Origin: Myxococcales bacterium
Lineage (GTDB): Bacteria > Myxococcota_A > Polyangia > Polyangiales > Polyangiaceae
Assembly: GCA_016720545.1 (NCBI GenBank)
Contig: JADKKK010000003.1
Coordinates: 473,516 to 537,515, forward strand
DNA: 64,000 bases
Direction of reading: 5' to 3'
The notes below the pieces were generated by a model that saw nothing but the letters and a program-made list of their open reading frames with translations, searched no databases and had not been told where the DNA came from. Position numbers and translations under genes: made by a program. This document shows, one piece after another, positions 1 through 64,000 of the stretch (position 1 is the first letter of the stretch; every line of letters begins with the position of its first letter).

Positions 1-1
1 G

Positions 2-394
2 GGACCGCTCGGCGGCCTCTCCGCGCTGCTGGAGCACGCGGAGGCGCGCGGGTTCACCGCCGCCGTCGCCGTGGCCTGCGACATGCCGTATGTCGACGAG
101 GCGCTGCTCGCGCGGCTCCTCGCGCGCGGCCCGGCGCCGGCGGTCGCCGCACGGCGAGACGGGCGCTGGGAGCCGTTCTTCGCGCGCTACGACGTGGCGA
201 GCCTGCGCCCCCTGCTCACCTCGCGGCTCGCCGAGGGGCGCCACGATCTTCAGGGGTTGCTGGCGCTCGCCAGTACGGTCGAGCTGTCGTTGACCGATGA
301 AGAGCGTGGTAGGCTTCGCGACTGGGATACACCGGCGGACGTCGCCGCCGACACGCACGCCGACACGCACGCTGGAAGGGAGTCGCCCCCATGA
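2..394 (+). CDS. mobA: Molybdenum cofactor guanylyltransferase MobA-like, 5' partial (runs off the window start).
   Basis: The frame is open from nt 2. The translation GPLGGLSALLEHAEARGFTAAVAVACDMPYVDEALL matches the MobA C-terminal VACDMP region. The track ORF 71..394 is the in-window ATG-limited part. Confidence 0.65.
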   Translation, partial: GPLGGLSALLEHAEARGFTAAVAVACDMPYVDEALLARLLARGPAPAVAARRDGRWEPFFARYDVASLRPLLTSRLAEGRHDLQGLLALASTVELSLTDEERGRLRDWDTPADVAADTHADTHAGRESPP

Positions 395-762
395 AGCTAC
401 GAACCCGTGGAAACTCACTGCGCCTGCGGCTGACCCGCTCTGAGGTCGCGCGACTCGCCGAGGGCGGTGAGATCACCGATCGCGTCGAGTTCGGCGCAGG
501 CGCGGCGCTCAGCTATTCGATCGCACGCGCGGACGTGTCGCAGGTGCGGGCCACGCTGGAGGGCGCCCACGTGCGCGTGGAGGCGCCGCCGTCGGTCCTG
601 CGCGAGTGGGCCGGCAGCGAGCAGGTCGGATTCGAAGGCACGCAACCGCTCGACGGCGACCGCGCGCTGAAGATCCTCGTCGAGAAGGACTGGACCTGCC
701 TCACGAAGCGAGAGGGCGACGAAGACGTCGACACCTACCCTCACCCACACGAGACCTGCTAG
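391..762 (+). CDS. Hypothetical protein, 123 aa.
   Basis: ATGA start/stop overlap with the upstream mobA-like gene. Third-position GC bias is consistent with coding. No family recognised. Confidence 0.5.
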   Translation: MKLRTRGNSLRLRLTRSEVARLAEGGEITDRVEFGAGAALSYSIARADVSQVRATLEGAHVRVEAPPSVLREWAGSEQVGFEGTQPLDGDRALKILVEKDWTCLTKREGDEDVDTYPHPHETC

Positions 763-867
763 CTTAGCGCGTGGGGCGCCGCTGAGGCGCCTTTGGCGAC
801 CACGGATCGCTGTCACCGCGCGGGTGGCCTGGGGCGCCACCCCAGTGGATCGCGCGTGGGGCGAGCG

Positions 868-2333
868 TCAGCCGGCTGCCAGCTCGGCTGCGCGCTGACC
901 CACGGCGTGCGCCGGGATGGCGGCGAGCCGCGCCGCCTCCACTTCGGGACCGAAGAGGATGCGCCGGTAGAGGACATCGCGCTCGATCTCGGCGAGGCGA
1001 TAGTTGAGGAGCATCACCGTCGAGGCGATAGGGCTCGAGGTCTGGCCGCGCATGCCGTTCAGCGCGAAGCCTGTGCCGCCTGGAAAGTCGACGATGTGGG
1101 CGCGCAAGATCTGGAAGGGCGCGCTCATGGGCATCAGCATCCACGCGACGCCGACGCCAGGGAGGTGCGCGTGCGAGCGGCCCCGGAACACGTAGTCGAA
1201 GGTCTCCATGCGCCCGTCCGAGCCGCCGTTCTGCGGAGCGCCGAAGAGCACCCCGAGCGCGTAGCGCAGATCGGCCTTCCCGAGCGGGCTCTCGTACCAG
1301 CCATCGCGCGCGCCGCGCCCGAAGCGGAGGGTCTGCTCGACGAGGTCGAGGCGTATTCGAAGGTCCGAGGCGGTGTCTTCGGAGACGAGGCGCTTGCGGC
1401 TCGCCGCGAGGAGGGCGTTGCGCGCCGTGACCGTCGTGCGAGGCTCGACGTTGGCGGCCATGGGCTCCTGGTAGCGGGAGTGCGGCAGGATGCTCGCGAG
1501 GCCATGGAAGAAGCCGAGGAGCCCCTGCAGCGACTCGACCATGGGGCCGAGCGCGACGGTGTGAGGCCTGTCCCAGGCGGTGACGATCAGGTCGCTCGAG
1601 ATCATCCCGCTCGCGTGCGTGGCGTGTGAGATCGCGGCATAGGGCAGGTCTGCGCGGACACCCGAGTTCACGAGCAGCCTGCGATCGGTGAAGATCATCC
1701 CGGTCTCGCCGCCGGTGTCCGCGAGGACCCCGTCCACGAGCGCCAGCAGCCGCTCGCCGCCCAGGTGATCGAGGCCCATCAGGTAGGTCCTCCGGGCGGC
1801 CGCGAGCTTGATCTCGGAGAGCCGGTAGGCGCCGCGCACCTGACGATAGGGCAGTAGGCAATTGACCACGAGCTGGCTTATCGCCCCCTCCTTCGCGAAC
1901 GACTGGAGAGAGAGCTCGCGGTCGCCCTGGTTGTAGCGGACGATCGCGGACATCGCGTCCCGGAACGAGACCCGGCGGTGGGAAGAGACGAGCGGGGGGA
2001 TCGCGAACGGGCCATGCGCCGTCGGCAGGAAGCCGGGCAGCGTCTCGCCCTGGGGGTGCTGCGGAGGGGCTTGTACGGCGGAGAGGGCGCACCGTCGACC
2101 GTCGCTCAGCACGTAGAGCGCCTCCGAGGTGACGAGGAACCCGCGCTCGGCGTCGCCGTTCGTGTCGTCGAGGACGAAGAGCGGCAGCTCGTTGTCGGGC
2201 CAGCGCACGCGCACAGCCACCTCTGCCAGGCGGGGCGGCTGCGGGAACAGCTCGATGTCGGCGAGGCCGAGGAGCGCGTCGCGGAGGTAGTCGACGAGCG
2301 AGACGCCCTGAAAGTCGCGGTAGGCGGTCATAT
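868..2333 (-). CDS. Hypothetical protein, about 488 aa; start set at the internal Met (MTAYRDFQ).
   Basis: Long minus-strand ORF (track 868..2709) with a non-repetitive, protein-like sequence. The N-terminal 126 aa of the track ORF look like out-of-frame junk, so ATG at 2333 was chosen. Confidence 0.55.
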
Positions 2334-2470
2334 GCGCGGCGAAGTGTAACGCGCCCGCGGGAGCCGCGCCCACGCTTCCCCCGCCGCGGTTCGCTCCGTA
2401 GTCTGTGGGGCGCAGCCGCGATCCGACGAGGCGTGAGACGCGGGACCGATAGGCACGGACAGGAGGCGAG

Positions 2471-2971
2471 ATGGCAACGAAGAAGAAGGCGTCGAAGGCG
2501 ACCCGCGCGACGAGGGCGCCCAAGGCGAGCCCCGCGCGGGCGAAAGAGAAGGTCTCCCCCGCCGCACCCCCGGGGGTCGCGCTCCGACTCACGGCAGAGC
2601 TCGCGGCGCCGCCGGTGCGCGTCTTCGACGCGTGGATGAGCGGGGAAGGGCACGCCGCGTTCACCGGGGCGGGAGCGACCGTCGAGGCGCGGGTCGGCGG
2701 CCGGCACACGGCGTGGGACGGCTACATCGAGGGGACGACCGTCGAGGTCGCGCGTCCGGACCGCATCGTCCAGACCTGGCGCACGAGCGAGTTCCCCGCG
2801 GCCGCCCCCGACTCGCGAATCGAGCTGTCCTTTCGGCCGAGCGCGATCGGCACGGAGCTCACCCTCGTGCACACGGGCATTCCGCGCGGTCAGGGCGCGA
2901 AATACCGGCGAGGCTGGGAGGAGCACTACTTCTCGCTGATGCGCGCGCACTTCGGCCGCGGCTCTAGTTAG
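2471..2971 (+). CDS. SRPBCC/AHSA1 (activator of Hsp90 ATPase homolog)-like domain protein with a Lys/Ala-rich histone-H1-like N-terminal tail.
   Basis: The C-terminal ~130 aa resemble the AHSA1/SRPBCC fold (VFDAWMSGEGHAAFTG...GTELTLVHTGIPRGQG). The N-terminus is MATKKKASKATRATRAPKASPARAKEK. Confidence 0.7.
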   Translation: MATKKKASKATRATRAPKASPARAKEKVSPAAPPGVALRLTAELAAPPVRVFDAWMSGEGHAAFTGAGATVEARVGGRHTAWDGYIEGTTVEVARPDRIVQTWRTSEFPAAAPDSRIELSFRPSAIGTELTLVHTGIPRGQGAKYRRGWEEHYFSLMRAHFGRGSS

Positions 2972-3004
2972 TTAGTGGGTTGAGTCAGCTACGTTAACCA
3001 GCCC

Positions 3005-3646
3005 TCAGCTCACGCGTCGCACGAGCACGATGGGCCACTCCGGCGCGCGCTGGCTCTCGGGCAGGGTAGGGAGAGCCCCCTCGGTCGCGAAGAGCGCCTC
3101 GCGGAGGTCGGCCACGTCGCGCCATCGCACGGACCTCCGCGGGTGCAGCGCCCTCGCCACCGCGCGCGAGACCTTCGACGGGACCGGCGAGGAGAACAGC
3201 GCTCGCGCGCCGACCGGGCCGTGCGGGCCGAGCCGCGGCTCCTCGCCCGTGAGCAGAACGTAGAGCAAGGCGCCCACGACGAACACGTCGTCCTGCTCGC
3301 GCGCGACCTCGTCCGAGACGCGACCGCCGCGCAGGCTGTGAGGCGCCGGCAAATCGGCGTGGGAGTACCCCGCGCCCGCGACCGAGAGGCCGCCATCGTC
3401 CAGCAGGTCGACGCTCTCCGTGTTCACGTGACCGAGCCGCACGCCCGCAGCGTGCGCGCGCTCGACGTGAAAGAGCAGCACGTCCGCGATCCGCAGCACC
3501 TCGTCGACAGGCAGCCTCCCGCCCGCCGCCAGGCGCCTGTGCTCGAGGCTCTCGCCCGCGCGCGGCGCGGCGACCGCTCGATAGACACCCGACTCCTCGC
3601 TGACGTTGTGTGCCGCGCCCATTTCGACCTCCGCGTGGGGGTTCAT
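3005..3646 (-). CDS. Protein-kinase-like C-lobe only protein, a likely pseudokinase fragment (213 aa).
   Basis: It matches Ser/Thr kinase subdomains VIa-XI (LRIADVLLFHVERAHAAGVRLGHVNTESVDLLDDGG...). HRD is replaced by HVN and DFG by AGA. There is no N-lobe or Gly-loop. Confidence 0.55.
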   Translation of the reverse strand: MNPHAEVEMGAAHNVSEESGVYRAVAAPRAGESLEHRRLAAGGRLPVDEVLRIADVLLFHVERAHAAGVRLGHVNTESVDLLDDGGLSVAGAGYSHADLPAPHSLRGGRVSDEVAREQDDVFVVGALLYVLLTGEEPRLGPHGPVGARALFSSPVPSKVSRAVARALHPRRSVRWRDVADLREALFATEGALPTLPESQRAPEWPIVLVRRVS

Positions 3647-3766
3647 GCCTTACTCCCTTCGGTCGCGTGGCATAGGCACGCCGCTCGCCGGAGGCTCGCT
3701 TGCATGTTCGCTTGCCCCTGTTTGGAACGTGGGGGCATCGCGGGAAATGGATCACAAGGTAGGTAA

Positions 3767-4624
3767 CTATTTCCCGCCGGTGCTCCCCGCGGAGAAGAAG
3801 ACGTCGCCATCGCGCTTCACGTGACCCTCCGCCACGAGCTTCTCGAGGTGCGCCTCCAGGCTGAGCTTCGCGATCGGGTGGAGCGCGGCGGGTGTGTCGC
3901 CGTACGCGACTCGAACCAGCGCGTCGAGGGTGTCTCCCGCGGCGCGCGTCGCCTGGCGCACGCGCTCCTCCCGCGCGAGCCGGTGGGCCACGTACCGCTC
4001 GAAGTGGGCGCGCGGCCCGTGGATCGGGTCGCCGTGGGCGGGCAACGCGGTCGCCGCGTCGAGGGCGCCGAGGCGCCTCAGCTGGCACAGGTAGGCGGCC
4101 ATGTCCCCGCCCCCGGAGGCGGGCGCGATCAGGATGGTCCCCTCGCTCGCCACCATGTCGCCCACGACGAGGGTCCCGCTGGCTTCGTCGAACAGGCACA
4201 GGTGCCCCGGCGCGTGCCCGGGAGTGTGGAGCACCCGCAGCGTCATCCGGTGAGGCCCCTCCAACGTGAGCACGTCGCCGTCGTCGAGGGTGCGCACGGG
4301 CCCGCGGAAGGCGACGCGGGCTGCGGTGTCGGCGTGCACGAAGAGGGCGAGGCCGAGCTCCCGCGCCAGCACGTCGAGGCCCCCGACGTGGTCGACGTGG
4401 TGGTGAGTCGCGAGGAGCCCCACGAGCGTCCGGCCTGCGCTGACGAGACCGCGCGCCCAGGCGAGCCACTCGGCGAGCTCGTCGTCGTCGGGCGTCGCGG
4501 GCTCGACCAAGAGCACCTCGCGCGTACCCAGCGCGTAGCTGTTCGTGTGGGTCGCGGGCGGGAGCGTGGGCGTGCGCGCCGCCACGCGCGCGACGCCGGG
4601 AGCGACGTCCGTGGGTCCGAGCAT
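3767..4624 (-). CDS. MBL-fold metallo-hydrolase.
   Basis: HHHVDHVGG (HxHxDH) metal-binding motif and a typical beta-lactamase fold sequence. Start at the internal ATG (MLGPTDV); the upstream part of the track ORF is Arg-rich junk. Confidence 0.8.
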   Translation of the reverse strand: MLGPTDVAPGVARVAARTPTLPPATHTNSYALGTREVLLVEPATPDDDELAEWLAWARGLVSAGRTLVGLLATHHHVDHVGGLDVLARELGLALFVHADTAARVAFRGPVRTLDDGDVLTLEGPHRMTLRVLHTPGHAPGHLCLFDEASGTLVVGDMVASEGTILIAPASGGGDMAAYLCQLRRLGALDAATALPAHGDPIHGPRAHFERYVAHRLAREERVRQATRAAGDTLDALVRVAYGDTPAALHPIAKLSLEAHLEKLVAEGHVKRDGDVFFSAGSTGGK

Positions 4625-4668
4625 GGCGGCTGCCTCTCCCGTTCTCCCTCGCCTCGCGCGCCTGCCTC

Positions 4669-5853
4669 TCAGCGCTCGACGACGACGGCGAGCGCTTCGC
4701 CGCCGCCGATACAGAGGGTCGCGAGGCCGCGCTTCTTGTCGCGCTGGATCATGCTGTGGACCAGGGTGGTGAGGATGCGCGCGCCGCTCGCGCCGATCGG
4801 GTGACCGAGGGCCACGGCCCCGCCGCGCACGTTCACGCGCTCGCGGTCGATCTTGCACTGATCGGCGCACACCATCGAGACGACGGCGAAGGCCTCGTTG
4901 ATCTCGAACAGGTCGATGTCGGCGAGCTTGAGGCCGAGCTTCGCCGCCGCGTTGTCCATGGCCTTCGCGGGCGCCGTCGTGAACCACTCGGGCGCCTGGG
5001 CCGCGCCGGCGTACCCGACGATGCGGGCGAGCGGGGTGAGGCCGTGCTTCTTCACGGCCTCCTCGCTCGCGAGCACGAGGGCGCTCGCGCCGTCGTTGAT
5101 GGACGACGCGTTCGCCGCGGTGATCGTCCCGTCCTTCGAGAAGGCCGCGCGGAGCGACGCGAACTTGGACGGATCGCCCTTGCCGGGGCCTTCGTCAGTC
5201 TTCACGACGAGCGCGTCGCCCTTCTTCTGCGGCACGGAGACCGGCGTGATCTCCGCGTCGAAGAGGCCCTCTTTCTGGGCGGCGAGCGCCTTGCGGAAGC
5301 TCTCGCGGGCGTACTCGTCCTGCGCCTCGCGCGTGTAGTTGAACTCCTTCGCGCACAGGTCGCCACAGTTGCCCATGTGCACGTTGCCGTACGGGTCCCA
5401 GAGGCCGTCGAAGATCATGCCGTCGACCAGCGTGCCGTTCCCCATGCGGTAACCGCTGCGCGCTTTGTCGAGGTAATACGGCACGTTGGACATCGACTCC
5501 ATGCCGCCGACGACCACGAGCTCGGCGTCGCCGACCGCCAGCGTCTTGGTGCCGAGCACCACGGCCTGGAGCCCGGAGCCGCACACCTTGCTGACGGTCG
5601 TGGCGGGCACGCTGTTCGGGAGGCCCCCGTAGATCAGCGCCTGACGCGCGGGCGCTTGCCCCAACCCGGCGGAGAGCACGTTGCCCATGAACACTTCGCC
5701 GATGAGGCCGGCGTCGACCTTCGCCTGCGCGAGGGCGCCCTGGATGGCGGCGGCGCCCAGCTTCGGGGCAGACACCGAGGAGAGGGCGCCCTGGAACGCT
5801 CCGATCGGGGTGCGGGTCGCAGAGACGATGTAGACGGGGGGCAAGCTGGGCAT
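4669..5853 (-). CDS. Acetyl-CoA C-acetyltransferase (thiolase II), 394 aa.
   Basis: Full-length thiolase signatures: VCGSGLQAV active-site Cys region, NEAFA, and the C-terminal GHPIGASGARI...CIGGGEALAVVVER. The start at MPSLPPVYIVSA was checked on the sequence (cat at 5851-5853). Confidence 0.9.
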   Translation of the reverse strand: MPSLPPVYIVSATRTPIGAFQGALSSVSAPKLGAAAIQGALAQAKVDAGLIGEVFMGNVLSAGLGQAPARQALIYGGLPNSVPATTVSKVCGSGLQAVVLGTKTLAVGDAELVVVGGMESMSNVPYYLDKARSGYRMGNGTLVDGMIFDGLWDPYGNVHMGNCGDLCAKEFNYTREAQDEYARESFRKALAAQKEGLFDAEITPVSVPQKKGDALVVKTDEGPGKGDPSKFASLRAAFSKDGTITAANASSINDGASALVLASEEAVKKHGLTPLARIVGYAGAAQAPEWFTTAPAKAMDNAAAKLGLKLADIDLFEINEAFAVVSMVCADQCKIDRERVNVRGGAVALGHPIGASGARILTTLVHSMIQRDKKRGLATLCIGGGEALAVVVER

Positions 5854-6062
5854 GACAACTCCTCGGAGGCGCGCGGGGCGCGAAGGCGGCGCGGTCGTGA
5901 CGTGACCGTCGCGGTGGCGAGCGAGACGAGACGCGCGACGGCAGGCGCTGCGTGACCCGACGGGCGCCGTTATACCCCGCGTCGGCCCGCGGCGCACTCC
6001 GCGCGGCGCACCGCCGAAGGGTGGCTTCCTCGGGCGAGAGAGCCTGGTAGAGTCGACGCGCC

Positions 6063-6614
6063 GTGCCGACAACCCCCGGTCCACTGCCCCCGCGCGTCGC
6101 CGTGGCGATCGTGCTCGTCGCGTCGCTTGCGGCGGGGCTGGCGACGGCCCACTGCGGCACCGCGGGGGGTGGCTCCGCAGACCGCGAGGCGGGCGCAGCG
6201 GACGACGCGGCCCGCGCCGCCCCGGCGGTTTGCCCCGAGGCCCTCCCCGAGGTGGGCGTGTGGTGCGCGCTGCCCGAAGGGACCACATGCGCCTACGGGC
6301 CCTGCGGCGCTTTCGCCCGGTGCACCCGCGGCGCGTTCGTGCGGGCCACGAGCCCGCGCGCGAGCCTGTGCCCCACCTCGCCTCCGCCCGAGGGCAGCCC
6401 CTGCGGCCCCTGCTTCGTCGATGGAGGGGTGTGCGCATATGGCGATCCCACCTGCGCAGACGCACAGGTGCCCCCCGCGATCTCCACCTGTTTCGGCGGT
6501 CGTTTTGCGACGAGAGCCATCGAATGTGAGGCCGGACCCGGCGACGCGGCCGCCGCGGACTCGGGCGGTGACGGCGAGGTGGATGCGGCGGCCGACTCCC
6601 CGAGCGACGGTTGA
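6063..6614 (+). CDS. Secreted Cys-rich protein (probable lipoprotein), 183 aa.
   Basis: Signal peptide VAVAIVLVASLAAGLATAHCG followed by 16 Cys in CxYGPCG / CGPC-type spacing. GC3 is strongly biased. The competing ORFs 6127..7629 and 5970..6710 look like junk. Confidence 0.5.
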   Translation: MPTTPGPLPPRVAVAIVLVASLAAGLATAHCGTAGGGSADREAGAADDAARAAPAVCPEALPEVGVWCALPEGTTCAYGPCGAFARCTRGAFVRATSPRASLCPTSPPPEGSPCGPCFVDGGVCAYGDPTCADAQVPPAISTCFGGRFATRAIECEAGPGDAAAADSGGDGEVDAAADSPSDG

Positions 6615-6772
6615 GCCGCGCGCGACTTGCGCGGCCCCGGTCCCGTGGGCTAGGAAACGCGGCTTCGTTCGTTCGCTCGTTCGCTCGTTCGCGCGTCGCT
6701 TCCCATCCACTCACCGCGCACGGCGCAGCGCGCACCGCTGGCGGGTCCCCTGCCGTCATTCCGAGGAATCCC

Positions 6773-7102
6773 ATGTCCGAGTCCAAGTTCGCCGCGTTCA
6801 TCACCGAGAAGAAGCTCAACCAGGCGCGCATTCTGTCGGCGTCGCACACGATCGAGTCGCTCCGGCCCGAAGACCGCCTCATCCGCCTCGAGAAGTGGCG
6901 CGCGAAGCAGGGCGACACCCCCTCGGAGAAGAAGACCTTCCCGAAGCCGCGCTCCGGCCGCCCCGTGACGCCCCGCGCGATGGCCGCTGCGCTCGCTGGC
7001 AAGCCCCTCACCGGCCCGCAGAAGCAGCGCATCCTCCGCGCCGTCAACGCCCTGCTCGAGCAGAAGAAGACCGAGAAGGTCGAGTTGAAGACGCTGTTCT
7101 AG
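6773..7102 (+). CDS. Hypothetical small Lys-rich protein, 109 aa.
   Basis: Internal ATG (MSESKFAAFITEKK) chosen because the 5' part of the track ORF is low-complexity. The reading frame is conserved-looking. Confidence 0.5.
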   Translation: MSESKFAAFITEKKLNQARILSASHTIESLRPEDRLIRLEKWRAKQGDTPSEKKTFPKPRSGRPVTPRAMAAALAGKPLTGPQKQRILRAVNALLEQKKTEKVELKTLF

Positions 7103-7448
7103 GACTCGCGACGGGCGCGAGGCCCCTCCTAGCGATAGGACGGAGCCTCGCGCGGCCAGGGCGCTCGAGGCCAACGCTGGCCCAACGCTTACAAGTCCGT
7201 AGGCCTACGGCGTCGAAGGAAATTTCTTCGCCGCAAATTGGGCCACCCGGGCGCGTTGGGTGCAGGTTGCACGTATGGCCGTCTTTGCGTTGCTGCTCGT
7301 TGTTTTTGTGGTCGTATTCGACCTGCACGACCTCGCGAACCGCAAGCGCCTGCGGCGCGACGAGGGGTGACGTACCCGTTTCCCGCCAGGACCCCACGGA
7401 GCCCCGCATGCTGAATGCCTCTCGACCGCTCCGCACCCTACCCAGGGA

Positions 7449-8228
7449 ATGGTCCAGGCCCTTCAGTTCGCGCCCGCCCCCGCCGAGGGGACCCGACGCG
7501 TCGCGACGCGCTTTCCGCGTCGCGTCCGGGGTGCGCCGCCGCGGCTCCTCGAGAGCCCGCGTGCGCGCCGCTGGCTCGCCGTCGTGGTGCCCTGGTCCGA
7601 AGGCTCGGTTGGGGCGGGTGGACGGTTGAGCGACGACGAGGCCGCGAGCCTCCAGCGCGCGGCGAACGGTGACGCCGCCGCGTTCCGCGTGCTCTTCGCG
7701 CGGCACCGCGTCGACGTGCAGCGCCTCGTGTTTCGAATGGTGGGCGCGCGGCCCGACCTGGACGACATCGTCCAGGAGGTGTTCATCCAGGTGTACCGCA
7801 GCCTGCGTGACTTCCGCGGCCAGTCGAAGTTCTCGACATGGTTGCACCGGGTCACGGTGAACGTCGTGCTGATGCACCGCCGCGCTGCGCGGAGCCGCCC
7901 GACCTATGCGGAGGAGGCGCCTGACGACCTCGCGCACGACGCGAAGCAGGTGCTCCCCGATGAGGCCGCGGCCCGTCACGAGCGGATGCGGGCCTTCGGC
8001 CGCCTGCTCGACCGGCTGGCCGACAAGAAGCGAATCGTCTTCGTGCTGCACGAGCTCGAAGGGAAGGCCCCGGCCGAGATCGCGGAGATTGTCGGCGCGC
8101 CGGTCCTGACCGTGCGGACGCGCCTCTTCTATGCGCGTCGCGAGCTCGAGGCGATGTGGCAGGACGAGCCCTCCTTGAAAGGGCTCGACGGGGGGTTCTC
8201 GCGTGCCTCGGCAGAGGAGGACTCATGA
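7449..8228 (+). CDS. RNA polymerase ECF-type sigma-70 factor. The true start may be an internal TTG near 7626.
   Basis: Sigma-70 region 2 (DIVQEVFIQVYRSLRDFRGQSKFSTWLHRVTVN) and region 4 (LADKKRIVFVLHELEGKAPAEIAEIVGAPVLTVRTRLFYARREL). The first ~55 aa of the long ORF look non-coding. Confidence 0.8.
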   Translation: MVQALQFAPAPAEGTRRVATRFPRRVRGAPPRLLESPRARRWLAVVVPWSEGSVGAGGRLSDDEAASLQRAANGDAAAFRVLFARHRVDVQRLVFRMVGARPDLDDIVQEVFIQVYRSLRDFRGQSKFSTWLHRVTVNVVLMHRRAARSRPTYAEEAPDDLAHDAKQVLPDEAAARHERMRAFGRLLDRLADKKRIVFVLHELEGKAPAEIAEIVGAPVLTVRTRLFYARRELEAMWQDEPSLKGLDGGFSRASAEEDS

Positions 8229-8289
8229 ACGTGCGAGCGAGCAGCCGGCGAGCAGCGTGTCGATGCCACGCGACCGAGCGGAGCACGGT

Positions 8290-9633
8290 ATGAAGACCAA
8301 AGACCCCACCACGACCGACCCTCCGACCGCAGTGGACCCGCCGGCGACGCCGGTCGCGGACGTGGAAGAGGAGGACGAGTCGCTCGCGCCCGACGAGCTC
8401 GACGCCCTCGACGGTCCGGCGCCGTTCGCCGCCCTCACGGCGCTCACCGAGGAGGCGAAGGGCGCCTTCCTCCCCGTCGAGCCCGACGACGCGGCGTGGG
8501 CAGCGATGGAGGAGCGCTTGGTCCTGCGCCTCGCCACCGAGCGGGCCCTCGCGCGCCGCTCGAGGCGCACGCAGCTCGTCGTCGGCGTGGCGTCGAGCCT
8601 CGCGCTCGCGGCTGGCGCGATCTTCCTCATTCGTCCGGCCGATCCGTTACCGCCCTCCGAGCCTGTGCCCACGCTCGCGAGCGTCGTGAAGGGCGGCCCG
8701 CGCGGCGCAGCCCTGTCGACCCCGCTCCCTGGCGGCGGCGATAGCTTCTTTCAGGGCGATCCGGTCGAGGTCACCGGCGGCCCTCTGGCGTTCGAGGTCC
8801 CGGGCGTGGGCTCGGCGATCGTCACCCCGAGGCGGGCGATCTGGGCGCTCGATCCTGCCGGCGAGGGGAGCGCGAAGGCGGTCCTCACGAAGGCCACGGC
8901 GACGTCCCTCGTCGTCGCGCTCGAGCGCGGCGCGCTCGAGGCCGACGTGACCCCCGAGCGCGACGGCGAGGCGTTCGCCGTCGACGTCACCGGTGGCGCC
9001 GGCACGACGCGCGTCGCCGTTCACGGCACCCACCTGCGTGTGGCTCGGAAGGGCGACCACGTGACGATCGATCTCTCGGAGGGGGTCGTCGTGGTGGGCG
9101 CAGCGGGCCCGAGCCGCACCACGGGCCTCGAGCTGCGCGCCCCGGCGCACCTCGAGCTCGAGGCTGGGTCCGCGCCCTCGGCCGCGCAGGTCACGCGTGA
9201 GGTGCGCCCCGCGTGGACGCTCGATCTCGTCGCGGCCGGCCAGCCCCCGGCGGGGCCCACGAGCCCGTCCACGCCTGTCGACCTCGGCCCCGACGCCAGC
9301 GCCATCCCCGACGCCACCACCACGAGACCCGGCCCGCCCCGGCCTGCCGGCCCCGGCGTCCCGGCTCCGGTCGCCCTCACCGAAGGGCGCGCCCTCGCGG
9401 CGATCCAGGTGGACCTCAAGCGTTGTGTGGCCCAGGCGGCGGTCCCTGGCGCGGTGCGGGTCTCGATCGACAGCGAACTGTCGATCGAGGTGCGCGCTGA
9501 CGGCACGGTCGCCGGGACCCGCTTCACGCCGCCGCTCGCCCCGGCGATCCAGGAGTGCGCGTCCGGCGCGATCTTCGCGCGACGCATCGAGGGGCCACGC
9601 ACCCTCATCGTCCCGGTGAAGTTCGAGTTCTAG
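8290..9633 (+). CDS. Membrane-anchored anti-sigma-factor-like protein (single TM, large extracytoplasmic domain).
   Basis: It lies immediately downstream of the ECF sigma. Acidic N-terminus, TM LVVGVASSLALAAGAIFLI, then a ~330-aa Ala/Gly-rich domain. ATG at 8290 (MKTKD) has GGAG 9 nt upstream; the track ORF starts at GTG 8203. Confidence 0.6.
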   Translation: MKTKDPTTTDPPTAVDPPATPVADVEEEDESLAPDELDALDGPAPFAALTALTEEAKGAFLPVEPDDAAWAAMEERLVLRLATERALARRSRRTQLVVGVASSLALAAGAIFLIRPADPLPPSEPVPTLASVVKGGPRGAALSTPLPGGGDSFFQGDPVEVTGGPLAFEVPGVGSAIVTPRRAIWALDPAGEGSAKAVLTKATATSLVVALERGALEADVTPERDGEAFAVDVTGGAGTTRVAVHGTHLRVARKGDHVTIDLSEGVVVVGAAGPSRTTGLELRAPAHLELEAGSAPSAAQVTREVRPAWTLDLVAAGQPPAGPTSPSTPVDLGPDASAIPDATTTRPGPPRPAGPGVPAPVALTEGRALAAIQVDLKRCVAQAAVPGAVRVSIDSELSIEVRADGTVAGTRFTPPLAPAIQECASGAIFARRIEGPRTLIVPVKFEF

Positions 9634-9748
9634 AGCGCCGGGCCACAGCGGGTCGCGCCCCTGGACCACGGCGGGTTTCGCCTCGAGCGACGCTCGTTCG
9701 CCGTTCGAGATCTTTGGCACTCTGGCCAGCCGGTCGCCCGCATGCGAC

Positions 9749-10057
9749 TCACTTCGGGCGAGCGAGCTTGGCGATGAGGTGGGTCTCTCGAGCGCCGAGC
9801 AGGCCGAACTGGACGCCCATCCCACCGTCGCGCTCCCAGCGGACGCGCGCGGGTAGAGTGGACGTCTCCGCGGCGCCGGGCAGCACCACCATGATGTCGA
9901 GGTCGCTGTTGAACGGCGCCGGCGTCGAGGTCTCGATGAACATGCCGCCGATGCTCAGGTCTCGACCGCGACCTTCGTGCAGCTCGGGCTTGCCTCTCAC
10001 CATGAACGTGAGCGGCACATCGATGTTCGAGCGCCCGAATTGACGGTGTTCTGCCAC
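9749..10057 (-). CDS. PilZ domain protein (c-di-GMP receptor-like), 102 aa.
   Basis: Characteristic RxxxR...D/NxSxGG signature: QFGRSNIDVPLTF...GRGRDLSIGGMFIET. Confidence 0.75.
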   Translation of the reverse strand: MAEHRQFGRSNIDVPLTFMVRGKPELHEGRGRDLSIGGMFIETSTPAPFNSDLDIMVVLPGAAETSTLPARVRWERDGGMGVQFGLLGARETHLIAKLARPK

Positions 10058-10062
10058 GGTTC

Positions 10063-11163
10063 GTGGATGCTACCATTTGCGCCGTGGAGGCCGAGGAGCG
10101 AAAGAGAGAGAGAGGGACATCTTCCCGCGGGCCGAAGGCGCGCGACGCGGCGCCGCTCCCTCCGGCCGTGGTGGCTGCCCTCTCGGCGGCGAAATCCACC
10201 GACGCGACGGGGCGCCCTTCGGCGACGGGTGGGCGCGCGCTCGCGCTCGTGCCCGTGGTCGTGATGCTCACGCTCGCGGCGCTGCTTTTTCCTCGCGCCG
10301 TGCCGCCTCAGGAGCTCCCCCTGCCGCGCGTGGACGTCCGCGCCCTCGAGGCCACGGCCGAGCGGGACGCGGACTACGCGCGCTTGGCCGAGCGGGGCCT
10401 CTCCGACGACACCCGTGTGCTGGGGACGAAGCTCCGGGCCTTCAACAACCTTCAAGCCAGCTCGGCCGACGAGAGCGCCATGATCGCGGGCCGGGCGGCG
10501 CTGAACCACGCGATCGCCGCCGTGCTCGAGCGCTCGCCGGCCGAGCTCAAGCTGCTCCGCGCCGCGCAGGTGACCCTGTTCCTTCGGGCGGTCGCCGACT
10601 TCGAGGCGACTGGGGTCGAGGGCGACGAGCTCATCGCTCTCGGCGGAACGTTCGTGTCGCGCCTGCGCGCGGTCGGTTGGATCAAGGAGCGCACCGTACT
10701 TCCCGACGCCGCCGTACGCGCCGCCCTCTACAAGCTCATGTGGGGCGCGACGCTCAACCTCACAGCGGACGCGACCCTCGACCTCTCACTCGACGAGCAG
10801 CGCGCGGTGCATGCATTTTACATCCTTCACCCGCACCCGTCCGACGCGCGCCGCACCGGCCTCGCCGCGGCGTGGGCCGCCGCGCACGCCGCGAGCTCCC
10901 CCGCGGCCGCCTGCGAGGAGGCGAGGCTCGCGGAGATCGCGGCCACGGAAGAGTGGCGACTCGAAAAGGTGCGCAAGCTTGGCACGCTCGACCCCGACTA
11001 CCCCACGAGCTTCGCGCTGGGGATTGGCCTCTATCGCCAGCGGAAATACGCGGCCTCGGCGGAGGCCTTCCGTGACTGGCTGCGCGAGCACCCGACCGGC
11101 CCCCTCGCGCTGCGCGCGCAGAACCACCTCAAGGCGGCGATCGTGGCCGACTCGTCGCCCTAG
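10063..11163 (+). CDS. Hypothetical membrane-associated protein, 366 aa.
   Basis: Long ORF with a TM segment (LALVPVVVMLTLAALLF) and coding-like GC3. Its TAG stop abuts the CTAG of the downstream MITE-like element. Confidence 0.55.
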   Translation: MDATICAVEAEERKRERGTSSRGPKARDAAPLPPAVVAALSAAKSTDATGRPSATGGRALALVPVVVMLTLAALLFPRAVPPQELPLPRVDVRALEATAERDADYARLAERGLSDDTRVLGTKLRAFNNLQASSADESAMIAGRAALNHAIAAVLERSPAELKLLRAAQVTLFLRAVADFEATGVEGDELIALGGTFVSRLRAVGWIKERTVLPDAAVRAALYKLMWGATLNLTADATLDLSLDEQRAVHAFYILHPHPSDARRTGLAAAWAAAHAASSPAAACEEARLAEIAATEEWRLEKVRKLGTLDPDYPTSFALGIGLYRQRKYAASAEAFRDWLREHPTGPLALRAQNHLKAAIVADSSP

Positions 11164-11323
11164 CTAGAGCGCCGAACCGCTTGATTCGGTCGGCCTTTCG
11201 CCGATTTACGTCGCCGTACTTCGTTGCTCCTCCTCGCCTAGCAGCAGTAGGACTCGTCGTCGCGCCCCGCACGGCTCGCAACTCGGCGAAAATCCTCGGT
11301 CATCAAGCGGTTCGGCGCTCTAG
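11164..11323. mobile_element. MITE-like element (160 bp) with perfect 22-bp terminal inverted repeats.
   Basis: CTAGAGCGCCGAACCGCTTGAT at 11164-11185 and its exact reverse complement ATCAAGCGGTTCGGCGCTCTAG at 11302-11323, read directly from the sequence. There is no internal ORF. It lies in the convergent intergenic gap directly after a stop codon. Confidence 0.6.
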
Positions 11324-11446
11324 AAAGGGTCGCCTCGTCTCCTCCGAGCGAGAGGCCGTCGTCCACCCGACCTTGAAGGGCGTCCAGGGCCGCGCGGGCT
11401 CCGCCAGTTACGCGGTCCAGCCGTTCAAGCCTGGACGGGCGGTGGC

Positions 11447-12775
11447 TCACGAGCCCTCGGGGGGGTCGCACGGCGGCGTGGACGTGGACGTGGACGGAGG
11501 CGCGGGCGCGGGCGCGGGCGCGGGTGCAGGCGCCGGCGCGGGCACCGCGGTGGGGTCGGCGGGGGCTCGCTCTTCGCACGCGGCGGGCTGGGTCGAGACC
11601 CTCGCCCCGCGCACCGTGAGGCTGCCCGCGTAGGAGAGTTGGCGCGCGAAGAGCGCGCCGTCGATCGTCGCGTTGCCCGCAAAGGACACCTCGGCCTCGG
11701 GCGCGTACACGAGCCCATGGAACGCCTCCCTTCCGGCGAGCGTGAGCTTCGCGTTCTTGCCGCCCACGTAGAGGCGGAGCGCCTCGGGCCGCGTGGGATC
11801 GCCGAACGACGCCCGCCCGACCGTCGTCAGCGTACCGTCCACGAACATGTCCAGCGTCGCCCCCGCGCCGAGCACGATCTGGCCCTCGCCGATCGTGGTC
11901 AGGTCGCCCTCCAGGTAGAGCTGCACCGCGCCTTCGATCCGCAAGCTCGTGCCGCGCAGCTCGCCCGCACCTGAGAAGTAGTAGCGGCCGTCGCGCAGCG
12001 TGAGTGGCGCGCCCTTCGCCACGATGCGCGCGTCGGTGCCGAGCCCCGCGCGCGCGTTGTCGTTCGCGCCGCGGGCGGCTCGCACCGCGCCGGCCACGTC
12101 GTAGAGAGCGCCGGGATCGCACGCGCACGGCGGCGCCCCCGGATCGACGTACGCGCCGCGGGCTCCGGCGACCTGGCGCCCGGCGAACGACGTGGGCTCG
12201 GGAGTGCGGAGCGTGCCGCCTACGCGGAGGGAGCCCGCGCCCGAGAGCCGCCCACCGACGGCGAGGTCCGCGCCGACCGTGAGATCGCCCGCGCCCGACA
12301 GATCGCCCCCGGCGAGCGCGTGATCTCGCACGTCGAGGTCGCCGGCGAAGGACACGTCCGCCCCCGAGCGCAGGCTGCCGTCGATGCGGGTGCCGGACGC
12401 GAACGAGAGGCGACCGACGACGCCGACATCCGCGGTCTCGCCGGGTCGGGCGATGGTCGTGAGCTTGCCGGCGTGCGACATCGCGCCGCACACGCACACC
12501 GCGGCCTGCGCGAACAGCGCAGGCGCCGGGCTGCAGTGGGTCGTGAGCGCGGGAGGGCGTGGCCTCGGCGGGGCCGCGTACGAGAGCCCGCCGCTCTTCC
12601 CAACGCCCTGCGCCGCGCCGCTCTCCTCCACCTCTCCGCCGACGCGAATCGAACACGCCGACGCGAGGGTGAGCGCGGCGAGCGGCGCGAGCGACCAGAC
12701 TCGCGAGACGCGCGGGGCGTGCGAGGTTCCCGCGACGGACGTTGAGCGATGGGGAGCAAGCTTGAAGGGGCGCAT
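11447..12775 (-). CDS. Secreted repeat protein with Gly/Asp-rich beta-helix-like repeats and a C-terminal (PA)7 tract, 443 aa.
   Basis: Signal peptide MRPFKLAPHRSTSVAGTSHAPRVSRVWSLAPLAALTLASACS. Repeats include SGAGDLTVGADLAVGGRLSGAGSLRVGGTL. The C-terminal PAPAPAPAPAPAPAP is encoded by a (GCGGGC)n hexamer. ATG at 12775 was checked on the sequence. Confidence 0.6.
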   Translation of the reverse strand: MRPFKLAPHRSTSVAGTSHAPRVSRVWSLAPLAALTLASACSIRVGGEVEESGAAQGVGKSGGLSYAAPPRPRPPALTTHCSPAPALFAQAAVCVCGAMSHAGKLTTIARPGETADVGVVGRLSFASGTRIDGSLRSGADVSFAGDLDVRDHALAGGDLSGAGDLTVGADLAVGGRLSGAGSLRVGGTLRTPEPTSFAGRQVAGARGAYVDPGAPPCACDPGALYDVAGAVRAARGANDNARAGLGTDARIVAKGAPLTLRDGRYYFSGAGELRGTSLRIEGAVQLYLEGDLTTIGEGQIVLGAGATLDMFVDGTLTTVGRASFGDPTRPEALRLYVGGKNAKLTLAGREAFHGLVYAPEAEVSFAGNATIDGALFARQLSYAGSLTVRGARVSTQPAACEERAPADPTAVPAPAPAPAPAPAPAPPSTSTSTPPCDPPEGS

Positions 12776-12968
12776 CGGGTTCCTTTGGGTGAGGGGTCGA
12801 CCCTCCTTTCGCACGCTGCGTGCCACCGCCCTCGCCGCGCAGCGCCCAGGTTTGCGCAGGTTTCTTGGTTCGGCCGCGTCGCCGCCGTCGCGCGGACCGC
12901 CGGAGCGCCCGCGTGCCCGCGTCACCGGCGACGCGGTCGCTCACGTCTCGGTCGGGCCTTGACAGTGC

Positions 12969-12980
12969 GAACGATCGTTC
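12969..12980. promoter_or_regulatory. Perfect 12-bp palindrome GAACGATCGTTC, a candidate TetR operator.
   Basis: Read directly; it lies 13 nt upstream of the GTG start of the TetR gene at 12993. Confidence 0.4.
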
Positions 12981-12992
12981 TATTAATGGGGG

Positions 12993-13595
12993 GTGGGCAA
13001 AGGGGAAAAGACCCGAGCGACGATCCTCGAGATGGCCCTCGCCGACGCGAGCGAGCGCGGGCTCGAGGGCCTCAGCATCGGCGGCCTGGCCGGGCGCGCC
13101 AACATGTCGAAGAGCGGGCTCTTCGCCCACTTCGGCTCGAAGGACGAGCTCCAGCTCGCCGTCCTTGCCGAGGCCGTCGACCGCTTCGTCGAATTCGTGA
13201 TGGCCCCCGCCTTGAAGGAGCCCCGGGGCGAGCCGCGGTTCCGCGCGCTCTTCGAGCGTTGGCTGCTCTGGGCACGTCAACCCTTCCAGCCGGGCGGGTG
13301 CATCTTCCTCGCGGCGGCCGTCGAGCTCGACGACCGCCCCGGCCACGCGCGCGATCGCCTGGTGGCGTCACAGCGCGACTGGCTCGACGTGCTCGCGAAC
13401 GCGGCGCGCATCGCGGTGGAGGAGGGGCACTTCCGCCGCGACCTCGACGTCGAGCAGCTCGCCTTCGAGATGTACGCCATGGCGCAGGGCTTCCACCAGC
13501 TCGAGCGCCTCATGCGCGACCCTCGCGCCGAGTCGCGCGCCCGCACCGCCTTCGAGCGCTTGATGTGCGACGCACGTGCCAGGCCCCGCAGCTGA
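12993..13595 (+). CDS. TetR/AcrR family transcriptional regulator.
   Basis: N-terminal helix-turn-helix (TRATILEMALADASERGLEGLSIGGLAGRANMSKSGLFAHFGSKDELQLAVL). GTG start. Confidence 0.8.
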   Translation: MGKGEKTRATILEMALADASERGLEGLSIGGLAGRANMSKSGLFAHFGSKDELQLAVLAEAVDRFVEFVMAPALKEPRGEPRFRALFERWLLWARQPFQPGGCIFLAAAVELDDRPGHARDRLVASQRDWLDVLANAARIAVEEGHFRRDLDVEQLAFEMYAMAQGFHQLERLMRDPRAESRARTAFERLMCDARARPRS

Positions 13596-13693
13596 CCGCA
13601 CGCCTCGTCGTAGCCAGCCTTGCGGCTGCCACGGTCGGCCCCGCGTCCCACGTCTCTAGCCCCAATCCCTAGCCCCCCTCTTGGAGGAGCCCC

Positions 13694-14620
13694 ATGTCGA
13701 CCCATCCACACCTGCAAAATAGAACGAACGGTCGGACTCTGATCGCTCGAGAACTGCTTGCGCTCGGCGACGCCATGGCACCCAAACTCGTGGGCTCCTG
13801 GGCGGCAGCGAGGTTCTTCTCGCCGGCGCGCCGGCGGCGGCCCGCGTGGGAGGCCGCCGTCCTCGCGAGTGGGCGGCGGGGCGCCGTGCGCGCGCCGGAG
13901 GGCTCGCTGCCGACCTGGACCTGGGGCGCAGGGCCGAGCGTGGTGCTCGTGCACGGCTGGGAGGGTCGTGGCAGCCAGCTCGGCGCGGTGGTCGACACGC
14001 TCGTCGCCGGGGGGCGCTCGGTCGTCGCGTTCGACGCGCCGGGCCACGGCGACGCCCCGGGTCGCACCGCGTCGGTCATCGAGCTCGCGCGCGCCCTCAC
14101 GCTCGTCGCGACGCAGACGCCGGACGTCGAGGCGATCGTCGCGCACTCTCTGGGCGCGGCGGCCACGATGGTCGCGCTCGCCCGCGCCGACCTGGCTCGG
14201 AAGGCCGTGTTCGTCGCGCCACCTCTCGCCGCGGCGCCTTGGGCCGACGGATTCGCGAGGCGCGTCGGCCTGCCCGAGCGCGTGGAGCGCGCGTTCCGGC
14301 GTGGCCTCGTGGAGCGCCTCGGCGTGCCCGTCGAGACCATCGACGCGCGCGTGCTGCGGCCTCTCGGCGCCGTCGACCTGCTCGTCGTCCACGACGCCAC
14401 CGACCGCGAGGTGCCCGTGGAGCTCGGTCGCGAGGTGGCCTCCGCCTGGGGCGGCCGGCTCGTGGAGACGCGAGGTCTCGGGCACCGCCGGATCCTCCGC
14501 AGCCCGCGCCTCGCCGACGAGGTCGTGGCCTTCCTCTCCGGGCGAGCGCCAGAGGGGCCGCAGGCCGAGCTCGAGGGAGAGCTCTTCCACCGCGAGCGCC
14601 GCTGGGACGGTCTGCACTGA
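13694..14620 (+). CDS. Alpha/beta-fold hydrolase.
   Basis: VVLVHGWEG, the nucleophile elbow AHSLGAA, and an Asp/His region. Co-directional and immediately downstream of the TetR gene. Confidence 0.8.
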   Translation: MSTHPHLQNRTNGRTLIARELLALGDAMAPKLVGSWAAARFFSPARRRRPAWEAAVLASGRRGAVRAPEGSLPTWTWGAGPSVVLVHGWEGRGSQLGAVVDTLVAGGRSVVAFDAPGHGDAPGRTASVIELARALTLVATQTPDVEAIVAHSLGAAATMVALARADLARKAVFVAPPLAAAPWADGFARRVGLPERVERAFRRGLVERLGVPVETIDARVLRPLGAVDLLVVHDATDREVPVELGREVASAWGGRLVETRGLGHRRILRSPRLADEVVAFLSGRAPEGPQAELEGELFHRERRWDGLH

Positions 14621-14715
14621 GCGCCCGACGGCGTGTCAGGCGCCGGCGCGATTGAACGGTCAAGCGGACGGCGCGCCGCGAAAGGTTCCCGGGAATCGAC
14701 GCGGGAGCCGCCTCG

Positions 14716-15270
14716 CTACGGCTCGTCGGGCTCGTCGCCGGCGCTCGGCGTGGCGGCTCGCGCGCCGGTCGCCGTGTAGGCCTGCGCGCACCTCGGCTTC
14801 GAACCGCCCTGCGTCTGCACGGTGACGTGGAACGGCGTGGTTGGCTGCGCCGCCCCCACGTACGTGGCCGCGAGCCTGTCGCAGGTGGGTGGGGTGCCGA
14901 GCGGGCCGACCTGGCACACGATCATGCGGGGCTCCTTCGAGGGATCGCCCTTCGGCGGCCCCGCGTCGGCGATCTCGCGGATGAGATCGCCCATACGGGC
15001 GGGGTCGAACACCATCGCCTCCTGGCAGCCGGCCTTGCGGAGCTCCTTCGTGCCGGGCGCCGTGCGCGCCTCTTCGGCCATCTTCGACCCCTCCCCGATG
15101 ACCCGCGCGATCTTCTTGCCCTCGGGTGACGACATCACGCGCCACGCGCCGATCGCCACGAGGATCACGCCGACGACCACGAGCGCCGCGAGCACCATCA
15201 CGGCGATCAGGCACCCGCTCATCCCCTTCTTTGGTTGAACCGGCTGACCGTGGCCTTGCGGATGCTGCAC
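14716..15270 (-). CDS. Membrane-anchored hypothetical protein, 184 aa.
   Basis: GTG start preceded by a strong AAGGAG RBS 6 nt upstream. TM CLIAVMVLAALVVVGVILVAIGA. Confidence 0.65.
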   Translation of the reverse strand: MQHPQGHGQPVQPKKGMSGCLIAVMVLAALVVVGVILVAIGAWRVMSSPEGKKIARVIGEGSKMAEEARTAPGTKELRKAGCQEAMVFDPARMGDLIREIADAGPPKGDPSKEPRMIVCQVGPLGTPPTCDRLAATYVGAAQPTTPFHVTVQTQGGSKPRCAQAYTATGARAATPSAGDEPDEP

Positions 15271-15510
15271 GTGAAGCTCCTTCTCGACGCGACGGCGCGC
15301 CCCCCTCTACGTACAGCGTTCTCCGGCCGCTGAGAACGCCGCCGAGCGCGGTCGCCGGCGCGCTCGCGAGGCTGCGGTGCGCCCCAGGCTGCGCCCTTCG
15401 CTCGCTGCTGCCGATCGTCCCGCTCTTCGCTGCCTTCGCCGCGACCGCCATCACCGCGCGGCGCAGGGCAACCGGTCGAGGTCACCTTGGGGACGACTGA
15501 AGGGCGCGCT

Positions 15511-16482
15511 CTAGCCCGACGACGCGAGCGCAGCCCGCAGCGCGTCCCGGATCGACACGAGGCTCCGCACCCCGAAGAGCGCCACGGACGGCGCGGACGG
15601 ACGAAAGGCCTCGTCGATCCACGCGCCGAGCGTCGCGTCGTCGACGTCCGGCCCCTCGCTCACGCGGGCCTCGAGCCACGCGACGCGATCGCGCGAGGCC
15701 ATGAGCTCGCCACCGAGTCGCACGCGCAACCTCTCGTCTCTCCAAGAGAAAACGGGTCCAATGGCCTCCTCGACGCGCGCCAACGGCGACGGCGCAGTCT
15801 CCACGACGGGCGGCGCGTCGGCGGCCGGGAGCCGCTCCACGGGCAGCCCGAACGCCTCCGCGAGCGCGGCCTCGACGCGCGCGGGATCGACGGCGCCACG
15901 GTCACCGCGAAGCTCGGCGAAGGTCGCGGGGGCGCGCCCACCGTAGGAGAGGCGCGCGGCGTCCGGGAGGGCGCTCGACGCGAGGGACACGAAGGCCTCG
16001 ACGACGGTGCGTCGCGTGCCCGCGTCATGCCCGAACGCGACGAGGCCGACCGGGCGCTTGTCGGCGGAGAGCCAGTCGCGCCCGAAGTAATGGGTGGGCA
16101 CGGCCACGCGGGTCAGCGCGCGGAGGATCGGGCGTACCGCGCGGTTCAGCAGCTGGTCGCACGTCGCCGGCATGAGCGCGCCCGGGTGCGGGAGCGAGAG
16201 CCCTACGTAGAGGACGCCGGGGCCGAGGCGGGCCGACGCGCCGCCCGATGCGCGACGGAAGCGTGGCACGCTCGCGAGCGGCCCCAGATCTTCACGCTGC
16301 ATCGGTGGAGGCGCGGGCTGAAACGCGCCGAGGAGCAGGGCCTCGCGCGCGGGCCACGCCACCAGGAGGCGAGGCGAGGCCGAGGCGTCGTCGAGGGCGC
16401 GCTGGGAGAACGCCGCGACCGCGGCCGGCGAGGGCGCGTGGGGCGTGGGGTCGTGGGCGTCGTCGCGCGAGGGAGCGTTCAC
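15511..16482 (-). CDS. Lipoate-protein ligase / octanoyltransferase family (BPL/LPL catalytic domain) protein.
   Basis: FRRASGGASARLGPGVLYVGLSLP matches the LplA/LipB RRxSGGGAVxHDxGxLxxSL motif. The start position is uncertain. Confidence 0.6.
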   Translation of the reverse strand: MNAPSRDDAHDPTPHAPSPAAVAAFSQRALDDASASPRLLVAWPAREALLLGAFQPAPPPMQREDLGPLASVPRFRRASGGASARLGPGVLYVGLSLPHPGALMPATCDQLLNRAVRPILRALTRVAVPTHYFGRDWLSADKRPVGLVAFGHDAGTRRTVVEAFVSLASSALPDAARLSYGGRAPATFAELRGDRGAVDPARVEAALAEAFGLPVERLPAADAPPVVETAPSPLARVEEAIGPVFSWRDERLRVRLGGELMASRDRVAWLEARVSEGPDVDDATLGAWIDEAFRPSAPSVALFGVRSLVSIRDALRAALASSG

Positions 16483-16582
16483 GCCGCACCTCTAGCACTC
16501 GGCCGTCGCGTCGCGCGCCTTGGACGCGCCCGCCAGCGCGCGCGAGCGTGGCGACCGGCCGCCCGATGGGCGAAGATGGGGC

Positions 16583-17950
16583 ATGACCAAGCTCGCGTCG
16601 AGCTCCGGCGACACCTGCGTACGGCTCCTCCAGGACCTCATCCGGCAGCCCACCGTGAACCGCGGCACGGGCGGGGAGGACGACGGTCACGAGCACCTCT
16701 GCGCCTCGCGCCTCGCGGACTTCGCGCGCGACGCCGGGCTCGAGCCCAAGACGTTCGCGAAGGTGAAGAACCGCGACAACCTGGTGGTGAGGCTCCGCGG
16801 CTCGGGCGCGAAGCCGCCGCTGCTCCTCAACGCCCACACCGACGTCGTCGAGGCCGACGCCGCCCGCTGGACTCACCCGCCCTTCGGCGGAGAGATCCAC
16901 GACGGGTACCTCTGGGGTCGCGGGGCCATCGACATGAAGCACATGGCGGCGATGAGCGCCTGCGTGCTCGCGCGGCTGAAGGAAGAGGGCGTGCCGCTCG
17001 AGCGCGACGTCATCTTCGCCGCCGTCGCCGACGAGGAGGCGGGGTGCGGCCTCGGCAGCACGTACCTCGTGGACGACCACCCCGACGAAGTACGTGCAGA
17101 GTACATGCTCGGCGAGGTGGGCGCGTTCTCGCTGAACCTGCTCGGCAAGGTCTTCTACCCCGTGCAGGTCGCGGAGAAGGGCGCCGTGTGGCTGCGCGCC
17201 ACGTACACGGGCGCTCCGGGCCACGGCTCCATGCCGGACCCGAACAGCGCGGTCGTGCGGCTCGCCGAGGCCATCGCGAGGCTTGGGCGCACGCGCCTGC
17301 CCATGCACCCCGTGCCCGTCGTGACCGACTTCGTCACGCGGCTCGCCGCGTCGCTGCCGTTCCCGCAGAGCCAGGCGCTGAAGCGCCTCACCACACCCCA
17401 GATCGCCGGGCTCATCCTCGACTACCTCGTGAAGGATCCCGACCAGCGGCGGAGCTTCGGCGCGATGCTCTCCAGCACCGCGTCGCCCACGGTGGTGCGC
17501 GCCGGCCACAAGGTGAACGTGATCCCGGGCCGCGCGAGCGTGGAGATCGACGGTCGCACGCTGCCAGGCCAGTCCGAGCTCGCCTTCCTGGCAGAGCTCC
17601 GCGAGCTGCTCGGGCCCGACGCCGAGGTCGAGGTGCTCCGATCGCTCCCCGCCGTGGAGACCGATCCGACGACGCCGCTTTACGGCCACCTCGAGCGCAT
17701 GCTCCGGAAGCATGACCCGCTAGGTGAGCCACTTCCCTACATGGTGGTGGGGTTCACCGACGCGAAGGCCTACGCCCGATTGGGCACCCATTGCTACGGG
17801 TTCGCGCCCGTAAAATTCGACCCCACGCACGAGATCAGCTTCCAGAAGATGTACCACGGCCACGACGAGCGCGTGCCGGTGGACGGCCTCGCGTGGGGTC
17901 TCGAGGTGCTCTACGAGACCGTCCGCGACTTCTGCGCGCCTCGCCGCTGA
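16583..17950 (+). CDS. M20 family metallopeptidase (ArgE/DapE/CPG2-like).
   Basis: NAHTDVV, GRGAIDMKH, and the ADEEAG metal ligands. ATG at 16583 (MTKLASSS) chosen over an upstream in-frame ATG. Confidence 0.8.
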   Translation: MTKLASSSGDTCVRLLQDLIRQPTVNRGTGGEDDGHEHLCASRLADFARDAGLEPKTFAKVKNRDNLVVRLRGSGAKPPLLLNAHTDVVEADAARWTHPPFGGEIHDGYLWGRGAIDMKHMAAMSACVLARLKEEGVPLERDVIFAAVADEEAGCGLGSTYLVDDHPDEVRAEYMLGEVGAFSLNLLGKVFYPVQVAEKGAVWLRATYTGAPGHGSMPDPNSAVVRLAEAIARLGRTRLPMHPVPVVTDFVTRLAASLPFPQSQALKRLTTPQIAGLILDYLVKDPDQRRSFGAMLSSTASPTVVRAGHKVNVIPGRASVEIDGRTLPGQSELAFLAELRELLGPDAEVEVLRSLPAVETDPTTPLYGHLERMLRKHDPLGEPLPYMVVGFTDAKAYARLGTHCYGFAPVKFDPTHEISFQKMYHGHDERVPVDGLAWGLEVLYETVRDFCAPRR

Positions 17951-18087
17951 CGTGTCTTGCCGTGCTGGTGGGAACCCGATAAAACCGAAGCCTCACGTTT
18001 CAGCGGGTGCGTTTCGGGCTCTCCCACGGCGGGAACACGAACCGGCTCGAGGTCATATGCGCGTGCGCGTGCCCGCGGAGGACTCGG

Positions 18088-18570
18088 ATGGCTAATCCCC
18101 AGATGGTGATGTACGAGGAGGAGTTCAATCAGATCCAAGCGGTCGTGGACCGTCTGGTCAAGGACGCGAACGCCAAGGTCGTCTTCATCGTCGACAAGAA
18201 CGGGCAGCTCATCGCGGCGAGCGGCGACGTCGACAACCTCGACACCACGAGCCTCGCCTCGCTCACGGCGGGCAACATCGCGGCGACCGGCGGCATGGCC
18301 AAGCTCCTGAAGGAGAACGAGTTCGCCACTCAGTTTCACGAGGGGGAGAAGGCCAACATCCACATCCAGCTCGTGGGCAACCGGGTGATCCTGGTGGTCA
18401 TCTTCGACTCGCGGTCGAGCCTCGGGCTCGTGCGTCTCCGCGTGAAGAAGGCGAGCGAGGAGCTCAACCACATCTTCGAAGCGCTCCTCAAGAAGGTGGC
18501 GGAGCCCGGGGCAGACTCGCCCTTCGCGGAGATCACCGACGAAGACATCGACAACCTCTTCAACGACTGA
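18088..18570 (+). CDS. mglB: MglB, a Roadblock/LC7-domain GTPase-activating protein for MglA.
   Basis: Roadblock/LC7 fold sequence (KVVFIVDKNGQLIAASGDVDNLDTTSLASLTAGNIAATGGMAKLL) directly upstream of mglA. GGAGGA RBS 7 nt before ATG 18088. Confidence 0.85.
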   Translation: MANPQMVMYEEEFNQIQAVVDRLVKDANAKVVFIVDKNGQLIAASGDVDNLDTTSLASLTAGNIAATGGMAKLLKENEFATQFHEGEKANIHIQLVGNRVILVVIFDSRSSLGLVRLRVKKASEELNHIFEALLKKVAEPGADSPFAEITDEDIDNLFND

Positions 18571-18588
18571 TCGCGGAGGAGAGGACCA

Positions 18589-19179
18589 ATGAGCTTCATC
18601 AACTACATGGCGCGCGAGATCAACTGCAAGTTGGTCTACTACGGCCCGGGCCTGTGCGGAAAGACCACGAACCTCCAGTACATCTACGAGCGCACCAACC
18701 CCGACGCGAAGGGCAAGATGATAAGCCTCGCGACGGAGACGGAGCGCACGCTCTTCTTCGACTTCCTGCCGCTTTCGCTGGGCGAAATCCGCGGGTTCAA
18801 GACGCGCTTCCACCTCTACACGGTGCCCGGGCAGGTCTTCTACGACGCCTCGCGGAAGCTCATCTTGAAGGGGGTCGACGGCGTGATCTTCGTCGCCGAC
18901 TCGCAGATCGAGCGCACGGAGGCGAACCTCGAGTCGGTCGAGAACCTTCGCACCAACCTCGCCGAGCAGGGCTACTCGCTCGATAAGCTCCCGTATGTTG
19001 TACAATACAACAAACGCGACCTCCCCAACGTCGGCACCGTGGAGGAGCTCCGCGAGCTCATCAACCCCACCAACGTGCCGGATTTCGAGGCCGTGGCGCG
19101 CACCGGCGTGGGCGTGTTCGACACGCTGAAAGCCGTCGCGAAGCTCGTCCTCACCGAGCTGCGCAAGGGCGGCACCTGA
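18589..19179 (+). CDS. mglA: MglA, the Ras-like small GTPase of mutual gliding motility.
   Basis: Near-identical to Myxococcus MglA: [30 protein letters not shown]...[34 protein letters not shown]...QYNKRDLPN. Confidence 0.95.
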
Positions 19180-19213
19180 GCCCTCCGCCCACGCGGCGCG
19201 CGGCGAGACCCTC

Positions 19214-19327
19214 ATGCAGACCGTAGGTGGCCCCGTCATTTTCGCGCTGCTGGGCCTCATGCTGCTCATCGCCGCGGGCGCCGTCGTCGCGCTGGCCTCC
19301 GTGCTGTTCTCGCGGAAGAAGAAGTAG
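19214..19327 (+). CDS. Putative small membrane peptide (37 aa): MQTVGGPVIFALLGLMLLIAAGAVVALASVLFSRKKK.
   Basis: Not on the ORF track (<60 aa). High GC3 (33/37 codons), a single TM and a KKK anchor. No clear SD. Confidence 0.3.
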   Translation: MQTVGGPVIFALLGLMLLIAAGAVVALASVLFSRKKK

Positions 19328-19407
19328 CCGATCACCGCGGCGCTTGCGCGGGCAGCGCGGTTGGTCTATTCCCTGCTCCCCCTTTCCTCTCCTCCTTGGA
19401 GCCTGCC

Positions 19408-19527
19408 ATGTATCTCGTCCTCTCGAAGAAGCCCCGTAAGACCAACCGCACCAAGACGAAGCGCTTTCGCGCCAAGCTGAAGGCGAAGGATCGCGGGCGT
19501 CGCGCGCGCATCTACCAGGGCGAGTAG
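19408..19527 (+). CDS. Putative small highly basic protein (39 aa): MYLVLSKKPRKTNRTKTKRFRAKLKAKDRGRRARIYQGE.
   Basis: Not on the track. GGAG 7 nt upstream of the ATG. High GC3. Confidence 0.35.
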   Translation: MYLVLSKKPRKTNRTKTKRFRAKLKAKDRGRRARIYQGE

Positions 19528-19595
19528 CCTTCCGCGCCGCCAAAGGCGCCGCGTCGAACTTCAGGGTGCTCGCTCTCCGGCGGGCGCCCTGTTTT

Positions 19596-19678
19596 CGTCT
19601 CCCCTCCCCCTCTCCCCAGTCCCTCACCCCTCTCCCTCTCCGTCTCCCTCTCCCTCTCCCTCTCCCTCTCCCTCTCGC
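19596..19678. repeat. (TCTCCC)n hexanucleotide microsatellite, about 10 units with 1-2 variants.
   Basis: Read directly: ctctccctctccgtctccctctccctctccctctccctctccctctcgcgc. Confidence 0.65.
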
Positions 19679-20038
19679 GCGGGAGCACCGAGCGTGGGTG
19701 GGGCCCTCGGCCGCGGGTGGGAGGATCCGCCTGTCCGAGGTCGTCGTTCTCGCGCGGCCACACGGACCACCCAGCCCCGGACCGCGATCACGCCCCGCTC
19801 ATCGCGCGGAACGACGCCGAGTTGCGGAGCAACTGTCTTTCTGCCGGGGGTGAACGATTTTTTTCGGGGGGCGATTTGGGGCGTGGGACGGCTACCGCGC
19901 CGACGGGCGACTTCGCGCGGGGCGGCGCGTAGGCGGCTTGCTTGCTCGTCGTCGGGGTGCCCTGCGGGCGGACCCGGGACCCCGCCGCCCGAGCCCGAGG
20001 GCGAGAGGGAACCTGCGTTCGTTCCTTCGTCGCAGCCC

Positions 20039-20347
<309 letters not shown>

Positions 20348-20491
20348 TCAAAGATAGCTCCGGACCGAGATACAAGGGGCCCTCCCGCGGACGAGGGCCC
20401 CACCCACGCGGGTGGCACCGCGCGCTCCCCCACCCGTCCCCGCGCACCGCGCGCACCTCCCCCCGCACCGCACCCCCGCGCCCCCAGCCCG

Positions 20492-21196
20492 CTACGCGAG
20501 CCCCACAAACAGGTTCTGCACGTCGTCGTCGTCGTCGAGCGCCGCGAGGAACGCCTCGACCTCGGCGCGCGCGGCGTCGTCGAGCGTGGCGGCGCTCACC
20601 GGGTTCTTCGGCCGCCACACGAGGGAGAACTTGGCGACGGAGAAGCCCCGCTCGGCGAGGGCCTTCGCCACGGCGTCGACCTCGGCCGGGCTCGTGTAGA
20701 AGCTCGTCGCGCCGTCTTCGGCGGGCTCGAGATCGTCCGCGCCGGCCTCGAGCGCGGCCTCCTCCGGGTCGGCGCCGGCGGGCGCTGTGGCCTCGACGTG
20801 GCCCACGCGCGCGAAGTCCCACGAGACGGCGCCCGAGGCCGCCAGCTGGCCTTTCTTGAACAACATCCGCACGTTCGCCGACGTTCGATTTTTGTTGTCG
20901 GTCAGGCACTCGACGATGACCGGCACCTGGTGTGGGGCGAACCCCTCGTACGTGACGCTCTCGTAGACGGCCGCTCCGTCGAGGAGCCCGGCGCCCTTCT
21001 TGATGGCGCGCTCGATGGTGTCGCGGGTCATCGACTGCTTACGCGCGGCCTCCACCGCCATGCGCAGGCTCGCGTTCGCCGCGGGATCGGCGCCGCCGCG
21101 CGCGGCGATGGCGATCTCCTTCGCCAGCTTGGTGAAGATCTTCCCCTTCGCGTTGGCGGCTGCCTCGCGATGCTTCTGCTTCCACTGTGCGCCCAC
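20492..21196 (-). CDS. yebC: YebC/PmpR family DNA-binding regulator, about 234 aa.
   Basis: [67 protein letters not shown] matches the YebC N-terminus. Start set at a GTG (VGAQWKQKH). Confidence 0.8.
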
Positions 21197-21231
21197 GGAG
21201 CGCCGTCTAGCACATCGAGGGAGCCGCCGCG

Positions 21232-22074
21232 CTAAGCGGTCGCGCCGAAGAGCCTCGCGCGCGCGCGGTCGATCATGCCCATGGCCGCGTGCGCCTTCGT
21301 GTCGTCGCGCACCGCGAGGCCGACCCGCCGCATCCACGCGAGCTCTTCGGGGTCGAGCGGGCCGCGGTCGAGCGCGTCGAGCGCGGCGTCGAGCTCGCGG
21401 CCGTCCTTCGGGCCCGCCAGCGTGGCGTGCACGTGGGGGCTCGTGAGCGCGAACCGGTAGCAGTCGCTCGCGCTGGGGACGCGCTCGCCCGGCGGGACGA
21501 GCCGCGGGTTGAGCAGCGAGCCCCACCGCGTCGCGGTGAACGCGAGCACGCCGGGCGACGCGTCGAGGTTCGGGAAGACCTCGCGCTCGGCGCCGGGGTG
21601 CGCGGCGTTGTAGCGCACCATCACCCCGTCGACCCCGTCGAGCTGCGCCATGCGCGGCAGGAGCGTGCGCTCGTGCGACGAGATGACAATCTGCTTGACC
21701 ATTCCGCGCTCGCGCAGCGCCAAGGCGGCGTCGAGGATGCGGCGCGGCGGCAGCTCGTTCCACCAGCCGAGGCTGAGCACGTCGACGTAGTCGGTGCGGA
21801 GCGCGCGCAGCGCCAGCAGGACTGAGGGCCGCATGAGGAAGCCGAGGCGCGTGTAGCTCTGGATGGCGAGCACGACCGAGCCGCGGTCGCGCGCCGCGAG
21901 GCGCCGCAGGCCCGCGCCGAACGACCGGCGCCGCCGCAGCCCCCAGAAGAAGAAGTTCACCCCGCGCTCGTACGCGCGCTCGAGATCTTCACCGCCGACG
22001 CCGTAGCTCGAGGCGATCGCCACGCGGCTCACGAGCGGCCCGCCCGCCCCGAAGGGCACTCGTTCGAAGGTCAT
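21232..22074 (-). CDS. Aldo/keto reductase.
   Basis: Typical aldo/keto reductase sequence ([14 protein letters not shown]...[12 protein letters not shown]...). Confidence 0.8.
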
Positions 22075-22084
22075 GGCGTGCTCC

Positions 22085-22897
22085 TCACGAGGCCCGATCC
22101 GAGGCGGGGAGCGCCTTCAGGGCCGGAGTGAACCGGTCCATGACCCAGCGCGTGGTCCCGGGGAACCACCGGCTGAGCGCGCCCGAGCGCGGGTAGATCA
22201 CGCGGGCGGTCTTGCGCTCGATCGCCAGCCGAACGAGGCGCGAGAGCTCGGCCTCGGTGCCCGTGGGGAACGCCGAGAGCAGCTTCGACTCCTCGAACTT
22301 GTTCATCGCCGCCTGCGCCATCTCGGTGGAGGCGATGATGCCGGGGTACACGGTGACCACGTGCACGCCCGTGCCGCGCAGCTCGCCGCGCAGCGACTCC
22401 GAGGCGGCGGCGAGGCCAGCCTTGGCCGCGTTGTAGTGGGTCATCCCCGGGGTGGGCGCGAGGGCGGCCATCGACGCAACGTCGACGATCGTGCCGCTCC
22501 CGCGGGCCAACATCGCGGGCAGCACGGCCCGCGTGAGGCGCAGGGGCACGAGGAGATCGACGGCCAGGAGCGCGTCGGCCTCGTCGGGATCGACCGTGGC
22601 GGTAGGCGCCACGATCTGCACGCCCGCGTTGTTCACGAGCACGTCGACAGGTCCGAGCGCCTCCTCCGCGGCGGGGAGCCACCCCGCGGCGTTCTTCGCG
22701 TCCGAGAGATCCCACGGCGCCACGTGCACGCGCGCGCCTGCGCTCCCCGCAGGCGTGGCCTGGGCCAGCTCGGCGGCGAGGGCGCGGAGGCGGTCCTCCC
22801 GCCGCGCGACGAGCGTGAGGGAGTGGCCGTGCTTCGCGAGCTCGCGGGCGAGAGAGGCTCCGATGCCAGACGAGGCTCCAGTGATGGCGATGTGCAT
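22085..22897 (-). CDS. SDR-family short-chain dehydrogenase/reductase.
   Basis: TGASSGIG Rossmann motif, NNAG, and the YxxxK catalytic pair (YNAAK). ATG at 22897 checked on the sequence, with an upstream GGAG. Confidence 0.85.
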   Translation of the reverse strand: MHIAITGASSGIGASLARELAKHGHSLTLVARREDRLRALAAELAQATPAGSAGARVHVAPWDLSDAKNAAGWLPAAEEALGPVDVLVNNAGVQIVAPTATVDPDEADALLAVDLLVPLRLTRAVLPAMLARGSGTIVDVASMAALAPTPGMTHYNAAKAGLAAASESLRGELRGTGVHVVTVYPGIIASTEMAQAAMNKFEESKLLSAFPTGTEAELSRLVRLAIERKTARVIYPRSGALSRWFPGTTRWVMDRFTPALKALPASDRAS

Positions 22898-23005
22898 GTG
22901 AGGCTCCGAGGTGGAGGTGCGTGGTTCGAGCGTTGTGACTGTTTTGGTTTTTTGGTCAGCGCGACGCATGATGAAGTCGAAGTGCGCGGCGCGAAGAAGA
23001 CGGGC

Positions 23006-23587
23006 TTAGCGCGCGCAGAGGCCGTGGAGGACGAGGTCGAGCCCGACGCGGACGCGCGCCTCGACCTCCCGGGCGCGCGAAGGGCTCCCCTCGAGGCCGC
23101 GGTAGGCGGCGAGCTGGAAGTCTTGGAGGAGGCTGGCGACGGTGTCGATCTCGAGGTCGGCCCGAAAGAGCTCCTGGCGGACGCCGATGCGGAGCACCTC
23201 GACCACGTTCGCGCGACCGACCTCGCGGAGGCCTTCGAGGCGCTCGGACCAGTCGGGCAGGGCGCGCAGGGTCTCGCCGAGCAGCAAATCGAGCACCAGC
23301 GGGTGCCGCTCGACGTGCTGCATCGCCGTGGTGAGGAGCGTACCCAGGAGCTGGTCGGCGGGCACCCGGGGGTCGATGGTGCGCGCGCACTCCGACTGCC
23401 ACGCGCGGACCTCGCGGTGGAGCACCTGGTAGAAGAGGTCCTCCTTCGAGTCGGCGGCGAGGTAGACGGTGCCCTTGCCCACGCCTGCCTCGCGCGCGAT
23501 GTCGTCGATGGACGCCTTCTTGAACCCGAAGCGCGAGAAAGCGCGGGCGGCCTGGAGCAGAATGCAGTCTTTCTTGGCGGCGTCCAA
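23006..23587 (-). CDS. TetR/AcrR family transcriptional regulator.
   Basis: HTH motif (ILLQAARAFSRFGFKKASIDDIAREAGVGKGTVYLAADSKEDLFYQVL). Divergent from the GNAT gene. Confidence 0.8.
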   Translation of the reverse strand: MDAAKKDCILLQAARAFSRFGFKKASIDDIAREAGVGKGTVYLAADSKEDLFYQVLHREVRAWQSECARTIDPRVPADQLLGTLLTTAMQHVERHPLVLDLLLGETLRALPDWSERLEGLREVGRANVVEVLRIGVRQELFRADLEIDTVASLLQDFQLAAYRGLEGSPSRAREVEARVRVGLDLVLHGLCAR

Positions 23588-23591
23588 CGAG

Positions 23592-23614
23592 TGACTGATA
23601 TAGTTCTCCAGTCA
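23592..23614. promoter_or_regulatory. Inverted repeat TGACTG-N11-CAGTCA in the TetR/GNAT divergent intergenic region, a candidate operator.
   Basis: Read directly. It sits 5 nt upstream of the TetR start on the minus strand. Confidence 0.3.
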
Positions 23615-23662
23615 GTCCTGTCAAGGCGGCCCGGGTCGGTGATCCGGGGGTAGCCTCAGGCG

Positions 23663-24634
23663 ATGGCCCCCGAGCTCCAGACCCCGCGCCTCGTCCTCCG
23701 GCCCCCCGACGCCGGCGACGCCGACGCCTTCTTCTCCATGTGCTCCGACCCGGCGGTGATGGAACACTTCCCGGCGACGCTCACGCGGACGGAGAGCGAT
23801 GCCCTGCTCGGGAGGATCCAGGCGGGCATGACAGAACGAGGGTTCGGCGTGTGGGCCGTGGTCGTGCCCGAGGTCACGCCGTTCGCGGGGCTCGTGGGCC
23901 TCTCTGTGCCCGGGTTCATCCCCGGGATAGAGCTCGCGTGGCGGCTCGCCGTGCCCTTCTGGGGCCGCGGCTACGCGCGCGAGGCGGCCGGCGCGGCCAT
24001 CACCTTCGCGTTCGAGACGCTCGACGCCGCGCAGCTCGTGGCCTTCACCACCCCCATGAACCGCCGCTCCCTGCGGGTGATGGAGGCGCTCGGCATGGAA
24101 CGCGACGAGGCCTCGGACTTCGACCACCCGCGCGTGGCGCCGGGCCACAGGCTACGGCGCCACGTGGTCTATCGCCTCGCGCGTCAGCCTCGCCCGCCGA
24201 GCGAGCCCGACCGCAGCGCGAAGGGTGTCGCCGCGCGGTTCGCCGCCGCGCTCGACGCCGACGCGTTCGAGGTCGTGAGGCCGCTCTTGGCGCCCGAGTG
24301 TGTGTACGAGGTGCGCGGCGAGACGCTCGTCGGGCGCGACGCGATCCTTCGCTCGTACGCGGCGGCCTCGCGGGCGGGGCGGCGCAGGTTCGACCACGTG
24401 ACCTACGCGAGCGCGGTCGAGGACACCGAGGTCGGCGCGCTCGTGCGCTTCGTCGACGTGCTCGGGCTCGGCGGGCGCGAGCACCGCCATACGTCCCACC
24501 AGCACCTGACCCTCGGGCCCTCGGGGAGCCGCGTGACGCGCATCGTACACGAGGACCTGCCCGGAGAGCGGGAGGCCCTCGCGGCCTTCGAAGCGGCCGG
24601 GGTCGCCGCGCGCGGCGGCGATCTCAGCGGGTGA
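23663..24634 (+). CDS. GNAT-family N-acetyltransferase (RimJ/RimL-like) fused to a C-terminal ~140-aa SnoaL/NTF2-like domain.
   Basis: The N-terminal ~180 aa have the GNAT A/B motifs (VGLSVPGFIPGIELAWRLAVPFWGRGYAREAA). Confidence 0.7.
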   Translation: MAPELQTPRLVLRPPDAGDADAFFSMCSDPAVMEHFPATLTRTESDALLGRIQAGMTERGFGVWAVVVPEVTPFAGLVGLSVPGFIPGIELAWRLAVPFWGRGYAREAAGAAITFAFETLDAAQLVAFTTPMNRRSLRVMEALGMERDEASDFDHPRVAPGHRLRRHVVYRLARQPRPPSEPDRSAKGVAARFAAALDADAFEVVRPLLAPECVYEVRGETLVGRDAILRSYAAASRAGRRRFDHVTYASAVEDTEVGALVRFVDVLGLGGREHRHTSHQHLTLGPSGSRVTRIVHEDLPGEREALAAFEAAGVAARGGDLSG

Positions 24635-25124
24635 GCTTCCCGATGATGTCGGCGTGCTGAGGGAACCGCGCGAGGAGGGCCGCGCGGTCGTCCATCACGA
24701 AGTCGGCGAACTCGAAGCCCGGCGACACCGTGCAGCCCACGAGGGCGTAGGGCGCGTCGCCCTCGGGGTAGCTGCCGAACACGCGCCCGTGCGGCACCAC
24801 GTGGAAGGGCCGCTCGCCGCGCGCGTAGTCCTTGCCGAGCAGCAGATCCCGACGCTCACCGGCCGCGTCGATCGTGACGACGCGGAGGGCGCCGCCGTCG
24901 TAGTGGTGCCAGCACTCGTCGCTCGCGATGGTGTGGAGCGACGAGAACGTGCCGTGCGGCACCATGAAGTAGATCGCGGTCGAGAAGCTGCGAGCGGCGG
25001 GGAAGCGGCCAGGGAGCGCGCCCTGCGCGACGCCCTCGGTCGCGCGGTAGACCTCGCGGTAGAAGCCACCCTCGGGGTGCGGCGCGAGCTCGAGCTCGGA
25101 GACGAGCAGGTGGGCGGGGAGCAT
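24624..25124 (-). CDS. Cupin-domain protein (DUF985-like).
   Basis: HPEGGFYREVY...SAIYFMV...HHYDGG cupin pattern. Internal ATG (MLPAHLL) chosen. Confidence 0.6.
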   Translation of the reverse strand: MLPAHLLVSELELAPHPEGGFYREVYRATEGVAQGALPGRFPAARSFSTAIYFMVPHGTFSSLHTIASDECWHHYDGGALRVVTIDAAGERRDLLLGKDYARGERPFHVVPHGRVFGSYPEGDAPYALVGCTVSPGFEFADFVMDDRAALLARFPQHADIIGKLTR

Positions 25125-25314
25125 ACGTGAAGAGTACACGGAATCGCAGGCGTGCGTCACGCCACGGCGGGCGGGCCGACGCGCAGCGCGAGGCGGCCGG
25201 GGAGCGGCAGCGCTCCCACGCCTAGAAGCGCGGTTGGATCACGCGGGTGGCGCGCACGAATCTCATCGTGACGGTAGCAGGAAGGCGCTCTCACCCCCTG
25301 TTGGGCGGCCTTGG

Positions 25315-26430
25315 TCAGCCGAGGATCTCGAGCAGCGCCTGCACCGACGCGTTGATCTCTTCGTCGCGGATTCCGTAGAAGAGCGGCAGGTTGACCACGC
25401 TCTTGCAGAGGGCGCGCGAGTGCTCGAGCGTGCCGAACGGGATGGCCACGCCCTTCGTGGGCGGCTGCGCGTCCATGGGCTCGGGGTAGGTGCGGGCGGC
25501 GCCGATGCCCTTCGCCTTGAGCGCGTCGACGATCTCCTGGCCGCCGCGGCCCTGCACCGTGAACACGTTGAGGTAGCCGTTCTCGACCACGCCCGCCGGG
25601 GGGCCGTACACTCGCAGCTTGCCGTGGCTCGAGAGGCGCTCGCGGTAACGCTCGGCGGCAGCGCGGCGCGTGGACACGATCTCGGGGGCGAGCTCGAGCA
25701 CGGCGTTCAAGAACGCCGCCTGCACGCCGCCCATGCGCGAGTTCCAGCCCACGTGAGCGTAGGCGTAGTGGTCGGCGCGGCCGTGGTTGCAGAGCGAGCG
25801 CACGAGCTTCTCCTGCTCGGCCGTCTGGAGGGTGATGGCGCCGCCGTCCATCGCGCCGCCGATGACCTTCGCCGGGTAGAACGACAGCGTGCCTACCGTG
25901 GCCTTGGAGAGCACCGGCTCGCCCGCGACCTCGACACCGAAGCACTGCGCGCCGTCCTCGAGGAGGCCGATGTTGCGCTCCGCGCAGAACGCGCGGATGT
26001 CGGCGAGGCGGGCCGAAGCCCAGCCGTAGAGGTGCACGAGCGCCACGGCCTCGAAGCGGTGCGCCTCGTGGGCCTTCTTCAGCTCGTCGAAGCTGAGCTG
26101 GAGATCGTCGGGGTCGATGTCGACCAGCACCGGGATGGCGCCCAGCACGGCGACCGCCTCGTACGTGGCCCAGAACGTGAGGTTCGGGACGGCGACCTTC
26201 GTGCCCGCCTTCACGCCGAGCGCCTGGAGCCCGACGATGAGCGCGTCGGTGCCGTTGGCGCACGACACGGTCCGCGGCACCGCCAGGATCTTGGAGAGGT
26301 TCTGCTCCACGCGCGCGACGCCGGGGCCACCGACGAACTCGCAGCGATCGAGGCAGCCCTTCCAGGCGGCGTGGACGTCGGCGGAGACTTTCTGGGTAAC
26401 GCGGGAGAGGTCGATGAAGGGTACTTGCAC
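25315..26430 (-). CDS. DegT/DnrJ/EryC1/StrS-family PLP-dependent sugar aminotransferase (ArnB-like).
   Basis: Full-length match including the PLP-Lys region (SFYPAKVIGGAMDGG) and the N-terminal FIDL...VSCANGTDAL. Confidence 0.9.
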   Translation of the reverse strand: MQVPFIDLSRVTQKVSADVHAAWKGCLDRCEFVGGPGVARVEQNLSKILAVPRTVSCANGTDALIVGLQALGVKAGTKVAVPNLTFWATYEAVAVLGAIPVLVDIDPDDLQLSFDELKKAHEAHRFEAVALVHLYGWASARLADIRAFCAERNIGLLEDGAQCFGVEVAGEPVLSKATVGTLSFYPAKVIGGAMDGGAITLQTAEQEKLVRSLCNHGRADHYAYAHVGWNSRMGGVQAAFLNAVLELAPEIVSTRRAAAERYRERLSSHGKLRVYGPPAGVVENGYLNVFTVQGRGGQEIVDALKAKGIGAARTYPEPMDAQPPTKGVAIPFGTLEHSRALCKSVVNLPLFYGIRDEEINASVQALLEILG

Positions 26431-26575
26431 GAGGCGCTCCTTAGCATGGGGCGGCGGCGGCGCGCGAGGTGGCCGCCCACGGCTTCATTGAAAAAGGGTG
26501 GGGTCGGCGGCTTCGTTGCTCCCGGGGCCACCGGCGTTCGAGCGCTCCATGGGGCGCCACAAGAAAGAGCGTCTT

Positions 26576-27283
26576 ATGCTACGAGTTCGCGCCATGGGCG
26601 AGTCGTACGATCCGCAGAACGAGGCCGAGTTCGACGCCCACGCGGGCACCTACGCCGAGCTTCACGCCTCAAGCGTGAAGGCGAGCGGCGAGGACCCTGC
26701 GTACTTCTCGGAGTACAAGCAGAAGTGGCTTGAGCGCATGTTTAGCGCCGATCCGCGGCCGGTGCTCGACTTCGGGTGCGGCATTGGCAACCTCACGCAC
26801 CTGCTCGAGCGCTCGTTCCCTGTCGTACACGGCTTCGATCCCTCCAAGAAGAGCGTCGAGATGGCCCGCGAGCGCGCGCCTGGGGCCACCTTCTTCGACG
26901 ACAAGGCGGGCCTCCCTCGAGACACCTACGGCACCATCGTGCTCGCCAACGTGCTCCACCACGTGCGGCCGTCGGACCGCGCCGATCTCGTGGGCGAGCT
27001 CGCGAAGCTCCTCGCCCCGGGCGGGCGCCTCGTGATCTTCGAGCACAACCCTCTGAACCCCGTCACGGTGAACGCCGTGCAGGCCTGCGCGTTCGACGCT
27101 GACGCCGTGCTCCTCTTCCCGTGGGAGGTGACACGCCTGCTCGACGGCGCCGGGCTGACGAAGCGCAAGCTCGACTTCATCGTCTTCTTCCCGCGCCAGC
27201 TCGCGAGGCTTCGCCCGCTCGAGCCCTTCCTCGCGCGCGTCCCCGTTGGCGCGCAGGTGTGCGCGTGGGCCGAGCGGCGCTGA
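26576..27283 (+). CDS. Class I SAM-dependent methyltransferase.
   Basis: SAM-binding motif I (VLDFGCGIGNL) and post-I (VHGFD). Confidence 0.7.
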   Translation: MLRVRAMGESYDPQNEAEFDAHAGTYAELHASSVKASGEDPAYFSEYKQKWLERMFSADPRPVLDFGCGIGNLTHLLERSFPVVHGFDPSKKSVEMARERAPGATFFDDKAGLPRDTYGTIVLANVLHHVRPSDRADLVGELAKLLAPGGRLVIFEHNPLNPVTVNAVQACAFDADAVLLFPWEVTRLLDGAGLTKRKLDFIVFFPRQLARLRPLEPFLARVPVGAQVCAWAERR

Positions 27284-27346
27284 AGAATCGGCGGCGTGAC
27301 CTTCGAGCGACCCCGCGGATCCCGGGCGGCTGCGAGCCGCGCGCGC

Positions 27347-28531
27347 TCAGCGGTTCTTCTTGGCCAGGTCGGCGAGGCCGGCCGGCGCGGGCACGCCCAT
27401 GACGGTCTTGGCTTCTGCGTCGGCGTTCGCGTCGGTCACGACGCGCGCCTTCGAGGGCTCGGGATCGTCGATCGACTCGACGGACTGCTCGCCGAGGTAG
27501 GTGTGATCTTCACCGTCGGCCGTGTCGTCGGTGACGACCCGGGTGGCGGGCGGGTACATCGAGCTCGCCACGTCGAGCTCGCTCGTGTCGGGCGAGAGCG
27601 GCATGTTCTGCGTCTCGCGGAGCACGTAGAGCGGGCGCGCCTTCACCTGCTCGTAGATGCGACCCACGTACTCGCCGAGAATGCCAATCATCAGCAGCTG
27701 CACGGCAGCGAGCAGCGACACGAGCACGGTGACGGCGGTCCAGCCCGGGACGGTCGCGTCGAAGACGAACTTCGCGAGGACCGCCCACGCGGCCACGCCC
27801 ACGGCGCCGACCGCGATGATCGCGCCCGCATAGGTGGCGAGGCGCAGCGGCAGGACGCTGAAGCTCGTGATGCCGTCAGCCGCGAACTTGAGCATCTTTC
27901 GCAGCGGGTATTTGGTCTCGCCCGCGAAGCGTCCCGCGCGGTCGTAGAGCACCGCGGTCTGCTTGAAGCCGACCCAGGAGACCATGCCGCGCACGAACCT
28001 GTGCACCTCGCGGAGCTCGCGGAGGGCCACCACCACGCGGCGGCTCATGAGGCGGAAGTCGCCGGTGTCGAGCGGCACCTCGATGGGGATCATCGCCGCG
28101 AAGAGCCGATAGAACCAGCGCGCGGTGAGCAGCTTGAACCACGTCTCGCCCGCGCGACTGCGGCGCTTGCCGTAGACGACGTCGTAGCCTTCGCGCCACT
28201 TCGCGACCATTTCGGCCACGACCTCGGGGGGGTCCTGGAGGTCGGCGTCCATGACCACGACAGCCTCGCCGCGCGCGTAGTCGATTCCGGCGGTGATGGC
28301 GACCTGGTGGCCGAAATTGCGAGCAAAGCTCAGCACTTTGTAGCGAGGCTGCGCGCGCGCCATGTCGCGCAGGAGCCGGAGCGAGTCGTCCTTCGAACCG
28401 TCGTCGACGAAGATGACCTCGGTGTCGGCGGGCAGCTGCCCCATGAACTCTGTGAGACGCGCGCGGAGCTCCGGGAGGACCTCGGCCTCGTTGAAGATCG
28501 GGAGCACGAGGCTGAGGGTCGGTCGCTTCAT
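27347..28531 (-). CDS. GT2-family polyprenol-phosphate glycosyltransferase (ArnC/DPM1-like) with C-terminal TM helices.
   Basis: SLVLPIFNEAEVLPEL, DDGSKDDS, and a DAD-type motif (VVMDADLQDPPE). Two C-terminal TM segments. Confidence 0.85.
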   Translation of the reverse strand: MKRPTLSLVLPIFNEAEVLPELRARLTEFMGQLPADTEVIFVDDGSKDDSLRLLRDMARAQPRYKVLSFARNFGHQVAITAGIDYARGEAVVVMDADLQDPPEVVAEMVAKWREGYDVVYGKRRSRAGETWFKLLTARWFYRLFAAMIPIEVPLDTGDFRLMSRRVVVALRELREVHRFVRGMVSWVGFKQTAVLYDRAGRFAGETKYPLRKMLKFAADGITSFSVLPLRLATYAGAIIAVGAVGVAAWAVLAKFVFDATVPGWTAVTVLVSLLAAVQLLMIGILGEYVGRIYEQVKARPLYVLRETQNMPLSPDTSELDVASSMYPPATRVVTDDTADGEDHTYLGEQSVESIDDPEPSKARVVTDANADAEAKTVMGVPAPAGLADLAKKNR

Positions 28532-28617
28532 CGAGGCGAGTGGGGTCCTAGCACGAAGTCTGGGGAATTCGGGGCGGGTTTCCTTGAGAACCGCCGCGCA
28601 GGCGGTAGGCTGAGCGC

Positions 28618-29343
28618 ATGAGAACCGATTCCGCAAGAGCTCGCGCGGCGCTCATCACGTCAACCCTCGCGGCGGCGACCGCCATGCTCGTCGGCGCGTG
28701 CGACGGCTTCGTGAAGATCGACGACCCGAGCGACGCGGGCGGCGGGGCCGACGCGCAGCTCCCGCCCCCGGGGGCCGACGCGACCCCCACGGCGGACGTC
28801 GGCGCGCCCGACACGCTCCCGCCGCCGCCGGACGCGACCTCCGACACGCTCCCGCCGCCGCCGGACGCCGGCCCCGACGCGACCCCCGACGCCGCGCCGG
28901 ACGCCACCCCCGACGCGACCCCCGACGCGACCCCCGACGCCGCGCCGGACGCCACCCCCGACGCCGCGCCCCCGGCGTGCACGCGGAACCCGGTCGCCGG
29001 CCAACCCTGCGGGCCGGGCGCCACCGCGTGCGGCGAGGTCGACATCTGCTGCAATGGCGGGGACAAGTTCCGCTGCACGGCGGGGATGTGGGAGCGCTAC
29101 CCCTCCGGTATCCTCTGCCTCTTTTGCGCCGCCACGCCCTGCGGCACGCAGCGCTGCCTCGGTAGCCAGTATTGCCTCGAGCGCGACGACGTCGGCGGCA
29201 CCGTCCACACCTGCGTCGACTACCCAGCGGCCTGCTCCGACAGCTGGACGTGTGGCTGCGTCGCGCCGCTCGTGCCCTCGTGCCCCGGGGCCACGTGCAA
29301 GGCCACCCCAGCCCATCACCTCACCATCGCCTGCCCGCCCTGA
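28618..29343 (+). CDS. Lipoprotein with a (PDAT/PDAA)n tandem repeat and a C-terminal Cys-rich domain.
   Basis: Lipobox LVGAC. A 12-nt tandem repeat encodes PDATPDAAPDATPDATPDATPDAAPDATPDAAP. The C-terminal domain has 19 Cys. Confidence 0.65.
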   Translation: MRTDSARARAALITSTLAAATAMLVGACDGFVKIDDPSDAGGGADAQLPPPGADATPTADVGAPDTLPPPPDATSDTLPPPPDAGPDATPDAAPDATPDATPDATPDAAPDATPDAAPPACTRNPVAGQPCGPGATACGEVDICCNGGDKFRCTAGMWERYPSGILCLFCAATPCGTQRCLGSQYCLERDDVGGTVHTCVDYPAACSDSWTCGCVAPLVPSCPGATCKATPAHHLTIACPP

Positions 29344-29376
29344 CCTCTTGCCCGATGCCGCGCGGACTCGGTCCGT

Positions 29377-30552
29377 TTATCGACGGGCTGCTACTAGAGC
29401 GAGCAGCTCGGCGTAGACGTCGAGGGTGGCGCGGGCGACGTGACTTTGGTCGAAGTCGGCGAGCGCTATCTCGCGACCGCGGGCGCCCAGCCGAAGCCGC
29501 AGCTCCTTGTCCACGATGACCCGCCGGAGCGCGGCGGTCAGCGCGCGCGCGTCGCGAGGCGGCACCAGCAGCGCGTTCTCGTCGTGGCGCGCCACCTCTC
29601 GGCAGCCCGGCACGTCGGTCGACACGATCGCGCGCCCCGACGCCGCCGCCTCGAGCAGCGCCTTCGGGAGCCCCTCTCCGTAGGAGGGCAGGCACGTCAC
29701 GTGCGATTCGCGATGCACGCGCTCCATGTCGTCGCGCCACCCGAGGGTCTCGACGAGACCCTCGCGCGCCCACGCGGCCACCTCGTCCGACGTGATGGAG
29801 GCAGGGTTGCCAGGGTCGGGCTCGCCGACCAGCCCGAAGCGCGCGGCCAGGCCTTCGGCGCGGAGCGCACGGGCGGCCTCGACGAACTCCCGAACCCCCT
29901 TGTCCCTCAAGAGGCGCGCGGGGAGCACGACGAAACAGGGCCCTTCCGGCTCCGGGGCGGGCGCGAAGCGGGCGGTGTCGACGCCGGCGCCGCGGATGAG
30001 CACGACGCGATCGCGGCGCATGACTCCCCACGCGATCCACTTCTCGAGGTCGTCGGGGTTCTGGAGGATGGTGCGCGTGTTTGGGGACGTAAGCAGCGCC
30101 TTGTACGCGGTCTCGACCATGACGCGGATGGCGCGCGACAGCGGGTCCTTGTTCAGGAAGACATAGCCCATGCCGGGCATGGCGTTGACGATCGCGGGCA
30201 CGCGGGCCGCCTTGGCGGCCACGGTGCCGTAGATCATCGGCTTGATCGCCACGTGGTGCACGACGTCGGGGCGCTCGCGCCGGTAGAGCTCGACGAGCCG
30301 GCGGGTGGTGTTGAGGTCGGAGAGGGGGTTTCGGCCCTGACGATCCATCACCACCGGCACGTGGCGGAGGCCGGCTGCCTCGATCTGGGTCGTGTACGGC
30401 CCCGTGGGCGTGACGACCGTCACGTCGTATCCGGCGGCCTGCGCTGCGAGGCCGAGCGAGAGCCGATGGCACAGGAAGTACCAGTCGGAGGCGACGAGGA
30501 AGAGAAGGCGCGGCCTCCGTCCGTCCCGGAGCGGCGCCGGCATGGCGCTCAC
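29377..30552 (-). CDS. GT4-family glycosyltransferase.
   Basis: Two-domain GT-B fold with the E-x7-E region (EGLPKALLEAAASGRAIV). Confidence 0.85.
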   Translation of the reverse strand: MSAMPAPLRDGRRPRLLFLVASDWYFLCHRLSLGLAAQAAGYDVTVVTPTGPYTTQIEAAGLRHVPVVMDRQGRNPLSDLNTTRRLVELYRRERPDVVHHVAIKPMIYGTVAAKAARVPAIVNAMPGMGYVFLNKDPLSRAIRVMVETAYKALLTSPNTRTILQNPDDLEKWIAWGVMRRDRVVLIRGAGVDTARFAPAPEPEGPCFVVLPARLLRDKGVREFVEAARALRAEGLAARFGLVGEPDPGNPASITSDEVAAWAREGLVETLGWRDDMERVHRESHVTCLPSYGEGLPKALLEAAASGRAIVSTDVPGCREVARHDENALLVPPRDARALTAALRRVIVDKELRLRLGARGREIALADFDQSHVARATLDVYAELLALVAARR

Positions 30553-30725
30553 GCAGGCCTCCGGCGGCGGCGCTCTGCGGGTGCGCGGGCCGACATGTCC
30601 GAGGCGTCGAGCTGCATGCCAGAGCGGATATCAGCGTGCTTACGCAAAAGAAATGTAAATCCGAGCGCTTTCGGGCACGGGTTTGAGGTGCCCTGCCGCG
30701 GGCAGCGGGTAGTGTCGGGCGAGCC

Positions 30726-31398
30726 GTGCCGCGCGCCCCGCGCCCCGCGCCCGCCCCCAACGAACGGGAGACCCTATGCCTTCGTCGTCGCCCGCGCCGC
30801 AGCATCTTCTCCGTCGACGTGGAGGACTGGTTCAACACGGTGCGGAACGAGCCCAAGCCCTCGGACTGGGACACGATCCCCTCGCACGTGGAGAAGAACC
30901 TGCGAAGGTTCCTCGACCTGTTCGACGAGACGGGCACGAAGACCACGTGCTTCTTCCTCGGCTACGTCGGCCGGCGCTTCCCCGACCTCGTGAAGGAGAC
31001 CGCGGCGCGGGGCCACGAGATCGCGTCGCACGGGTTCTTCCACAGCTGCATTTACGATCTCACCCGCGAGGCCTTCCGTAAGGACATCGCGGAGTCGAAG
31101 AAGGTCCTCGAGGACGCGGCGGGCAAGGCGGTCAAGGGCTACCGGGCGCCAGGCTTCTCCGTCGACCAGCGCTCGCCGTGGTTCTTCGAGGTGCGTCCTC
31201 GACGAGGAGCGACCGGTTGTATATTACATTCACCCGCGCGAGATCGATCCGCACCACCCGCGCTCGCCGATGAAGCCCCTCGCGAAGTTCAGCGCCTACG
31301 TGAACCTCGCGTCCACCGAGCCGAAGGTGCGACAGCTCTTGCGCGACTTTCCGTCGACGAGCTTCGAGGGCTATCTGCGCGACCACCCGGTGTCGTAG
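30726..31398 (+). pseudogene. Disrupted polysaccharide deacetylase (PEP-CTERM/XrtA-locus-type NodB family) with a +1 frameshift and an apparent ~80-aa internal deletion.
   Basis: The N-part in frame 1 has SVDVEDWF, GHEIASHGFFH and YRAPGF. The C-terminus (LDEERPVVYYIHPREIDPHHPRSPMKPLAKFSAYVNLA...DHPVS*) continues in another frame from about 31190 and stops at 31396-31398. The middle of the family is missing. Confidence 0.5.
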
Positions 31399-31460
31399 CT
31401 CGTAGCCCTCCACCCAAGGGCGCCGCGCCTCGCCCGACGCTCCGTCATTCGACAGGGGTG

Positions 31461-32045
31461 CTAGAACGCGAAGCCGAGGGTGGCGTCGAGGTGGAGGCCC
31501 GCCGTGTAGAAGCTCGGCGGCGCCGCGCTGCCCTCGAGCTTGGCGAAGTGGAGCTGCCCGCCGAGCCCGAGCGAGAGGTGGACGATGTTGCCGAGCAGCA
31601 GCGCATACCCGATCGACGCGCCGAGGGCGCCGGTCCCGCCGGACTTCTCCACGCCGTTCTGGGTTCCGTGCACCGACCCGCCCTGAATGAACGGCGAGAT
31701 CCAGAGGCCGCGCGGGGCCTCTTCCGTCGCGTAGAAGTAGGGGCGCGCGCGGATCATCCACCCGCGAATATCGCCGACCTTCTCGGTCACGGTCCACGGA
31801 TCGTAGAGCCCGCCCGAGACCGCGACGGCCACGTGAGGCGCCACTGTGCGTTGGAAGCCGAGACCGATGACGTGCAGGCCGAGGTCGGCGAACACGACGT
31901 TCTTCTTCGACGGGAGCGCGGGCTTGGCGTCCTCCGGCTCGTGCTCGGCTGCCTTCTTCTCCTCCTCGGCCGCGGCTGGGGCGGCGAGGCCCAAGAGGGG
32001 CAGGAGCACGGCGCCGAGGGCGAAGAGAGGAGCGCGCTTTCGCAT
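31461..32045 (-). CDS. Outer-membrane beta-barrel protein (OmpA/porin-like), 194 aa.
   Basis: Signal peptide MRKRAPLFALGAVLLPLLGLAAPAAA, alternating amphipathic strands, and a C-terminal aromatic (…TLGFAF). Confidence 0.65.
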   Translation of the reverse strand: MRKRAPLFALGAVLLPLLGLAAPAAAEEEKKAAEHEPEDAKPALPSKKNVVFADLGLHVIGLGFQRTVAPHVAVAVSGGLYDPWTVTEKVGDIRGWMIRARPYFYATEEAPRGLWISPFIQGGSVHGTQNGVEKSGGTGALGASIGYALLLGNIVHLSLGLGGQLHFAKLEGSAAPPSFYTAGLHLDATLGFAF

Positions 32046-32152
32046 TTCTCCGTCGTCGCACACTTGTTTCCGAAATACGTGCAATTTCGCCCTCGCGCGG
32101 CGGTTCGTGGCGCGGGGGCGCCGCGAGACCGGCGAGCGCGTATGCTCGCGGC

Positions 32153-33400
32153 GTGACCACCGAGATCGTGTACCTGACCGACGTCGAGGGGCGCTGGGAC
32201 AAGCTCGCGGACGCGCTGAGCGGTCACGTGGGGGTCAGCCTGCGCGGGGACCACATCGAGGTCGCCGAGGACGCGACCCTCGTCTTTGGGGGCGACGCGA
32301 CCGATCGCGGGAGCGCGGGGCGGCGCGTGATGCGGGCGCTGCTGGACGCCAAGATGCGTCACCCAAGCCGCGTGGCGCTCCTCGCGGGGAATCGCGATCT
32401 GAACAAGCTGCGCCTGCGAGTCGAGCTCTGCGGCAGGCCGCCCGAGCGCGCGCCTACGGAGGTGCGCCAGGGGCCGCGGGCCGAGCTCCTCCGGTGGCTC
32501 TTCACGAACACGATGGGCGCGCGCGAAGCGTTCGACAACCGGGCGATCGAGCTCGACGTCACCGGCGCCGGCGCCGACGACGCGGTCGTGGGCTCGTTCC
32601 TCGACGACGTGGGTCGCGACGGTCTGACGACCCGTTACCTCGCGCAATGCCAGCTCGGCGTTCGGTTCGACGAGACCCTGTTCGTGCACGGCGGCGTCAC
32701 CTCCGAGAGCCTGGGTCACGTCCCCGGTCTTCGTTCGAGCGCGAGCTCGCGCGCACGCGAGAGCGTCGACGAATGGCTCGAGGCCCTGAACCGCTGGTAC
32801 GCCGAGCAGCTCGACGCCTACGCGGGCGCGCGCGACCTCGAGAGCGGCGCCTACGAGCCTATCGTCGCGTACCAGGCGCCCGTTCCCGGCACGCGACGGC
32901 ACCAAGCGAGCGTCGTGTATGGCCGCCTCGCCGACGCGCACAACAACCCCGAGCTGCCGCCGGCGGACGTGCGCGCGGCGCTGCGGCGGAGCGGCGTCTC
33001 TCGGCTCGTGGTGGGGCACACGCCGACCGGCGACGTGCCCGTGGTGCTGCGCGCGGAGGCCGAGCGCTTCGAGCTCGTGTGCGCCGACAACTCGTACGGG
33101 CGCCTGGAGCGCGGGCCCCGCGTGGTGGTGCGCGGCGACGAGCTCACTATGGAGGGGAGCGCGCGGCTCGACGGCGGCGACGAGGCGCGCGCCCTGACGA
33201 GGCTCTCGCTCGCGGAGCGCAGTGGGCCGATCGGGCTACGCGATCGCAGCACGGGACACCTCGTGGGCGGGCGCCTCGCGGGCGACCAGGTGTACCTCTA
33301 CCGCTCGGCCGGGGGCTTCGTGGTCGAACAGCTCGCGCAGGCGACCTCGGAGGCGGCGGGGCGACCGCTGGCGGAGCCGGCCGAGCGCACGCCGGGCTAG
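32153..33400 (+). CDS. Calcineurin-like metallophosphoesterase.
   Basis: GDATDRG, GNRD, and VGHTP motifs. GTG start. Its TAG stop is embedded in the CTAG of the following repeat element. Confidence 0.75.
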   Translation: MTTEIVYLTDVEGRWDKLADALSGHVGVSLRGDHIEVAEDATLVFGGDATDRGSAGRRVMRALLDAKMRHPSRVALLAGNRDLNKLRLRVELCGRPPERAPTEVRQGPRAELLRWLFTNTMGAREAFDNRAIELDVTGAGADDAVVGSFLDDVGRDGLTTRYLAQCQLGVRFDETLFVHGGVTSESLGHVPGLRSSASSRARESVDEWLEALNRWYAEQLDAYAGARDLESGAYEPIVAYQAPVPGTRRHQASVVYGRLADAHNNPELPPADVRAALRRSGVSRLVVGHTPTGDVPVVLRAEAERFELVCADNSYGRLERGPRVVVRGDELTMEGSARLDGGDEARALTRLSLAERSGPIGLRDRSTGHLVGGRLAGDQVYLYRSAGGFVVEQLAQATSEAAGRPLAEPAERTPG

Positions 33401-33402
33401 CA

Positions 33403-33582
33403 GCCCGTTGATTGACTCCCGTCGGCCCGTCGCCGCCGCATCCCGACCGCGGTCGTTGCGATCCTGCGGTGCGTGCTCACCTAGAAACGCCCACCTGGAA
33501 CACGCTCCGCGCGCTCCTCGGATCGCGCCTTGGCGGGCCGGGCGCGGACGACGCCGGGCCTCGGTCCGTAAATCCACAGGCT
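33403..33582. mobile_element. MITE-like element (~180 bp) of the CTAG/…TTGAT family with imperfect terminal inverted repeats.
   Basis: Left end CTAGCAGCCCGTTGAT; right end ATCCACAGGCTGCTAG (13/16 match to the inverse of the left end). Related ends occur at 11164, 29345-29396 and 43178-43270. Confidence 0.45.
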
Positions 33583-33599
33583 GCTAGCTAGACCTCCCC

Positions 33600-34290
33600 G
33601 CGTGACGAGCGGCTAGTCCCCTGGAAGCGTGATCCCTTCCAGAAGTCGCGCGGCTCGGCCTTTCGCCACAAGGGAGCGAGGGGGTGTCCCGTTTTCGGCG
33701 GCGGTGGGAGGATACTCATGTTCGAGGGTCGGCGTTCTCGCGCGGTCACACCCGAAACCACTGTCCCCTGAGCGCAAAGCGCCGCCTCCACCGCGCGGAA
33801 CGACGTCCGAGTTGAGACGGCCCGCCGCCGCCGAAAACGGGCACCCCCTCGCTCCTCGGAATGACACCGAAGACCGGACTCTGATACGAACCACGACTCC
33901 AGGGACTAGTCTCCTGGAAGCGTGATCCCTTCCAGAAGTCGCGCGGCTCGGCCTTTCGCCACAAAGGGAGCGAGGGGTGTCCCGTTTCCGGCGGGGGGGG
34001 GGGGATGTTCGAGGGTCGGCGTTCGCGCGGTCACACCCGAAACCACTGTCCCCTGAGCGCAAGCGCCGCCTCCACCGCGCGGAACGACGTCCGAGTTGAG
34101 GACGGGCCCGCCGCCGCCGAAAACGGGGCACCCCCTCGCTCCTCGGAATGACACCGAAGACCCGACTTCTGATACGAACCACGACTCCAGGGGACTAGCT
34201 AGTCTCCTGGAAGCGTGATCCCTTCCAGAAGTCGCGCGGCTCGGCCTTTCGCCACAAGGGAGCGAGGGGGTGTCCCGTTTTCGGCGGCGT
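33600..34290. repeat. Tandem direct repeat, ~295-bp unit x 2.3 copies, each unit carrying a ~30-bp internal inverted repeat, a 7-bp hairpin and near-palindromic ends at ACTAGT.
   Basis: Units start at about 33606, 33905 and 34197, each beginning (c)tagtcYcctggaagcgtgatcccttccagaagtcgcgcggctcggcctttcgccaca…. Internally GGGAGCGAGGGGGTGTCCCGTTTTCGGCGGCGG pairs with CCGCCGCCGAAAACGGGCACCCCCTCGCTCC about 110 nt downstream. Copy 2 carries a G10 tract. Confidence 0.7.
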
Positions 34291-34470
34291 GAAAGCCCGG
34301 GGCAGGGAAAGCTCCGGGTGGCGTTGCGCGAAGCCCGCCGCAGCGGCGGGCTGTTTCGGCTCTCGTCGCGACCTTGACGGCGAGCCCGCCCCGCGGGCTT
34401 TGAGCGGGTTGATCCCCGGATTTCCCTGCGGGCTTTCAGCCCGGTGGCGGCTAACCGGGATGGGCCCCCC

Positions 34471-34683
34471 TCAGTTCGGCTGGCCCTCGGGGTCGTCCGC
34501 CGTTCGTCCGGTGGTGCACCGGGCCACGCACTGCTGCTGCTGCTCGCCGCAGTCGTTGTAGTTCGTGCCCGACGGCGCCTTCCGCACACAGTCGTTGTAC
34601 TGCTTGTCGCAGGCCGCGGTGCACACCGAGTTGCACCCGCCCGCGAGCGTGGGCCGCGAGCGCGAGCGCGAGCGCGAAGGCAA
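34471..34683 (-). pseudogene. Small Cys-rich peptide gene (mature part …CNSVCTAACDKQYNDCVRKAPSGTNYNDCGEQQQQCVARCTTG…) apparently separated by a frameshift from its signal peptide.
   Basis: The strongly GC3-biased Cys-rich frame has no ATG/GTG start. A good signal peptide (GTG-SPRRPRPRLPLAFALALALAAHA) lies just upstream in the -1 frame, and the junction falls in a (GCGCTC)3-4 repeat. Confidence 0.35.
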
Positions 34684-34754
34684 GAGGGAGGCGGGGGCGC
34701 GGACGCCTTGGGGACACGGGCACGGGATCGCTCACCCCCAAACCATGCGCTACG

Positions 34755-36776
34755 GTGGCGATCATGGCAACCTCGGCGCCGCGCGGCGCGCGCGACCCCG
34801 GACTCGGCGCAGTCGAGCACCACAAGACCCTCTGCAACCGCGACTGTCCCGACGTGTGCGGCATCGTCGCGACTGTGGAGGGCGGTCGCGTGACGCGCCT
34901 CCGGGGCGATCCCGAGCACCCCATCACGCGCGGCTTCTTGTGCCACCGCACGAGCCATTTCTTGGAGACGCAGTACGACCCCGCGCGGCTCACCACGCCG
35001 CTGTGGCGCGCGCGGCTCGACGACGAATTTCAGCCCATTTCGTGGGAAGAGGCGCTCACCCGCGCCGCCGAGTCGCTCCTTCGGATACGCGCCGAATCCG
35101 GCCCCGCGGCCATTTTTCATTACCGAAGCGGCGGCTCCCTGGGGCTCTTGAAGCACCTCTCGGACTACTTCTTCGAGCGCTTCGGCCCGGTGACGCAGAA
35201 GCGCGGCGACATCTGCTCGGGCGCGGGCGACGCGGCGCAGCTGCTCGATTTCGGCGAGGAGGACAGCCGCGATCTGTCCGAGCTGAAAGATGCAAAGCAC
35301 ATCCTTCTGTGGGGGAAGAACGTCTTCGTCTCGAGCCCACACCTCATCCCGCTCTTGAACGAGGCGCGGCGGCGCGGGACGACCCTCGCGCTCATCGACC
35401 CCGTCCACCACAAGACCGCGTCGATCTGCGACCTGGTCGCCCAGCCCCGCCCTGGCGGTGATTTCGCGCTCGCCATGGCGGTCGGGCGGCGGCTCTTCGA
35501 GCTCGGCCTCACCGACCCCGAGGCCGCCACCTACTGCGACCACCTGGCGGAGCTGCGCGCCCTCTGCTTCTCCCGGAGCCTGGAGGCCTGGCGGGAAGAG
35601 GCCGACGTGCCGCTCGAGGCCATCGACGCGCTCGCGCGGCGCCTCGGCGACGGCCCCACCACGGTGTTCATCGGCTGGGGCATGGGGCGGAGGCAAAACG
35701 GCGGGGCCATCGTGCGCGCGCTCGACGCGCTCGTGGCCATCACCGGGAACCTCGGCGTGCCCGGGGGCGGCGCGTCGTTCTACTTCAAGCGGCGCGGGGC
35801 GTTCGACCTGTCGTTCATCGGGCGGGCGGCGCCGCCGCGCACGGTCTGCGAGCCGCGCTTCGGCGCCGAGGTGCTGGGCATGAGCGACCCGCCCATTCGC
35901 GCGGTGTGGATCACCGCGGGCAACCCGGTGGCCATGCTCCCGGAGTCGCGCACGATCGAGCGGGCGCTCCGCACGCGCGAGCTCGTCGTGGTGGTCGACG
36001 CGTTCCTCACCGACACGGCCCGCTGCGCGCACCTCGTGCTGCCCACCACCACCCTGCTCGAGGCCGACGATCTCCTGGGCTCCTACGGGCACGCCTTCAT
36101 CGGCGCCGCCGTGCCGGTGGTGCCGCCCCCGGAGGGCGTGAAGAGCGATCTCGGGATCGTGCAGGCCCTCGCCGAGCGCGTGGGCCTCGCGAGCGATCTC
36201 GCCGGCGACGCGCGCGCGTGGAAGGAGCGCATGCTCGCGAAGGTCGCCCCCTACGGGGTCACGCCGGAGCGCCTCGCCCAGGGCGCGGTGCCGAACCCGC
36301 TCGCGCCGAAGGCTCTTTTCGAGGGGCGGGTGTTCCCGACGCCGAGCGGAAAGGTCAACCTTATTTACGAGATGCCGACGCGAGGCGCGCCCCGCGTGAC
36401 GGAAGAGCACCCGCTCTTGCTCACCGCGCTGTCCACCGAGCGCTCGCAGTCCTCGCAGTGGGCACGCGGACGCTCGACCCCGCGCGAGGGCGCGAGCGCA
36501 GAGGAGCGCCTCGCGGTCGCCACGGTGCACCCCGACGCCGCGGCGAAGGCCGGGCTGTGCGACGGCGAGGAGGCCGTGGTCGAGGGGGGCCTCGGCTCAC
36601 TCCGCGTGCACGTGCGCTGCGACGCGAGGCAGCGCCGCGACGTGCTGCTGCTTCCGAAGGGCGGCCACCTGAGGGACGGGCGCTGCGCGAACGCGCTCAT
36701 CCCCGCCCGGACGACCGATCTGGGCGAGGGCGGCGCGCTGCACGACGAGCCGGTGCGGCTCCGGCGGCCGTCGTGA
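34755..36776 (+). CDS. Molybdopterin-dependent oxidoreductase (bis-MGD MopB superfamily; BisC / assimilatory nitrate reductase-like catalytic subunit).
   Basis: N-terminal 4Fe-4S Cys cluster (CNRDCPDVCGI…C) and MopB-family regions throughout 673 aa. Confidence 0.85.
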   Translation: MAIMATSAPRGARDPGLGAVEHHKTLCNRDCPDVCGIVATVEGGRVTRLRGDPEHPITRGFLCHRTSHFLETQYDPARLTTPLWRARLDDEFQPISWEEALTRAAESLLRIRAESGPAAIFHYRSGGSLGLLKHLSDYFFERFGPVTQKRGDICSGAGDAAQLLDFGEEDSRDLSELKDAKHILLWGKNVFVSSPHLIPLLNEARRRGTTLALIDPVHHKTASICDLVAQPRPGGDFALAMAVGRRLFELGLTDPEAATYCDHLAELRALCFSRSLEAWREEADVPLEAIDALARRLGDGPTTVFIGWGMGRRQNGGAIVRALDALVAITGNLGVPGGGASFYFKRRGAFDLSFIGRAAPPRTVCEPRFGAEVLGMSDPPIRAVWITAGNPVAMLPESRTIERALRTRELVVVVDAFLTDTARCAHLVLPTTTLLEADDLLGSYGHAFIGAAVPVVPPPEGVKSDLGIVQALAERVGLASDLAGDARAWKERMLAKVAPYGVTPERLAQGAVPNPLAPKALFEGRVFPTPSGKVNLIYEMPTRGAPRVTEEHPLLLTALSTERSQSSQWARGRSTPREGASAEERLAVATVHPDAAAKAGLCDGEEAVVEGGLGSLRVHVRCDARQRRDVLLLPKGGHLRDGRCANALIPARTTDLGEGGALHDEPVRLRRPS

Positions 36777-36820
36777 GCTGCACCTGATCGGCAGTCGTCG
36801 CGGCGGTCAGACCGCGGCGC

Positions 36821-38590
36821 TCAGGCCGCGCGCTTTCCCAGACGCCGCATCGCGACGGCGGAGCCGACGAGCCCGAGCGCCGTGAGCACGAAGCCGAGCG
36901 TGAGCCCGTGGGGCCAGTAGCGCAGCGTGACGTGGTGCCGACCGGCCGGGAGGTCGAGAACGAGGAGCTTGCCCTCGTCGGCGAGCGTCCCCACGTCGGT
37001 GCGCCAGCCGCGATCGTAGGTGCCGTTCACGAGCACGCGCGAGGGCTGGTCGGCCACCACGTCGAGGGTGAAGGTGTTCTGCGTGCGGCGGACGGTCTCC
37101 ACCCGCGCCGCCGCGCCGGGCGCGGGCCTCGCCTGAGGCACGTCACCGTCCCACATCGGGGCGCCGGCGCCGAAGCCCCACTCGTCCCAGCAGGCGAGGC
37201 GCATGCGGTTCTGCCGGGGCTGATCGATCATGCCGGCGAGGTTCGGGCCGTGAACGTAGAGCCGCGCCGAGGGCGCCACGCGCTGCTCGGGCGCGTTGCC
37301 GAAGCACACCTGAAACCAGTCGATCCCGACGGCGATCATGTCGCCCGCGCCGACGAGCGCGAGGCCGAGGGCGACCGTGCGCACCGCGCGCGTGGGGTGC
37401 CCGGGCAGGAGCGCCGCGAGCTTCGGGAGCCTGTCGACCGCGAGCCCGGCGAACAGGGCGAGGAAGAGCGACACCTCGCAGCGAAACCTGGAAGGCACAC
37501 GCATTTCCTTGAACGGGAACACGTGGCCCTTGAGCACGGCCCACGGCGCGAGCGGCGAGAAGTGCCCCATCATCAGCACGAAGGCCACGCCGAAGAGGAG
37601 CACGAGCCACGGCGCCTCGAACGCGGCGAAGAGCAGGCCCACGCACGCCAGCGCGAACAGGAACGGCCCCAGGTACGTGCCGTACTCGGGCCACACGTAG
37701 CTCTGCCCCGGCACGCCGCGCGCGTGGGTGCGCGAGAGGAACATGTCGCGGAGGGTCTCCCACTGGATGTGGTCGTTCTCGACGCCGATGGGGCGCACGT
37801 GGCTCCGGAGCTGGTCCATCACGGGCAGAAAGCGCGACGCGCCCACGGTGAAGCCCACGACGAGCACGACCGCGGCGGCCCGCGCGATGGGCACGAGAGA
37901 GCGCTTGTTCAGCCGGGTGAGGGTCTCGACGAAGAGCAGCACGAGCAGGTGCGGCAGCGGGTAGACGGCGCCCTCGTACATCATCCACGCCACCAGCCAG
38001 CCGAGGGCCACGGCGTGGCGGAGATCGCGCTCGGCGCGCCGCCACAAGAGGAACGCGAGCGGGAAATACAGGAAGGGGACGAACGTGAAATGCCCACCCG
38101 AGTAGTGCTGCTGGTGAAAGCCCGAGAACGCCCAGCCCACGCTCGCCACCAGGGTGCCGGCGCGCGAAAGCTTCACCTCGTCGCGGGCGAAGAACCACAT
38201 CGACGCGAAGCCCATCGCCGAGTGGAGCAGGTACCAGAGCACCATGGCGGCGGTGGTGCCGATGAGGAACATGGGCCACACGAGCGGCGCGCCCACGGGC
38301 GCCTGGGGGTTGTCCCACAGGGGCAGCCCGCCGCACTCGTAGGGATTCCAGAGAGGCAGCTCGTGATACCGCACGAGGCTGACGCGCGCGGCCTCGAGGG
38401 TCTTGTGGTACGGCGGGCCGTCGCCGCCTTGGGTGTTCGGGTACGCGGCCAACATGGGCCACCACGCGAAGACCGCGAGCACGAGGCCCACCAGGGTGAC
38501 TCCGACGGCGCGGCGGAGCGGCGCGCGGCCGAACGCGGGCGAGGGCGACGGCGAGGGCTCGGCGATCTTCACTTGCAGGTCTCCGGGGCG
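36821..38590 (-). CDS. Polytopic membrane protein, GT-C/YfhO-like glycosyltransferase candidate (~590 aa).
   Basis: About 12 TM helices followed by a ~150-aa C-terminal soluble domain. GTG start with a GGAGA RBS. Its start overlaps the upstream membrane-protein gene by 22 nt. Confidence 0.65.
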   Translation of the reverse strand, partial: RPGDLQVKIAEPSPSPSPAFGRAPLRRAVGVTLVGLVLAVFAWWPMLAAYPNTQGGDGPPYHKTLEAARVSLVRYHELPLWNPYECGGLPLWDNPQAPVGAPLVWPMFLIGTTAAMVLWYLLHSAMGFASMWFFARDEVKLSRAGTLVASVGWAFSGFHQQHYSGGHFTFVPFLYFPLAFLLWRRAERDLRHAVALGWLVAWMMYEGAVYPLPHLLVLLFVETLTRLNKRSLVPIARAAAVVLVVGFTVGASRFLPVMDQLRSHVRPIGVENDHIQWETLRDMFLSRTHARGVPGQSYVWPEYGTYLGPFLFALACVGLLFAAFEAPWLVLLFGVAFVLMMGHFSPLAPWAVLKGHVFPFKEMRVPSRFRCEVSLFLALFAGLAVDRLPKLAALLPGHPTRAVRTVALGLALVGAGDMIAVGIDWFQVCFGNAPEQRVAPSARLYVHGPNLAGMIDQPRQNRMRLACWDEWGFGAGAPMWDGDVPQARPAPGAAARVETVRRTQNTFTLDVVADQPSRVLVNGTYDRGWRTDVGTLADEGKLLVLDLPAGRHHVTLRYWPHGLTLGFVLTALGLVGSAVAMRRLGKRAA

Positions 38591-40452
38591 ACGGCGCCGG
38601 CGAGCGCCGCGTGCCGGGCGGCCTCGGCGTCCAGCGCCATGCTCTTCTCGAGCGCCGCGAGCCGGAGGTAGCCGCAGGGCGCGTGCGTCTTGCCGACCCG
38701 CTCGCGCAGCTTGGCGATGCGGTCGCGGCCCGCGGGCTCCCACACCTCGGCGAAGTACCGGCGCGTGGCCACCCCGCCGTCGGTGCCCTCCTCGGGGGCC
38801 GGCTCGCTGAACGCGGGGACGAGGGCGAGGCCCGCGACGACCAGGCCGCCCGCCGCGCGCCCCACGCGGCGCGCCCAGGTCTCGCGCGGGGGCGGCGCGA
38901 AGACCAGCAGCGAGCCGCAGGCGAGCGCGCCCGCGAGCACCACGAGGTAGCCAAAAGTCGGCGAGGAAACCCCTGCGAGATCAAGGAGATGGCGAGGCAC
39001 AAAGCCCGCGCGCAGCAGCGGCAGCGCGACCTCCGGGAGCGGCCGCCCCACGGTCTCGGGGAGCGTGTTGCACAGCACCGACACGAGGCCGGTCTGCGCG
39101 GCGCTCGCGAGGGCGGCGCCAGCCGCGAGGGCCCTCACCCACACTCGACGTGAGCGGCGCCCCCGCGCGAGCTGCTCTTGGGCGGTCACGGCGCCGAGCA
39201 CGAGGAAGGCGGGGCACGCCCCGAGGTACCTCGGGCCCACGGTCCACCCGCCACGCCAGTTGATGGCGGCGCTCACGGTGAGCACGAGCACACCGCAGGC
39301 GGCGAGCCACACGAGCGTGGCGCCGCGGCGAGCCCCGCGGCTCCGCGGACCGCCGAACCCCGAGAGCACGCCGAACGGCACGACGAGGAGGCCGAGCCAC
39401 AGATAGGGGCTCGTGCCGAAGAGCCCGTAGCCGCGGTTGAAGAGGAGGCTGCCCGCGTGCCCGAGATCGGGCGTCTGGATACCGAAATAGCCCTGGTTGA
39501 GCAGCCGCGCGAACTCGCCGTTTTCGCTCATGCGGTGGCCCGGCGTGAGGGGGCTGCCGAACGCGCGCCACTGGAAGAACGCCATGAGCGCGACGTGGAG
39601 GAGTCCGCCGCCTGCGAGCGCGGCGAACGGCCCGAGCCGGCTCGGGCGGAAGAGCGGCCTGAAGGTGACCGCGGCGTAGAGCGCGAGCACCACCGACACC
39701 GGCAGCGCGTGGTACTCGAGCAGCGTGACCCACCCGGCGCAGAAGCCGGCGACGAACGCGTCACGCGCGGTGCGGTCTCGCGACGGCGTGGTGCGGGCGC
39801 GCGCCGTGACGGCGAACGACACGAAGGCGGCGACGGCGAAGAGCGCGTGGCTCGCGAACATGAGGGCGTACGCGAGGTAGTTCGTGCCGAGCCCCAGCGC
39901 GGCCACGGCGGCCAGGCGGAGCACCGGATCGCGGGTCGTCGCGCGCAGATAGCGCTCGAGCCACACGAGGAACGCCAAGCACGGGAGCTGCACGCTGAAG
40001 AGACGCAGCGCCCACGTGGCGTCGGCGAGCCAGCGCGCGCGCGCTTCGGGCGGCGAGCGGAGCGTGGGTACCGGGCGGCCGAGCCGTGGCATCACCTTCG
40101 TGAAGGCCCAGTAGACCGGCACTCCGGCGTAGCTCACCGCGGGCGCCTTCACCGAGTAAAGGTGGAACACGCCGGTCTTCTTGTCGGGCGCCCGCGCCAT
40201 GTCGTTGGTCCAGCCGTGGCGGTCGACCATCGCGTCGATCTTGAACGTGCCCTCCTCGACCAGGGCCATGGTCATGTAGGTGCGCACGTTCTCGTTCGGG
40301 TTGTTGATGACCCCGATGTACGGGAACACGCCGACATAGACGACGAGCAGGAGCGCGAAGAACGCGCCCACGAACCCTGGCGTCTTGACGTTCCGAGCGC
40401 CCACCCCGACCCGTGTATCACCTCGCGCGTGTGTGTGTGTAGGCCGACTCAC
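38569..40452 (-). CDS. Polytopic membrane protein, GT-C-like (ArnT/PMT-like architecture), 627 aa.
   Basis: Multiple TM helices with periplasmic loops. GTG start in a GTGA overlap with the stop of the upstream amidotransferase gene. Confidence 0.65.
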   Translation of the reverse strand: MSRPTHTHARGDTRVGVGARNVKTPGFVGAFFALLLVVYVGVFPYIGVINNPNENVRTYMTMALVEEGTFKIDAMVDRHGWTNDMARAPDKKTGVFHLYSVKAPAVSYAGVPVYWAFTKVMPRLGRPVPTLRSPPEARARWLADATWALRLFSVQLPCLAFLVWLERYLRATTRDPVLRLAAVAALGLGTNYLAYALMFASHALFAVAAFVSFAVTARARTTPSRDRTARDAFVAGFCAGWVTLLEYHALPVSVVLALYAAVTFRPLFRPSRLGPFAALAGGGLLHVALMAFFQWRAFGSPLTPGHRMSENGEFARLLNQGYFGIQTPDLGHAGSLLFNRGYGLFGTSPYLWLGLLVVPFGVLSGFGGPRSRGARRGATLVWLAACGVLVLTVSAAINWRGGWTVGPRYLGACPAFLVLGAVTAQEQLARGRRSRRVWVRALAAGAALASAAQTGLVSVLCNTLPETVGRPLPEVALPLLRAGFVPRHLLDLAGVSSPTFGYLVVLAGALACGSLLVFAPPPRETWARRVGRAAGGLVVAGLALVPAFSEPAPEEGTDGGVATRRYFAEVWEPAGRDRIAKLRERVGKTHAPCGYLRLAALEKSMALDAEAARHAALAGAVAPETCK

Positions 40453-41204
40453 GCGACGCGGCGGAGGTGGCGCGGCGCGTGCTCGATCTTTGTTTCGGGG
40501 GCGCGGTCCATGCGGATCAGCGCGCCTTCCTCGACGAGCGCCCAGGGCTCGCTCGTGAGCTGTTCGGAGGCCACGATGGCCTCACCGTTCGGGCGCTCGA
40601 GCAGGAACATGCTCCGTCCGAAGCGGTGGGCGTAGGTGCTCTCGCCGTCGGACAGGAGAAAGTTGAAGGCGCCCATCCCCGGGCGGGCGCGGAGCTCGGC
40701 GCAGGTCTCGGCGACGAGGCGATCGGTGGCGGCGCTCGCCGGGGCGCCGGTGAGGCCCACCTCGTCGAGGCGGGTGAGGAGGAAGGCGAACAAGCGCTCG
40801 CTGTCGGTGTCGCCCCGGACCTCGTCGGCGCGCTCGGGCGCGGTGTGCGCGCGTAGATAAGCCACGTCGGTCACCGTGCCGTTGTGCGCGAAGACCCACC
40901 GGCCTTGGGCGCAGGCGAAAGGGTGCGTGTTCTCGAGCGACGTCGGGCCCACGGTCTTCTGGCGAATGTGCCCGATGAGCACCGACGCGCGGGTGGCCGC
41001 CGCCAGCGCCCGAAAGCGCACGCAATCGAGCGCCCGCTCGACCCCACGGTGGACCTCCCAGGCGCGTCCGCGCGGCTCGAAGAGCGCGACCCCCCAGCCG
41101 TCCGGGTGCTCGCGGGAGAGCTCGGCGAGGCTCCGCGGCCCCGCCTGGAGACAGGCCCGAAGCTCGACCGCTTGAGCGGCGACCATGGCGAGAAACCTGC
41201 ACAT
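40449..41204 (-). CDS. Class-II (Ntn) glutamine amidotransferase domain protein, stand-alone (YafJ/EgtC-like), 251 aa.
   Basis: Met-Cys N-terminus (MCRFLAMV…, Cys nucleophile after Met removal). GATase-2 fold sequence (HIRQKTVGPTSLENTHPF…NGTV). ATG at 41204 checked on the sequence. Confidence 0.8.
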   Translation of the reverse strand: MCRFLAMVAAQAVELRACLQAGPRSLAELSREHPDGWGVALFEPRGRAWEVHRGVERALDCVRFRALAAATRASVLIGHIRQKTVGPTSLENTHPFACAQGRWVFAHNGTVTDVAYLRAHTAPERADEVRGDTDSERLFAFLLTRLDEVGLTGAPASAATDRLVAETCAELRARPGMGAFNFLLSDGESTYAHRFGRSMFLLERPNGEAIVASEQLTSEPWALVEEGALIRMDRAPETKIEHAPRHLRRVA

Positions 41205-41298
41205 TGTCGTGTGGTTCAGTTTACCTCGTGCCCCTCGACGGGGCACGAAAGTGGCGCCGTTTTCCGGTGCGAGCCGCCGCCCGCGCCGCCCGCGAGGG

Positions 41299-41970
41299 TC
41301 AGTGCGCCGGGTAGCTCGGAGCCGCGGGCGCGAGGCGAGGATCGAGGGTGACCTTCACCGTCGAGTCGGCGAGCGCGAGATCGATCGAGGCACACTGCTT
41401 GGCCTCCACGCCGACCCCCTCGGCGTGGTCCGCGAGCTTCCCGAGGGCGGTGTACTCTCGATCCGCCGCCTCGGCGTCTCGCCGCGCGAGGGCGTCGCGG
41501 ATCGCGGGCGCCCGCGCATCGGCGGCGCGGATCGCCACGTTGAGCTGCGTGAGCTTCTCGGTGAGGCACGCGGTGACCACGAGGTCGCGGGCGCGCTGGA
41601 GGCGCCTGCGGACGAGCGTCGACTGAGCTCGCATGCGGTCGAGGCGACGCTGCGACTCGGTGAGCTGCTCCTCCGGCGTGAGGCGTGTCTTCTTGTCCGC
41701 CGCCTCGGCTGTGGCCGTGACCGCGGGTGGCGCCTCCCCGGCCTGCGCGCGAGGTGCGACGGTGGCCGGCGGTGTGGGCCGGGCAGCCGGCTCGGCCGGC
41801 GGCGCGGGGCTTGGCGGGGCAGGCGGGGCAGGCGGGGCAGGCGGGGCAGGCTGGGCAGGCGTGGTGGCGACGTGCGCGGCGGACGCGGGCGGAGACGCGA
41901 GCGCCAGCGCCCCGTGTCCCACGAGCACGGCGGCGACCAGCACCCCGCGGAGGAGGCTCTTCGTCTTCAT
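41299..41970 (-). CDS. Secreted Pro-rich / coiled-coil protein, 223 aa.
   Basis: Signal peptide MKTKSLLRGVLVAAVLVGHGALALA. (PAPPAP)n is encoded by a 9-bp GGCGGGGCA-type tandem repeat. The C-terminal half is a helical coiled-coil-like region. Confidence 0.55.
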   Translation of the reverse strand: MKTKSLLRGVLVAAVLVGHGALALASPPASAAHVATTPAQPAPPAPPAPPAPPSPAPPAEPAARPTPPATVAPRAQAGEAPPAVTATAEAADKKTRLTPEEQLTESQRRLDRMRAQSTLVRRRLQRARDLVVTACLTEKLTQLNVAIRAADARAPAIRDALARRDAEAADREYTALGKLADHAEGVGVEAKQCASIDLALADSTVKVTLDPRLAPAAPSYPAH

Positions 41971-42079
41971 CGTGAGGGATCTGGTGCGCGGGCCGCGGCG
42001 ATCATTCGCGCGACCGCTCGCTCTGATCGGGCGGGTCGGCGCGCGTGCGCTGGCCCGCCCCCGTGCTATCTGACCTCCG

Positions 42080-43180
42080 GTGAGGTCCACCAAGCTGGTC
42101 GCGTGCGCCACCCTGCCCGTCGCGTCCGTCGCGTCCGTCGCGCTCGCCACGCTCGTCGCGCTCGTCGCGTGTGGTGGCCCGCGCAAGCACACGAGCACGG
42201 GCGAGGGCTCGAGCGCGATCCAGGGAGGCACCGAGGACGAGGTCCACACCTTCGCGGTGGCCGTGATCATGCCGGAGTCCACCTGCTCGGGGACGCTCAT
42301 CGCGCCGAACCTGGTGCTCACCGCGCGCCACTGCGTCGCCGACAGCGGCAACAGCGACGAGGTCGACTGCGCGCGCGACCGGTTCTCCGCGCCCGCGCCG
42401 GCGAGCCGCTTCTCCGTGACCACCGCGAAGGTCGTTCGCGGCAGCACGGCGCGATACCGCGTGGCGAAGATCGTCGTGCCCTCGGAGTCCAAGTTCTGCG
42501 GCAACGACATCGCCCTGCTGCAGCTCACCGACAACGTTCCTGCCTCGGAGGCGACGCCGGCCACCCCGGCGCTCGACCCGCCGATGACCTCGCACCCCCT
42601 CTACGGCACCACGGTGGCGACGCTGGGCTACGGCATTTCGGGCCCCAAGAAGACCGACGACGGCACGCGGAGGCTGCGTGAGGACGTCCCCATCCAGTGC
42701 ACGCCGGGCGATCCCGAGAAGAGCTGCCGCCTCTCGGACTTCGACATCACCCCCACCGAGTTCGTCGCCGGCGACGGCCTGTGCTCGGGCGACTCCGGCG
42801 GCAGCGCGTTCGACCAAGAGAGCTTCACGCGCGGGCGCCCCGTCACGTTCGGCGTGCTCTCGCGAGCCAGCGAGACCGGCTTCAAGTGCATCGATGCCGT
42901 GTTCACCCGCACCGACGCGTTCGCAGGCCTGCTCGTCGCGGCCGCGACCGAGGCCGCGGAACAGGGCGGCTATCCGCTGCCCGTGTGGGCAGGCGGGGCG
43001 GGCAGCGCCGACGCGGGGGCCGAGGGCGGGCCCGCGGCTCCCCCCACGGTGGAGGCCGCGAGCCCACCGGGAGCGGCCTGCGCGACCGGCTCGGCGGGTC
43101 GAGGCCCCTCGGGCGCCGCCCCCGCCACGCTGGTCGCGGTCCTCGCTTGCGTAGCCGCGGCGCGGAGGCGACGGCGCTAG
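42080..43180 (+). CDS. Trypsin-like (S1) serine protease lipoprotein with a C-terminal MYXO-CTERM-like sorting tail.
   Basis: LVAC lipobox. His (LTARHC), Asp, and Ser (GDSGGSAF) catalytic-triad motifs. The tail …GAACATGSAGRGPSGAAPATLVAVLACVAAARRRRR is a Cys/Gly stretch, hydrophobic helix and poly-Arg. Confidence 0.8.
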   Translation: MRSTKLVACATLPVASVASVALATLVALVACGGPRKHTSTGEGSSAIQGGTEDEVHTFAVAVIMPESTCSGTLIAPNLVLTARHCVADSGNSDEVDCARDRFSAPAPASRFSVTTAKVVRGSTARYRVAKIVVPSESKFCGNDIALLQLTDNVPASEATPATPALDPPMTSHPLYGTTVATLGYGISGPKKTDDGTRRLREDVPIQCTPGDPEKSCRLSDFDITPTEFVAGDGLCSGDSGGSAFDQESFTRGRPVTFGVLSRASETGFKCIDAVFTRTDAFAGLLVAAATEAAEQGGYPLPVWAGGAGSADAGAEGGPAAPPTVEAASPPGAACATGSAGRGPSGAAPATLVAVLACVAAARRRRR

Positions 43181-43270
43181 CAGCCCGTTGATCTGCGGAC
43201 CGAGACCTGTCGTCGTCCGCGCCCGACCCGCCGAGGCGCGAACCGATGAGCCCTGCCCAGGCTGCTACGG
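43178..43270. mobile_element. Short MITE-like/REP-like element of the CTAG…TTGAT family.
   Basis: Left end CTAGCAGCCCGTTGAT is identical to the left end of the 33403 element and includes the protease TAG stop. The right end is degenerate (…CCCAGGCTGCTACGG). Confidence 0.35.
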
Positions 43271-45355
43271 GCACCCGGCGGAGTCGACCTCGTGCGCTCC
43301 GTACGCGACGGGCGCCGAGCGCGCGGTGCCGAAGAGATCGGTCTTGGCGTCGTTGTGCGCCCCCGCGCCCCCGCGGACTCGACAGCTCGCGCCGGAGGTC
43401 AGCTTCCAGCCCGTCTCGAGGAGTCGCTTCGTGCCGAAGTCCGCCTCGGTGGCGCCTTCCATGTAGGGGAGGAGCGCGCCGAAGCTGCCGTTCGCCGAGG
43501 CCTCCTTCACGCACAGCGCCGCCGGGATCGTCTTGCAGTCGGCCTGGATGAATACGTTATTTCGTATTTGCTCGGGCTTGTACCAGTTGGCCGCTATCAT
43601 CTCCTCGAGGGTGTTGTACACGTCGTTCGGCCGCGGAGCGCCGTCCTTCGCGTTGGTGTGGATCATCAACACCGCCGGCCCGCGAAAGTTCACGAATGCG
43701 TTGTTCTCCACGAGGCCGAGCGCCTCGTCGGCCTCCACCAGGGTGAACGCGAACTCCCCCGCTCCCGCGCCGCCCACCGTGAGCGCGAGGTTGTTCTGGA
43801 CGACGGCGCCGGTGTAGCCGATGGCCATATAGAACGGTCGGACGACGTCCCAACCCTTCCCGCCCTTCTGGGAGTTCTCGGTGGGGGGCGACACCGGATC
43901 GCCCGCGACCGTAAACAGCGTGTTGTGGATGGCGCGCCCGCCGTGGCCGCGATCGTCGAACATGAGCGCGGTCGCGTTGCGCTCGTTGTAGAAGCCCTTC
44001 TTGCCCTCGACGTTGAAGCCCGCCATCGAGGCGGGCGACACCGTGTCGGAGTAGAGGCCACCCGAGAACACCATATTATTGACCACGAGCGCGTCCTCCG
44101 CGTGGTCGACGCGAATGCCACGGACGAACACGAAGCTGCGGTCCATGTTGGTCTCGGGGTCGGGCGGGTCCATCACGGCGTCGCCGCCGTACACCCGGTT
44201 TCCTTCGACGTGGATCCGCGCGGTCTCGGCCGCGAGGATGCCCCAGATGAGGCAGGTCTCGAAGCAGGAGGCGATACCCCCCTTGATGACGTTGCCCACG
44301 ATGTTGAGCTCGGTGTCGCCGACCGCCGCCACGCCGATGCCGCCGTTGTAGCCGCTCGCCTCCATGCGAGGCTTGTCCCACGTGATGAAGTTGTTGCGTA
44401 TCTCGCGCTTGCCCGCCGAGGCGACCGAGATCGCGGTGGTCGCGTCGGCGCCGGTGCCCGAACCGCCGTTCACGACGTTCTCCACCACCTCGACGTCGCC
44501 GCCGCCCTGCAGCAGCATGCCGTACGAGCCGTTGCCCGCGCCGCGACCCTTGCGCGCGTTCTCGGGGGTGTCGGGCTCGTAGCACTTGCCCTCGCCACCA
44601 TAGATGTCGTTGTTCTTGATGAGCGGCGAGCCGTCGATGACCCAAACGCCCATGCTGCCGAAGGTGGACGAGCAGATGCCGTTCCCGCCCTTGATCTTGT
44701 TGTCACTCAGGGTCGGCGACGCACCGTCGGTGATGGTGACCCCCACGGTGCCCGAGTTGCCCTCTCCCGCGTCGATCGTGAGCCCGTCGATGATGGTGTC
44801 GGTCCGGGTGATCTTGGTGTCTTGGCGGCGCAGGACGAACGTGAGGGGCGAGTTGTACTCCGGCGAGTAGGCGCCGTTCTGGAGGATGGTCTCGTTCGTC
44901 GACTTGAAGCCCTTCGCGTACCCGAAGCCGTCGTCGCGCTTGAATCCCGCGCAGTCGTACCCTCCGCGGATGGAGAGCGGATACTCCACCACGAGCTGCG
45001 ACTCCTTGTAGGTGCCCGCGCACACATGAACTTCCCACGGGAGCACGCCGCCGTCGGTTTGGAAGCCCGCGCGCGCCTTGGTGATGGCGCCCACCGCCGC
45101 CTTGATGGTCGCCTTGGGCTTCGCGGGGGAGCAGCCGTCGTTCTTGTCGTCGCCCTTGGCGGATACGTACAGGAAGCGCTCCGGGCCGCTGCACGGCGGC
45201 GGGAGCACGCAGTCTTCGCCGACCCCGCACCGCCCGTTCGCGCCGCCCGCGTCGGCCAGCGTGCCGGGCAGCTCGAGCTCGCCGCAGCCCGTGGAGGTCG
45301 CCGAGCCACCCGTGACGATCAGCGAAAGCCCGCCAAGAAAAAGCCATCTCCGCAT
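43265..45355 (-). CDS. Secreted right-handed parallel beta-helix protein (pectate-lyase/NosD-like), 696 aa.
   Basis: Signal peptide MRRWLFLGGLSLIVTGGSATSTGCG. Many degenerate beta-helix rungs (NNxIxGG / VxNNxV repeats). Confidence 0.75.
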   Translation of the reverse strand: MRRWLFLGGLSLIVTGGSATSTGCGELELPGTLADAGGANGRCGVGEDCVLPPPCSGPERFLYVSAKGDDKNDGCSPAKPKATIKAAVGAITKARAGFQTDGGVLPWEVHVCAGTYKESQLVVEYPLSIRGGYDCAGFKRDDGFGYAKGFKSTNETILQNGAYSPEYNSPLTFVLRRQDTKITRTDTIIDGLTIDAGEGNSGTVGVTITDGASPTLSDNKIKGGNGICSSTFGSMGVWVIDGSPLIKNNDIYGGEGKCYEPDTPENARKGRGAGNGSYGMLLQGGGDVEVVENVVNGGSGTGADATTAISVASAGKREIRNNFITWDKPRMEASGYNGGIGVAAVGDTELNIVGNVIKGGIASCFETCLIWGILAAETARIHVEGNRVYGGDAVMDPPDPETNMDRSFVFVRGIRVDHAEDALVVNNMVFSGGLYSDTVSPASMAGFNVEGKKGFYNERNATALMFDDRGHGGRAIHNTLFTVAGDPVSPPTENSQKGGKGWDVVRPFYMAIGYTGAVVQNNLALTVGGAGAGEFAFTLVEADEALGLVENNAFVNFRGPAVLMIHTNAKDGAPRPNDVYNTLEEMIAANWYKPEQIRNNVFIQADCKTIPAALCVKEASANGSFGALLPYMEGATEADFGTKRLLETGWKLTSGASCRVRGGAGAHNDAKTDLFGTARSAPVAYGAHEVDSAGCP

Positions 45356-45431
45356 TCTCTGGATTCTGGGCGAAATCCGCCGGTTCGTCGAGCGCCGCGC
45401 GCCGTTTCGGCGCTGCTAGTAGACTGGGCCA

Positions 45432-45950
45432 ATGTCGAGCTATCGCGACGCGCAGCCACCCGGGCTGGAGAAGACGGCGGAGCTGCACACATGGGATTCG
45501 CCGCGGTCGTGTCCGCGGTGCAAGTTCGGGCTCTACTGCGGGAAGAAAGACGACCTCGAGCTCGACGCGTGTGGCCGCTGCGGCGGCGTGTGGCTGCGCT
45601 CGGATCAGGCGAGCCGGGCGCTCTCGACCGGCTCACGGGCACACGAGGAGCTCGCCTCGAAGGTCGAGCGCGCGACGCGCGCGGCGCCGGTGCGCGAGAC
45701 GGGCCCTCTGCTCTGCCCCGAGTGCGCCAAGCGAATGACGCGGGGCACCGTGGAGGGCGTCCCGATCGACACCTGCTCGCACGGCACGTGGTTCGACCGC
45801 ACCGAGCTCATCGCGATCATGCGCTCCCGCCGCGGCGAGCTCTCGAGCGGCCGCGGCCTCGACGCGGTCTTCCTCCGAGAGCACGCCGACCGGGAGCGGT
45901 GGGGCCCGCTCATGTCGGCCGTCGAGGCGGTCCGCCGGCTCCTCCGCTGA
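45432..45950 (+). CDS. TFIIB-type zinc-ribbon domain protein, two CxxC…CxxC modules.
   Basis: CPRCKFGLYCG…CGRCGGVWL and CPECAKRMTRG…CSHGTWFD. Confidence 0.6.
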   Translation: MSSYRDAQPPGLEKTAELHTWDSPRSCPRCKFGLYCGKKDDLELDACGRCGGVWLRSDQASRALSTGSRAHEELASKVERATRAAPVRETGPLLCPECAKRMTRGTVEGVPIDTCSHGTWFDRTELIAIMRSRRGELSSGRGLDAVFLREHADRERWGPLMSAVEAVRRLLR

Positions 45951-46036
45951 GCCGACGCCGGCCTGGCGGCGCAGTGGGCGGCGTCCCCGCGCTGCGGTCG
46001 AGGCAGCGGTCGTGAGCGATAATCACGGCCACGGGC

Positions 46037-47557
46037 TCAGAGCAGCACGCGGAACGTGGAGGCGGCCTCGCCGTCCTGGAGCTCGACGCCGAGCTCCATC
46101 AGCTCCTTGCGGAGCGCGTCAGCGCGGGCGAAATCCTTCTGGTCGCGCGCCTCACGGCGCTCGGCCACCTTCGCCTCGATCTGGGCGCCGTCGAGCCCGC
46201 GAATGCGGAGCCGCTGCGCGCGCGTGCGCTCGAAGAACTCCTCGGCGGGCGCTCGCATGAGGCCGAGCGGGCCCACCGAGCCGTCGAGCGCGTTCACGCA
46301 CGCCGCGGCGAGCTTGCGCGCCTCGTCTTGGGCGGGCTTGTCCTTCTTCAGCTTCGCGACCTGCTGGACGATCTCGTTGCCCGCCTTCGCGAGCTCCGCG
46401 AGCACGGAGAGCGCGACCGGGGCGTTCAGGTCCTTGTCGAGCGCGCCGAGGACGTTCGCGGCGGCGGACTCGACGACCTTCGCCTGACCTTGCAGCACGT
46501 TGCCGACCTTGGGCTCGTGCCCCGCGGCGGCGCGGAGGAGCGCCTCTCGTGTAGAATACAGGTACTCGACCCGACGCTCCGCCTCGTCGACGCCGGGGAA
46601 GACCACGCGCCCGTCGGGGCGCTTCTCCACGTCGAAAGCGAGGGGGCCGCGGTAGTGCGTGCCGAGCAGAAAGTACCGGAAGCCTTCGGGATCGTTGCGT
46701 TCGAAGACGTCGCGGATCGTCACGAAATTGCCGAGCGACTTGCTCATTTTCTCGCTGTCGACGTTCAAGAACCCGCCGTGCATCCACACCTTCGCCAGCT
46801 CCGGGCCGTGGGCGGCCTCGCTCTGCGCGATCTCGTTCTCGTGGTGCGGGAACATGAGGTCCATGCCGCCGCAGTGGATGTCGAAGTGCGGTCCGAGGTA
46901 GCGCTCCGCCATCGCGGAGCACTCGATGTGCCAGCCGGGCCTGCCCTTCCCCCAGGGGCTCTCGAAGCCGAAGGCCTCGTCGGTCGAGCCCTTCCAGAGG
47001 GCGAAATCGAGCGGATCGCGCTTGATGTCGCCGACCTCCACGCGCGCGCCAGACAGCAGCTCGTCGATCTTCCGGCGGGAGAGCTTCCCGTAGCTCGGGA
47101 ACGAGCGCACGGCGAAATACACGTCGCGCCCCTTGGCGGTGTCGGCCGCGTAGGCGTGGCCCCGCTCGATCAGCGCCGCGATGAGGGTCACGATCTCGTC
47201 GATGTGGGTGGAGACCCGGGGCGAGTGATCGGGCGCTTGGCAGCCGAGGCGCGCGAGATCGGCGTCCGCCATGTCGCTCATGCGCCGCGAGAGCGCGAGC
47301 GGCTCCTCGCCGTTCTCGGCGGCGCGTCGCACGATCTTGTCGTCCACGTCGGTCACGTTGCGCACGTGCGTCACCCGGAGCCCTCGCGCGCGGAGGTGGC
47401 GCACCAGCACGTCGAAGGTGGTGTACGTGCGCGCGTGCCCCGCGTGGGCGAGATCGTACGTGGTGATGCCGCAGACGTAGAGACGGGCCTCGCCAGGCAC
47501 CGTGGGCTCGAAGGGCTCGAGCTTCTGAGAGAGCGAGTTGTAGAGGCGTATCGACAT
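46037..47557 (-). CDS. cysS: Cysteine--tRNA ligase.
   Basis: Class I motifs HAGHARTY (HIGH-type) and KMSKS, plus zinc-binding Cys. Full length, 506 aa. Confidence 0.95.
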   Translation of the reverse strand: MSIRLYNSLSQKLEPFEPTVPGEARLYVCGITTYDLAHAGHARTYTTFDVLVRHLRARGLRVTHVRNVTDVDDKIVRRAAENGEEPLALSRRMSDMADADLARLGCQAPDHSPRVSTHIDEIVTLIAALIERGHAYAADTAKGRDVYFAVRSFPSYGKLSRRKIDELLSGARVEVGDIKRDPLDFALWKGSTDEAFGFESPWGKGRPGWHIECSAMAERYLGPHFDIHCGGMDLMFPHHENEIAQSEAAHGPELAKVWMHGGFLNVDSEKMSKSLGNFVTIRDVFERNDPEGFRYFLLGTHYRGPLAFDVEKRPDGRVVFPGVDEAERRVEYLYSTREALLRAAAGHEPKVGNVLQGQAKVVESAAANVLGALDKDLNAPVALSVLAELAKAGNEIVQQVAKLKKDKPAQDEARKLAAACVNALDGSVGPLGLMRAPAEEFFERTRAQRLRIRGLDGAQIEAKVAERREARDQKDFARADALRKELMELGVELQDGEAASTFRVLL

Positions 47558-47634
47558 GGCCGCGCGACTCTACACGAAGCTCGGCCGCGTTCGGCCTCCG
47601 AGTGTTCCAGGGGCGTGGTAACCTTCGCCCGGCC

Positions 47635-48195
47635 ATGTCTCCGTCCAGCGCGAGCGTCCGCCTCCGCGTTTTCGTGCAGATTGCAGCCATCTCGGCGGCA
47701 GTCCTAGGGAGCGGCGCGCTCGGTTGCGGTGGGGGCCGCTCGTTCGATGCCGGCGTCTTCCGGCAGGGCGAGCACATCGCGTTCCGCGTCCCCGAGCCGC
47801 CCGCCAGCTGGCGGCGCCTGGAGATGGCGCAGGCGAGCCTCGCCTTCCGCGACGACGCGGCGGGCGCGAGCGTCCTCGTGAACGCGCAGTGCAAGCGCGC
47901 CGACGACGACACGCCGCTCGCGGCGCTCACGAACCACCTCCTCATCGGCACGACCGAGCGGCAGCTCGAGTCGCAGACCGTGGCCCCCTTCGACGGCCGC
48001 GAGGCCCTGCAGACCAAGGTCCGCGCGAAGCTCGATGGCGTGCCGTTCGCGTTCGACATCTTCGTGCTGAAGAAGGATGGCTGCATCTACGACTTCGTGC
48101 TGGTGGCCCCCGAAGAGAGCGCCGAGGCGAGCCGTCCCACGTTCGAGGGGTGGGTGCGCGGGTTCCGCACGCTGCCCGGCGCGGGGGTCCTGTGA
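47635..48195 (+). CDS. Lipoprotein of unknown function, 186 aa.
   Basis: Signal peptide/lipobox VLGSGALGCGG. Its stop overlaps the mlaE start (GTGA). Confidence 0.55.
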   Translation: MSPSSASVRLRVFVQIAAISAAVLGSGALGCGGGRSFDAGVFRQGEHIAFRVPEPPASWRRLEMAQASLAFRDDAAGASVLVNAQCKRADDDTPLAALTNHLLIGTTERQLESQTVAPFDGREALQTKVRAKLDGVPFAFDIFVLKKDGCIYDFVLVAPEESAEASRPTFEGWVRGFRTLPGAGVL

Positions 48196-49064
48196 GCGGC
48201 CTCGCCGCCACGCCGTCCCCCGGGGGGGACGCGCCTCCGCCTTCTCGCCGAGCCTCGATCGTCGCGCCGCCCGAGCCGCCGAAGCCCGATCGCAAGCTCG
48301 AGGCGCTTCAGTTCCTCGAGCACCTCGGCGAGGTCACCGTGCTCTCGGCGCGCACCTTCCGCATGCTCTGGAAGCGACCCTTCGAGACGCGCTCGACGCT
48401 CCACCAGATGGAAATGCTCGGCGTGAAGTCGATGGGCATCGTCAGCGTGACGAGCATCTTCATCGGCATGGTCATGACGATCCAGTTCGCGTTCGGTCTG
48501 AAGCGCTTCGGTGGGCTCGAGTACATCCCGCGAGTCATCGTGCTCTCGTTCCTCCGCGAGCTCGCGCCCACCCTCACCGCCGTCATCGTGGGGGGGCGCA
48601 TCGGCAGCGGCATGACGGCCGAGGTCGGGGCGATGAACGTGACCGAGCAGGTGGACGCGATCCGCGCGCTCGGCGCCGATCCGGCGAAGAAGCTCGTGCT
48701 CCCGCGGGTCTTGGCGAGCGTCCTCATCATGCCGGTGCTCAGCGTGTACGCGCTGATCCTGGGCACCGTCGGCGCGATCGTGATTTGCGCCGCCCAGTTC
48801 GGGATCGCGCCCAAGAATTTCGTGCTCTCGGCGCTCGAGGTCATCAAGATGGGTGACTTCTTCAGCGGTCTCCTGAAGACGCCGGTGTTCGGGTTCATCA
48901 TCGGCATCGTCGGGTGCCACTACGGCCTGCGCACCTCGGGCGGCACCGAGGGCGTGGGCCTCTCGACCACGCGCACCGTGGTGGCAGTGAGCATCTCCAT
49001 CCTCATCGCGGACTTCCTGCTGACCAAGCTCTTCATGCTCTTCATGCCGATGGCCGGTGGCTGA
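48192..49064 (+). CDS. mlaE: MlaE-family ABC transporter permease.
   Basis: Strong match to MlaE (GRIGSGMTAEVGAMNVTEQVDAIRALGADPAKKLVLPRVLASVLIMPVL). GTG start overlapping the upstream stop. Confidence 0.85.
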   Translation: MSGLAATPSPGGDAPPPSRRASIVAPPEPPKPDRKLEALQFLEHLGEVTVLSARTFRMLWKRPFETRSTLHQMEMLGVKSMGIVSVTSIFIGMVMTIQFAFGLKRFGGLEYIPRVIVLSFLRELAPTLTAVIVGGRIGSGMTAEVGAMNVTEQVDAIRALGADPAKKLVLPRVLASVLIMPVLSVYALILGTVGAIVICAAQFGIAPKNFVLSALEVIKMGDFFSGLLKTPVFGFIIGIVGCHYGLRTSGGTEGVGLSTTRTVVAVSISILIADFLLTKLFMLFMPMAGG

Positions 49065-49069
49065 GGCCG

Positions 49070-49495
49070 ATGGCTGATCTGGCCAGCGCCGAGGCGGCCG
49101 AGGCGGGGGGTGCGGGCGACGCCACACACCGCGCGCGCGCGGGGTTCTCGACCGGCCGCGGCATCGTCGCCGCCGGGATGCTGGTCGCGCTGCCCCTCAC
49201 CATCGCGGCGCTCGGGACGCACGCCTCGCTCGCGCGACGCGCCGAGGCCGCCCGCGCGCCCGCCAAGCGGCTCGTAGTGAGCCGCCTGCCGTCCGCCGAT
49301 CTCGCCTTCGCTGGAGGCTCGCGCCACCTCCGCTTTCTCTCGCTCGAGGAGCCACAAGCCGCCTTCGCGGACGGCCCGGGTCTGCCCGATCCCGATCCGG
49401 CGGGCGGCCTCGTCGGGGTGCCACGCGAGACCTTCGCGGGCGCCTACACCCGCGAGGCGCCCGCGAAGACCAAAGGCCGCGAGGCGCGGCCATGA
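49070..49495 (+). CDS. Hypothetical membrane-anchored protein, 141 aa.
   Basis: High GC3. One TM (IVAAGMLVALPLTIAALG). No recognisable domain. Confidence 0.4.
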   Translation: MADLASAEAAEAGGAGDATHRARAGFSTGRGIVAAGMLVALPLTIAALGTHASLARRAEAARAPAKRLVVSRLPSADLAFAGGSRHLRFLSLEEPQAAFADGPGLPDPDPAGGLVGVPRETFAGAYTREAPAKTKGREARP

Positions 49496-49570
49496 ACCCC
49501 CAAACGAGCCAGCGGCACGCGGCGTGTCTATGCCACCCGACCGAAGCGACCGCGGCATGAACGAAGGTCG

Positions 49571-50773
49571 ATGGCGAGCCCGAGCCGAGGGCGAGGTGGC
49601 GCCGTGAACCTCGGCCTGCTCGCGTTCGCGCTCCGCGCCGTCGCGAGGCGCAGAGCTCGCGCCGTGGCCACCGGCGGTGGGCTCACGTTCGCCGTGGCCC
49701 TCGTGGCCGCCGTCCTCTTCCTCGCGGACGCGCTGCGCGCAGAGTCGACCGCGGCCCGCGACGCCCTGCCGGACGTGGTGGTCTCGCGCCTCGTAGGCGG
49801 CCGGCCGGCGGTCATCTCCATGCAGTCTGCACACAAACTCGCGCGCATCGACTCCGTGCGGCGTGTGAGGCCACGGGTATGGGGCTACGTGTTCGTGCCC
49901 GCCCTCCAGTCGAACGTGGTGGTCATGGGTGCGCCGCCGGACGCCCCCTCCCTCGAGGCGGTGGGGGGCGCGCTCGCCGCGGGGCGCGACCTGCGGCCCG
50001 GCGCCCACGAGATGGTCGCGGGCGCGCGGATCGCCAAGTTCCTCGGGCTCGAGGTGGGCGACCAAATGGTCCTGCCGTCGCCCAACCCCCTCGCGCCCTC
50101 GCTCCAGCTCGTGGGCACGTTCGACTCGCGGATCGATCTGTTCACCACCGACGTCGTGATGATGTCGAACGACGACGCGCGCGCGGTGCTCGGCATGGCC
50201 GAGGACCAGGCCACGGACCTCGCGCTCGACCTCGCGAACCCCGACGAGTCCCCCATCGTCGCGCGCACCGTGCTCGAGCGCATGCCGGACGCCCGGGTGA
50301 TCGACAAGAAGCTCCTCGTGCGCGCGCACACGCTCGCCTTCGGACGTCGCTCCGGGATCGTCCTCGCCGCCTCCGCGCCCGTGCTGCTCGTGCTCCTCGT
50401 GCTCGCGTGGGACCGCCTGAGCGGCTTCGGCGACGCCGAGCAGCGCGAGATCGCCGTGCTGAAGGCCGTGGGCTGGAGCACGAGCGAGGTGCTCTGGGCG
50501 AAGCTCTCCGAGTCGCTCCTCGTTGGCGCCTTCTCCACCGCTGCGGGCCTCGTGCTGGCGTACGTGTGGGTGTTCGTGGCGGGCGCGCCGCTCTTGCGTC
50601 CCGCCCTCGCGGGCTTCGGCGTGCTTTACCCGGAGGCGCCGCTCACCCCGCAGGTGGACGCGGCGCAGCTCTTGGCGGTCACGCTCGCCGTGCTCGGACC
50701 GTACGCCGCGCTCTCGATCGTTCCCGCGTGGCGCGCCGCCCAGATCGATCCGATGGACGCGATGCGAGGTTAG
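49571..50773 (+). CDS. ABC transporter permease, FtsX/MacB/LolE-type (4 TM with a large periplasmic loop). The start could instead be GTG 49604.
   Basis: N-terminal TM after an RRRAR motif, a ~200-aa periplasmic domain, and the C-terminal FtsX three-helix module (AVLKAVGWSTSEV…). Confidence 0.75.
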   Translation: MASPSRGRGGAVNLGLLAFALRAVARRRARAVATGGGLTFAVALVAAVLFLADALRAESTAARDALPDVVVSRLVGGRPAVISMQSAHKLARIDSVRRVRPRVWGYVFVPALQSNVVVMGAPPDAPSLEAVGGALAAGRDLRPGAHEMVAGARIAKFLGLEVGDQMVLPSPNPLAPSLQLVGTFDSRIDLFTTDVVMMSNDDARAVLGMAEDQATDLALDLANPDESPIVARTVLERMPDARVIDKKLLVRAHTLAFGRRSGIVLAASAPVLLVLLVLAWDRLSGFGDAEQREIAVLKAVGWSTSEVLWAKLSESLLVGAFSTAAGLVLAYVWVFVAGAPLLRPALAGFGVLYPEAPLTPQVDAAQLLAVTLAVLGPYAALSIVPAWRAAQIDPMDAMRG

Positions 50774-50835
50774 CGCGGACGTCGGGCGCGTCGGTCACCC
50801 TCGATGCTCACGTCGACTCATGCGAGCATGCCAGC

Positions 50836-51417
50836 ATGGAAGTCGACCGCGACGCCGCCGCGAGCCACATCGAAGGTTTCCTCCGCGCCATAGGCCGTGA
50901 TCCCGACGCCGATCCCGAGCTCGCCGAGACGGGCCGACGCGTGGCCGAGGCGTTCGTCGACGAACTGTGTGCAGGATACACTCTTTCGCCGCAGCTGCTC
51001 CTCCGCGAGAGCGCGATCGAGGGGACCGCGGAGCTCGTCGTCGTGCGCGACGTGCGGCTCGCCACCACCTGCCCCCACCACCTGATGCCCGCGATCGGCC
51101 ACGCTACGGTGGCGTTCGCGCCGGCCGGCCTGCTCGTGGGCGTCGGGACGATCGTGACCGTGCTCGAGGCGTGCGCGCGGCGCCTCGTGCTGCAGGAGGC
51201 GCTCGGCGAGGACGTGGTCGAGGCGCTCGACGCCGAGCTCCGGCCGCGCTGGGTAGGGTGCCGCCTGGTGCTGACCCACGGCTGCATGGTCGCCCGCGGC
51301 GAGCGCGCGCACGGCGCCGTCGTCGAGACCCTCGCCCTCCGTGGGTTCGCAGAGGGCGACGTGAGCGGGCGCCTCATGGCCCACCAAGTGCTCGGGCTCG
51401 GGCAGAGGGCCCTGTGA
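50836..51417 (+). CDS. folE: GTP cyclohydrolase I.
   Basis: Catalytic/zinc motif TTCPHHLMP and the family-typical sequence. 193 aa. Confidence 0.9.
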   Translation: MEVDRDAAASHIEGFLRAIGRDPDADPELAETGRRVAEAFVDELCAGYTLSPQLLLRESAIEGTAELVVVRDVRLATTCPHHLMPAIGHATVAFAPAGLLVGVGTIVTVLEACARRLVLQEALGEDVVEALDAELRPRWVGCRLVLTHGCMVARGERAHGAVVETLALRGFAEGDVSGRLMAHQVLGLGQRAL

Positions 51418-52112
51418 GCGCGCCGCGCGGCGTCGCGGTCGTGACAGGCGCGGGGAGCGGCATCGGCCGCGCGGTCGCGAAGGCCCTCTTCGCGCGAGGA
51501 CTCGACCTGGCGCTGCTCGGGCGCACCAAGGCCACGCTGGAAGCGACGGCGCGGGAGGTGCTCGACGGGGCGACCGCAGGGCGAGCGCTCGCGCTGCGGT
51601 GCGACGTCTCCGACCCGGCCGGGGTCGCCCACGCCTGCCGCAGGGCGGTCTCGGAGCTCGGCGTCCCGCGCGTGGTGGTGCACAGCGCAGGCGTCGTGGT
51701 GCGCGCACCGGTCGAGGCGACCACCGACGACGCGTGGCGCTCGGTGCTGGGCATCAACCTGGACGGGACGTTCCACGTCACGCGCGCGCTGCTGCCTGCG
51801 ATGCGCGAGCGCGGCGAGGGGCGCTTCGTGGCCATCGCGAGCATCTCGTCGACGCTCGGAACCCCCAAGCTCTCCGCCTACTGCGCCGCGAAATGGGGCG
51901 TCGTTGGCTTCATGAAGGCGCTCGCCGAGGAGCTCCGCGGCTCCGCGCTCGCCGCGATGTCGGTCCTGCCTGGCTCGGTCGACACGGCCATGCTCGACGG
52001 CAGCGGCTTCGCGCCAGCGATGCAGCCGGAAGACGTGGCCAACACGGTAGTGTACGCCGCGCTCGACGCGCCCCTCGCGATGAACGGGAGCGCGATCGAG
52101 ATCTTCGGCTGA
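51414..52112 (+). CDS. SDR-family oxidoreductase (pteridine/sepiapterin-reductase-like by context).
   Basis: GTG start overlapping the folE stop (GTGA). TGAGSGIG, NSAG-type and YCAAK motifs. Confidence 0.8.
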   Translation: MSAPRGVAVVTGAGSGIGRAVAKALFARGLDLALLGRTKATLEATAREVLDGATAGRALALRCDVSDPAGVAHACRRAVSELGVPRVVVHSAGVVVRAPVEATTDDAWRSVLGINLDGTFHVTRALLPAMRERGEGRFVAIASISSTLGTPKLSAYCAAKWGVVGFMKALAEELRGSALAAMSVLPGSVDTAMLDGSGFAPAMQPEDVANTVVYAALDAPLAMNGSAIEIFG

Positions 52113-52174
52113 GCTGCGCTTCACCATCGCGCGGCGTCCGAGAGGTCTTCGACGAGGGTGGGCGCTGGCTTGGA

Positions 52175-52915
52175 CTAGCTGGTTCTCACGAGCCGGCGCA
52201 CCACGTCCGGGTGGTCGGTGGTGATGGCGTCGACCCCAGCCTCCAGCAGCCCGCGCACGATCGCCCGATCGGACGTGGTCCAAGGGGCGACCGCGAGCCC
52301 GGCGCCGTGCGCCGCTGCGACGCTCGCCTCGGTCACGAACGACCAGTGCGGGAGGAGCACGTCGGCCTTCGCGCGGCGCGCCATCTCCAGCTCGTCGACG
52401 GGACGGCACGCGTAGAGAATTCCCGTGAGAATACGCCTAGATAGGAGCTTGATTTGCCTCACCAGCGCGTGGTCGAAGCCGATCACCATCGCGCGGTCGA
52501 GCATGCCGAGGCTCGTGAGCAAGTCGACGACCGCGACGTCGATGCCCGGGGTGTCGACGGGGCAGTTCTTGAGCTCAATCTCGACCCCCACGCCCGCCCC
52601 GTCGGCCCACACGAGCGCCTGCTCGAGCGTGGGGACTCGCTCGCCGGCCCAGGCATCGCCGAACCAGCTCCCCGCGTCGAGCTGCGCGAGCTGCGCGCGC
52701 GTGCGCGACCGCACGGGCCCTCGACCCGACGTGGTGCGGGCGAGCGTGTCGTCGTGGATCACGACGGGCACTCCGTCGCGCGAGAGCTGCACGTCGAGCT
52801 CGATCCAGTCGGCCCCGAGCTTGGCGGCCCGGGCGAAGCTGCCGAGCGTGTTCTCGGGGCTCGTGCCCATCGCTCCCCGATGACCGACCACCGCGGGCCT
52901 GCCAGAGCGCCGCAC
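52175..52915 (-). CDS. Glycerophosphodiester phosphodiesterase family protein. The start is uncertain (GTG at 52915 chosen).
   Basis: VVGHRGAMGTSPENTLGSF (HR…ENT catalytic motif) and the rest of the GDPD fold. Upstream in-frame sequence is Arg-rich junk. Confidence 0.7.
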   Translation of the reverse strand: MRRSGRPAVVGHRGAMGTSPENTLGSFARAAKLGADWIELDVQLSRDGVPVVIHDDTLARTTSGRGPVRSRTRAQLAQLDAGSWFGDAWAGERVPTLEQALVWADGAGVGVEIELKNCPVDTPGIDVAVVDLLTSLGMLDRAMVIGFDHALVRQIKLLSRRILTGILYACRPVDELEMARRAKADVLLPHWSFVTEASVAAAHGAGLAVAPWTTSDRAIVRGLLEAGVDAITTDHPDVVRRLVRTS

Positions 52916-53451
52916 GCGGCCGACGGCGGTGTCGGGCTCAGCCTCGGCGTTCTCAGGGGCGCCTCTCGGCGCGCGCTTGGTCGACGAAGTCACTCCGCGT
53001 CCCGCTCGTGTTGCCATGCGCGGAGTAGAGCACGACGAGGCGCCCGCGCGCGCGTGAGCGCGCCGAGAAGTTGCCCCGCGCGGGCCGCGGGTGATTGGGT
53101 GCCGGCATGCGACACGCCGTCCACACCTCCTCGAGCGCGAGCGCCCACGCGACCGCTCCCGCGGCTCGGCCCCGCGAGCGCGGCCCCTCGCTCCGACACG
53201 CTCCCGTACGCCGCCACGACCCCCGCGAGGAGCCGCTCCCGCAGCCACTTCCCTTGCTTCGCGACGCGCTCGACGAGCTGGGTGACGCCGGGCTCCAGCG
53301 GTCCGCGCGCGCCCTCCACGTGATCGAGATCTACGAGCCCTGGTCGCGTATGCGTGACCTTCGACGCGAGCGCTGAACCAGCGCTCACGCTCTTCGAGCC
53401 GGCGTAACGCCGAACGCTCCAACGGCGCGCCGCGCCTGGTAGGCTCTCCCG

Positions 53452-54447
53452 ATGGGCACCTCGCGCGCGGCCACGGCCATGCTGACCGCCGGCCTCGTGG
53501 CGGCGCTGCTGGGCGTCTCGTGTGGCCGGTCGCTCCCGTCCTCACCGCACGCGCCGGGCGGCCCGCGGCCCGAGGCGGCGCACCTCGCGAACGAGGGCTG
53601 CACGACCTGCCACGAGGCCATCGGCCAGGAGTGGCGCGCGTCGAACCACGCCGAGGCGTTCCGACACGGCACCTTCCAGCTCGCCTACACCATCGAGCCG
53701 CTCGCTTTCTGCGCTCGGTGTCACGCGCCCGAGGCCGACGCGTCGCGACCGCTGCCGCCCGCGTCGGAGCTCGGCGTGGCGTGCGTCACCTGCCACCCGG
53801 GGGGACGACGCTGGCGGACCCCCACGCCCGCGGGGAGCACGCCGCTCGCTCGCGCCGACGCGGCCTGCGCTTCTTGCCACGAGTTCCCCTTCCCGAGCGA
53901 CGGCGCGGGGACTCCATCGCGCCTCATGCAGAAGACCATGAGCGAGCACGCGATCGCCTCGGCCAAGGGCACGCCGTGCGTCGGGTGCCACATGCCCTCG
54001 GTCGCAGAGCCTGGCGGCGGACGCCACGTGGATCACCGGTTTTTCGCCTCGCGCAGCGCCGAGCTCGTGCGGCGGGCCGCGCGGATCGAGGTGCGTCGTG
54101 AGGGCGCGGCGGCGGTCTTCACGTTCACCCGCGCAAGCGCCGGCCACGCGCTCCCGACCGGCGATATTTTCCGGAGACTGCGCCTCGTCGTGGAGTCGGA
54201 CTCGGCGAAGCGGACCACGTGGCTCGCGAGGAGGACCCGAGAGTCGGCCGCCGACGGGACCGAGCCCGACACGCGGCCTTTCGCCGATGGGCGCGACGTG
54301 TACGTGGCGGTCGTCCCGCTGCACGACCTACGCGGGGACCTCCGCTATCGGGTCGTCTACGAGCGCGTCGCGCACCCCAACGGCGAGGACGACGAGGGCG
54401 CGACGGTCGACGGGGCGATCGAGCTCACCCGCGGCGAGCTCCGCTAG
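53452..54447 (+). CDS. Penta-heme c-type cytochrome lipoprotein.
   Basis: Five CxxCH motifs (CTTCH, CARCH, CVTCH, CASCH, CVGCH). Signal peptide/lipobox LLGVSCG. Confidence 0.8.
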   Translation: MGTSRAATAMLTAGLVAALLGVSCGRSLPSSPHAPGGPRPEAAHLANEGCTTCHEAIGQEWRASNHAEAFRHGTFQLAYTIEPLAFCARCHAPEADASRPLPPASELGVACVTCHPGGRRWRTPTPAGSTPLARADAACASCHEFPFPSDGAGTPSRLMQKTMSEHAIASAKGTPCVGCHMPSVAEPGGGRHVDHRFFASRSAELVRRAARIEVRREGAAAVFTFTRASAGHALPTGDIFRRLRLVVESDSAKRTTWLARRTRESAADGTEPDTRPFADGRDVYVAVVPLHDLRGDLRYRVVYERVAHPNGEDDEGATVDGAIELTRGELR

Positions 54448-54532
54448 AGACGGCGGGGGGGTGGTCGCACCTTGCGCACCTTGCGCGCCTTGCGCGCCTT
54501 GCGCACCGACGGGGCGGGCGTAGCGTGGAGCC

Positions 54533-55207
54533 ATGCGCTCCCCGTCCGTGGTCGCCCGGATCTCCGTCACACGTTCGCGCGCGCGCTCGACCGCGCGAGC
54601 CTGGGCGATCACCGCGCTCGGCGCGCTCGCCGCAGCGCCGGCCATGGGCGCCTGCGCCCACCCCGATCCCATCACCGTCGAGCTGCCGCGACCGTCGGCG
54701 AGCGGTCCGCGCCCCGACCTCTTCCCGACCGCGTCCGTCGCCACGCCGGCGCCCGCTCCCACCGCGACCGAGCCCGCGAAGCCGACGCCCTTCCCTCTCA
54801 CCCAGCTCCAGACCAACGCGCCCGCGCTCGGCGGCCCATGCGGCGCGAGCACGCGCGCGTTCTGCGGGACCAGCGGCCGCGTGGCGGTGACCGCGCACCA
54901 GTTTCAGTTCCGCGGGCCGGAGCAGCCCGCGTGCCAGCCCGTCAGCCTGGGCCGCCCGGACGTCGCCGCCCCCCACGTGACCTCGGCCTGCGTCGAGGGC
55001 GACCACCTCTTCGTCACCACGAGCTGCATCATCTGTCGCTCGCCCTCGGGCACCTCCATCGAGGGGCTCGTCTCGGACATGACCCCAGGCCAGCTCGCCT
55101 TCGTCCAGAAGCAAGCCGGCCTCGACGGGCCGCCCCTGCTCAGCGCGCAGGAGTGGGACCTGGCGATTCGCTCGGCGCACTCCAACTCACTGAAAGAGAA
55201 GCACTAA
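54533..55207 (+). CDS. Secreted hypothetical protein with 8 Cys, 224 aa.
   Basis: Signal peptide WAITALGALAAAPAMGAC. Coding GC3. Confidence 0.5.
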   Translation: MRSPSVVARISVTRSRARSTARAWAITALGALAAAPAMGACAHPDPITVELPRPSASGPRPDLFPTASVATPAPAPTATEPAKPTPFPLTQLQTNAPALGGPCGASTRAFCGTSGRVAVTAHQFQFRGPEQPACQPVSLGRPDVAAPHVTSACVEGDHLFVTTSCIICRSPSGTSIEGLVSDMTPGQLAFVQKQAGLDGPPLLSAQEWDLAIRSAHSNSLKEKH

Positions 55208-55292
55208 CCGGCGCGCGGGCTCGACCTGGCCGACCGCCACGATGGCGCGACCGCTCGCGTCGTTCGTGGCGCAACGGTAAAGTCGAGATCCT

Positions 55293-55943
55293 TTGGACGC
55301 CCCGCCCGACCTCATCGCCGCGCTCCCCTGCCTGCCGCTCTTCCCTCTCCCCGAGGTCGTGTTGCTCCCGGGGGCGCGCCTGCCCCTGCACGTGTTCGAG
55401 CCGCGCTACCGCGTGATGCTCGAGCGGTGCATGGCCACCCACCGCGCGCTCGCCGTCGTGCAGCTGCTGCGCGGGACCGACGCGCAGGGCCTCCCGCGCC
55501 TCGCGAGACTCGCTGGCGGCGGCATCATCACCGAGCACCACGCGCTGGCGGACGGGCGGGCGAACATCCTCGTCGAGGGCTTGGCGCGCCTCGAGCTCGA
55601 GGAGCTCGCGTTCGAGCCACCCTACCGGCGCGCGCGCGCGACCGTGCTGCACGACGCGCCGGGCCAGCTCGCGGAGCCCGACCGCAGGGCCCTCCTCAGC
55701 GCCGCGACCACCTTCGCGCGCCTCGTGCGCGGCCACGATCGATCGTTCTCGTTCCACGTCGACCCAGCCGAGCCGCGCCTCGTCGAGCTCTGCGCGTTTC
55801 AGCTCGTCGTCGACGCCGAGCTCCGCCAGTCCCTCCTGGAGGAGCCGAGCTTGGCTGTGCGCGCTCAGAAGGTCACGGAGGCGCTGATGGTTCAAGCGGC
55901 CACGCTCGGGCAGCAGAGCGGCGCGGGGCGCGATGTCAACTGA
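55293..55943 (+). CDS. Stand-alone Lon protease N-terminal (substrate-binding, LON/PUA-like) domain protein.
   Basis: LPLFPLPEVVLLPGARLPLHVFEPRYRVML is the canonical start of the LON N-domain. No AAA+ or protease domain follows. TTG start. Confidence 0.7.
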   Translation: MDAPPDLIAALPCLPLFPLPEVVLLPGARLPLHVFEPRYRVMLERCMATHRALAVVQLLRGTDAQGLPRLARLAGGGIITEHHALADGRANILVEGLARLELEELAFEPPYRRARATVLHDAPGQLAEPDRRALLSAATTFARLVRGHDRSFSFHVDPAEPRLVELCAFQLVVDAELRQSLLEEPSLAVRAQKVTEALMVQAATLGQQSGAGRDVN

Positions 55944-56301
55944 AGGCCGCGCGCCAAAGCTCGTCGGGACGCTCACGCTCGAAGCCCTCGAAGGCCAGGC
56001 GCACGTGCGAATGCCCTACCCGCCCTTCGACGTGCTCGTCGCGATGGTGGAGGGCGTGCCGCGCGCGATCGAAGACGCGTGCAACCACGCCGGCGCCAGC
56101 TTGAGCCCGGGCCCCCGCACGAAGGACGGGCGGTGTGTCGTGTGTCCGGTGCACGGGTACGTCTTCCAGCTCGTCGACGGGAAGCTGCGCAGCCCTCGTG
56201 GGCTGTGCGGCGACCAGCGCACCTTCGAGGTGCGGAGAGAGCCCGACGGCACCCTCTCGGTCTGGGACACCTTCGACCTCACGGTGAGCGCCGCGCCTTG
56301 A
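55933..56301 (+). CDS. Rieske [2Fe-2S] domain protein, 122 aa.
   Basis: CNHAG…(17 aa)…CPVHG = CxH…CxxH Rieske ligands. Overlaps the upstream gene by 11 nt. Confidence 0.7.
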   Translation: MSTEGRAPKLVGTLTLEALEGQAHVRMPYPPFDVLVAMVEGVPRAIEDACNHAGASLSPGPRTKDGRCVVCPVHGYVFQLVDGKLRSPRGLCGDQRTFEVRREPDGTLSVWDTFDLTVSAAP

Positions 56302-56371
56302 CCGCGGACCGCCCGCGGAGGCGCGCCGCCGCCTGGCGCGCGAGGGCGCTGAGGCGCTAACCTTCGGCGCC

Positions 56372-57148
56372 ATGGCACCGTTCTTCATCTTCGGCGGCAT
56401 CCTGCTCCTCGTGGGCGTGATCATCACGGCCGCCAACCTCAAGAACTTCCGGCGCCGTCAGCGCATCCTGCAGACGCCGACCTCGCCGATCGCGCAGGCC
56501 CCGGGCGCCGGCCCCGTCGAGGTGAAGGGTCGCATCGTGCCGGGCGAGCAAGGCGTACTTCAGACGCCCTTCAGCGGTCGGCACGCGGTGTGGTGCCGCA
56601 TCACCGTGCTCGAGCACCGCTCCTCGGGCCGCAACAGCTATTGGGCCACCATCATCAAGGAGACCGACCAGCGCGAGTTCTTCGTGGACGACGGCTCGGG
56701 TCAGATGGCGAAGATCGTGCCCCACGGGGCCGAGGTCATCCTCGACGCGCAGAACGTCGCGAGCTCCGGCACGTTCAACGACGCGTCGCCGCACCTTCAG
56801 GGCTTCCTCGCCTCGCGCGGCCACTCCACCCAGACGTTCCTCGGCTTCAACAAGTCGATGCGCTACACGGAAGAGGTCCTCTCGCCGAACGATCCTCTGT
56901 ACGCGCTCGGACCTTCACGCCGCGAGGCCGGCCCGCCGGTGAACGACGGCTACCGCATGGCGCCCTCGAGCCAGCTCGTATTGGGCGCCGGTCACGGCGA
57001 GGCGCACGAGCTCATCCTCACCAACAAAACCGAGGAGCAGCTCGTGTCGCGGCTGCTCTGGGGGTTCGTGGGTGGCCTCATTTGCGTGGGCGTCTCGCTG
57101 GTGTGCGGCGCAATAGGTCTTATCTTTGCGATCGCCGAAATGATCTAG
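56372..57148 (+). CDS. GIDE-domain-like membrane protein with N- and C-terminal TM helices flanking a soluble domain.
   Basis: N-terminal TM FFIFGGILLLVGVIITAANL and C-terminal TM LLWGFVGGLICVGVSLVCGAIGLIFAIAEMI. Assignment to GIDE is by architecture and recalled family, not verified. Confidence 0.55.
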   Translation: MAPFFIFGGILLLVGVIITAANLKNFRRRQRILQTPTSPIAQAPGAGPVEVKGRIVPGEQGVLQTPFSGRHAVWCRITVLEHRSSGRNSYWATIIKETDQREFFVDDGSGQMAKIVPHGAEVILDAQNVASSGTFNDASPHLQGFLASRGHSTQTFLGFNKSMRYTEEVLSPNDPLYALGPSRREAGPPVNDGYRMAPSSQLVLGAGHGEAHELILTNKTEEQLVSRLLWGFVGGLICVGVSLVCGAIGLIFAIAEMI

Positions 57149-57161
57149 CCGAGGGCGACCG

Positions 57162-58175
57162 CTAGAAGCGACCGAGCAGCGCGCCGCCCGCGCCGCCGGG
57201 GCCCACGACAGGCACGAGGCTGACGCGATCTCGCTCGCGCGGGTTCGGCGTAGCCCACGGGCGCAGCACGAGCGCCGACACCACCGCGGCGCCCAAGAAC
57301 ACGCCGCCGCCAACGTAGCCAACGATCGACCCCGTGCCGAGGCCCGACGCCTTCGACGCGGCGTCCTCGAGGGGCTGGCAGCCGGGCGCCCCGGGCCGAG
57401 GGCAGGGCGCGCCGACGCTGAGGAGCCGGAGCTCGTCGTCCGAGCTGGCCGACATCGCGCCCATCACCGCGCCCGCCCCGAGGCCGGCGACGCCGACCAC
57501 GCCGAGCACCACGGGCACCGTCCACGAAGCCCCGGCTTCGCGCTCCGCGGGAGGCGGCGATGGCGGCGGCGGCGACGTGTCGCCCTCGAGCGCGACCACC
57601 ACCGTGCGCTCGGCGGGGCACGCCACGGGGCGCTTTCGCCGGCGCTGGCCGAAGGTCACGACGACCTCGTGCGGTCCGGCGAGCACCGCGATGGGGTCGG
57701 CGAGCGGGGCCTCGCCCGCGACGACGCCGTCGACGCGCACCTGGGTCCCGCGCGGCGTGCCCGGCGCGAGAGTGATGAGGCTCACCTTCGTGCCGAGGTC
57801 CGCGAAGAGCTTCTTGGCGAGCGTGGTGTGCGCGGGATCGGTCTGCGGCAGCTTCAGGAGCTCGCGAAAGTGGTGGTACGCGCCGAGCACGTGGCCTACG
57901 CGGTGCTCGGCGCGCGCGAGGTTGAACAGCACGTCGGGCTCCTTCAGGACCGCCCACGCCTGCGCGTACTTGAGCCTCGCCTGCTCGTGCTCGCCGCGCC
58001 CCCAGAGCGCGTGGCCCTCGTCGAACCGCTGCTTGGCCTCTGCGCTGAACGCATCCTCGGCGCGGGCCTCGGCGCCGCCCGCCGCCAAGGTGACGAGCCC
58101 CACGGTCAGCCCGAGCGCCGCCCGGACAAGCCACGTGCGCGCTCGCGTCCTCGCTTGCGCTTCACGCTCGCTCAC
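57162..58175 (-). CDS. TPR-like / PEGA-domain membrane protein, paralog A (337 aa).
   Basis: Signal peptide, a TPR-like helical region, a PEGA-like beta domain (TQVRVDGVVAGEAPL…LAGPHEVVV), a poly-Pro linker and C-terminal TM segments. GTG start in a GTGA overlap with the upstream beta-helix gene. Paralogous to 62453..63490. Confidence 0.7.
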   Translation of the reverse strand: MSEREAQARTRARTWLVRAALGLTVGLVTLAAGGAEARAEDAFSAEAKQRFDEGHALWGRGEHEQARLKYAQAWAVLKEPDVLFNLARAEHRVGHVLGAYHHFRELLKLPQTDPAHTTLAKKLFADLGTKVSLITLAPGTPRGTQVRVDGVVAGEAPLADPIAVLAGPHEVVVTFGQRRRKRPVACPAERTVVVALEGDTSPPPPSPPPAEREAGASWTVPVVLGVVGVAGLGAGAVMGAMSASSDDELRLLSVGAPCPRPGAPGCQPLEDAASKASGLGTGSIVGYVGGGVFLGAAVVSALVLRPWATPNPRERDRVSLVPVVGPGGAGGALLGRF

Positions 58176-59470
58176 GGCGCCACCTCCAGCTCGGACTGCG
58201 ACAGCCCCGCGGGGCCGTCATTCACTCCCGCCGCTCCGCCTACGCCTCCCGCTCCCCCGGCTCCTGCCTTCAGCGTCCCGTCTCCCGTGGGCTTCGTTCC
58301 CTTGTAGACTACAGCTACCGAGATCCCGCCCGCTCCGCCAGCTCCCGCTCCGCCCGCTCCGCCCTTCCCGCCGTCTCCCCCGCCGCAGCCCGGGGCAGCC
58401 ACCTCGGCCGCCCCAGGTCCGCCCCCGCCCCCGGTACCCCCGGTACCCCCGGTACCCCCGGCAGCGGCCGTGAGCGTCACGTTCGTCATCGTCACGTTCG
58501 AGCTCACGCTCAGCAGCGCGATGCTCCCGCCTCCGCTCTTGCCCCCCTTCCCTCCCGTACCCCCGCATCCCCCGCAGGCGCCTCCGCCTCCAAAGCTGTC
58601 CGCTCCGCGTGAGCCTCCGCCCCCGCCACCTTGACCGGGCAGTCCGCTCGCTCCCGCGGGCGCCTCCGACGGCGTCCACTCCCCGCTCCCGGATATCCCT
58701 CCCGGCGTCGTCACCTTCGCAGCTGGCGCTCCCTCGGCTCGCTCTGCTCCGGTGTTCCCCGAGCCGTTCGGCTCCGCAGCTACGCAGCTCGCTAGGGCGA
58801 CTCCACCCGCTCCGTCGGTCGGCGCGACCCCGCCCAGCGCCTCGGCTCCGCTCCCAGCCGTGATCCAATGGGGCGCCGCCGCCCCCCCTCCGGATCCGCC
58901 TCCCGAGCTGCACGTGCACGGCTTCGCCGCTCCCCCGCGCTCGCGCTCGCCGGGTTCCGTTCCCGTTCCCCGTCGCGTACGTCCCCGTCGTCCCGCCCGC
59001 TCCAGCCTCCCCAGCGAATCCACCCTTCGCCTCCACTCCCACCTTCCGTAGGCTCACCTTCACCGCCTCCACAGCCCACACTCCCACGCTCGTACGCGAC
59101 CCCGCCGTCCCCGCCGCTCCTTCGATGTCCAGCTCCGCCAGCGTCGCCGTCACCTTCCCTATCTTCACCGCGTACTCTGGCTTCGTCCCCACCACCTTCG
59201 CTCGCCCTCCAGCCTTCCCGAAGTCGCACGTCACTCCCGAGTACACCTCCACGTCGCTCTTCACCTCCACGCTCTCCGCGTACGTCCCCTCGCACACCAC
59301 CACCCGCCCGCGACCCGCAGAGAGCCCCTTCCCCACCGTCTTGTAGGGCTTCGTCCTCGTCCCCGCGTTCCCGTCGTCCCCACTCGGCGACACGTACACT
59401 CCGTAGCTGTCCACTAGGCACTTCCTCAGGGTTCTTCACTGGCTCGTTCGGCGTCTCGCACCCGCCCCCG
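58172..59470 (-). pseudogene. Beta-helix (DUF1565-like) / Gly-rich repeat protein, tandem copy 1. N-terminally truncated (no signal peptide or start) and frameshifted.
   Basis: The unit begins mid-domain (…GCETPNEPVKNPEE, with an extra G against the other copies) directly after the stop of copy 2. The N-part frame 58218..59414 shifts at about 58950 into the C-part frame 58172..59023 (…GGTGGTGG…SELEVAP*). Confidence 0.55.
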
Positions 59471-59473
59471 GCC

Positions 59474-60954
59474 TCACGGCGCCACCTCCAGCTCGGACTG
59501 CGACAGCCCCGCGGGGCCGTCATTCACTCCCGCCGCTCCGCCTACGCCTCCCGCTCCCCCGGCTCCTGCCTTCAGCGTCCCGTCTCCCGTCGGCTTCGTT
59601 CCCTTGTACACTACAGCTACCGAGATCCCGCCCGCTCCGCCCGCTCCCGCTCCGCCCGCTCCGCCCTTCCCGCCGTCTCCCCCGCCGCAGCCGGAGAGCG
59701 AGCCACCTCCAGCCGCCCCGGGTCCGCCCCCGCCCCCGGTACCCCCGGTACCCCCGGTACCCCCGGTACCCCCGGTACCCCCGGCAGCGGCCGTGAGCGT
59801 CACGTTCGTCATCGTCACGTTCGAGCTCACGCTCAGCAGCGCGATGCTCCCGCCTCCGCTCTTGCCCCCCTTCCCTCCCGTACCCCCGCATCCCCCGCAG
59901 GCGCCTCCGCCTCCAAAGCTGTCCGCTCCGCGTGAGCCTCCGCCCCCGCCACCTTGACCGGGCAGTCCGCTCGCTCCCGCGGGCGCCTCCGACGGCGTCC
60001 ACTCCCCGCTCCCGGATATCCCTCCCGGCGTCGTCACCTTCGCAGCTGGCGCTCCCTCGGCTCGGTCTGCTCCGGTGTTCCCCGAGCCGTTCGGCTCCGC
60101 AGCTACGCAGCTCGCTAGTGCGACTCCACCCGCTCCGTCGGTCGGCGCCACTCCGCCCAGCGCCTCGAGCCCGCTCCCAGCCGTATCCAATGGAGCGCCG
60201 CCTCGGGCCCCAGCGGTCACGCCTCCCGAGCTGCACGTGCACGGCTTCGCCGCTCCCCCCGCGCTCGCGCTCGCCGGGTTCCCGTTCCCGTTCCCCGTCG
60301 CGTACGTCCCCGTCGTCCCGCCCGCTCCAGCCTCCCCAGCGAATCCACCCTTCGCCTCCACTCCCACCTTCCGTAGGCTCACCTTCACCGCCTCCACAGC
60401 CCACACTCCCACGCTCGTACGCGACCCCGCCGTCCCCGCCGCTCCTTCGATGTCCAGCTCCGCCAGCGTCGCCGTCACCTTCCCCACTCTCACCGCGTAC
60501 TCTGGCTTCGTCCCCACCACCTTCGCTCGCCCTCCAGCCTTCCCGACGTCGCTCGTCACCCCCGAGTACACCTCCACGTCGCTCTTCACCTCCACGCTCT
60601 CCGCGTACGTCCCTCGCACACCACCACCCGCCCGCGACCCGCAGAGAGCCCCTTCCCCACCGTCTTGTAGGGCTTCGTCCTCGTCCCGGGGTTCCCGTCG
60701 TCCCCACTCGGCGACACGTACACTCCGTAGCTGTCCACTAGGCACTTCTCAGGGTTCTTCACTGGCTCGTTCGGCGTCTCGCACCCGGGCGGAACCACCA
60801 CGTCCACTCCCCCGTCCACCGACCCCTCCCCGACCCCGCCCTCTCCCACCCCTCCGTCCGAAGCCTCCGTCACGTAATAGTTGTTCGTCGTGCACCCCGA
60901 CCCCGAAACCAGGCCCGCCAGCACGAACGCGCACAGCGCCACCCCCGGCCTCAC
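59474..60954 (-). CDS. Secreted beta-helix (DUF1565-like) lipoprotein with a C-terminal Gly-rich repeat region, tandem copy 2. Apparent -1 frameshift at a C-run near 60615.
   Basis: GTG start in a GTGA overlap with the copy-3 stop. Signal peptide/lipobox MRPGVALCAFVLAGLVSGSGC. The N-domain YVSPSGDDGNPGTRTKPYKTVGKGLSAGRGRVVVCEG then continues in another frame (TYAESVEVK…). CCC here corresponds to CCCC in copies 1 and 3. Confidence 0.6.
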
Positions 60955-62434
60955 GGCGCCACCTCCAGCTCGGACTGCGACAGCCCCGCGGGGCCGTCAT
61001 TCACTCCCGCCGCTCCTCCCACGCCTCCCGCTCCCCCCGCTCCCGCCTTCAGCGTCGCGTCTCCCGTCGGCTTCGTTCCCTTGTAGACTACAGCTACCGA
61101 GATCCCGCCCGCTCCGCCCGCTCCCGCTCCGCCCGCTCCGCCCTTCCCGCCGTCTCCCCCGCCGCAGCCCGGCGTTCCGCCACCGGCCACCCCACCAAGT
61201 CCGCCCCCGCCCCCGGTACCCCCGGTACCCCCGGTACCCCCCGGTCCCCCCGGCAGCGGCCGTGAGCGTCACGTTCGTCATCGTCACGTGCGAGCTCACG
61301 CTCAGCAGCGCGATGCTCCCGCCTCCGCCCTTGCCCCCCTTCCCTCCCGTACCCCCGCATCCCCCGCAGCCGCCTCCGCCTCCAAAGCTGTCCGCCCCGC
61401 GTGACCCACCGCCGCCACCCCCTTGACCGGGCAGTCCGCTCGCTCCCGCGGCCGCCTCCGACGGCGTCCCCTCCCGCTCCCGGATATCCCTCCCGGCGTC
61501 GTCACCTTCGCAGCTGGCGCTCCTCGGCTCGGTCTGCTCCGGTGTTCCCCGAGCCGTTCGGCTCCGCAGCTACGCAGCTCGCTAGTGCGACTCCACCCGC
61601 TCCGTCGGTCGGCGCCACTCCGCCGAGCGCCTCGGCTCCGCTCCCAGCCGTGATCAACGGGGCGCCGCCGCCCCCTCCTCCGGATCCGCCTCCCGAGCTG
61701 CACGTGCACGGCTTCGCCGCTCCCCCCGCGCTCGCGCTCGCCGGGTTCCCGTTCCCGTTCCCCGTCGCGTACGTCCCTGTCGTCCCGCCCGCTCCAGCCT
61801 CCCCACCGAATCCACCCTTCGCCTCCACTCCCACCTTCCGAAGGCTCACCTTCACCGCCTCCACAGCCCACACTCCCACGCTCGTACGCGACCCCGCCGT
61901 CCCCGCCGCTCCTTCGATGTCCAGCTCCGCCAGCGTCGCCGTCACCTTCCCCACCTTCACCGCGTACTCGGGCTTCGTCCCCACCACCTTCGCTCGCCCT
62001 CCAGCCTTCCCGAAGTCGCACGTCACTCCCGAGTACACCTCCACGTCGCTCTTCACCTCCACGCTCTCCGCGTACGTCCCCTCGCACACCACCACCCGCC
62101 CGCGACCCGCAGAGAGCCCCTTCCCCACCGTCTTGTAGGGCTTCGTCCTCGTCCCGGGGTTCCCGTCGTCCCCACTCGGCGACACGTACACTCCGTAGCT
62201 GTCCACTAGGCACTTCTCAGGGTTCTTCACTGGCTCGTTCGGCGTCTCGCACCCGGGCGGAACCACCACGTCCACTCCCCCGTCCACCGACCCCTCCCCG
62301 ACCCCGCCCTCTCCCACCCCTCCGTCCGACTCGGCGTCGCACGTTCCGTTGTCGCAGAGCGACGGAATCGAAAAACACCCCGCGAACACGAGCGCGGTGG
62401 TCGTCGCGAGCCCAAGTGCAATGATCTTCTTCAT
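60951..62434 (-). CDS. Secreted beta-helix (DUF1565-like) lipoprotein with a Gly-rich repeat C-terminus, tandem copy 3. At least two single-base deletions in C-runs near 61440-61520 break the frame.
   Basis: Start MKKIIALGLATTTALVFAGC (lipobox) at 62434 with an intact N-domain. The frame is lost after …NTGADRAE (stop at 61502). The C-terminal Gly-rich part and …SELEVAP* (ending 60951) are in other frames. The corresponding copy-2 DNA has one more C at each site. Confidence 0.6.
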
Positions 62435-62452
62435 GTCGAGGCTCCTGGGCGC

Positions 62453-63490
62453 TCAGAACGAACCGGAGATCGAAGCGCCCGAGTAGCCGGGAGCGAACGT
62501 GGGGGCGAGCGTGGGGCCGCGGAGGAAGCCGTGCGTCGGCGTCCTCGGACGGGTCTCCCACGGGCGCATGATGAGCACGCTCACGACAGCGGCCCCGAGC
62601 GCCGCCGAGCCCCCGATGAGCCCGACCGCGCTCACGGTCCGCTGGGTCGAGGCGGCGTCGAGCTTGTCCGAGAGCGCCACGCAACCCGCGCTCGCGCGGT
62701 CTGCGCACACGCCAGATCGCTGGAGCCCCGTCGCGTCGTCGCGCGAGCCCACGCCCACGAAGTGGAACGTCGCGCCCACGCCGAGCCCCACGAGCCCCAC
62801 CCCGGCGAGGACGCCGGGCAAGAGCCAGCTGCCCTTCTCGCCCGCCTCAGCGGGCGGCGGCGTGACAGGCCCGGGGCTCGGCACCGCGGGAAGGGGAGGT
62901 CCATCCGCCGGCGGGTCCTCGTACGTCACGACGACGGTCTCGTTCGCCGCGCACTTCACCGGCTTGAGCTTCTCGCCCTTCGGCCCCTGCATGCGGACGA
63001 GGTGCTCCCCGACCTCGACGAGCACGAGCCCCTGGCCGGGTGTGCCGTCCACCTTGCAGCTCAGCGCGCGGAGGTCGAGCGCGCAGAGCTTGGTGCTCGC
63101 CTGGTCGAGCAGCGCCTGCGCGTCTCGGCGATCCGAGGCCGTCACCTTGTCGTTCTCGGGCAGCGCGAGGTAGCTCTTCAGGAGCGCGGCGGCCTCGAGG
63201 TAGTGGTACGTGCGGATCGTGGCCTCGGCCTGGTTCAAGAGCGAATTCGGGTTCTGTCCGCGCGCGTAGGCCTCGCGAAACTTGGCGCGAGCGCCCTCGT
63301 AGTCGCCCTTCGTGAACAGCTGCGCGCCCTCCTCGTGCAGCTTGGCGGCTTGCGCGCGGCGGCTCTTCAGGTCCTCGTCCTTGGGGCCCGCCAGCGCGTG
63401 GGGCGCGAGCGCCAGGTAGAACGCCACGAGGGCGAGGGCGGCGGCCTTGGTGGTGCACGAGCTCTTCACGGATCTCTCCACTTGCTTCAT
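62453..63490 (-). CDS. TPR-like / PEGA-domain membrane protein, paralog B (~345 aa).
   Basis: Signal peptide MKQVERSVKSSCTTKAAALALVAFYLALAPHALAG, a TPR-like region, a PEGA-like domain (SCKVDGTPGQGLVLVEVGEHLVRM), a Pro-rich linker, TM segments and a C-terminal …SGSF. The track ORF starts at an upstream TTG 63553. Confidence 0.7.
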   Translation of the reverse strand: MKQVERSVKSSCTTKAAALALVAFYLALAPHALAGPKDEDLKSRRAQAAKLHEEGAQLFTKGDYEGARAKFREAYARGQNPNSLLNQAEATIRTYHYLEAAALLKSYLALPENDKVTASDRRDAQALLDQASTKLCALDLRALSCKVDGTPGQGLVLVEVGEHLVRMQGPKGEKLKPVKCAANETVVVTYEDPPADGPPLPAVPSPGPVTPPPAEAGEKGSWLLPGVLAGVGLVGLGVGATFHFVGVGSRDDATGLQRSGVCADRASAGCVALSDKLDAASTQRTVSAVGLIGGSAALGAAVVSVLIMRPWETRPRTPTHGFLRGPTLAPTFAPGYSGASISGSF

Positions 63491-63549
63491 CGAGACGGTC
63501 TCATCGTCACAGGGGGCTCGGCGCGCCGGCGGCGTTCGCGTCGTTCTCC

Positions 63550-64000
63550 TCAAAATGGCCTCATCTTCGACGAGGTGGGCACCGGCTCGACCGATCCGGA
63601 GGCGGTGGCCGACGGGCGCGGCCCAGGCTCGGTGGGACCCGGGGCGGTGGCAGCCGCCGTGACGTGCGCAGGCGCGACCGTCGCCGCGCTCGGCGCGACC
63701 GCGCGCGGAGGTACGGCGGCGACCGTGGGTGCTCCTGCCGAGGGCCCCGGCGGCGTGACGACGGCCGAGGCGAGCCCGCTCGGCGACGCGGCGACGGACG
63801 GCGCGGGCGGAGCGGGCGGAGGGGCCGCGGACGGGACGCTCGAGGCGCTCGGCGCGGCCGCGATCAACGGGCTCACACCCATGTTTCTATTAACAAAATA
63901 GTACACCACGCTCGCCCCGAAGGTCACCATGAGCGCCCCGGAGACGGCCCCGACGAGGCGACGGCGACGGCGGGCCGCGCCCTCCGCGGCCTCTTCTGCT
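63550..64000 (-). CDS. Membrane-anchored protein, 3' part only (start lies beyond the window end). RRRRR + TM + Pro/Ala-rich region.
   Basis: The frame is open through 64000 (…AEEAAEGAARRRRRLVGAVSGALMVTFGASVVYYFVNRNMGVSPLIAAAPSASSVPSAAPPPAPP…MRPF*). The in-window ATG of the track ORF is internal. Confidence 0.45.
   Translation of the reverse strand, partial: AEEAAEGAARRRRRLVGAVSGALMVTFGASVVYYFVNRNMGVSPLIAAAPSASSVPSAAPPPAPPAPSVAASPSGLASAVVTPPGPSAGAPTVAAVPPRAVAPSAATVAPAHVTAAATAPGPTEPGPRPSATASGSVEPVPTSSKMRPF

What the first reader, a model, noticed from the sequence alone, without database searches (positions are those of the whole stretch)
53452..57148. Putative operon of penta-heme cytochrome c lipoprotein, secreted Cys protein, orphan Lon N-domain protein, Rieske protein and GIDE-like membrane protein
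Five co-directional genes with 71-86-nt spacers, and one 11-nt overlap between the Lon N-domain and Rieske genes. Periplasmic multiheme cytochrome and Rieske electron carriers are combined with a stand-alone Lon substrate-recognition domain (no ATPase or protease) and a two-TM membrane protein of a family linked to E3-ligase-like GIDE proteins. The mix of redox carriers and proteolysis-adaptor-like proteins is not a described system that I recognise. It could represent a redox-sensing or quality-control module for the envelope.
Basis: partly seen in the sequence, partly recalled or inferred. Interest (0 to 1): 0.6.

Follow-up and report, generated by a model that had tools for sequence, protein, structure and literature searches.

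The report
Three unrelated gene units, not one operon
The five same-strand genes are real and their domain labels hold, but related genomes show they are three independently inherited units placed side by side (one gene by a recent inversion), so this is an ordinary gene neighbourhood and not a new redox/proteolysis system.

Summary
All five ORFs are real genes (GC3 0.88-0.94). The domain calls hold: a five-CxxCH cytochrome lipoprotein, a Cys-rich lipoprotein, a stand-alone Lon N-domain (LonN), a Rieske protein and a two-TM GIDE protein. The spacers are 85, 85, -11 and 70 nt.

The five-gene system is not conserved.
1. The cytochrome and the Cys-rich lipoprotein form their own head-to-head pair. 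The pair persists down to 35-43% identity, where no LonN/Rieske follows. In every sister lineage the cytochrome lies on the opposite strand. Only this species carries a ~1.05-kb inversion (53423-54455), seen in three independent assemblies, that makes it co-directional.
2. LonN-Rieske is a tightly coupled pair (-11 to +13 nt in 18 of 20 loci). In most Polyangia it sits directly behind folE-SDR, without cytochrome, Cys protein or GIDE. One lineage has deleted LonN.
3. GIDE orthologues (41-81% identity) lie elsewhere in 68 metagenome loci, none with Rieske or LonN.

The Rieske protein and LonN have no signal peptide, so they cannot contact the periplasmic cytochrome. The GIDE protein has no RING domain.

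Verdict: a lineage-specific juxtaposition of low interest. The LonN-Rieske and cytochrome/Cys-lipoprotein pairs are modest uncharacterised leads.

The parts
53423..54455 (.). Segment inverted in this species relative to all sister lineages. It carries the cytochrome gene plus about 29 nt of its upstream region.
   Evidence: blastn aligns window 53423-54455 to L081 4855-3811 in reverse at 83% identity, while both flanks are collinear. The window's orientation is also found in two independent assemblies of the same species, L089 and L096. No inverted repeats lie at the junctions.
53452..54447 (+). Pentaheme c-type cytochrome, a predicted lipoprotein of 331 aa. It is unit 1 together with the Cys-rich lipoprotein.
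   Evidence: Five CxxCH motifs, conserved in homologues down to 41% identity. Pfam Cytochrome_C7 E=8.7e-10 and C554 E=4.8e-6. Best solved relative is 5ze8 cytochrome c552, E=2e-7 over a partial alignment. Lipobox LLGVSC.
54466..54507 (.). 9-nt tandem repeat (CGCACCTTG) at the right inversion junction, 26-67 nt upstream of the Cys-protein start.
   Evidence: TRF reports 4.7 copies. Read by eye from the printed sequences, L089 has about 1.7 copies and L096 about 5.7; these are near-identical assemblies of the same species.
54533..55207 (+). Cys-rich lipoprotein of 224 aa, from an uncharacterised family. It is the partner of the cytochrome, and the pair is ancestrally head-to-head.
   Evidence: No Pfam, NCBIfam or PADLOC match. 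A profile search found 148 representatives at E<=1e-3. Among 112 full-length members the lipobox Cys is conserved in 99%, the six domain Cys in 88-99%, and a CxxC is present in 109 of 112. The divergent cytochrome partner is present in L081-87, L090-95, L167 and L170.
55293..55943 (+). Stand-alone Lon N-terminal (substrate-binding) domain protein of 216 aa, cytoplasmic. It is unit 2 together with the Rieske protein.
   Evidence: PF02190 E=4.3e-27, covering profile positions 2-198 of 200. No AAA+ or S16 protease part: NCBIfam Lon equivalog scores are 21 and 12 bits against cut-offs of 891 and 608. PDB relatives are Lon N-domains and BPP1347, 1zbo.
55933..56301 (+). Small Rieske [2Fe-2S] ferredoxin-type protein of 122 aa, cytoplasmic. 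It overlaps the LonN stop codon by 11 nt.
   Evidence: PF00355 E=4.2e-9. The CxH...CPxH ligands are invariant in 14 of 14 aligned homologues. The nearest solved relatives are dioxygenase ferredoxins CarAc, BphF and TodB. The LonN-stop to Rieske-start distance is -11 to +13 nt in 18 of 20 loci.
56372..57148 (+). Two-TM GIDE-domain membrane protein of 258 aa. It is unit 3, a conserved Polyangia gene that is a neighbour only in this narrow clade.
   Evidence: PF12483 E=1.1e-8. TM helices at residues 3-34 and 221-257 in the AF2 model, mean pLDDT 69. Orthologues are 62-83% identical across many Polyangiaceae and Labilithrix MAGs. None of 68 metagenome loci has Rieske or LonN nearby.
50836..52112 (+). 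folE (50836-51417) and an SDR gene (51417-52112). These are the ancestral upstream neighbours of LonN-Rieske.
   Evidence: Pfam GTP_cyclohydroI E=9e-39 and adh_short E=7e-47. The order folE-SDR-LonN-Rieske is contiguous in L001, L003, L004, L006, L007, L008, L013, L015 and L088.
52175..52945 (-). Glycerophosphodiester phosphodiesterase gene on the opposite strand. Together with the cytochrome/Cys pair it splits the ancestral SDR-LonN junction.
   Evidence: Pfam GDPD E=1e-48. It is present only in the narrow clade: L081-83, L089-95 and L165.

Best explanation
The 3.7-kb stretch is a lineage-specific juxtaposition of three independently inherited units. It is not one system.

Unit 1 is periplasmic. 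It consists of a Sec-exported pentaheme c-type cytochrome lipoprotein and a Sec-exported lipoprotein of about 200 aa with six conserved cysteines, including a CxxC. The two genes are ancestrally arranged head-to-head around a short shared intergenic region. This species alone has a ~1.05-kb inversion that flipped the cytochrome gene, which creates the appearance of a five-gene operon. Inferred mechanism: the cytochrome exchanges electrons with a thiol/disulfide or metal centre in its lipoprotein partner at the outer face of the inner membrane.

Unit 2 is cytoplasmic. It consists of a stand-alone Lon N-domain protein translationally coupled to a 120-aa Rieske [2Fe-2S] ferredoxin-type protein. 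In most Polyangia this pair sits at the tail of a folE-SDR (pterin-type) gene string. Inferred mechanism: the two proteins are made in fixed ratio and act together, with the Rieske cluster as the redox-active part and LonN as the protein-binding part. No protease or ATPase is encoded with them.

Unit 3 is a highly conserved Polyangia membrane protein with two TM helices flanking a GIDE-family beta-rich domain. The positive-inside rule (KNFRRRQR after TM1) suggests the domain faces the cytoplasm. It is a neighbour only in the window's genus-level clade and has no RING/E3 part.

What is shown: gene content, domain identity, the inversion, and the independent distribution of the three units. What is inferred: cellular compartments (from signal sequences) and all biochemical roles.
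For: - The genes are real and the domain calls pass curated cut-offs.
- Inversion. Window 53423-54455 aligns in reverse to L081 with collinear flanks. The cytochrome is on the minus strand relative to Cys-LonN-Rieske in L081-83, L084-85, L086, L087, L090-92 and L093-95. It is on the plus strand only in the window, L089 and L096, which are the same species at 98-100% identity.
- The cytochrome/Cys pair stands alone. L167 and L170 (Cys protein 35% identical, cytochrome 41-43% identical, five CxxCH) are head-to-head. They are followed by TfoX_N/Uma2 in L167 and by a reverse-strand gene in L170, not by LonN/Rieske.
- LonN-Rieske stands alone. L001, L003, L004, L006, L007, L008, L013, L015 and L088 have folE-SDR-LonN-Rieske with no cytochrome, Cys protein or GIDE within 10 kb. 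The junction is -11 to +13 nt in 18 of 20 loci. LonN is cleanly absent in L093-95, while Cys-Rieske-GIDE remain.
- GIDE is independent. Of 68 metagenome loci with orthologues at 41-81% identity, 42 have at least 500 nt of upstream sequence, and none has a Rieske or LonN hit. In MAG GCA_035902735.1 the GIDE gene sits on the ftsX-folE-SDR-GDPD backbone (L165), while cyt-Cys-LonN-Rieske is on another contig (L084). In Labilithrix its neighbours are unrelated genes.
- Compartments. The cytochrome and Cys protein have lipoboxes. LonN and Rieske have no signal peptide.
- No PADLOC defence-family match for any of the five proteins.
Against: - In this species the five genes are co-directional, with gaps of 85 nt or less and no predicted terminator on the + strand. 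They may therefore well be co-transcribed here.
- The four-gene block (cyt, Cys, LonN, Rieske) stays together in at least three different flanking contexts (the window clade and L086, L084, L087). GIDE follows Rieske in two moderately diverged lineages, L081-83 and L093-95. Some functional linkage within this clade is therefore not excluded.
- All relatives are MAGs or metagenome contigs, so binning errors could affect the L084/L165 argument.
- No biochemical role was demonstrated for any unit.
Confidence: 0.72

Rival explanations
1. A four-gene module (cytochrome, Cys-rich lipoprotein, LonN, Rieske) is a functional unit in this Polyangia subclade. The periplasmic redox pair would be linked in regulation or function to the cytoplasmic LonN-Rieske pair, and GIDE would be incidental.
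For: The four genes are adjacent in the window clade, L081-83, L084-85, L086, L087 and L090-92. The outer flanks differ: folE-SDR/GDPD, a 435-aa gene with an Asp protease gene, and GFO_IDH with LysR. In the ancestral layout, Cys-LonN-Rieske are co-directional behind the promoter region shared with the cytochrome.
Against: - The cytochrome/Cys pair exists without LonN/Rieske.
- LonN-Rieske exists without the cytochrome/Cys pair in 10 loci.
- LonN was lost in L093-95.
- The products are in different compartments, and no membrane-spanning component is shared.
- Only two or three rearrangement events underlie the 'different contexts', so the adjacency could be plain synteny.
Confidence: 0.15
2. 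One reading: all five genes form one operon encoding a new envelope redox-sensing or quality-control module that couples electron carriers to a Lon-adaptor-like protein and an E3-like GIDE protein.
For: Co-directional genes with short gaps and one overlap in this species and in two other assemblies of it. No + strand terminator was predicted.
Against: - The cytochrome is on the opposite strand in all sister lineages.
- GIDE lies elsewhere in 68 loci.
- LonN is dispensable in L093-95.
- The GIDE protein ends 3 residues after TM2 and has no RING domain.
- The Rieske protein is cytoplasmic.
- No Lon protease or ATPase is encoded in the cluster.
Confidence: 0.05
3. The cytochrome segment is an actively invertible (phase-variable) DNA switch, or the orientation in the window is an assembly artefact.
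For: A clean inversion confined to one gene. A variable-number 9-nt repeat lies at one junction.
Against: - Three independent assemblies of the species all show the same orientation.
- No inverted repeats at the junctions.
- None of the gene products scanned around the cluster matched a recombinase family.
- The junction sequences have diverged, which indicates an old, fixed event.
Confidence: 0.03

Closest known systems
Stand-alone Lon N-terminal domain proteins (Pfam PF02190 only; e.g. Bordetella parapertussis BPP1347, PDB 1zbo) and the N-domain of Lon protease
   Same: There is a full-length match to the LON_substr_bdg profile, positions 2-198 of 200, at E=4e-27. PDB relatives are isolated Lon N-domains and BPP1347. 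The size is about 210 aa.
   Different: It has no AAA+ ATPase and no S16 protease domain. In Polyangia it is translationally coupled to a Rieske protein. That pairing was absent from about 60 loci of other phyla, apart from one Eisenbacteria locus with the reversed order. From my own knowledge, no function is established for the stand-alone family; two literature searches found nothing relevant.
Rieske-type ferredoxins of aromatic ring-hydroxylating dioxygenases (CarAc 1vck, BphF 1fqt, TodB 3dqy; HcaC) and NirD-like small Rieske proteins
   Same: It is a soluble protein of about 110-120 aa with the CxH...CxxH ligand set and no signal peptide.
   Different: All NCBIfam scores are far below the equivalog cut-offs, 28 bits against 150. 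No oxygenase, reductase or NirB partner gene is nearby. The conserved neighbour is a Lon N-domain gene instead.
MUL1/GIDE/MAPL family (Pfam PF12483)
   Same: It has the TM-domain-TM layout, and the match to the GIDE profile is above the gathering score.
Small multiheme c-type cytochromes (cytochrome c7/c554/NrfB-like; pentaheme cytochrome c552, PDB 5ze8)
   Same: It has five CxxCH motifs and is Sec/lipoprotein exported. Pfam C7 and C554 matches pass their cut-offs. There is a partial match to 5ze8 at E=2e-7.
   Different: It has no CxxCK catalytic haem as in NrfA. NrfB, DmsE and MtrC NCBIfam scores are far below cut-off. It has a conserved non-haem C-terminal domain of about 140 aa with a GHA[LF]PTGD[ILV]FRRLR motif. 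Its conserved partner is an uncharacterised Cys-rich lipoprotein, not a reductase.

Membership tests
Lon protease (endopeptidase La, TIGR00763 / PRK10787) | N-terminal substrate-binding domain (PF02190) | tested here: met
   95.8 bits against a cut-off of 28.7, E=4.3e-27.
Lon protease (endopeptidase La, TIGR00763 / PRK10787) | AAA+ ATPase module and S16 Ser-Lys protease domain in the same polypeptide | tested here: not met
   The protein is 216 aa in total. NCBIfam Lon equivalog scores are 21.2 and 11.8 bits against cut-offs of 891 and 608, and the matches fall in the N-terminal region only. It is not a Lon protease.
Rieske [2Fe-2S] proteins (PF00355) | Profile match plus CxH and CxxH cluster ligands | tested here: met
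   36.6 bits against 20.3. C50-N-H52 and C73-P-V-H76 are invariant in 14 of 14 aligned homologues.
Periplasmic/membrane Rieske subunits (bc1/b6f or arsenite-oxidase type) | Tat signal or N-terminal membrane anchor | tested here: not met
   No hydrophobic segment was found. Only 15 in-frame codons lie upstream of the ATG. The nearest relatives are soluble dioxygenase ferredoxins.
GIDE/MUL1 family (PF12483) | GIDE-domain profile match flanked by two TM helices | tested here: met
   35.2 bits against 23.6. TM helices at residues 3-34 and 221-257.
GIDE/MUL1 family as E3 ubiquitin ligases | C-terminal RING finger that provides the ligase activity | tested here: not met
   The protein ends at residue 258, within 3 residues of TM2. 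No RING or other Pfam match was found.
Multihaem c-type cytochromes | Multiple CxxCH haem-attachment motifs and export to the periplasm | tested here: met
   Five CxxCH motifs, conserved in homologues at 41-85% identity. Lipobox signal peptide. Pfam C7 38.7 bits against 24.8. Haem attachment itself cannot be tested in silico.
NrfA/NrfB nitrite-reductase system | CxxCK active-site haem (NrfA), or equivalog-level match to NrfB | tested here: not met
   All five motifs are CxxCH. NrfB NF008659 scores 17.5 bits against a cut-off of 184.
Single operon / conserved gene cluster | Same strand with short gaps in this genome | tested here: met
   Gaps of 85, 85, -11 and 70 nt. No + strand terminator-like site.
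Single operon / conserved gene cluster | Order and orientation conserved in related genomes | tested here: not met
   The cytochrome is antisense in all sister lineages. GIDE lies elsewhere in 68 loci. LonN is lost in L093-95. LonN-Rieske occurs alone in 10 loci.
Single operon / conserved gene cluster | One transcript spanning all genes | not testable with these tools
   No expression data are available. The sigma-70 consensus scan found no promoter-like site anywhere in the region, which is uninformative for Myxococcota.
Known anti-phage defence systems (PADLOC) | Match of any component to a defence-protein model | tested here: not met
   No match at E<=0.01 for any of the five proteins.

The most novel reading that the evidence does not exclude
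The conserved, translationally coupled LonN-Rieske pair could be a new kind of cytoplasmic redox-gated protein-binding module. The redox state of the Rieske [2Fe-2S] cluster would control what the orphan Lon N-domain binds, for example delivery of substrates to Lon or sequestration of a pterin-pathway enzyme. In this subclade the pair may also be regulated together with the periplasmic cytochrome/Cys-lipoprotein pair. Nothing found here excludes this. The only support is conserved adjacency within Polyangia plus a single reversed-order occurrence in an Eisenbacteria MAG.
Probability: 0.1. Interest if true: 0.55.

Novelty: new member of a known kind. Interest (0 to 1): 0.2.

Why it matters
The main value is negative. 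An attractive 'redox plus proteolysis-adaptor' operon turns out to be ordinary gene neighbours brought into line by a recent single-gene inversion. This shows that co-directionality in one genome should not be read as a system.

Two small leads remain for anyone working on Myxococcota or on orphan domains:
- A stand-alone Lon N-domain protein consistently coupled to a small Rieske ferredoxin. The stand-alone LonN family is large (more than 3,000 hits) and, to my knowledge, has no assigned function.
- An uncharacterised family of Cys-rich lipoproteins, about 150 representative clusters with no Pfam model, always found head-to-head with a pentaheme cytochrome in the cases examined.

Tried and rejected
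- AlphaFold2 on the Cys-rich lipoprotein with a 6-sequence alignment gave mean pLDDT 42.5, which is unusable, so no fold search was run on it.
- Literature searches for stand-alone Lon N-domain proteins, COG2802, BPP1347 and bacterial GIDE/PF12483 returned nothing relevant. The one paper that mentions PF12483 only used it as a search model.
- The search for 5ZE8 / pentaheme cytochrome c552 papers was uninformative.
- The promoter/terminator consensus scan found no promoter-like site and only one terminator-like site, on the minus strand. It is uninformative for this phylum.
- Inverted repeats that could mark a site-specific invertible element were looked for and not found at the junctions; only GC-rich chance matches appeared elsewhere.
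- A census of the genes downstream of LonN in 40 non-Polyangia loci showed heterogeneous neighbours (an ABC ATPase in Nitrospira, TPR proteins and others) and no common partner. It gives no general functional clue for LonN.
- The large repeat proteins that hit the Cys-family profile (P0248, P0287, P0372) are repeat or low-complexity matches and were discarded.
- My first tblastn used wrong frames for folE and SDR. This was corrected.

Full report
**Origin and observation.** The window is 72% GC. Its Lon N-domain (LonN) protein is 100% identical to a protein of a Myxococcales MAG carried on an 814-kb contig. All show the strong third-position GC bias of real genes in this genome, 0.88-0.94. The gaps are 85, 85, -11 and 70 nt.

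The profile searches confirm the labels with scores above Pfam's curated cut-offs:
- Cytochrome_C7 and C554, with five CxxCH motifs in the protein.
- LON_substr_bdg, E=4e-27, full length.
- Rieske, E=4e-9.
- GIDE, E=1e-8.

The second protein matches no Pfam, NCBIfam or PADLOC family. One correction is needed: the Rieske protein has no signal or Tat sequence and no room for one, so it is cytoplasmic, not periplasmic.

**Comparative test using LonN.** I aligned 30 LonN homologues and fetched 80 loci from species-representative genomes with 10-kb flanks. tblastn with correctly framed window proteins, a Rieske HMM and a ligand-motif scan gave a consistent picture. In Polyangiaceae and Labilithrix MAGs (L001, L003, L004, L006, L007, L008, L013, L015) the order is CysS(-), a 203-aa gene(-), ftsX, folE, SDR, LonN, Rieske. 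SDR and LonN are only 24-86 nt apart, and there is no cytochrome, Cys protein or GIDE within 10 kb. L088 has the same order, and L010, L012, L032 and L041 keep SDR-LonN. LonN-Rieske behind folE-SDR is therefore the ancestral arrangement.

The distance from the LonN stop to the Rieske start is -11, -4, +2, +4, +7, +9, +10 or +13 nt in 18 of 20 loci. This indicates conserved translational coupling. The CxH/CPxH ligands are invariant in all 14 aligned Rieske homologues.

Outside this clade, about 60 LonN loci (Nitrospira, Thermoanaerobaculia, Rokubacteria and others) have no adjacent Rieske gene. The exceptions are one Eisenbacteria MAG (L020), where a small Rieske gene sits immediately upstream of LonN, and a partial Rieske ORF about 1.2 kb away in L039. 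Downstream neighbours of LonN in 40 such loci are heterogeneous.

**The cytochrome is inverted in this species.** Gene-call tables for closer relatives show the cytochrome on the opposite strand to Cys-LonN-Rieske in every sister lineage:
- L081-83, LonN 83% identical.
- L084-85, 61%.
- L086, 58%.
- L087, 61%, where the gene caller fused the region into a spurious 595-aa ORF; tblastn resolves it.
- L090-92 and L093-95.

blastn shows the cause. Window 53423-54455 aligns to L081 4855-3811 in reverse, and both flanks are collinear. The same derived orientation is found in two independent assemblies of the same species: L089 from another NCBI MAG and L096 from a JGI metagenome. It is therefore real and fixed, not an assembly error. 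No inverted repeats lie at the junctions. The appearance of five co-directional genes is thus the product of a recent single-gene inversion.

**The cytochrome/Cys pair is its own unit.** The word-indexed search found only five clusters for the Cys protein. An exhaustive profile search found 148 representatives. Among 112 full-length members the lipobox Cys and the six domain Cys are 88-99% conserved, and a CxxC is present in 109. Two distant members were looked up (35% identity). Both are again head-to-head with a pentaheme cytochrome orthologue (41-43% identity, five CxxCH). One is followed by TfoX_N and Uma2 genes and the other by a reverse-strand gene, not by LonN/Rieske. The cytochrome also carries a conserved lipobox and a conserved non-haem C-terminal domain. 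Its best solved relative is the cytochrome c552 of 5ze8, over a partial alignment.

**GIDE is a backbone gene.** The 258-aa protein is very well conserved, 62-83% identical across many Polyangiaceae and Labilithrix MAGs. That is far more conserved than LonN at comparable taxonomic distance. A metagenome scan returned 69 loci. Only L096, which is the same species, has any of the other four genes. Of the 68 others, 42 have at least 500 nt of upstream sequence, and none has a Rieske or LonN HMM hit. In MAG GCA_035902735.1 the GIDE gene follows ftsX-folE-SDR-GDPD-DUF2202 on one contig (L165), while cyt-Cys-LonN-Rieske lies on another (L084). In Labilithrix its neighbours are unrelated genes. GIDE follows Rieske only in the window's narrow clade: the window, L089, L096, L081-83 and L093-95. 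In L093-95 LonN itself has been deleted, leaving Cys-Rieske-GIDE.

The protein has TM helices at both ends and ends 3 residues after TM2, so it has no RING domain. Its 'E3 ligase' label is only the Pfam family name. The fold search gave only helical-hairpin matches.

**Interpretation.** The stretch decomposes into three units:
1. A periplasmic pentaheme cytochrome lipoprotein plus Cys-rich lipoprotein pair.
2. A cytoplasmic LonN plus Rieske pair, historically attached to a folE-SDR string. In L086 and L088 a radical-SAM gene lies upstream of folE (directly adjacent in L088), which hints at pterin metabolism.
3. A conserved two-TM GIDE-domain protein.

The units occur independently of one another, their products face different compartments, and no Lon protease or ATPase is encoded with them. 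None matches a known defence family.

I put 0.72 on this mosaic reading, 0.15 on a clade-specific four-gene functional block, 0.05 on the original five-gene module, and 0.03 on an active switch or artefact. Co-transcription in this particular species after the inversion remains possible and untested.

**Novelty and interest.** Each gene is a new member of a known domain family or of an uncharacterised but ordinary family. The five-gene 'system' is not a conserved entity. The residual leads are the LonN-Rieske coupling and the cytochrome/Cys-lipoprotein pair, both undescribed as far as my searches show. They are modest. Interest 0.2.

Noticed in passing
window 54466-54507: A 9-nt tandem repeat (CGCACCTTG) lies in the cytochrome-Cys intergenic region, 26-67 nt upstream of the Cys-protein start and at the right inversion junction. 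The window has 4.7 copies (TRF). Read by eye, L089 has about 1.7 and L096 about 5.7; these are near-identical assemblies of the same species. It could alter promoter spacing.
   Followed up: partly
window 53107-53376 (+): An 89-aa ORF lies between the GDPD gene and the cytochrome. Its product is 94% identical to the L081 counterpart, while the DNA is only about 83% identical, which suggests a real small protein-coding gene. It has no Pfam match, and it is absent in L093-95.
   Followed up: partly
window 58171-62330 (-): Three tandem copies (period 1.30-1.48 kb; most blocks 84-100% identical) of a Gly-rich gene with a weak DUF1565-like N-terminus. They cause a strong GC skew of -0.35 to -0.39. 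The first copy reads as two overlapping ORFs (58172-59023 and 58218-59414), suggesting a frameshift or pseudogene.
   Followed up: partly
L093-L095 (e.g. L093 7071-9063): A sister lineage has cleanly lost the LonN gene. The Cys-protein gene is followed after about 100 nt by the Rieske gene and then GIDE. The Rieske gene therefore persists without its usual partner.
   Followed up: yes
L020 9468-10681 (Candidatus Eisenbacteria MAG): A small Rieske gene (CPHMG...CPWHG) lies immediately upstream of, and abuts, a stand-alone LonN gene. This is the reverse of the Polyangia order, and it is the only clearly independent LonN-Rieske adjacency seen outside Polyangia.
   Followed up: partly
L086 1620-6349 and L088 4772-7941; window 50836-52112: folE (GTP cyclohydrolase I) and the SDR gene that precede LonN-Rieske have a radical-SAM gene upstream in these relatives (directly adjacent in L088, two genes away in L086). 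The domains are PF19864 Radical_SAM_N2 in L086 and PF23545 Zn_ribbon_HMPTM in L088. This suggests a pterin-modification gene string.
   Followed up: no
L088 10063-16666: A type III CRISPR Cmr cluster (Cmr2-Cmr5, RAMPs) with SAVED and SMODS genes lies a few kb downstream of LonN-Rieske in one relative. It is unrelated to the finding.
   Followed up: no
window 49879-51417, 50967-52112, 52175-53545; L087 1133-2920: In this 72% GC DNA, mechanical ORF lists and even gene callers produce long spurious or over-extended ORFs. One example is the 595-aa call in L087, which fuses the antisense strand of the cytochrome gene with the Cys-protein gene. True starts had to be set by GC3 profile and homology.
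   Followed up: yes

What the first reader, a model, noticed from the sequence alone, without database searches (positions are those of the whole stretch)
57162..63553. Minus-strand cluster of two PEGA/TPR membrane proteins bracketing three tandem beta-helix/Gly-rich repeat lipoprotein genes
Gene order on the minus strand is PEGA/TPR-B, BH3, BH2, BH1 (truncated), PEGA/TPR-A. Every junction I could read is a GTGA stop/start overlap (copy 3 to copy 2, BH1 to PEGA-A), pointing to translational coupling. The BH proteins have an N-terminal DUF1565/pectate-lyase-like start (YVSPSGDDGNPGTRTKPYKTVGKGL…VVVCEGTYAESV). They are followed by GGxGGxGG tracts and a GGSIALLSVSSNVTMTNVTLTAAAGG segment reminiscent of Pmp-type GGA(I/L) repeats. 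The bracketing proteins are paralogs that share signal peptide, TPR-like helices, a PEGA-like domain, a poly-Pro linker and TM segments. A PEGA/TPR membrane protein paired with tandem secreted beta-helix adhesin-like proteins could be a dedicated surface-display or export module. I do not know of a described system with this architecture.
Basis: partly seen in the sequence, partly recalled or inferred. Interest (0 to 1): 0.75.

Follow-up and report, generated by a model that had tools for sequence, protein, structure and literature searches.

The report
Myxobacterial TPR-PEGA protein plus glycine-rich lipoprotein genes
A membrane protein gene followed by recently amplified surface-type lipoprotein genes forms a gene module that is conserved across one order of soil and sludge myxobacteria (Polyangiales), has no described function, and is probably damaged in this window only by assembly errors.

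Summary
On the minus strand lie PEGA/TPR-B, three tandem copies (93-100% identical DNA) of a lipoprotein gene, and PEGA/TPR-A, with GTGA stop/start overlaps.

- **Synteny.** A PEGA/TPR gene lies next to the lipoprotein genes in 17 of 19 lipoprotein-seeded loci (15 directly upstream, same strand). All 8 informative PEGA-seeded loci have an adjacent lipoprotein gene. The conserved unit is one PEGA/TPR gene followed by 1-5 lipoprotein genes, not a bracket.
- **Frameshifts.** All three copies here are frameshifted. Sister assemblies of the same species have 3-4 copies with different indels, and Illumina contigs read in frame, so assembly error is likely.
- **Not supported.** Pmp and Slam membership fail. 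No conserved catalytic residues are seen.
- **Function.** A dedicated periplasmic partner for variable surface lipoproteins is my inference, not a result.

The parts
63550..64000 (-). 3' part of an upstream gene that runs off the window. In sister assembly L001 it encodes 290 aa: a single TM segment and a Pro/Ala-rich tail ending in KMRPF. Its stop overlaps the longest PEGA-B ORF.
   Evidence: The tail resembles the C-terminal part of Ser/Thr kinases found upstream of PEGA genes in other loci. Whether it belongs to the module is uncertain.
62453..63490 (-). PEGA/TPR-B, the head gene of the module (345 aa from ATG 63490; the longest ORF starts at TTG 63553). Domains: signal peptide, TPR helices, PEGA-like beta-sandwich, Pro-rich linker, two Gly-rich hydrophobic helices, terminal beta-hairpin ending in Phe.
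   Evidence: (family HMM 311.7 bits)
60951..62434 (-). BH3, lipoprotein copy 3. ATG is preceded by AGGAG. The signal peptide ends in the lipobox LVFAGC. The N-terminal ~297 aa are intact, followed by three frameshifts near 61524, 61470 and 61242.
   Evidence: (DUF1565 E 6.3e-5)
59474..60954 (-). BH2, lipoprotein copy 2. The GTG start overlaps the BH3 stop (GTGA). It has one 1-nt deletion in a G run near 60614. Repaired, it gives a 493-aa protein, the one used for modelling.
58172..59477 (-). BH1, lipoprotein copy 1. It lacks about 165 nt encoding the signal peptide and tether, and carries 1-nt indels at 59425, 58959, 58937, 58885, 58862 and 58406/58397. Its stop overlaps the PEGA-A start (GTGA).
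   Evidence: Illumina contigs read the 3' end in one frame
57162..58175 (-). PEGA/TPR-A (337 aa), a trailing paralog with no BH gene after it. The next gene, a GIDE-domain protein at 56372-57148 on the plus strand, is convergent.
59733..59784 (-). In-frame 9-nt repeat (TACCGGGGG on the coding strand) that encodes the GGT-type tract of the Gly-rich domain. It has 5.8 units here, 3.8 units at 58428-58461 and 4.8 units at 61210-61253.

Best explanation
**What it is (well supported).** This is a gene module of Polyangiales myxobacteria. The first gene encodes a membrane-anchored protein whose TPR and PEGA domains face the periplasm. It is followed closely, on the same strand, by one to five genes for about 490-500-aa lipoproteins.

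Each lipoprotein has four parts:
- a lipidated Cys;
- a 35-50-aa low-complexity tether;
- a short right-handed beta-helix with a DUF1565-type cap;
- a Cys-stabilised, Gly-rich C-terminal half whose Gly residues recur every third position. I infer this half is built of polyglycine-II-type helices.

In this species the lipoprotein gene was amplified recently to 3-4 near-identical copies. The frameshifts and the 'truncated' copy in this window are most likely consensus errors of a long-read metagenome assembly inside a repeat that short reads could not polish.

**How it most likely works (inferred).**
- The lipoproteins leave the inner membrane. None of the 32 lipoboxes detected in family members (47 sequences aligned) has the +2 Lys that retains lipoproteins in the inner membrane of Myxococcus.
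- They act as non-enzymatic, variable binding or coat proteins of the outer envelope.
- The TPR-PEGA protein is their dedicated, more conserved partner. Its TPR groove would bind the tether or the unfolded Gly-rich region, and would hold, sort or anchor the lipoproteins at the envelope.
- One partner serves several paralogous cargoes.
For: **Anatomy**
- gene order and repaired proteins.
- no Foldseek PDB hit at E <= 0.001. The listed hits align roughly 100-220 columns and TMq is <= 0.21, so at most a fraction of the model is matched.
- 195 residues at pLDDT 94-98 carry almost no DSSP helix or strand. Their Gly autocorrelation peaks at lag 3 (0.31-0.57).
- the invariant residues are Gly and Cys, the lipobox Cys is conserved in >= 90% of members, and no member has +2 Lys. 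The +2 Lys rule is from PMC3222651.

**Partner protein**

**Synteny**
- among 19 loci with a strong BH match, 15 have a PEGA gene immediately upstream on the same strand and 2 have one adjacent and convergent. The 15 include five cultured Sorangium genomes.
- 8 of 8 informative PEGA-seeded loci have an adjacent BH gene.
- the PEGA-to-BH spacing is 9-13 nt in L003.

**Partner conserved, cargo variable**
- in L003 the four PEGA paralogs differ by 14-27%, while their BH partners differ by 52-58%.

**Wider theme**
- a distant TPR-PEGA relative (L043) is followed by a Gly-rich lipoprotein of a different family.

**Assembly artefact**
- the 10.7 kb of flank has no 1-nt indel against L001, whereas the repeats have 26-38 gap opens per alignment. 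The three assemblies show different indels and 3-4 copies. One contig ends inside the repeat. Illumina contigs read in frame.
Against: - No experiment or interaction prediction links the two proteins.
- The topology of the partner is unresolved. An invariant Cys pair sits in the loop between the two hydrophobic helices. The simplest topology puts that loop in the cytoplasm, where a disulfide would not form.
- Four PEGA-seeded loci, and L008 and L026, have the BH gene convergent rather than co-transcribed.
- In this window the pattern is reversed. The two PEGA paralogs share only 32% identity, while the BH copies are 90-98% identical.
- The polyglycine-II reading rests on the absence of DSSP secondary structure and on Gly periodicity. 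I had no coordinates. The only PGII protein among the Foldseek hits (gp38) is insignificant at E 3.3.
- The frameshifts could be real, since every assembly available carries some.
Confidence: 0.4

Rival explanations
1. This is a signalling module. The BH lipoprotein is an extracytoplasmic ligand-binding co-receptor, and the TPR-PEGA membrane protein relays the signal to a neighbouring membrane Ser/Thr kinase.
For: - Ser/Thr kinases (kinase domain, TM segment, and in several a Pro/Ala-rich tail) lie within a few kb upstream of the PEGA gene in 11 loci. They are on the same strand in most, and divergent in L001 and L009.
- In L043 a kinase carrying its own PEGA-like C-terminal domain overlaps the start of a TPR-PEGA gene.
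- The window's upstream 290-aa protein resembles the non-kinase tail of those kinases.
Against: - No kinase is seen in the five Sorangium loci or in L003, L011, L012, L016 and L017.
- Six of the 11 kinases are 78-100% identical to one another in the kinase domain, so they are not independent observations.
- Kinases are very abundant in these genomes (my own background knowledge), so some adjacency is expected by chance.
- The TPR-PEGA protein has no recognisable cytoplasmic signalling domain.
Confidence: 0.15
2. The BH proteins are envelope polysaccharide-active enzymes (lyase or esterase of the pectin-lyase fold), and the TPR-PEGA protein scaffolds them at an exopolysaccharide machinery.
For: The best structural matches are pectin methylesterase, pectate lyase, rhamnogalacturonan lyase, alginate lyase and phage depolymerases. 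PEGA domains occur in cell-surface proteins (PMC2447325).
Against: - Only about 170 residues align, at 9-18% identity.
- Across 47 homologs the invariant and near-invariant residues are Gly, Cys and a few structural residues (F79, V80, P95, R109, Y117, S181, W319, Q334). There is no conserved Asp/Glu/Lys/His cluster.
- No polysaccharide synthesis or export genes recur in the neighbourhoods.
Confidence: 0.12
3. In this organism the array is truly decaying or phase-variable. The frameshifts in G runs and the N-terminal deletion of BH1 are real, so few or no BH proteins are made.
For: - All three copies are disrupted.
- Two other assemblies of the species also carry frameshifts.
- The indels sit in short G runs, and the array varies in copy number (3 or 4).
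Against: - Indel positions differ between assemblies, and L001 has two copies in an open frame.
- The flanks have no 1-nt indels.
- Short-read contigs L045 and L046 read the last copy's 3' 190 codons in one frame.
- The window's 'PGAAEVAAPGCG' segment looks like a chimera of the two variant types found in the other copies.
- Contig JADIZX010000009.1 ends in the repeat with 125 gap opens in 3.9 kb.
Confidence: 0.15
4. The two families are neighbours only because they were duplicated and moved together. There is no functional coupling.
For: Modules occur in series. In L003 and L004 they are interleaved with DUF559 genes and a reverse transcriptase gene, which suggests duplication or mobility.
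Against: - Adjacency and order are kept from Sorangium to Labilithrix and Byssovorax, while the proteins have diverged to 30-40% identity.
- Spacing is 9-20 nt or overlapping.
- A distant TPR-PEGA relative is again followed by a Gly-rich lipoprotein.
Confidence: 0.08

Closest known systems
Slam (surface lipoprotein assembly modulator) with its adjacent surface lipoprotein genes, Neisseria and other Proteobacteria (PMC5449769, PMC9090332)
   Same: A gene for an envelope protein with an N-terminal periplasmic TPR domain sits next to one or more genes for its lipoprotein cargo. The partner is conserved and the cargo is variable. One family member and one long relative hit Pfam TPR_Slam.
   Different: There is no DUF560 14-strand beta-barrel. 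The C-terminal ~120 aa are modelled as two hydrophobic helices and one beta-hairpin. The phylum and the cargo fold both differ. Surface exposure is untested.
Periplasmic TPR scaffolds and chaperones of envelope biogenesis (YbgF/CpoB, LpoP, BamD, YfgM, T9SS SprE)
   Different: None combines TPR with a PEGA beta-sandwich, a Pro linker and a C-terminal hydrophobic hairpin. None is encoded in front of tandem lipoprotein genes.
Pectin-lyase-fold (right-handed beta-helix) surface proteins: DUF1565 proteins, Leptospira LIC10774-type surface proteins, PfbA, autotransporter passengers (Vag8, pertactin, UpaB)
   Same: The beta-helix cap motif (FV..G.D.N.GT...P..T...A......V.V..GTY.E) and the fold match. 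The predicted location is the envelope.
   Different: Only about 7 rungs (170 aa) match. Pfam DUF1565 covers positions 2-56 of 257. The NCBIfam LIC10774 score is 25.6 against a cut-off of 380. There is no autotransporter barrel, and the C-terminal half is unrelated.
Polyglycine-II bundle proteins: snow-flea antifreeze protein, phage gp38 adhesin tip, mycobacterial PE_PGRS (PMC9436101, PMC12892980)
   Same: They share GGX-type tracts with three-residue Gly periodicity, Cys staples, and high model confidence without alpha or beta secondary structure. In the known cases PGII domains form surface-binding faces.
   Different: No significant sequence or fold match was found: gp38 scores E 3.3 in Foldseek. 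Here the Gly-rich segments alternate with beta-strand rungs and are fused to a beta-helix. PGII geometry was not verified.
Chlamydial polymorphic membrane proteins (Pmp)
   Same: Two segments of the type GG(A/S)I..L followed by beta-strands, plus a beta-helix fold.
   Different: There is no repeated GGA(I/L/V)/FxxN array, no Pfam Pmp hit and no C-terminal autotransporter domain. The protein is lipoprotein-anchored instead.

Membership tests
TPR repeat proteins | Paired antiparallel helices of the 34-aa TPR motif | tested here: met
PEGA domain (PF08308) | Match to the Pfam PEGA profile; ~70-aa beta-sandwich | tested here: inconclusive
DUF1565 (PF07602) / pectin-lyase-fold beta-helix | Match to the profile; right-handed parallel beta-helix | tested here: met
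Bacterial lipoproteins | Signal peptide ending in a lipobox with an invariant Cys | tested here: met
   BH3 begins MKKIIALGLATTTALVFAG|C. BH2 has ...LVSGSG|C. This Cys is conserved in >= 90% of 47 homologs. Lipidation itself cannot be tested here.
Slam / DUF560 translocon | C-terminal DUF560 14-stranded outer-membrane beta-barrel | tested here: not met
   None of the 69 members hits DUF560. Only about 120 aa follow the linker, modelled as two helices and one hairpin.
Slam / DUF560 translocon | N-terminal periplasmic TPR domain and a gene adjacent to lipoprotein cargo genes | tested here: met
   This is a functional analogy only.
Chlamydial Pmp / autotransporters | Multiple GGA(I/L/V) and FxxN repeats; C-terminal beta-barrel translocator | tested here: not met
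   No Pfam hit on the repaired protein at E <= 1. Only two GG(S/A)I segments are present. The protein ends in a short strand at 485-490 with no barrel.
Polyglycine-II bundle proteins | Stacked left-handed PGII helices built from Gly-X-X or GGX repeats | tested here: inconclusive
   Gly autocorrelation peaks at lag 3, at 0.31-0.57. High pLDDT without DSSP elements. There is no significant fold or sequence match to known PGII proteins.
LIC10774/LIC10365 surface proteins (NCBIfam NF047854) | Score above the curated cut-off | tested here: not met
   25.6 bits against a cut-off of 380. Only residues 66-161 match.

The most novel reading that the evidence does not exclude
The TPR-PEGA membrane protein is a new kind of dedicated lipoprotein-handling factor. 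It would be a functional analogue of Slam without a beta-barrel, possibly acting as an oligomer through its Gly-rich helices and its terminal beta-hairpin with the invariant Phe. It would deliver or anchor a previously unrecognised fold family at the cell surface of Polyangiales: a beta-helix fused to a polyglycine-II domain. Those lipoproteins would diversify and amplify as variable binding or coat proteins.
Probability: 0.2. Interest if true: 0.75.

Novelty: new variant of a known kind. Interest (0 to 1): 0.45.

Why it matters
How lipoproteins reach and are held at the surface is known for only a few bacterial groups, and not for myxobacteria beyond Myxococcus sorting signals. This module is a conserved pairing of a periplasmic TPR-PEGA membrane protein with variable, amplifiable lipoproteins. 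It is present in cultured Sorangium strains, which makes them a candidate system for testing this experimentally.

The Gly-rich half of the lipoprotein is modelled with high confidence yet has no significant counterpart in the PDB. It would enlarge the small set of ordered glycine-rich folds.

There is also a practical lesson. Apparent pseudogene arrays inside near-identical tandem repeats of long-read MAGs should not be read as biology without read-level checks.

Tried and rejected
**Families considered and rejected**
- Pmp membership: no Pfam hit, only two motif-like segments, no barrel.
- Slam membership: no DUF560.
- Enzyme reading: no conserved catalytic residues.
- MYXO-CTERM or other C-terminal sorting tags on BH: the protein ends in a soluble ...SELEVAP with no TM segment.
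- NCBIfam names: only far-sub-threshold hits to BatC, BamD and LIC10774.

**Searches that gave nothing useful**
- Profile search of PDB sequences: only the beta-helix cap matched, best E 0.0093.
- Promoter and terminator scan: at chance level.
- Pfam PF22842, precomputed for four homologs, was not reproduced at E <= 0.01.
I repeated it with the 14-sequence alignment.
- Exact-sequence look-ups of the window's own PEGA-A and of P0286 found no record, so I did not identify the window's source assembly.
- Long multi-TPR relatives of the PEGA family carry only extra TPRs and no informative fusion partner.
- Literature searches for PEGA, DUF1565 and myxobacterial lipoprotein/beta-helix terms returned no description of this module.


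Full report
**1. The observation**

The region is about 72-76% G+C, with strong G excess on the minus (coding) strand. On the minus strand the order is:
- PEGA/TPR-B: longest ORF 62453-63553; likely start ATG 63490, giving 345 aa as in the gene call of sister assembly L001.
- Three tandem units of one gene: BH3 62434-60951, BH2 60954-59474, BH1 59477-58172.
- PEGA/TPR-A: 58175-57162.

The three units are direct DNA repeats with periods of 1302-1477 nt (families D1-D5). Within four of the five repeat families the copies are 93-100% identical.

GTGA stop/start overlaps are present at BH3/BH2, BH2/BH1 and BH1/PEGA-A. PEGA-B and BH3 are separated by 18 nt containing an AGGAG site. PEGA-A and PEGA-B are paralogs at 32% identity, E = 2e-30.

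**2. State of the BH genes in this window**

No copy is intact.
- BH2 has one 1-nt deletion in a G run near 60614. Repairing it gives a 493-aa protein.
- BH3 has a good start, RBS and lipoprotein signal (…LVFAG|C), but three frameshifts further on.
- BH1 lacks about 165 nt encoding the signal peptide and tether, and has several 1-nt indels.

I compared the window with three other assemblies of the same species.
- **L001** (GCA_963852875.1). It is 99.4-99.9% identical to the window over 10.7 kb of flank with no 1-nt indel, yet shows 26-38 gap opens per alignment within the repeats. It has four BH copies, all with signal peptides. Two are called as open frames of 487 and 499 aa, and its frameshifts sit at other positions.
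- **L044** (GCA_016704525.1). The contig ends inside the repeat, has three copies, and has 125 gap opens in 3.9 kb, including in PEGA-B.
- **L045 and L046** (short-read wastewater contigs). They read the last 190 codons of the terminal copy in one frame. Where the window has 'PGAAEVAAPGCG', they have the normal variant 'LGGVAGGGTPGCG'. The window's version looks like a chimera of the two variant types found in the other copies.

The simplest reading is residual long-read consensus error in a repeat that short reads could not polish. Real decay or phase variation is not excluded; I put it at 0.15.

Copy number (3 or 4) and the number of in-frame 9-nt units encoding the GGT tract (3.8 to 5.8 in the window) also vary.

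**3. The BH protein**

- *Family size and naming.* Searching with the repaired BH2 gave 399 hits at E <= 0.001 among the candidates scored. The listed ones are mostly 480-530 aa, and those with an organism name come from Myxococcota (Labilithrix, Polyangiaceae, Pendulispora). Where named at all, they are called 'hypothetical' or 'DUF1565 domain-containing'.
- *Pfam.* Only the first ~55 profile positions of DUF1565 match (22.9 bits against a cut-off of 20.3).
- *Model.* An AF2 model built on 47 homologs has pLDDT 88.4 and pTM 0.81.
  - Residues 1-60 (signal peptide and tether) are disordered.
  - In the C-terminal half, about 195 residues are modelled at pLDDT 94-98 with almost no DSSP helix or strand. 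Three beta segments interrupt them (370-389, 445-463, 485-490).
- *No structural counterpart.* Foldseek finds no PDB hit at E <= 0.001. The listed hits align roughly 100-220 columns and TMq is <= 0.21, so at most a fraction of the model is matched.
- *Glycine pattern.* These segments are 35-62% Gly, and the Gly positions recur every third residue (autocorrelation 0.31-0.57 at lag 3). From this I infer polyglycine-II-type helices, as in snow-flea antifreeze protein, phage gp38 and the PE_PGRS models (PMC9436101, PMC12892980). I could not verify the geometry.
- *Conserved residues.* Across the family the invariant residues are Gly and six Cys (C58, C113, C241, C283, C356, C423). There is no conserved acidic or basic cluster, which argues against an enzyme.
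- *Sorting.* The lipobox Cys is conserved in >= 90% of members. None of the 32 lipoboxes my pattern found has Lys at +2, the inner-membrane retention signal in Myxococcus (PMC3222651). Applying that rule to Polyangiales is an extrapolation.

**4. The PEGA/TPR protein**

- *Family size.* The word-indexed search found 14 relatives. The exhaustive profile search found 846 50%-identity clusters at E <= 1e-30; most of the 150 best-scoring hits listed are ~300-370 aa and match nearly the whole profile.
- *Domains at family level.* Of 69 members, 46 hit TPR_2 and 12 hit PEGA (best E 1.4e-6). The window proteins themselves are sub-threshold.
- *Model.* The AF2 model (pLDDT 84, pTM 0.54) shows:
  - a signal helix at 3-32;
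  - five TPR-type helices at 42-128;
  - a beta-sandwich at 131-194;
  - a Pro-rich linker;
  - two long helices at 219-255 and 264-304, pLDDT about 70-80;
  - a terminal beta-hairpin at 317-336.
- *Hydrophobicity and invariants.* The hydrophobic cores of the two long helices are 218-241 and 283-305. C258 and C266, in the loop between them, and the C-terminal F337 are invariant in 69 sequences.
- *Topology.* This is unresolved. A periplasmic TPR-PEGA region with an inner-membrane hairpin would put the invariant Cys pair in the cytoplasm. The terminal hairpin with a final Phe recalls outer-membrane beta-signals, but there is no barrel.

**5. Synteny**

- *Seeding with BH (GTDB genomes).* The scan returned 23 loci, which I searched with HMMs of both families on six-frame ORFs.
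  - Of the 19 loci with a strong BH match, 15 have a PEGA/TPR gene immediately upstream on the same strand, followed by 1-5 BH genes. They include Polyangiaceae MAGs, Labilithrix, Byssovorax, and five cultured Sorangium strains (So0157-2, So ce1000, ce726, ceGT47, ce131).
  - Two have an adjacent convergent PEGA gene (L008, L026). Two have none within 8 kb (L018, L027).
  - Four loci with only weak BH relatives (Bradymonadia, Sandaracinus and others) have no PEGA gene.
- *Seeding with PEGA (metagenomes).* All 8 loci with enough downstream sequence have an adjacent BH gene: 4 co-directional and 4 convergent.
- *Serial modules.* Modules often recur in series. L003 has four, with PEGA-to-BH spacers of 9-13 nt.
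- *The bracket is not conserved.* The conserved unit is one PEGA gene followed by one or more BH genes. PEGA-A in the window is a trailing copy, as also seen in L013.
- *Divergence within arrays.* Tandem BH paralogs elsewhere are usually 38-76% identical, so the 90-98% identity in this species marks a recent amplification.
- *Partner versus cargo.* In L003 the four PEGA paralogs differ by 14-27% while their BH partners differ by 52-58%. Over all 19 pairs the two distance matrices correlate (Mantel r 0.54, 0 of 2000 permutations). Shared phylogeny alone would produce that correlation.
- *A distant relative.* The TPR-PEGA protein P0134 (L043) is preceded by a Ser/Thr kinase with its own PEGA-like domain. 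It is followed by a Gly-rich lipoprotein that does not match the BH profile. The link between TPR-PEGA proteins and Gly-rich lipoproteins may therefore be wider than this family.

**6. Mechanism**

*Shown:*
- two extracytoplasmic protein families, by signal peptide or lipobox and by conserved Cys;
- tight, directional and phylogenetically wide gene linkage;
- a 1:n gene ratio;
- a TPR partner-binding fold;
- a non-enzymatic conservation pattern in BH.

*Inferred:*
- The TPR-PEGA protein is a dedicated partner that binds and sorts, holds or anchors the lipoproteins.
- The lipoproteins act as variable binding or coat proteins of the outer envelope.

I put this at about 0.4. The rivals are kinase-linked signalling (0.15), polysaccharide-active enzymes (0.12), real pseudogenisation or phase variation in this genome (0.15), and linkage without function (0.08).

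**7. Comparison with known systems**

- The nearest functional analogue is Slam with its adjacent surface lipoproteins (PMC5449769, PMC9090332): a TPR domain, adjacency to cargo, and a conserved partner with variable cargo. The defining DUF560 barrel is absent, so this is not a Slam.
- Pmp and autotransporter membership fail.
- DUF1565 and pectin-lyase-fold membership hold only for the N-terminal cap and the fold.
- Literature searches found no description of the module, and database names are 'hypothetical protein'.

**8. Verdict**

This is a real, conserved and undescribed gene module built from known domain types, with one structurally unusual Gly-rich domain. Its function is not established, and its apparent disruption in this window is probably an artefact. 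I rate it a new variant of a known kind, with interest 0.45.

Noticed in passing
window 33612-33911 and 33906-34198; L001 15979-16283; L044 11258-11562: A ~295-nt element with terminal inverted repeats (GCTAGTCCCCTGGA…TCCAGGGACTAGTC). It folds into one long hairpin: -91 kcal/mol, z = -7.1 against shuffles. It occurs as two tandem copies in the window. A further 97%-identical copy is inserted in two sister assemblies at the site corresponding to window ~52172-52178, where the window lacks it. It looks like a strain-polymorphic MITE-like element. The only Rfam match is a far-sub-threshold hit to a MITE-derived plant miRNA hairpin family.
   Followed up: partly
L001 1-1952; L006, L007, L009, L010, L013, L030, L034, L039, L040, L042 upstream of the PEGA gene: Membrane Ser/Thr kinases lie within a few kb upstream of the PEGA gene in 11 loci. 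They have a kinase domain, a long linker and one TM segment, and several have a Pro/Ala/Thr-rich tail. The association is partial and partly redundant: six of the kinases are closely related, and the Sorangium loci have none.
   Followed up: partly
window 63550-64000 (minus strand), continuing beyond the window; L001 2109-2981: A 290-aa protein with one TM segment and a Pro/Ala-rich tail ending in KMRPF. It has no Pfam hit. Its stop overlaps the longest PEGA-B ORF. It resembles the non-kinase C-terminal part of the upstream kinases seen in other loci.
   Followed up: partly
L043 1-3152: A distant TPR-PEGA-TM relative (P0134). It is preceded by a Ser/Thr kinase with a C-terminal PEGA-like domain, and the two genes overlap. 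It is followed by a lipoprotein (…LTAAAC) rich in GGxGG tracts that does not match the BH profile.
   Followed up: partly
L003 2685-3707 and 9426-9782; L004 841-1197, 2465-3532, 6097-6453, 9426-9782: DUF559 genes on the opposite strand, and in L004 a reverse transcriptase gene, sit between successive PEGA-BH modules. They may relate to how the modules were duplicated.
   Followed up: no
window 54487-54504: An 18-nt segment (two 9-nt units) is present in the window and absent in L001. It lies in a short tandem repeat just downstream of the multihaem cytochrome-like gene (53452-54447). It is the only indel in 10.7 kb of flank.
   Followed up: no
L003 modules at 367, 3722, 6963 and 10289: Within one genome the four PEGA paralogs are much more alike (14-27% different) than their adjacent BH lipoproteins (52-58% different). 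In the window the pattern is opposite: PEGA-A and PEGA-B share 32% identity, while the BH copies are 90-98% identical.
   Followed up: partly

What the first reader, a model, noticed from the sequence alone, without database searches (positions are those of the whole stretch)
58172..62434. Each of the three beta-helix paralogs is broken by frameshifts at short C-runs, either pseudogenization or systematic sequencing error
Copy 2 has CCC where copies 1 and 3 have CCCC (…gtacgtcccctcgcacacc…), which splits the VVVCEG|TYAESV junction. Copy 3 has two one-base losses in C-runs near 61440-61520 relative to copy 2. Copy 1 lacks its 5' end entirely and carries an extra G (cctgaggaagtgcc against cctgagaagtgcc). 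The copies are otherwise diverged (GNAG/GNPG, TSDVGKAG/TCDFGKAG), so this is not assembly collapse. Similar frame breaks occur in the deacetylase (30726..31398) and the small Cys-rich gene (34471..34683), which raises suspicion of indel errors across this assembly. If the frameshifts are real, the locus is a decaying multigene family. C4-5 tracts are too short for classical phase variation.
Basis: seen in the sequence. Interest (0 to 1): 0.55.

Follow-up and report, generated by a model that had tools for sequence, protein, structure and literature searches.

The report
Frameshifts in tandem lipoprotein genes
Three near-identical tandem copies of a myxobacterial surface-lipoprotein gene are each broken by one-base slips in short G/C runs; these slips are most likely consensus errors that a long-read metagenome assembly leaves in repeated DNA, so most of the apparent gene decay is probably not real.

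Summary
Window 58172-62434 (minus strand) carries three tandem ~1.48-kb paralogs of a ~490-aa Gly-rich beta-helix lipoprotein. They contain nine 1-bp indels, all in short G/C runs, plus a 190-nt 5' deletion in copy 1.

The indels are confined to repeats. The array has 9 in 4.3 kb, against 2-3 in about 31 kb of unique DNA (Fisher p=2e-7). A second, non-coding tandem repeat (33.6-34.3 kb) has at least 11 private small indels and a poly-G smear.

Two other long-read-like assemblies of the same species (99.3-99.9% identical in unique DNA) each carry a different set of array indels. One has 125 gap openings in the array and none in 6 kb of adjacent unique DNA. Seven of the nine window sites are intact in its matching copies.

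After frame correction every copy is full length, has no stop codon, and gives dN/dS of 0.33-0.77.

Best reading (~0.7): repeat-localised long-read consensus errors, not assembly-wide error and not a decaying family. Two larger lesions look like genuine structural differences: the copy-1 5' deletion and the deacetylase break, which is a 230-nt deletion rather than a C-run slip. Only reads can settle it. Interest is low.

The parts
60951..62434 (-). Copy 3 (W3). First gene of the array, with its own lipoprotein signal peptide (MKKIIALGLATTTALVFAGC). Broken by three 1-bp indels.
   Evidence: Full length once the frame is corrected, with no in-frame stops.
59474..60954 (-). Copy 2 (W2). Signal peptide MRPGVALCAFVLAGLVSGSGC. 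Broken by one 1-bp deletion.
   Evidence: The corrected 493-aa protein aligns end to end with intact 480-530-aa homologs.
58172..59477 (-). Copy 1 (W1). The start codon is kept, but about 190 nt encoding the signal peptide and N-terminus are deleted. It also has five 1-bp indels.
   Evidence: The deletion is absent from both sister assemblies.
61524..61524 (-). W3 frameshift 1: GGG to GG on the coding strand (-1).
   Evidence: The intact GGG is present in JADIZX copy 3.
61470..61470 (-). W3 frameshift 2: GGGGAGTGG to GGGAGGGG (-1 plus T to G).
   Evidence: The same run is also one G short in the noisy JADIZX copy 3.
61241..61252 (-). W3 frameshift 3: +1 (G5 to G6) inside the (GGGGGTACC)n repeat.
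   Evidence: Private to the window.
60614..60614 (-). W2 frameshift: GGGG to GGG (-1) at VVVCEG|TYAESV.
   Evidence: It lies in a block otherwise identical in all 7 copies. JADIZX copy 2 has GGGG.
59464..59465 (-). Junction of the ~190-nt 5' deletion in W1, between CCGGGGG and CCCGGGTG microhomology.
59425..59425 (-). W1 +1 (GAGAAG to GAGGAAG).
   Evidence: Private to the window.
58959..58959 (-). W1 -1 (AACGGGAAC to AACGGAAC).
   Evidence: Private to the window.
58937..58937 (-). W1 -1 (G6 to G5).
   Evidence: The same G5 state is seen in JADIZX copy 1.
58862..58885 (-). W1 pair of -1 (58885) and +1 (58862), 23 nt apart, inside variable cassette 1. The +1 site (TTGGATCACG) reads as a hybrid of the two alleles TTGATCACG and TTGGATACG.
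59738..59782 (-). In-frame 9-nt repeat (GGGGGTACC = Gly-Thr-Gly). Five units in W2, three in W1 (58433-58459), about four in W3 (61215-61252), and four to seven in sister-assembly copies.
60075..60224 (-). Hypervariable cassettes 1 and 2 of W2. Equivalents: W3 61542-61691 and W1 58752-58901. Cassette 3 lies at 59693-59721, 61170-61198 and 58391-58416. Cassette alleles occur in shuffled combinations among copies and strains.
   Evidence: All four combinations of cassette-2 and cassette-3 alleles are present.
62453..63553 (-). Upstream TPR/PEGA-like membrane protein. This is the conserved partner gene of the lipoprotein module.
57162..58175 (-). Downstream paralogous TPR/PEGA-like membrane protein (337 aa).

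Best explanation
The locus is a genuine tandem array of three paralogous genes. Two sister assemblies of the same species carry four copies (CAWKVH) and three copies (JADIZX). The genes encode a ~490-aa secreted lipoprotein with an N-terminal right-handed beta-helix-like domain and a Gly-rich C-terminal half. The array sits between two TPR/PEGA-like membrane-protein genes in an uncultured Polyangiaceae-type myxobacterium.

The copies are kept about 95% identical by gene conversion, apart from three variable cassettes and a 9-nt repeat.

The nine 1-bp frameshifts are most likely not in the organism. They are probably homopolymer-length consensus errors left where a long-read metagenome assembly could not be polished. 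In near-identical tandem repeats, reads from different copies, and from co-occurring strains with different copy numbers and cassette alleles, are piled together.

Shown: the indels are confined to repeats, differ between assemblies, and leave otherwise intact coding sequence.
Inferred: the sequencing technology and the polishing failure.

The ~190-nt 5' deletion of copy 1 is a different kind of lesion and may be a true structural variant.
For: 1. Localisation. The array has 9 private 1-bp indels in 4263 nt. Comparable unique DNA has 2 in 31,735 nt (p=2e-7), and the excess remains about 20-fold per G/C run. In 31,001 unique positions covered by at least two other assemblies, there are 33 private substitutions but only 3 private 1-bp indels.

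2. A second repeat in the same window shows the same fault, more severely. The non-coding ~293-nt tandem repeat at 33613-34298 has at least 11 private 1-2-bp indels and a 12-G smear within 33816-34060. This is relative both to its own sibling units and to two other assemblies.

3. The frameshifts are not reproducible across assemblies.
- CAWKVH010000008.1 is 99.3-99.7% identical in the flanks. It has four copies, two of them called as complete ORFs (487 and 499 aa), and its own private indels.
- JADIZX010000009.1 has 125 gap openings in 3.9 kb of array but none in 5955 nt of adjacent unique DNA.
- Seven of the nine window sites are intact in the matching JADIZX copies.
- None of the window's indels recurs in any CAWKVH copy.

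4. Mutation spectrum. In the 7-copy alignment there are about 14 private 1-bp indels against about 16 isolated private substitutions.

5. Some indels look like merged alleles: W1 TTGGATCACG, CAWKVH copy A GGAGCTCGAGG and its scrambled cassette 2.

6. Coding integrity. The corrected copies have no stop codons and dN/dS of 0.33-0.77. They align full length to intact homologs. W3's private changes include five consecutive synonymous Gly-codon changes downstream of its frameshifts.

7. A related complete chromosome (OZ245328.1) has two intact tandem copies.

8. It is documented that homopolymer-length errors persist in repeats after short-read polishing (PMC8812927) and that long-read indels cluster in homopolymers (PMC9262707).
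Against: - No reads were available, and the window's source assembly and sequencing platform are unknown. It was not on record.
- Two of the nine sites (61470 and 58937) show the same shortened run in the matching JADIZX copy. This could mean inherited mutations rather than recurrent error.
- The runs are short (G2-G7), which modern long-read consensus usually gets right at good coverage.
- The same assembly carries lesions that are not homopolymer errors: a 230-nt deletion in the deacetylase and a 190-nt deletion in W1. This strain may therefore truly be losing genes.
- W1, the copy without a signal peptide, has the most indels (5), as expected for a dead gene.
Confidence: 0.7

Rival explanations
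1. The frameshifts are real. This strain's array is a recently inactivated, decaying multigene family, and every copy is a pseudogene.
For: - As assembled, every copy is disrupted.
- W1 also lacks its signal peptide through a 190-nt deletion and carries the most indels.
- The same window has a true 230-nt out-of-frame deletion in a deacetylase gene that is intact (300 aa) in two Illumina assemblies. It also has a private +1 in a small lipoprotein gene.
- Two frameshift sites are shared with the matching JADIZX copies.
Against: - Nine independent 1-bp indels would have had to arise in a lineage only about 0.1-0.7% diverged in unique DNA from strains that lack seven of them.
- The ratio of indels to substitutions is close to 1:1 in the array, against 1:11 in unique DNA.
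- There is no nonsense mutation, and dN/dS is 0.33-0.77.
- The W2 indel sits in a block otherwise identical in all seven copies.
- A non-coding repeat elsewhere in the window shows the same indel excess plus a poly-G smear, which selection cannot explain.
Confidence: 0.2
2. The array is a variation system. Gene conversion shuffles cassettes among copies, and the frameshifted or 5'-truncated copies act as silent donor cassettes or ON/OFF contingency genes for a surface lipoprotein.
For: - The copies are mosaics: long identical blocks are interrupted by three hypervariable cassettes, whose alleles occur in all four pairwise combinations.
- Copy number (3 versus 4) and the 9-nt repeat number vary between strains.
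- W1 has no signal peptide, as silent cassettes typically do not.
- The variable cassettes fall in low-confidence loop regions of the model.
Against: - The frameshift sites are scattered short runs (G2-G7), not one long tract, and they differ between copies and assemblies.
- The first copy, which should be the expression site, is itself broken in all three assemblies, at different places.
- The mosaic pattern could partly reflect chimeric assembly.
- Related species have intact, more diverged tandem copies.
Confidence: 0.07
3. The frameshifts are real but are bypassed during expression, by programmed ribosomal frameshifting or transcriptional slippage.
For: None specific. The only link is that the breaks lie in G/C runs.
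Against: - The positions differ in every copy.
- The shifts go in both directions.
- There is no conserved slippery motif.
- Homologs and sister copies are read in a single frame.
Confidence: 0.01

Closest known systems
Residual homopolymer-length errors in repeat regions of long-read bacterial and metagenome assemblies (Polypolish paper PMC8812927; Nanopore R10.4 paper PMC9262707)
   Same: The indels are +/-1 in homopolymers. They concentrate in repeated sequence while unique sequence is clean. They differ between independent assemblies. They produce spurious frameshifts in genes that otherwise look intact.
   Different: The affected runs are short (2-7 nt). The technology and polishing history of this assembly are unknown, and no reads were examined.
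Pseudogene decay in tandem multigene families
   Same: As assembled, all three paralogs are disrupted. One also has a large 5' deletion.
   Different: There are no nonsense mutations and dN/dS is below 1. Most lesions are not shared with very close relatives. The indel-to-substitution ratio is far above that of the surrounding genome.
Simple-sequence contingency loci (poly-G/C phase variation, as in Campylobacter, Neisseria and Haemophilus; recalled from general knowledge)
   Same: Frameshifts at G/C runs in genes for surface-exposed proteins.
   Different: There is no long tract (typically 7-8 nt or more). The sites are scattered and differ between copies.
DUF1565 (PF07602) / pectin-lyase-fold right-handed beta-helix proteins
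   Same: Close homologs hit the first ~45-54 positions of DUF1565 above Pfam's threshold. The model's N-terminal half matches beta-helix enzymes such as pectin methylesterase and rhamnogalacturonan lyase.
   Different: The window protein itself gives no Pfam hit. The fold matches are partial and weak (best E=1.9e-3, TM about 0.2). The Gly-rich, Cys-containing C-terminal half has no characterised relative, and the function is unknown.

Membership tests
Repeat-localised long-read consensus error | Indels are single-base length changes in homopolymers | tested here: met
   All nine are +/-1 at G/C runs of 1-7 nt.
Repeat-localised long-read consensus error | Errors are enriched in repeated sequence relative to unique sequence of the same assembly | tested here: met
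   9 in 4263 nt versus 2 in 31,735 nt, p=2e-7. A second, non-coding tandem repeat has at least 11 indels in about 245 nt plus a poly-G smear.
Repeat-localised long-read consensus error | Errors are not reproduced in independent assemblies of the same organism | tested here: met
   7 of 9 sites are intact in the matching JADIZX copies, and none of the window's indels recurs in any CAWKVH copy. Each assembly has its own set. Two sites are shared with the noisy JADIZX array.
Repeat-localised long-read consensus error | Accurate reads contradict the consensus at these sites | not testable with these tools
   No read data. The source assembly was not found.
Pseudogenes / decaying gene family | Disabling lesions are present | tested here: met
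   As assembled, every copy is frameshifted, and W1 lacks its 5' end.
Pseudogenes / decaying gene family | Relaxed selection: dN/dS near 1, with nonsense mutations and non-3n indels outside homopolymers | tested here: not met
   dN/dS is 0.33-0.77 and no copy has an in-frame stop. The only lesion outside a run is the W1 5' deletion.
Pseudogenes / decaying gene family | Lesions are inherited by close relatives | tested here: not met
   Only 2 of 9 sites are shared with a sister assembly that is over 99% identical in unique DNA.
Simple-sequence phase-variable contingency gene | One long homopolymer or short-repeat tract whose length toggles the frame at the same site in different cells or strains | tested here: not met
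   The sites are scattered and the runs are 2-7 nt. The sites differ between copies and assemblies.
DUF1565 / right-handed beta-helix fold | Significant match to PF07602 or a solved beta-helix structure | tested here: inconclusive
   Corrected W2 gives no Pfam hit at E<=0.01. Homologs P0001, P0002 and P0039 hit DUF1565 positions 2 to ~45-54 at 29-30 bits, above the cut-off of 20.3. The AF2 model has pLDDT 79.8. Foldseek finds only partial beta-helix matches, best E=1.9e-3.
Bacterial lipoprotein | Signal peptide ending in a lipobox Cys | tested here: inconclusive
   The N-termini end in ...LVFAGC (W3) and ...VSGSGC (W2). In the homolog alignment nearly every N-terminal hydrophobic stretch ends in a Cys. 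No dedicated predictor was run.

The most novel reading that the evidence does not exclude
The frameshifts and the 5'-truncated copy are real. The array would then be a gene-conversion-driven variation locus for a surface beta-helix lipoprotein in a free-living myxobacterium. Disrupted copies would serve as silent donor cassettes, and the three hypervariable cassettes plus the Gly-Thr-Gly repeat would be reshuffled between copies and strains.
Probability: 0.07. Interest if true: 0.6.

Novelty: not a real feature. Interest (0 to 1): 0.12.

Why it matters
The main value is as a caution. In long-read metagenome-assembled genomes, near-identical tandem paralogs can look like pseudogene families because consensus errors survive there while the rest of the contig is clean. 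Counting these as pseudogenes would inflate estimates of gene decay.

The array itself is real and mildly interesting. It forms a conserved module of TPR/PEGA gene, lipoprotein gene(s) and TPR/PEGA gene. The lipoprotein copies carry mosaic variable cassettes, and copy number differs between strains. The function is unknown.

If the frameshifts were real, the locus would suggest cassette-based surface variation in a myxobacterium. The evidence here points the other way.

Tried and rejected
- Finding the window's own source assembly. Exact look-ups of the 337-aa flanking protein and the 310-aa W3 ORF found nothing.
- Finding accurate short-read contigs across the array. A 30-mer conserved in all copies had no match in metagenome contigs. 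The second scan was not used, because the adjacent sequence would be equally absent. The Illumina contigs of this species reached through flanking genes all stop before the array or within 160 nt of it. The array states could therefore not be checked against short reads.
- Assembly-wide indel error. Rejected, because unique DNA is almost free of private indels and a frame-versus-ORF scan found no other broken genes.
- The deacetylase break as a homopolymer slip. Rejected. It is a 230-nt deletion that removes DUF3473 positions 1-68.
- Systematic, context-specific basecalling error. Unlikely, because identical sequence contexts in sibling copies of the same assembly are not affected. The errors look stochastic or caused by mixed reads.
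- Programmed frameshifting. Rejected, because the positions and directions are inconsistent.
- Pfam search on the flanking TPR/PEGA-like proteins gave only a sub-threshold TPR_2 hit.
Full report
WHAT IS THERE

Window 58172-62434, read on the minus strand, holds three head-to-tail copies of a ~1.48-kb gene: W3 (62434-60951), W2 (60954-59474) and W1 (59477-58172). The DNA is about 73% G+C with strong strand skew, because the coding strand is rich in Gly codons.

Joining the two frames of W2 gives a 493-aa protein. It aligns end to end with hundreds of intact 480-530-aa proteins from myxobacterial genomes and metagenomes, including Labilithrix, Polyangiaceae and Pendulispora.

The N-termini look like lipoprotein signal peptides. 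Close homologs match the start of DUF1565. An AlphaFold model (pLDDT 79.8) gives only weak, partial matches to right-handed beta-helix enzymes. 'Beta-helix lipoprotein' is therefore a reasonable label, but no function can be assigned.

The gene is flanked on both sides by paralogous TPR/PEGA-like membrane-protein genes (62453-63553 and 57162-58175). The order TPR/PEGA, then one to three lipoprotein genes, then often a second TPR/PEGA gene, recurs in other Polyangiales loci. In the complete chromosome OZ245328.1 there are two intact tandem copies.

CHECKING THE OBSERVATION

- W2 has one -1 at 60614 (GGGG to GGG).
- W3 has -1 at 61524, -1 at 61470 and +1 at about 61242. Its frame is not restored.
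- W1 has lost about 190 nt between its start codon and 'GCETPNEP' (junction 59464/59465). It also has +1 at 59425, -1 at 58959, -1 at 58937, -1 at 58885 and +1 at 58862.
- All nine small indels are length changes of G runs on the coding strand.

HOW THE COPIES RELATE

A protein look-up led to a sister assembly, CAWKVH010000008.1 (GCA_963852875.1). Its flanks are 99.3-99.7% identical to the window, and it has four copies.

Aligning all seven copies shows a mosaic.
- Long blocks are identical in every copy.
- Three short hypervariable cassettes interrupt them.
- A 9-nt (Gly-Thr-Gly) repeat has three to seven units.
- Cassette alleles occur in shuffled combinations. All four combinations of cassettes 2 and 3 are seen once the third assembly is added.

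The array is therefore homogenised and reshuffled by gene conversion, provided the assemblies can be trusted at that scale.

ARE THE FRAMESHIFTS REAL?

Six lines of evidence bear on this.

1. They are confined to repeats.
- I compared the window with CAWKVH, with a second long contig JADIZX010000009.1 (GCA_016704525.1), and with several short Illumina-type contigs of the same species.
- In 31,001 unique positions covered by at least two other assemblies, the window has 33 private substitutions and only three private 1-bp indels. All three are +1 in G/C runs: 13673 and 25293 are intergenic, and 34650 is in the small Cys-rich lipoprotein gene.
- The array has nine indels in 4263 nt. That is about 30-fold more per base and about 20-fold more per G/C run (p=2e-7 and 8e-6).

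2. The only other tandem repeat I examined in the window shows the same fault, more severely.
- The non-coding ~293-nt repeat at 33613-34298 has 2.3 units here and 1.3 in JADIZX.
- Within 33816-34060 it carries at least 11 private 1-2-bp indels.
- There, a run of 12 G (about 33995-34007) replaces 'CGGTGGGAGGATACTC'. This is relative both to its own sibling units and to the other assemblies.
- CAWKVH has an even longer poly-G smear at the same place.
- Selection cannot produce this in non-coding DNA. It is the mark of a poor consensus where reads pile up ambiguously.

3. The frameshifts are not reproducible.
- JADIZX has no gaps against the window in 5955 nt of adjacent unique DNA, but 125 gap openings in 3.9 kb of array. 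In that assembly the array is plainly unpolished.
- CAWKVH has two copies called as complete ORFs (487 and 499 aa) and its own private indels. These include a compensating +1/-1 pair 27 nt apart in the 499-aa copy, and a scrambled cassette in copy A.
- At the window's nine sites, the matching JADIZX copies have the intact run length at seven.
- None of the window's indels recurs in any CAWKVH copy.

4. The mutation spectrum is wrong for natural decay.
- Among the seven copies there are about 14 private 1-bp indels against about 16 isolated private substitutions. In unique DNA the ratio is 1:11.
- The W2 indel sits in a block otherwise identical in all seven copies.

5. Some indels read as merged alleles. 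W1 has 'TTGGATCACG', where the two alleles are TTGATCACG and TTGGATACG. CAWKVH copy A has 'GGAGCTCGAGG'. This is what a consensus of mixed reads produces.

6. The coding sequence is otherwise healthy.
- After frame correction none of the seven copies has a stop codon, and pairwise dN/dS is 0.33-0.77.
- W3's private differences downstream of its first two frameshifts include five consecutive synonymous Gly-codon changes.

The published background fits. Long-read assemblies retain homopolymer-length errors, and these are hardest to remove in repeats because short reads align ambiguously there (PMC8812927, PMC9262707).

That the window comes from a long-read assembly is my inference. It runs through three near-identical 1.5-kb repeats, whereas every Illumina-type contig of this species that I could reach stops at the edge of the array.

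WHAT ARGUES THE OTHER WAY

- I had no reads and could not identify the source assembly.
- Two sites (61470 and 58937) show the same shortened run in the matching JADIZX copy. JADIZX is very noisy there, so this may be coincidence, but inheritance is possible.
- The runs are short.
- This assembly also carries two lesions that are not homopolymer errors. One is the ~190-nt deletion in W1. The other is a 230-nt out-of-frame deletion in the XrtA-type polysaccharide deacetylase gene. That gene is intact at 300 aa in the two Illumina assemblies, and the deleted segment is present in all four other assemblies compared.
- These two lesions are probably real structural differences of this strain or population, so W1 may be a genuine dead copy.

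VERDICT

The assembly is not error-ridden overall, and the locus does not look like an old decaying family.

My estimates are:
- repeat-localised consensus error for the nine 1-bp indels: about 0.7
- real, very recent pseudogenisation: about 0.2
- a cassette or contingency variation system: about 0.07
- programmed frameshifting: about 0.01

The deacetylase 'frame break' is a 230-nt deletion. The Cys-rich gene break is a single private extra C, which two sister assemblies lack; in them the gene is an intact 97-aa lipoprotein. That one could be an error or a real mutation.

Copy-resolved accurate reads at the listed coordinates would settle the matter. As a biological finding this ranks low. As a warning about pseudogene calls in repeats of long-read MAGs it is useful.

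Noticed in passing
window 33613-34298: A non-coding tandem repeat of about 293 nt has 2.3 units here and 1.3 in JADIZX. The stretch 33816-34060 carries at least 11 private small indels and a 12-G smear (about 33995-34007). CAWKVH has a poly-G run of 30 nt or more at the same place. This looks like a consensus artefact where repeat copy number differs between strains.
   Followed up: yes
window 31191-31192 (gene 30726-31398, + strand): The XrtA/PEP-CTERM-type polysaccharide deacetylase has a 230-nt out-of-frame internal deletion that removes DUF3473 positions 1-68. The gene is a 300-aa ORF in two Illumina assemblies, and the deleted segment is present in all four other assemblies compared.
   Followed up: yes
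window 34650 (gene about 34471-34760, - strand): A small Cys-rich lipoprotein gene is split by one window-private extra C (CCC versus CC). This separates the signal peptide (...LALALAA) from the lipobox (TLAGGC). Both sister long-read assemblies have an intact 97-aa ORF.
   Followed up: yes
window 13673 and 25293: Two intergenic homopolymers are one base longer in the window than in 3-4 other assemblies, including Illumina contigs (C6 versus C5, G5 versus G4). They may be residual errors or private mutations.
   Followed up: partly
window 54478-54504; 13667; 28871; 41586; 41843-41856; 42116-42129: Short tandem repeats (8-9-nt units; blocks of 9, 18, 27 and 48 nt) differ in unit number between assemblies of the same species. 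Several lie in or near ORFs and change length in multiples of 3.
   Followed up: no
L019 (CAWKVH), at the equivalent of window 37383; L034 (JADIZX), at the equivalent of window 17497: The sister assemblies have their own private small indels in single-copy genes. CAWKVH splits a 583-aa gene into 411 + 172 aa, and JADIZX splits a ~477-aa peptidase gene into 376 + 83 aa. The window is intact at both.
   Followed up: partly
window 57162-63553; L002-L009, L012, L018: A conserved module recurs across Polyangiales: a TPR/PEGA-like membrane-protein gene, then 1-4 Gly-rich beta-helix lipoprotein genes, then often a second TPR/PEGA gene. In OZ245328.1 a DUF559-like ORF sits between the two lipoprotein copies. 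Function unknown.
   Followed up: partly
window 39634-39654: A cluster of 10 window-private substitutions lies within 21 nt of a coding region, relative to two sister assemblies. It looks like a small recombination patch or a local misconsensus.
   Followed up: no
window 56372-57148 (+ strand): A 258-aa membrane protein matches the GIDE family, annotated as an E3 ubiquitin ligase (PF12483, E=1e-8). It is conserved next to a Rieske protein and a LON substrate-binding-domain protein.
   Followed up: no
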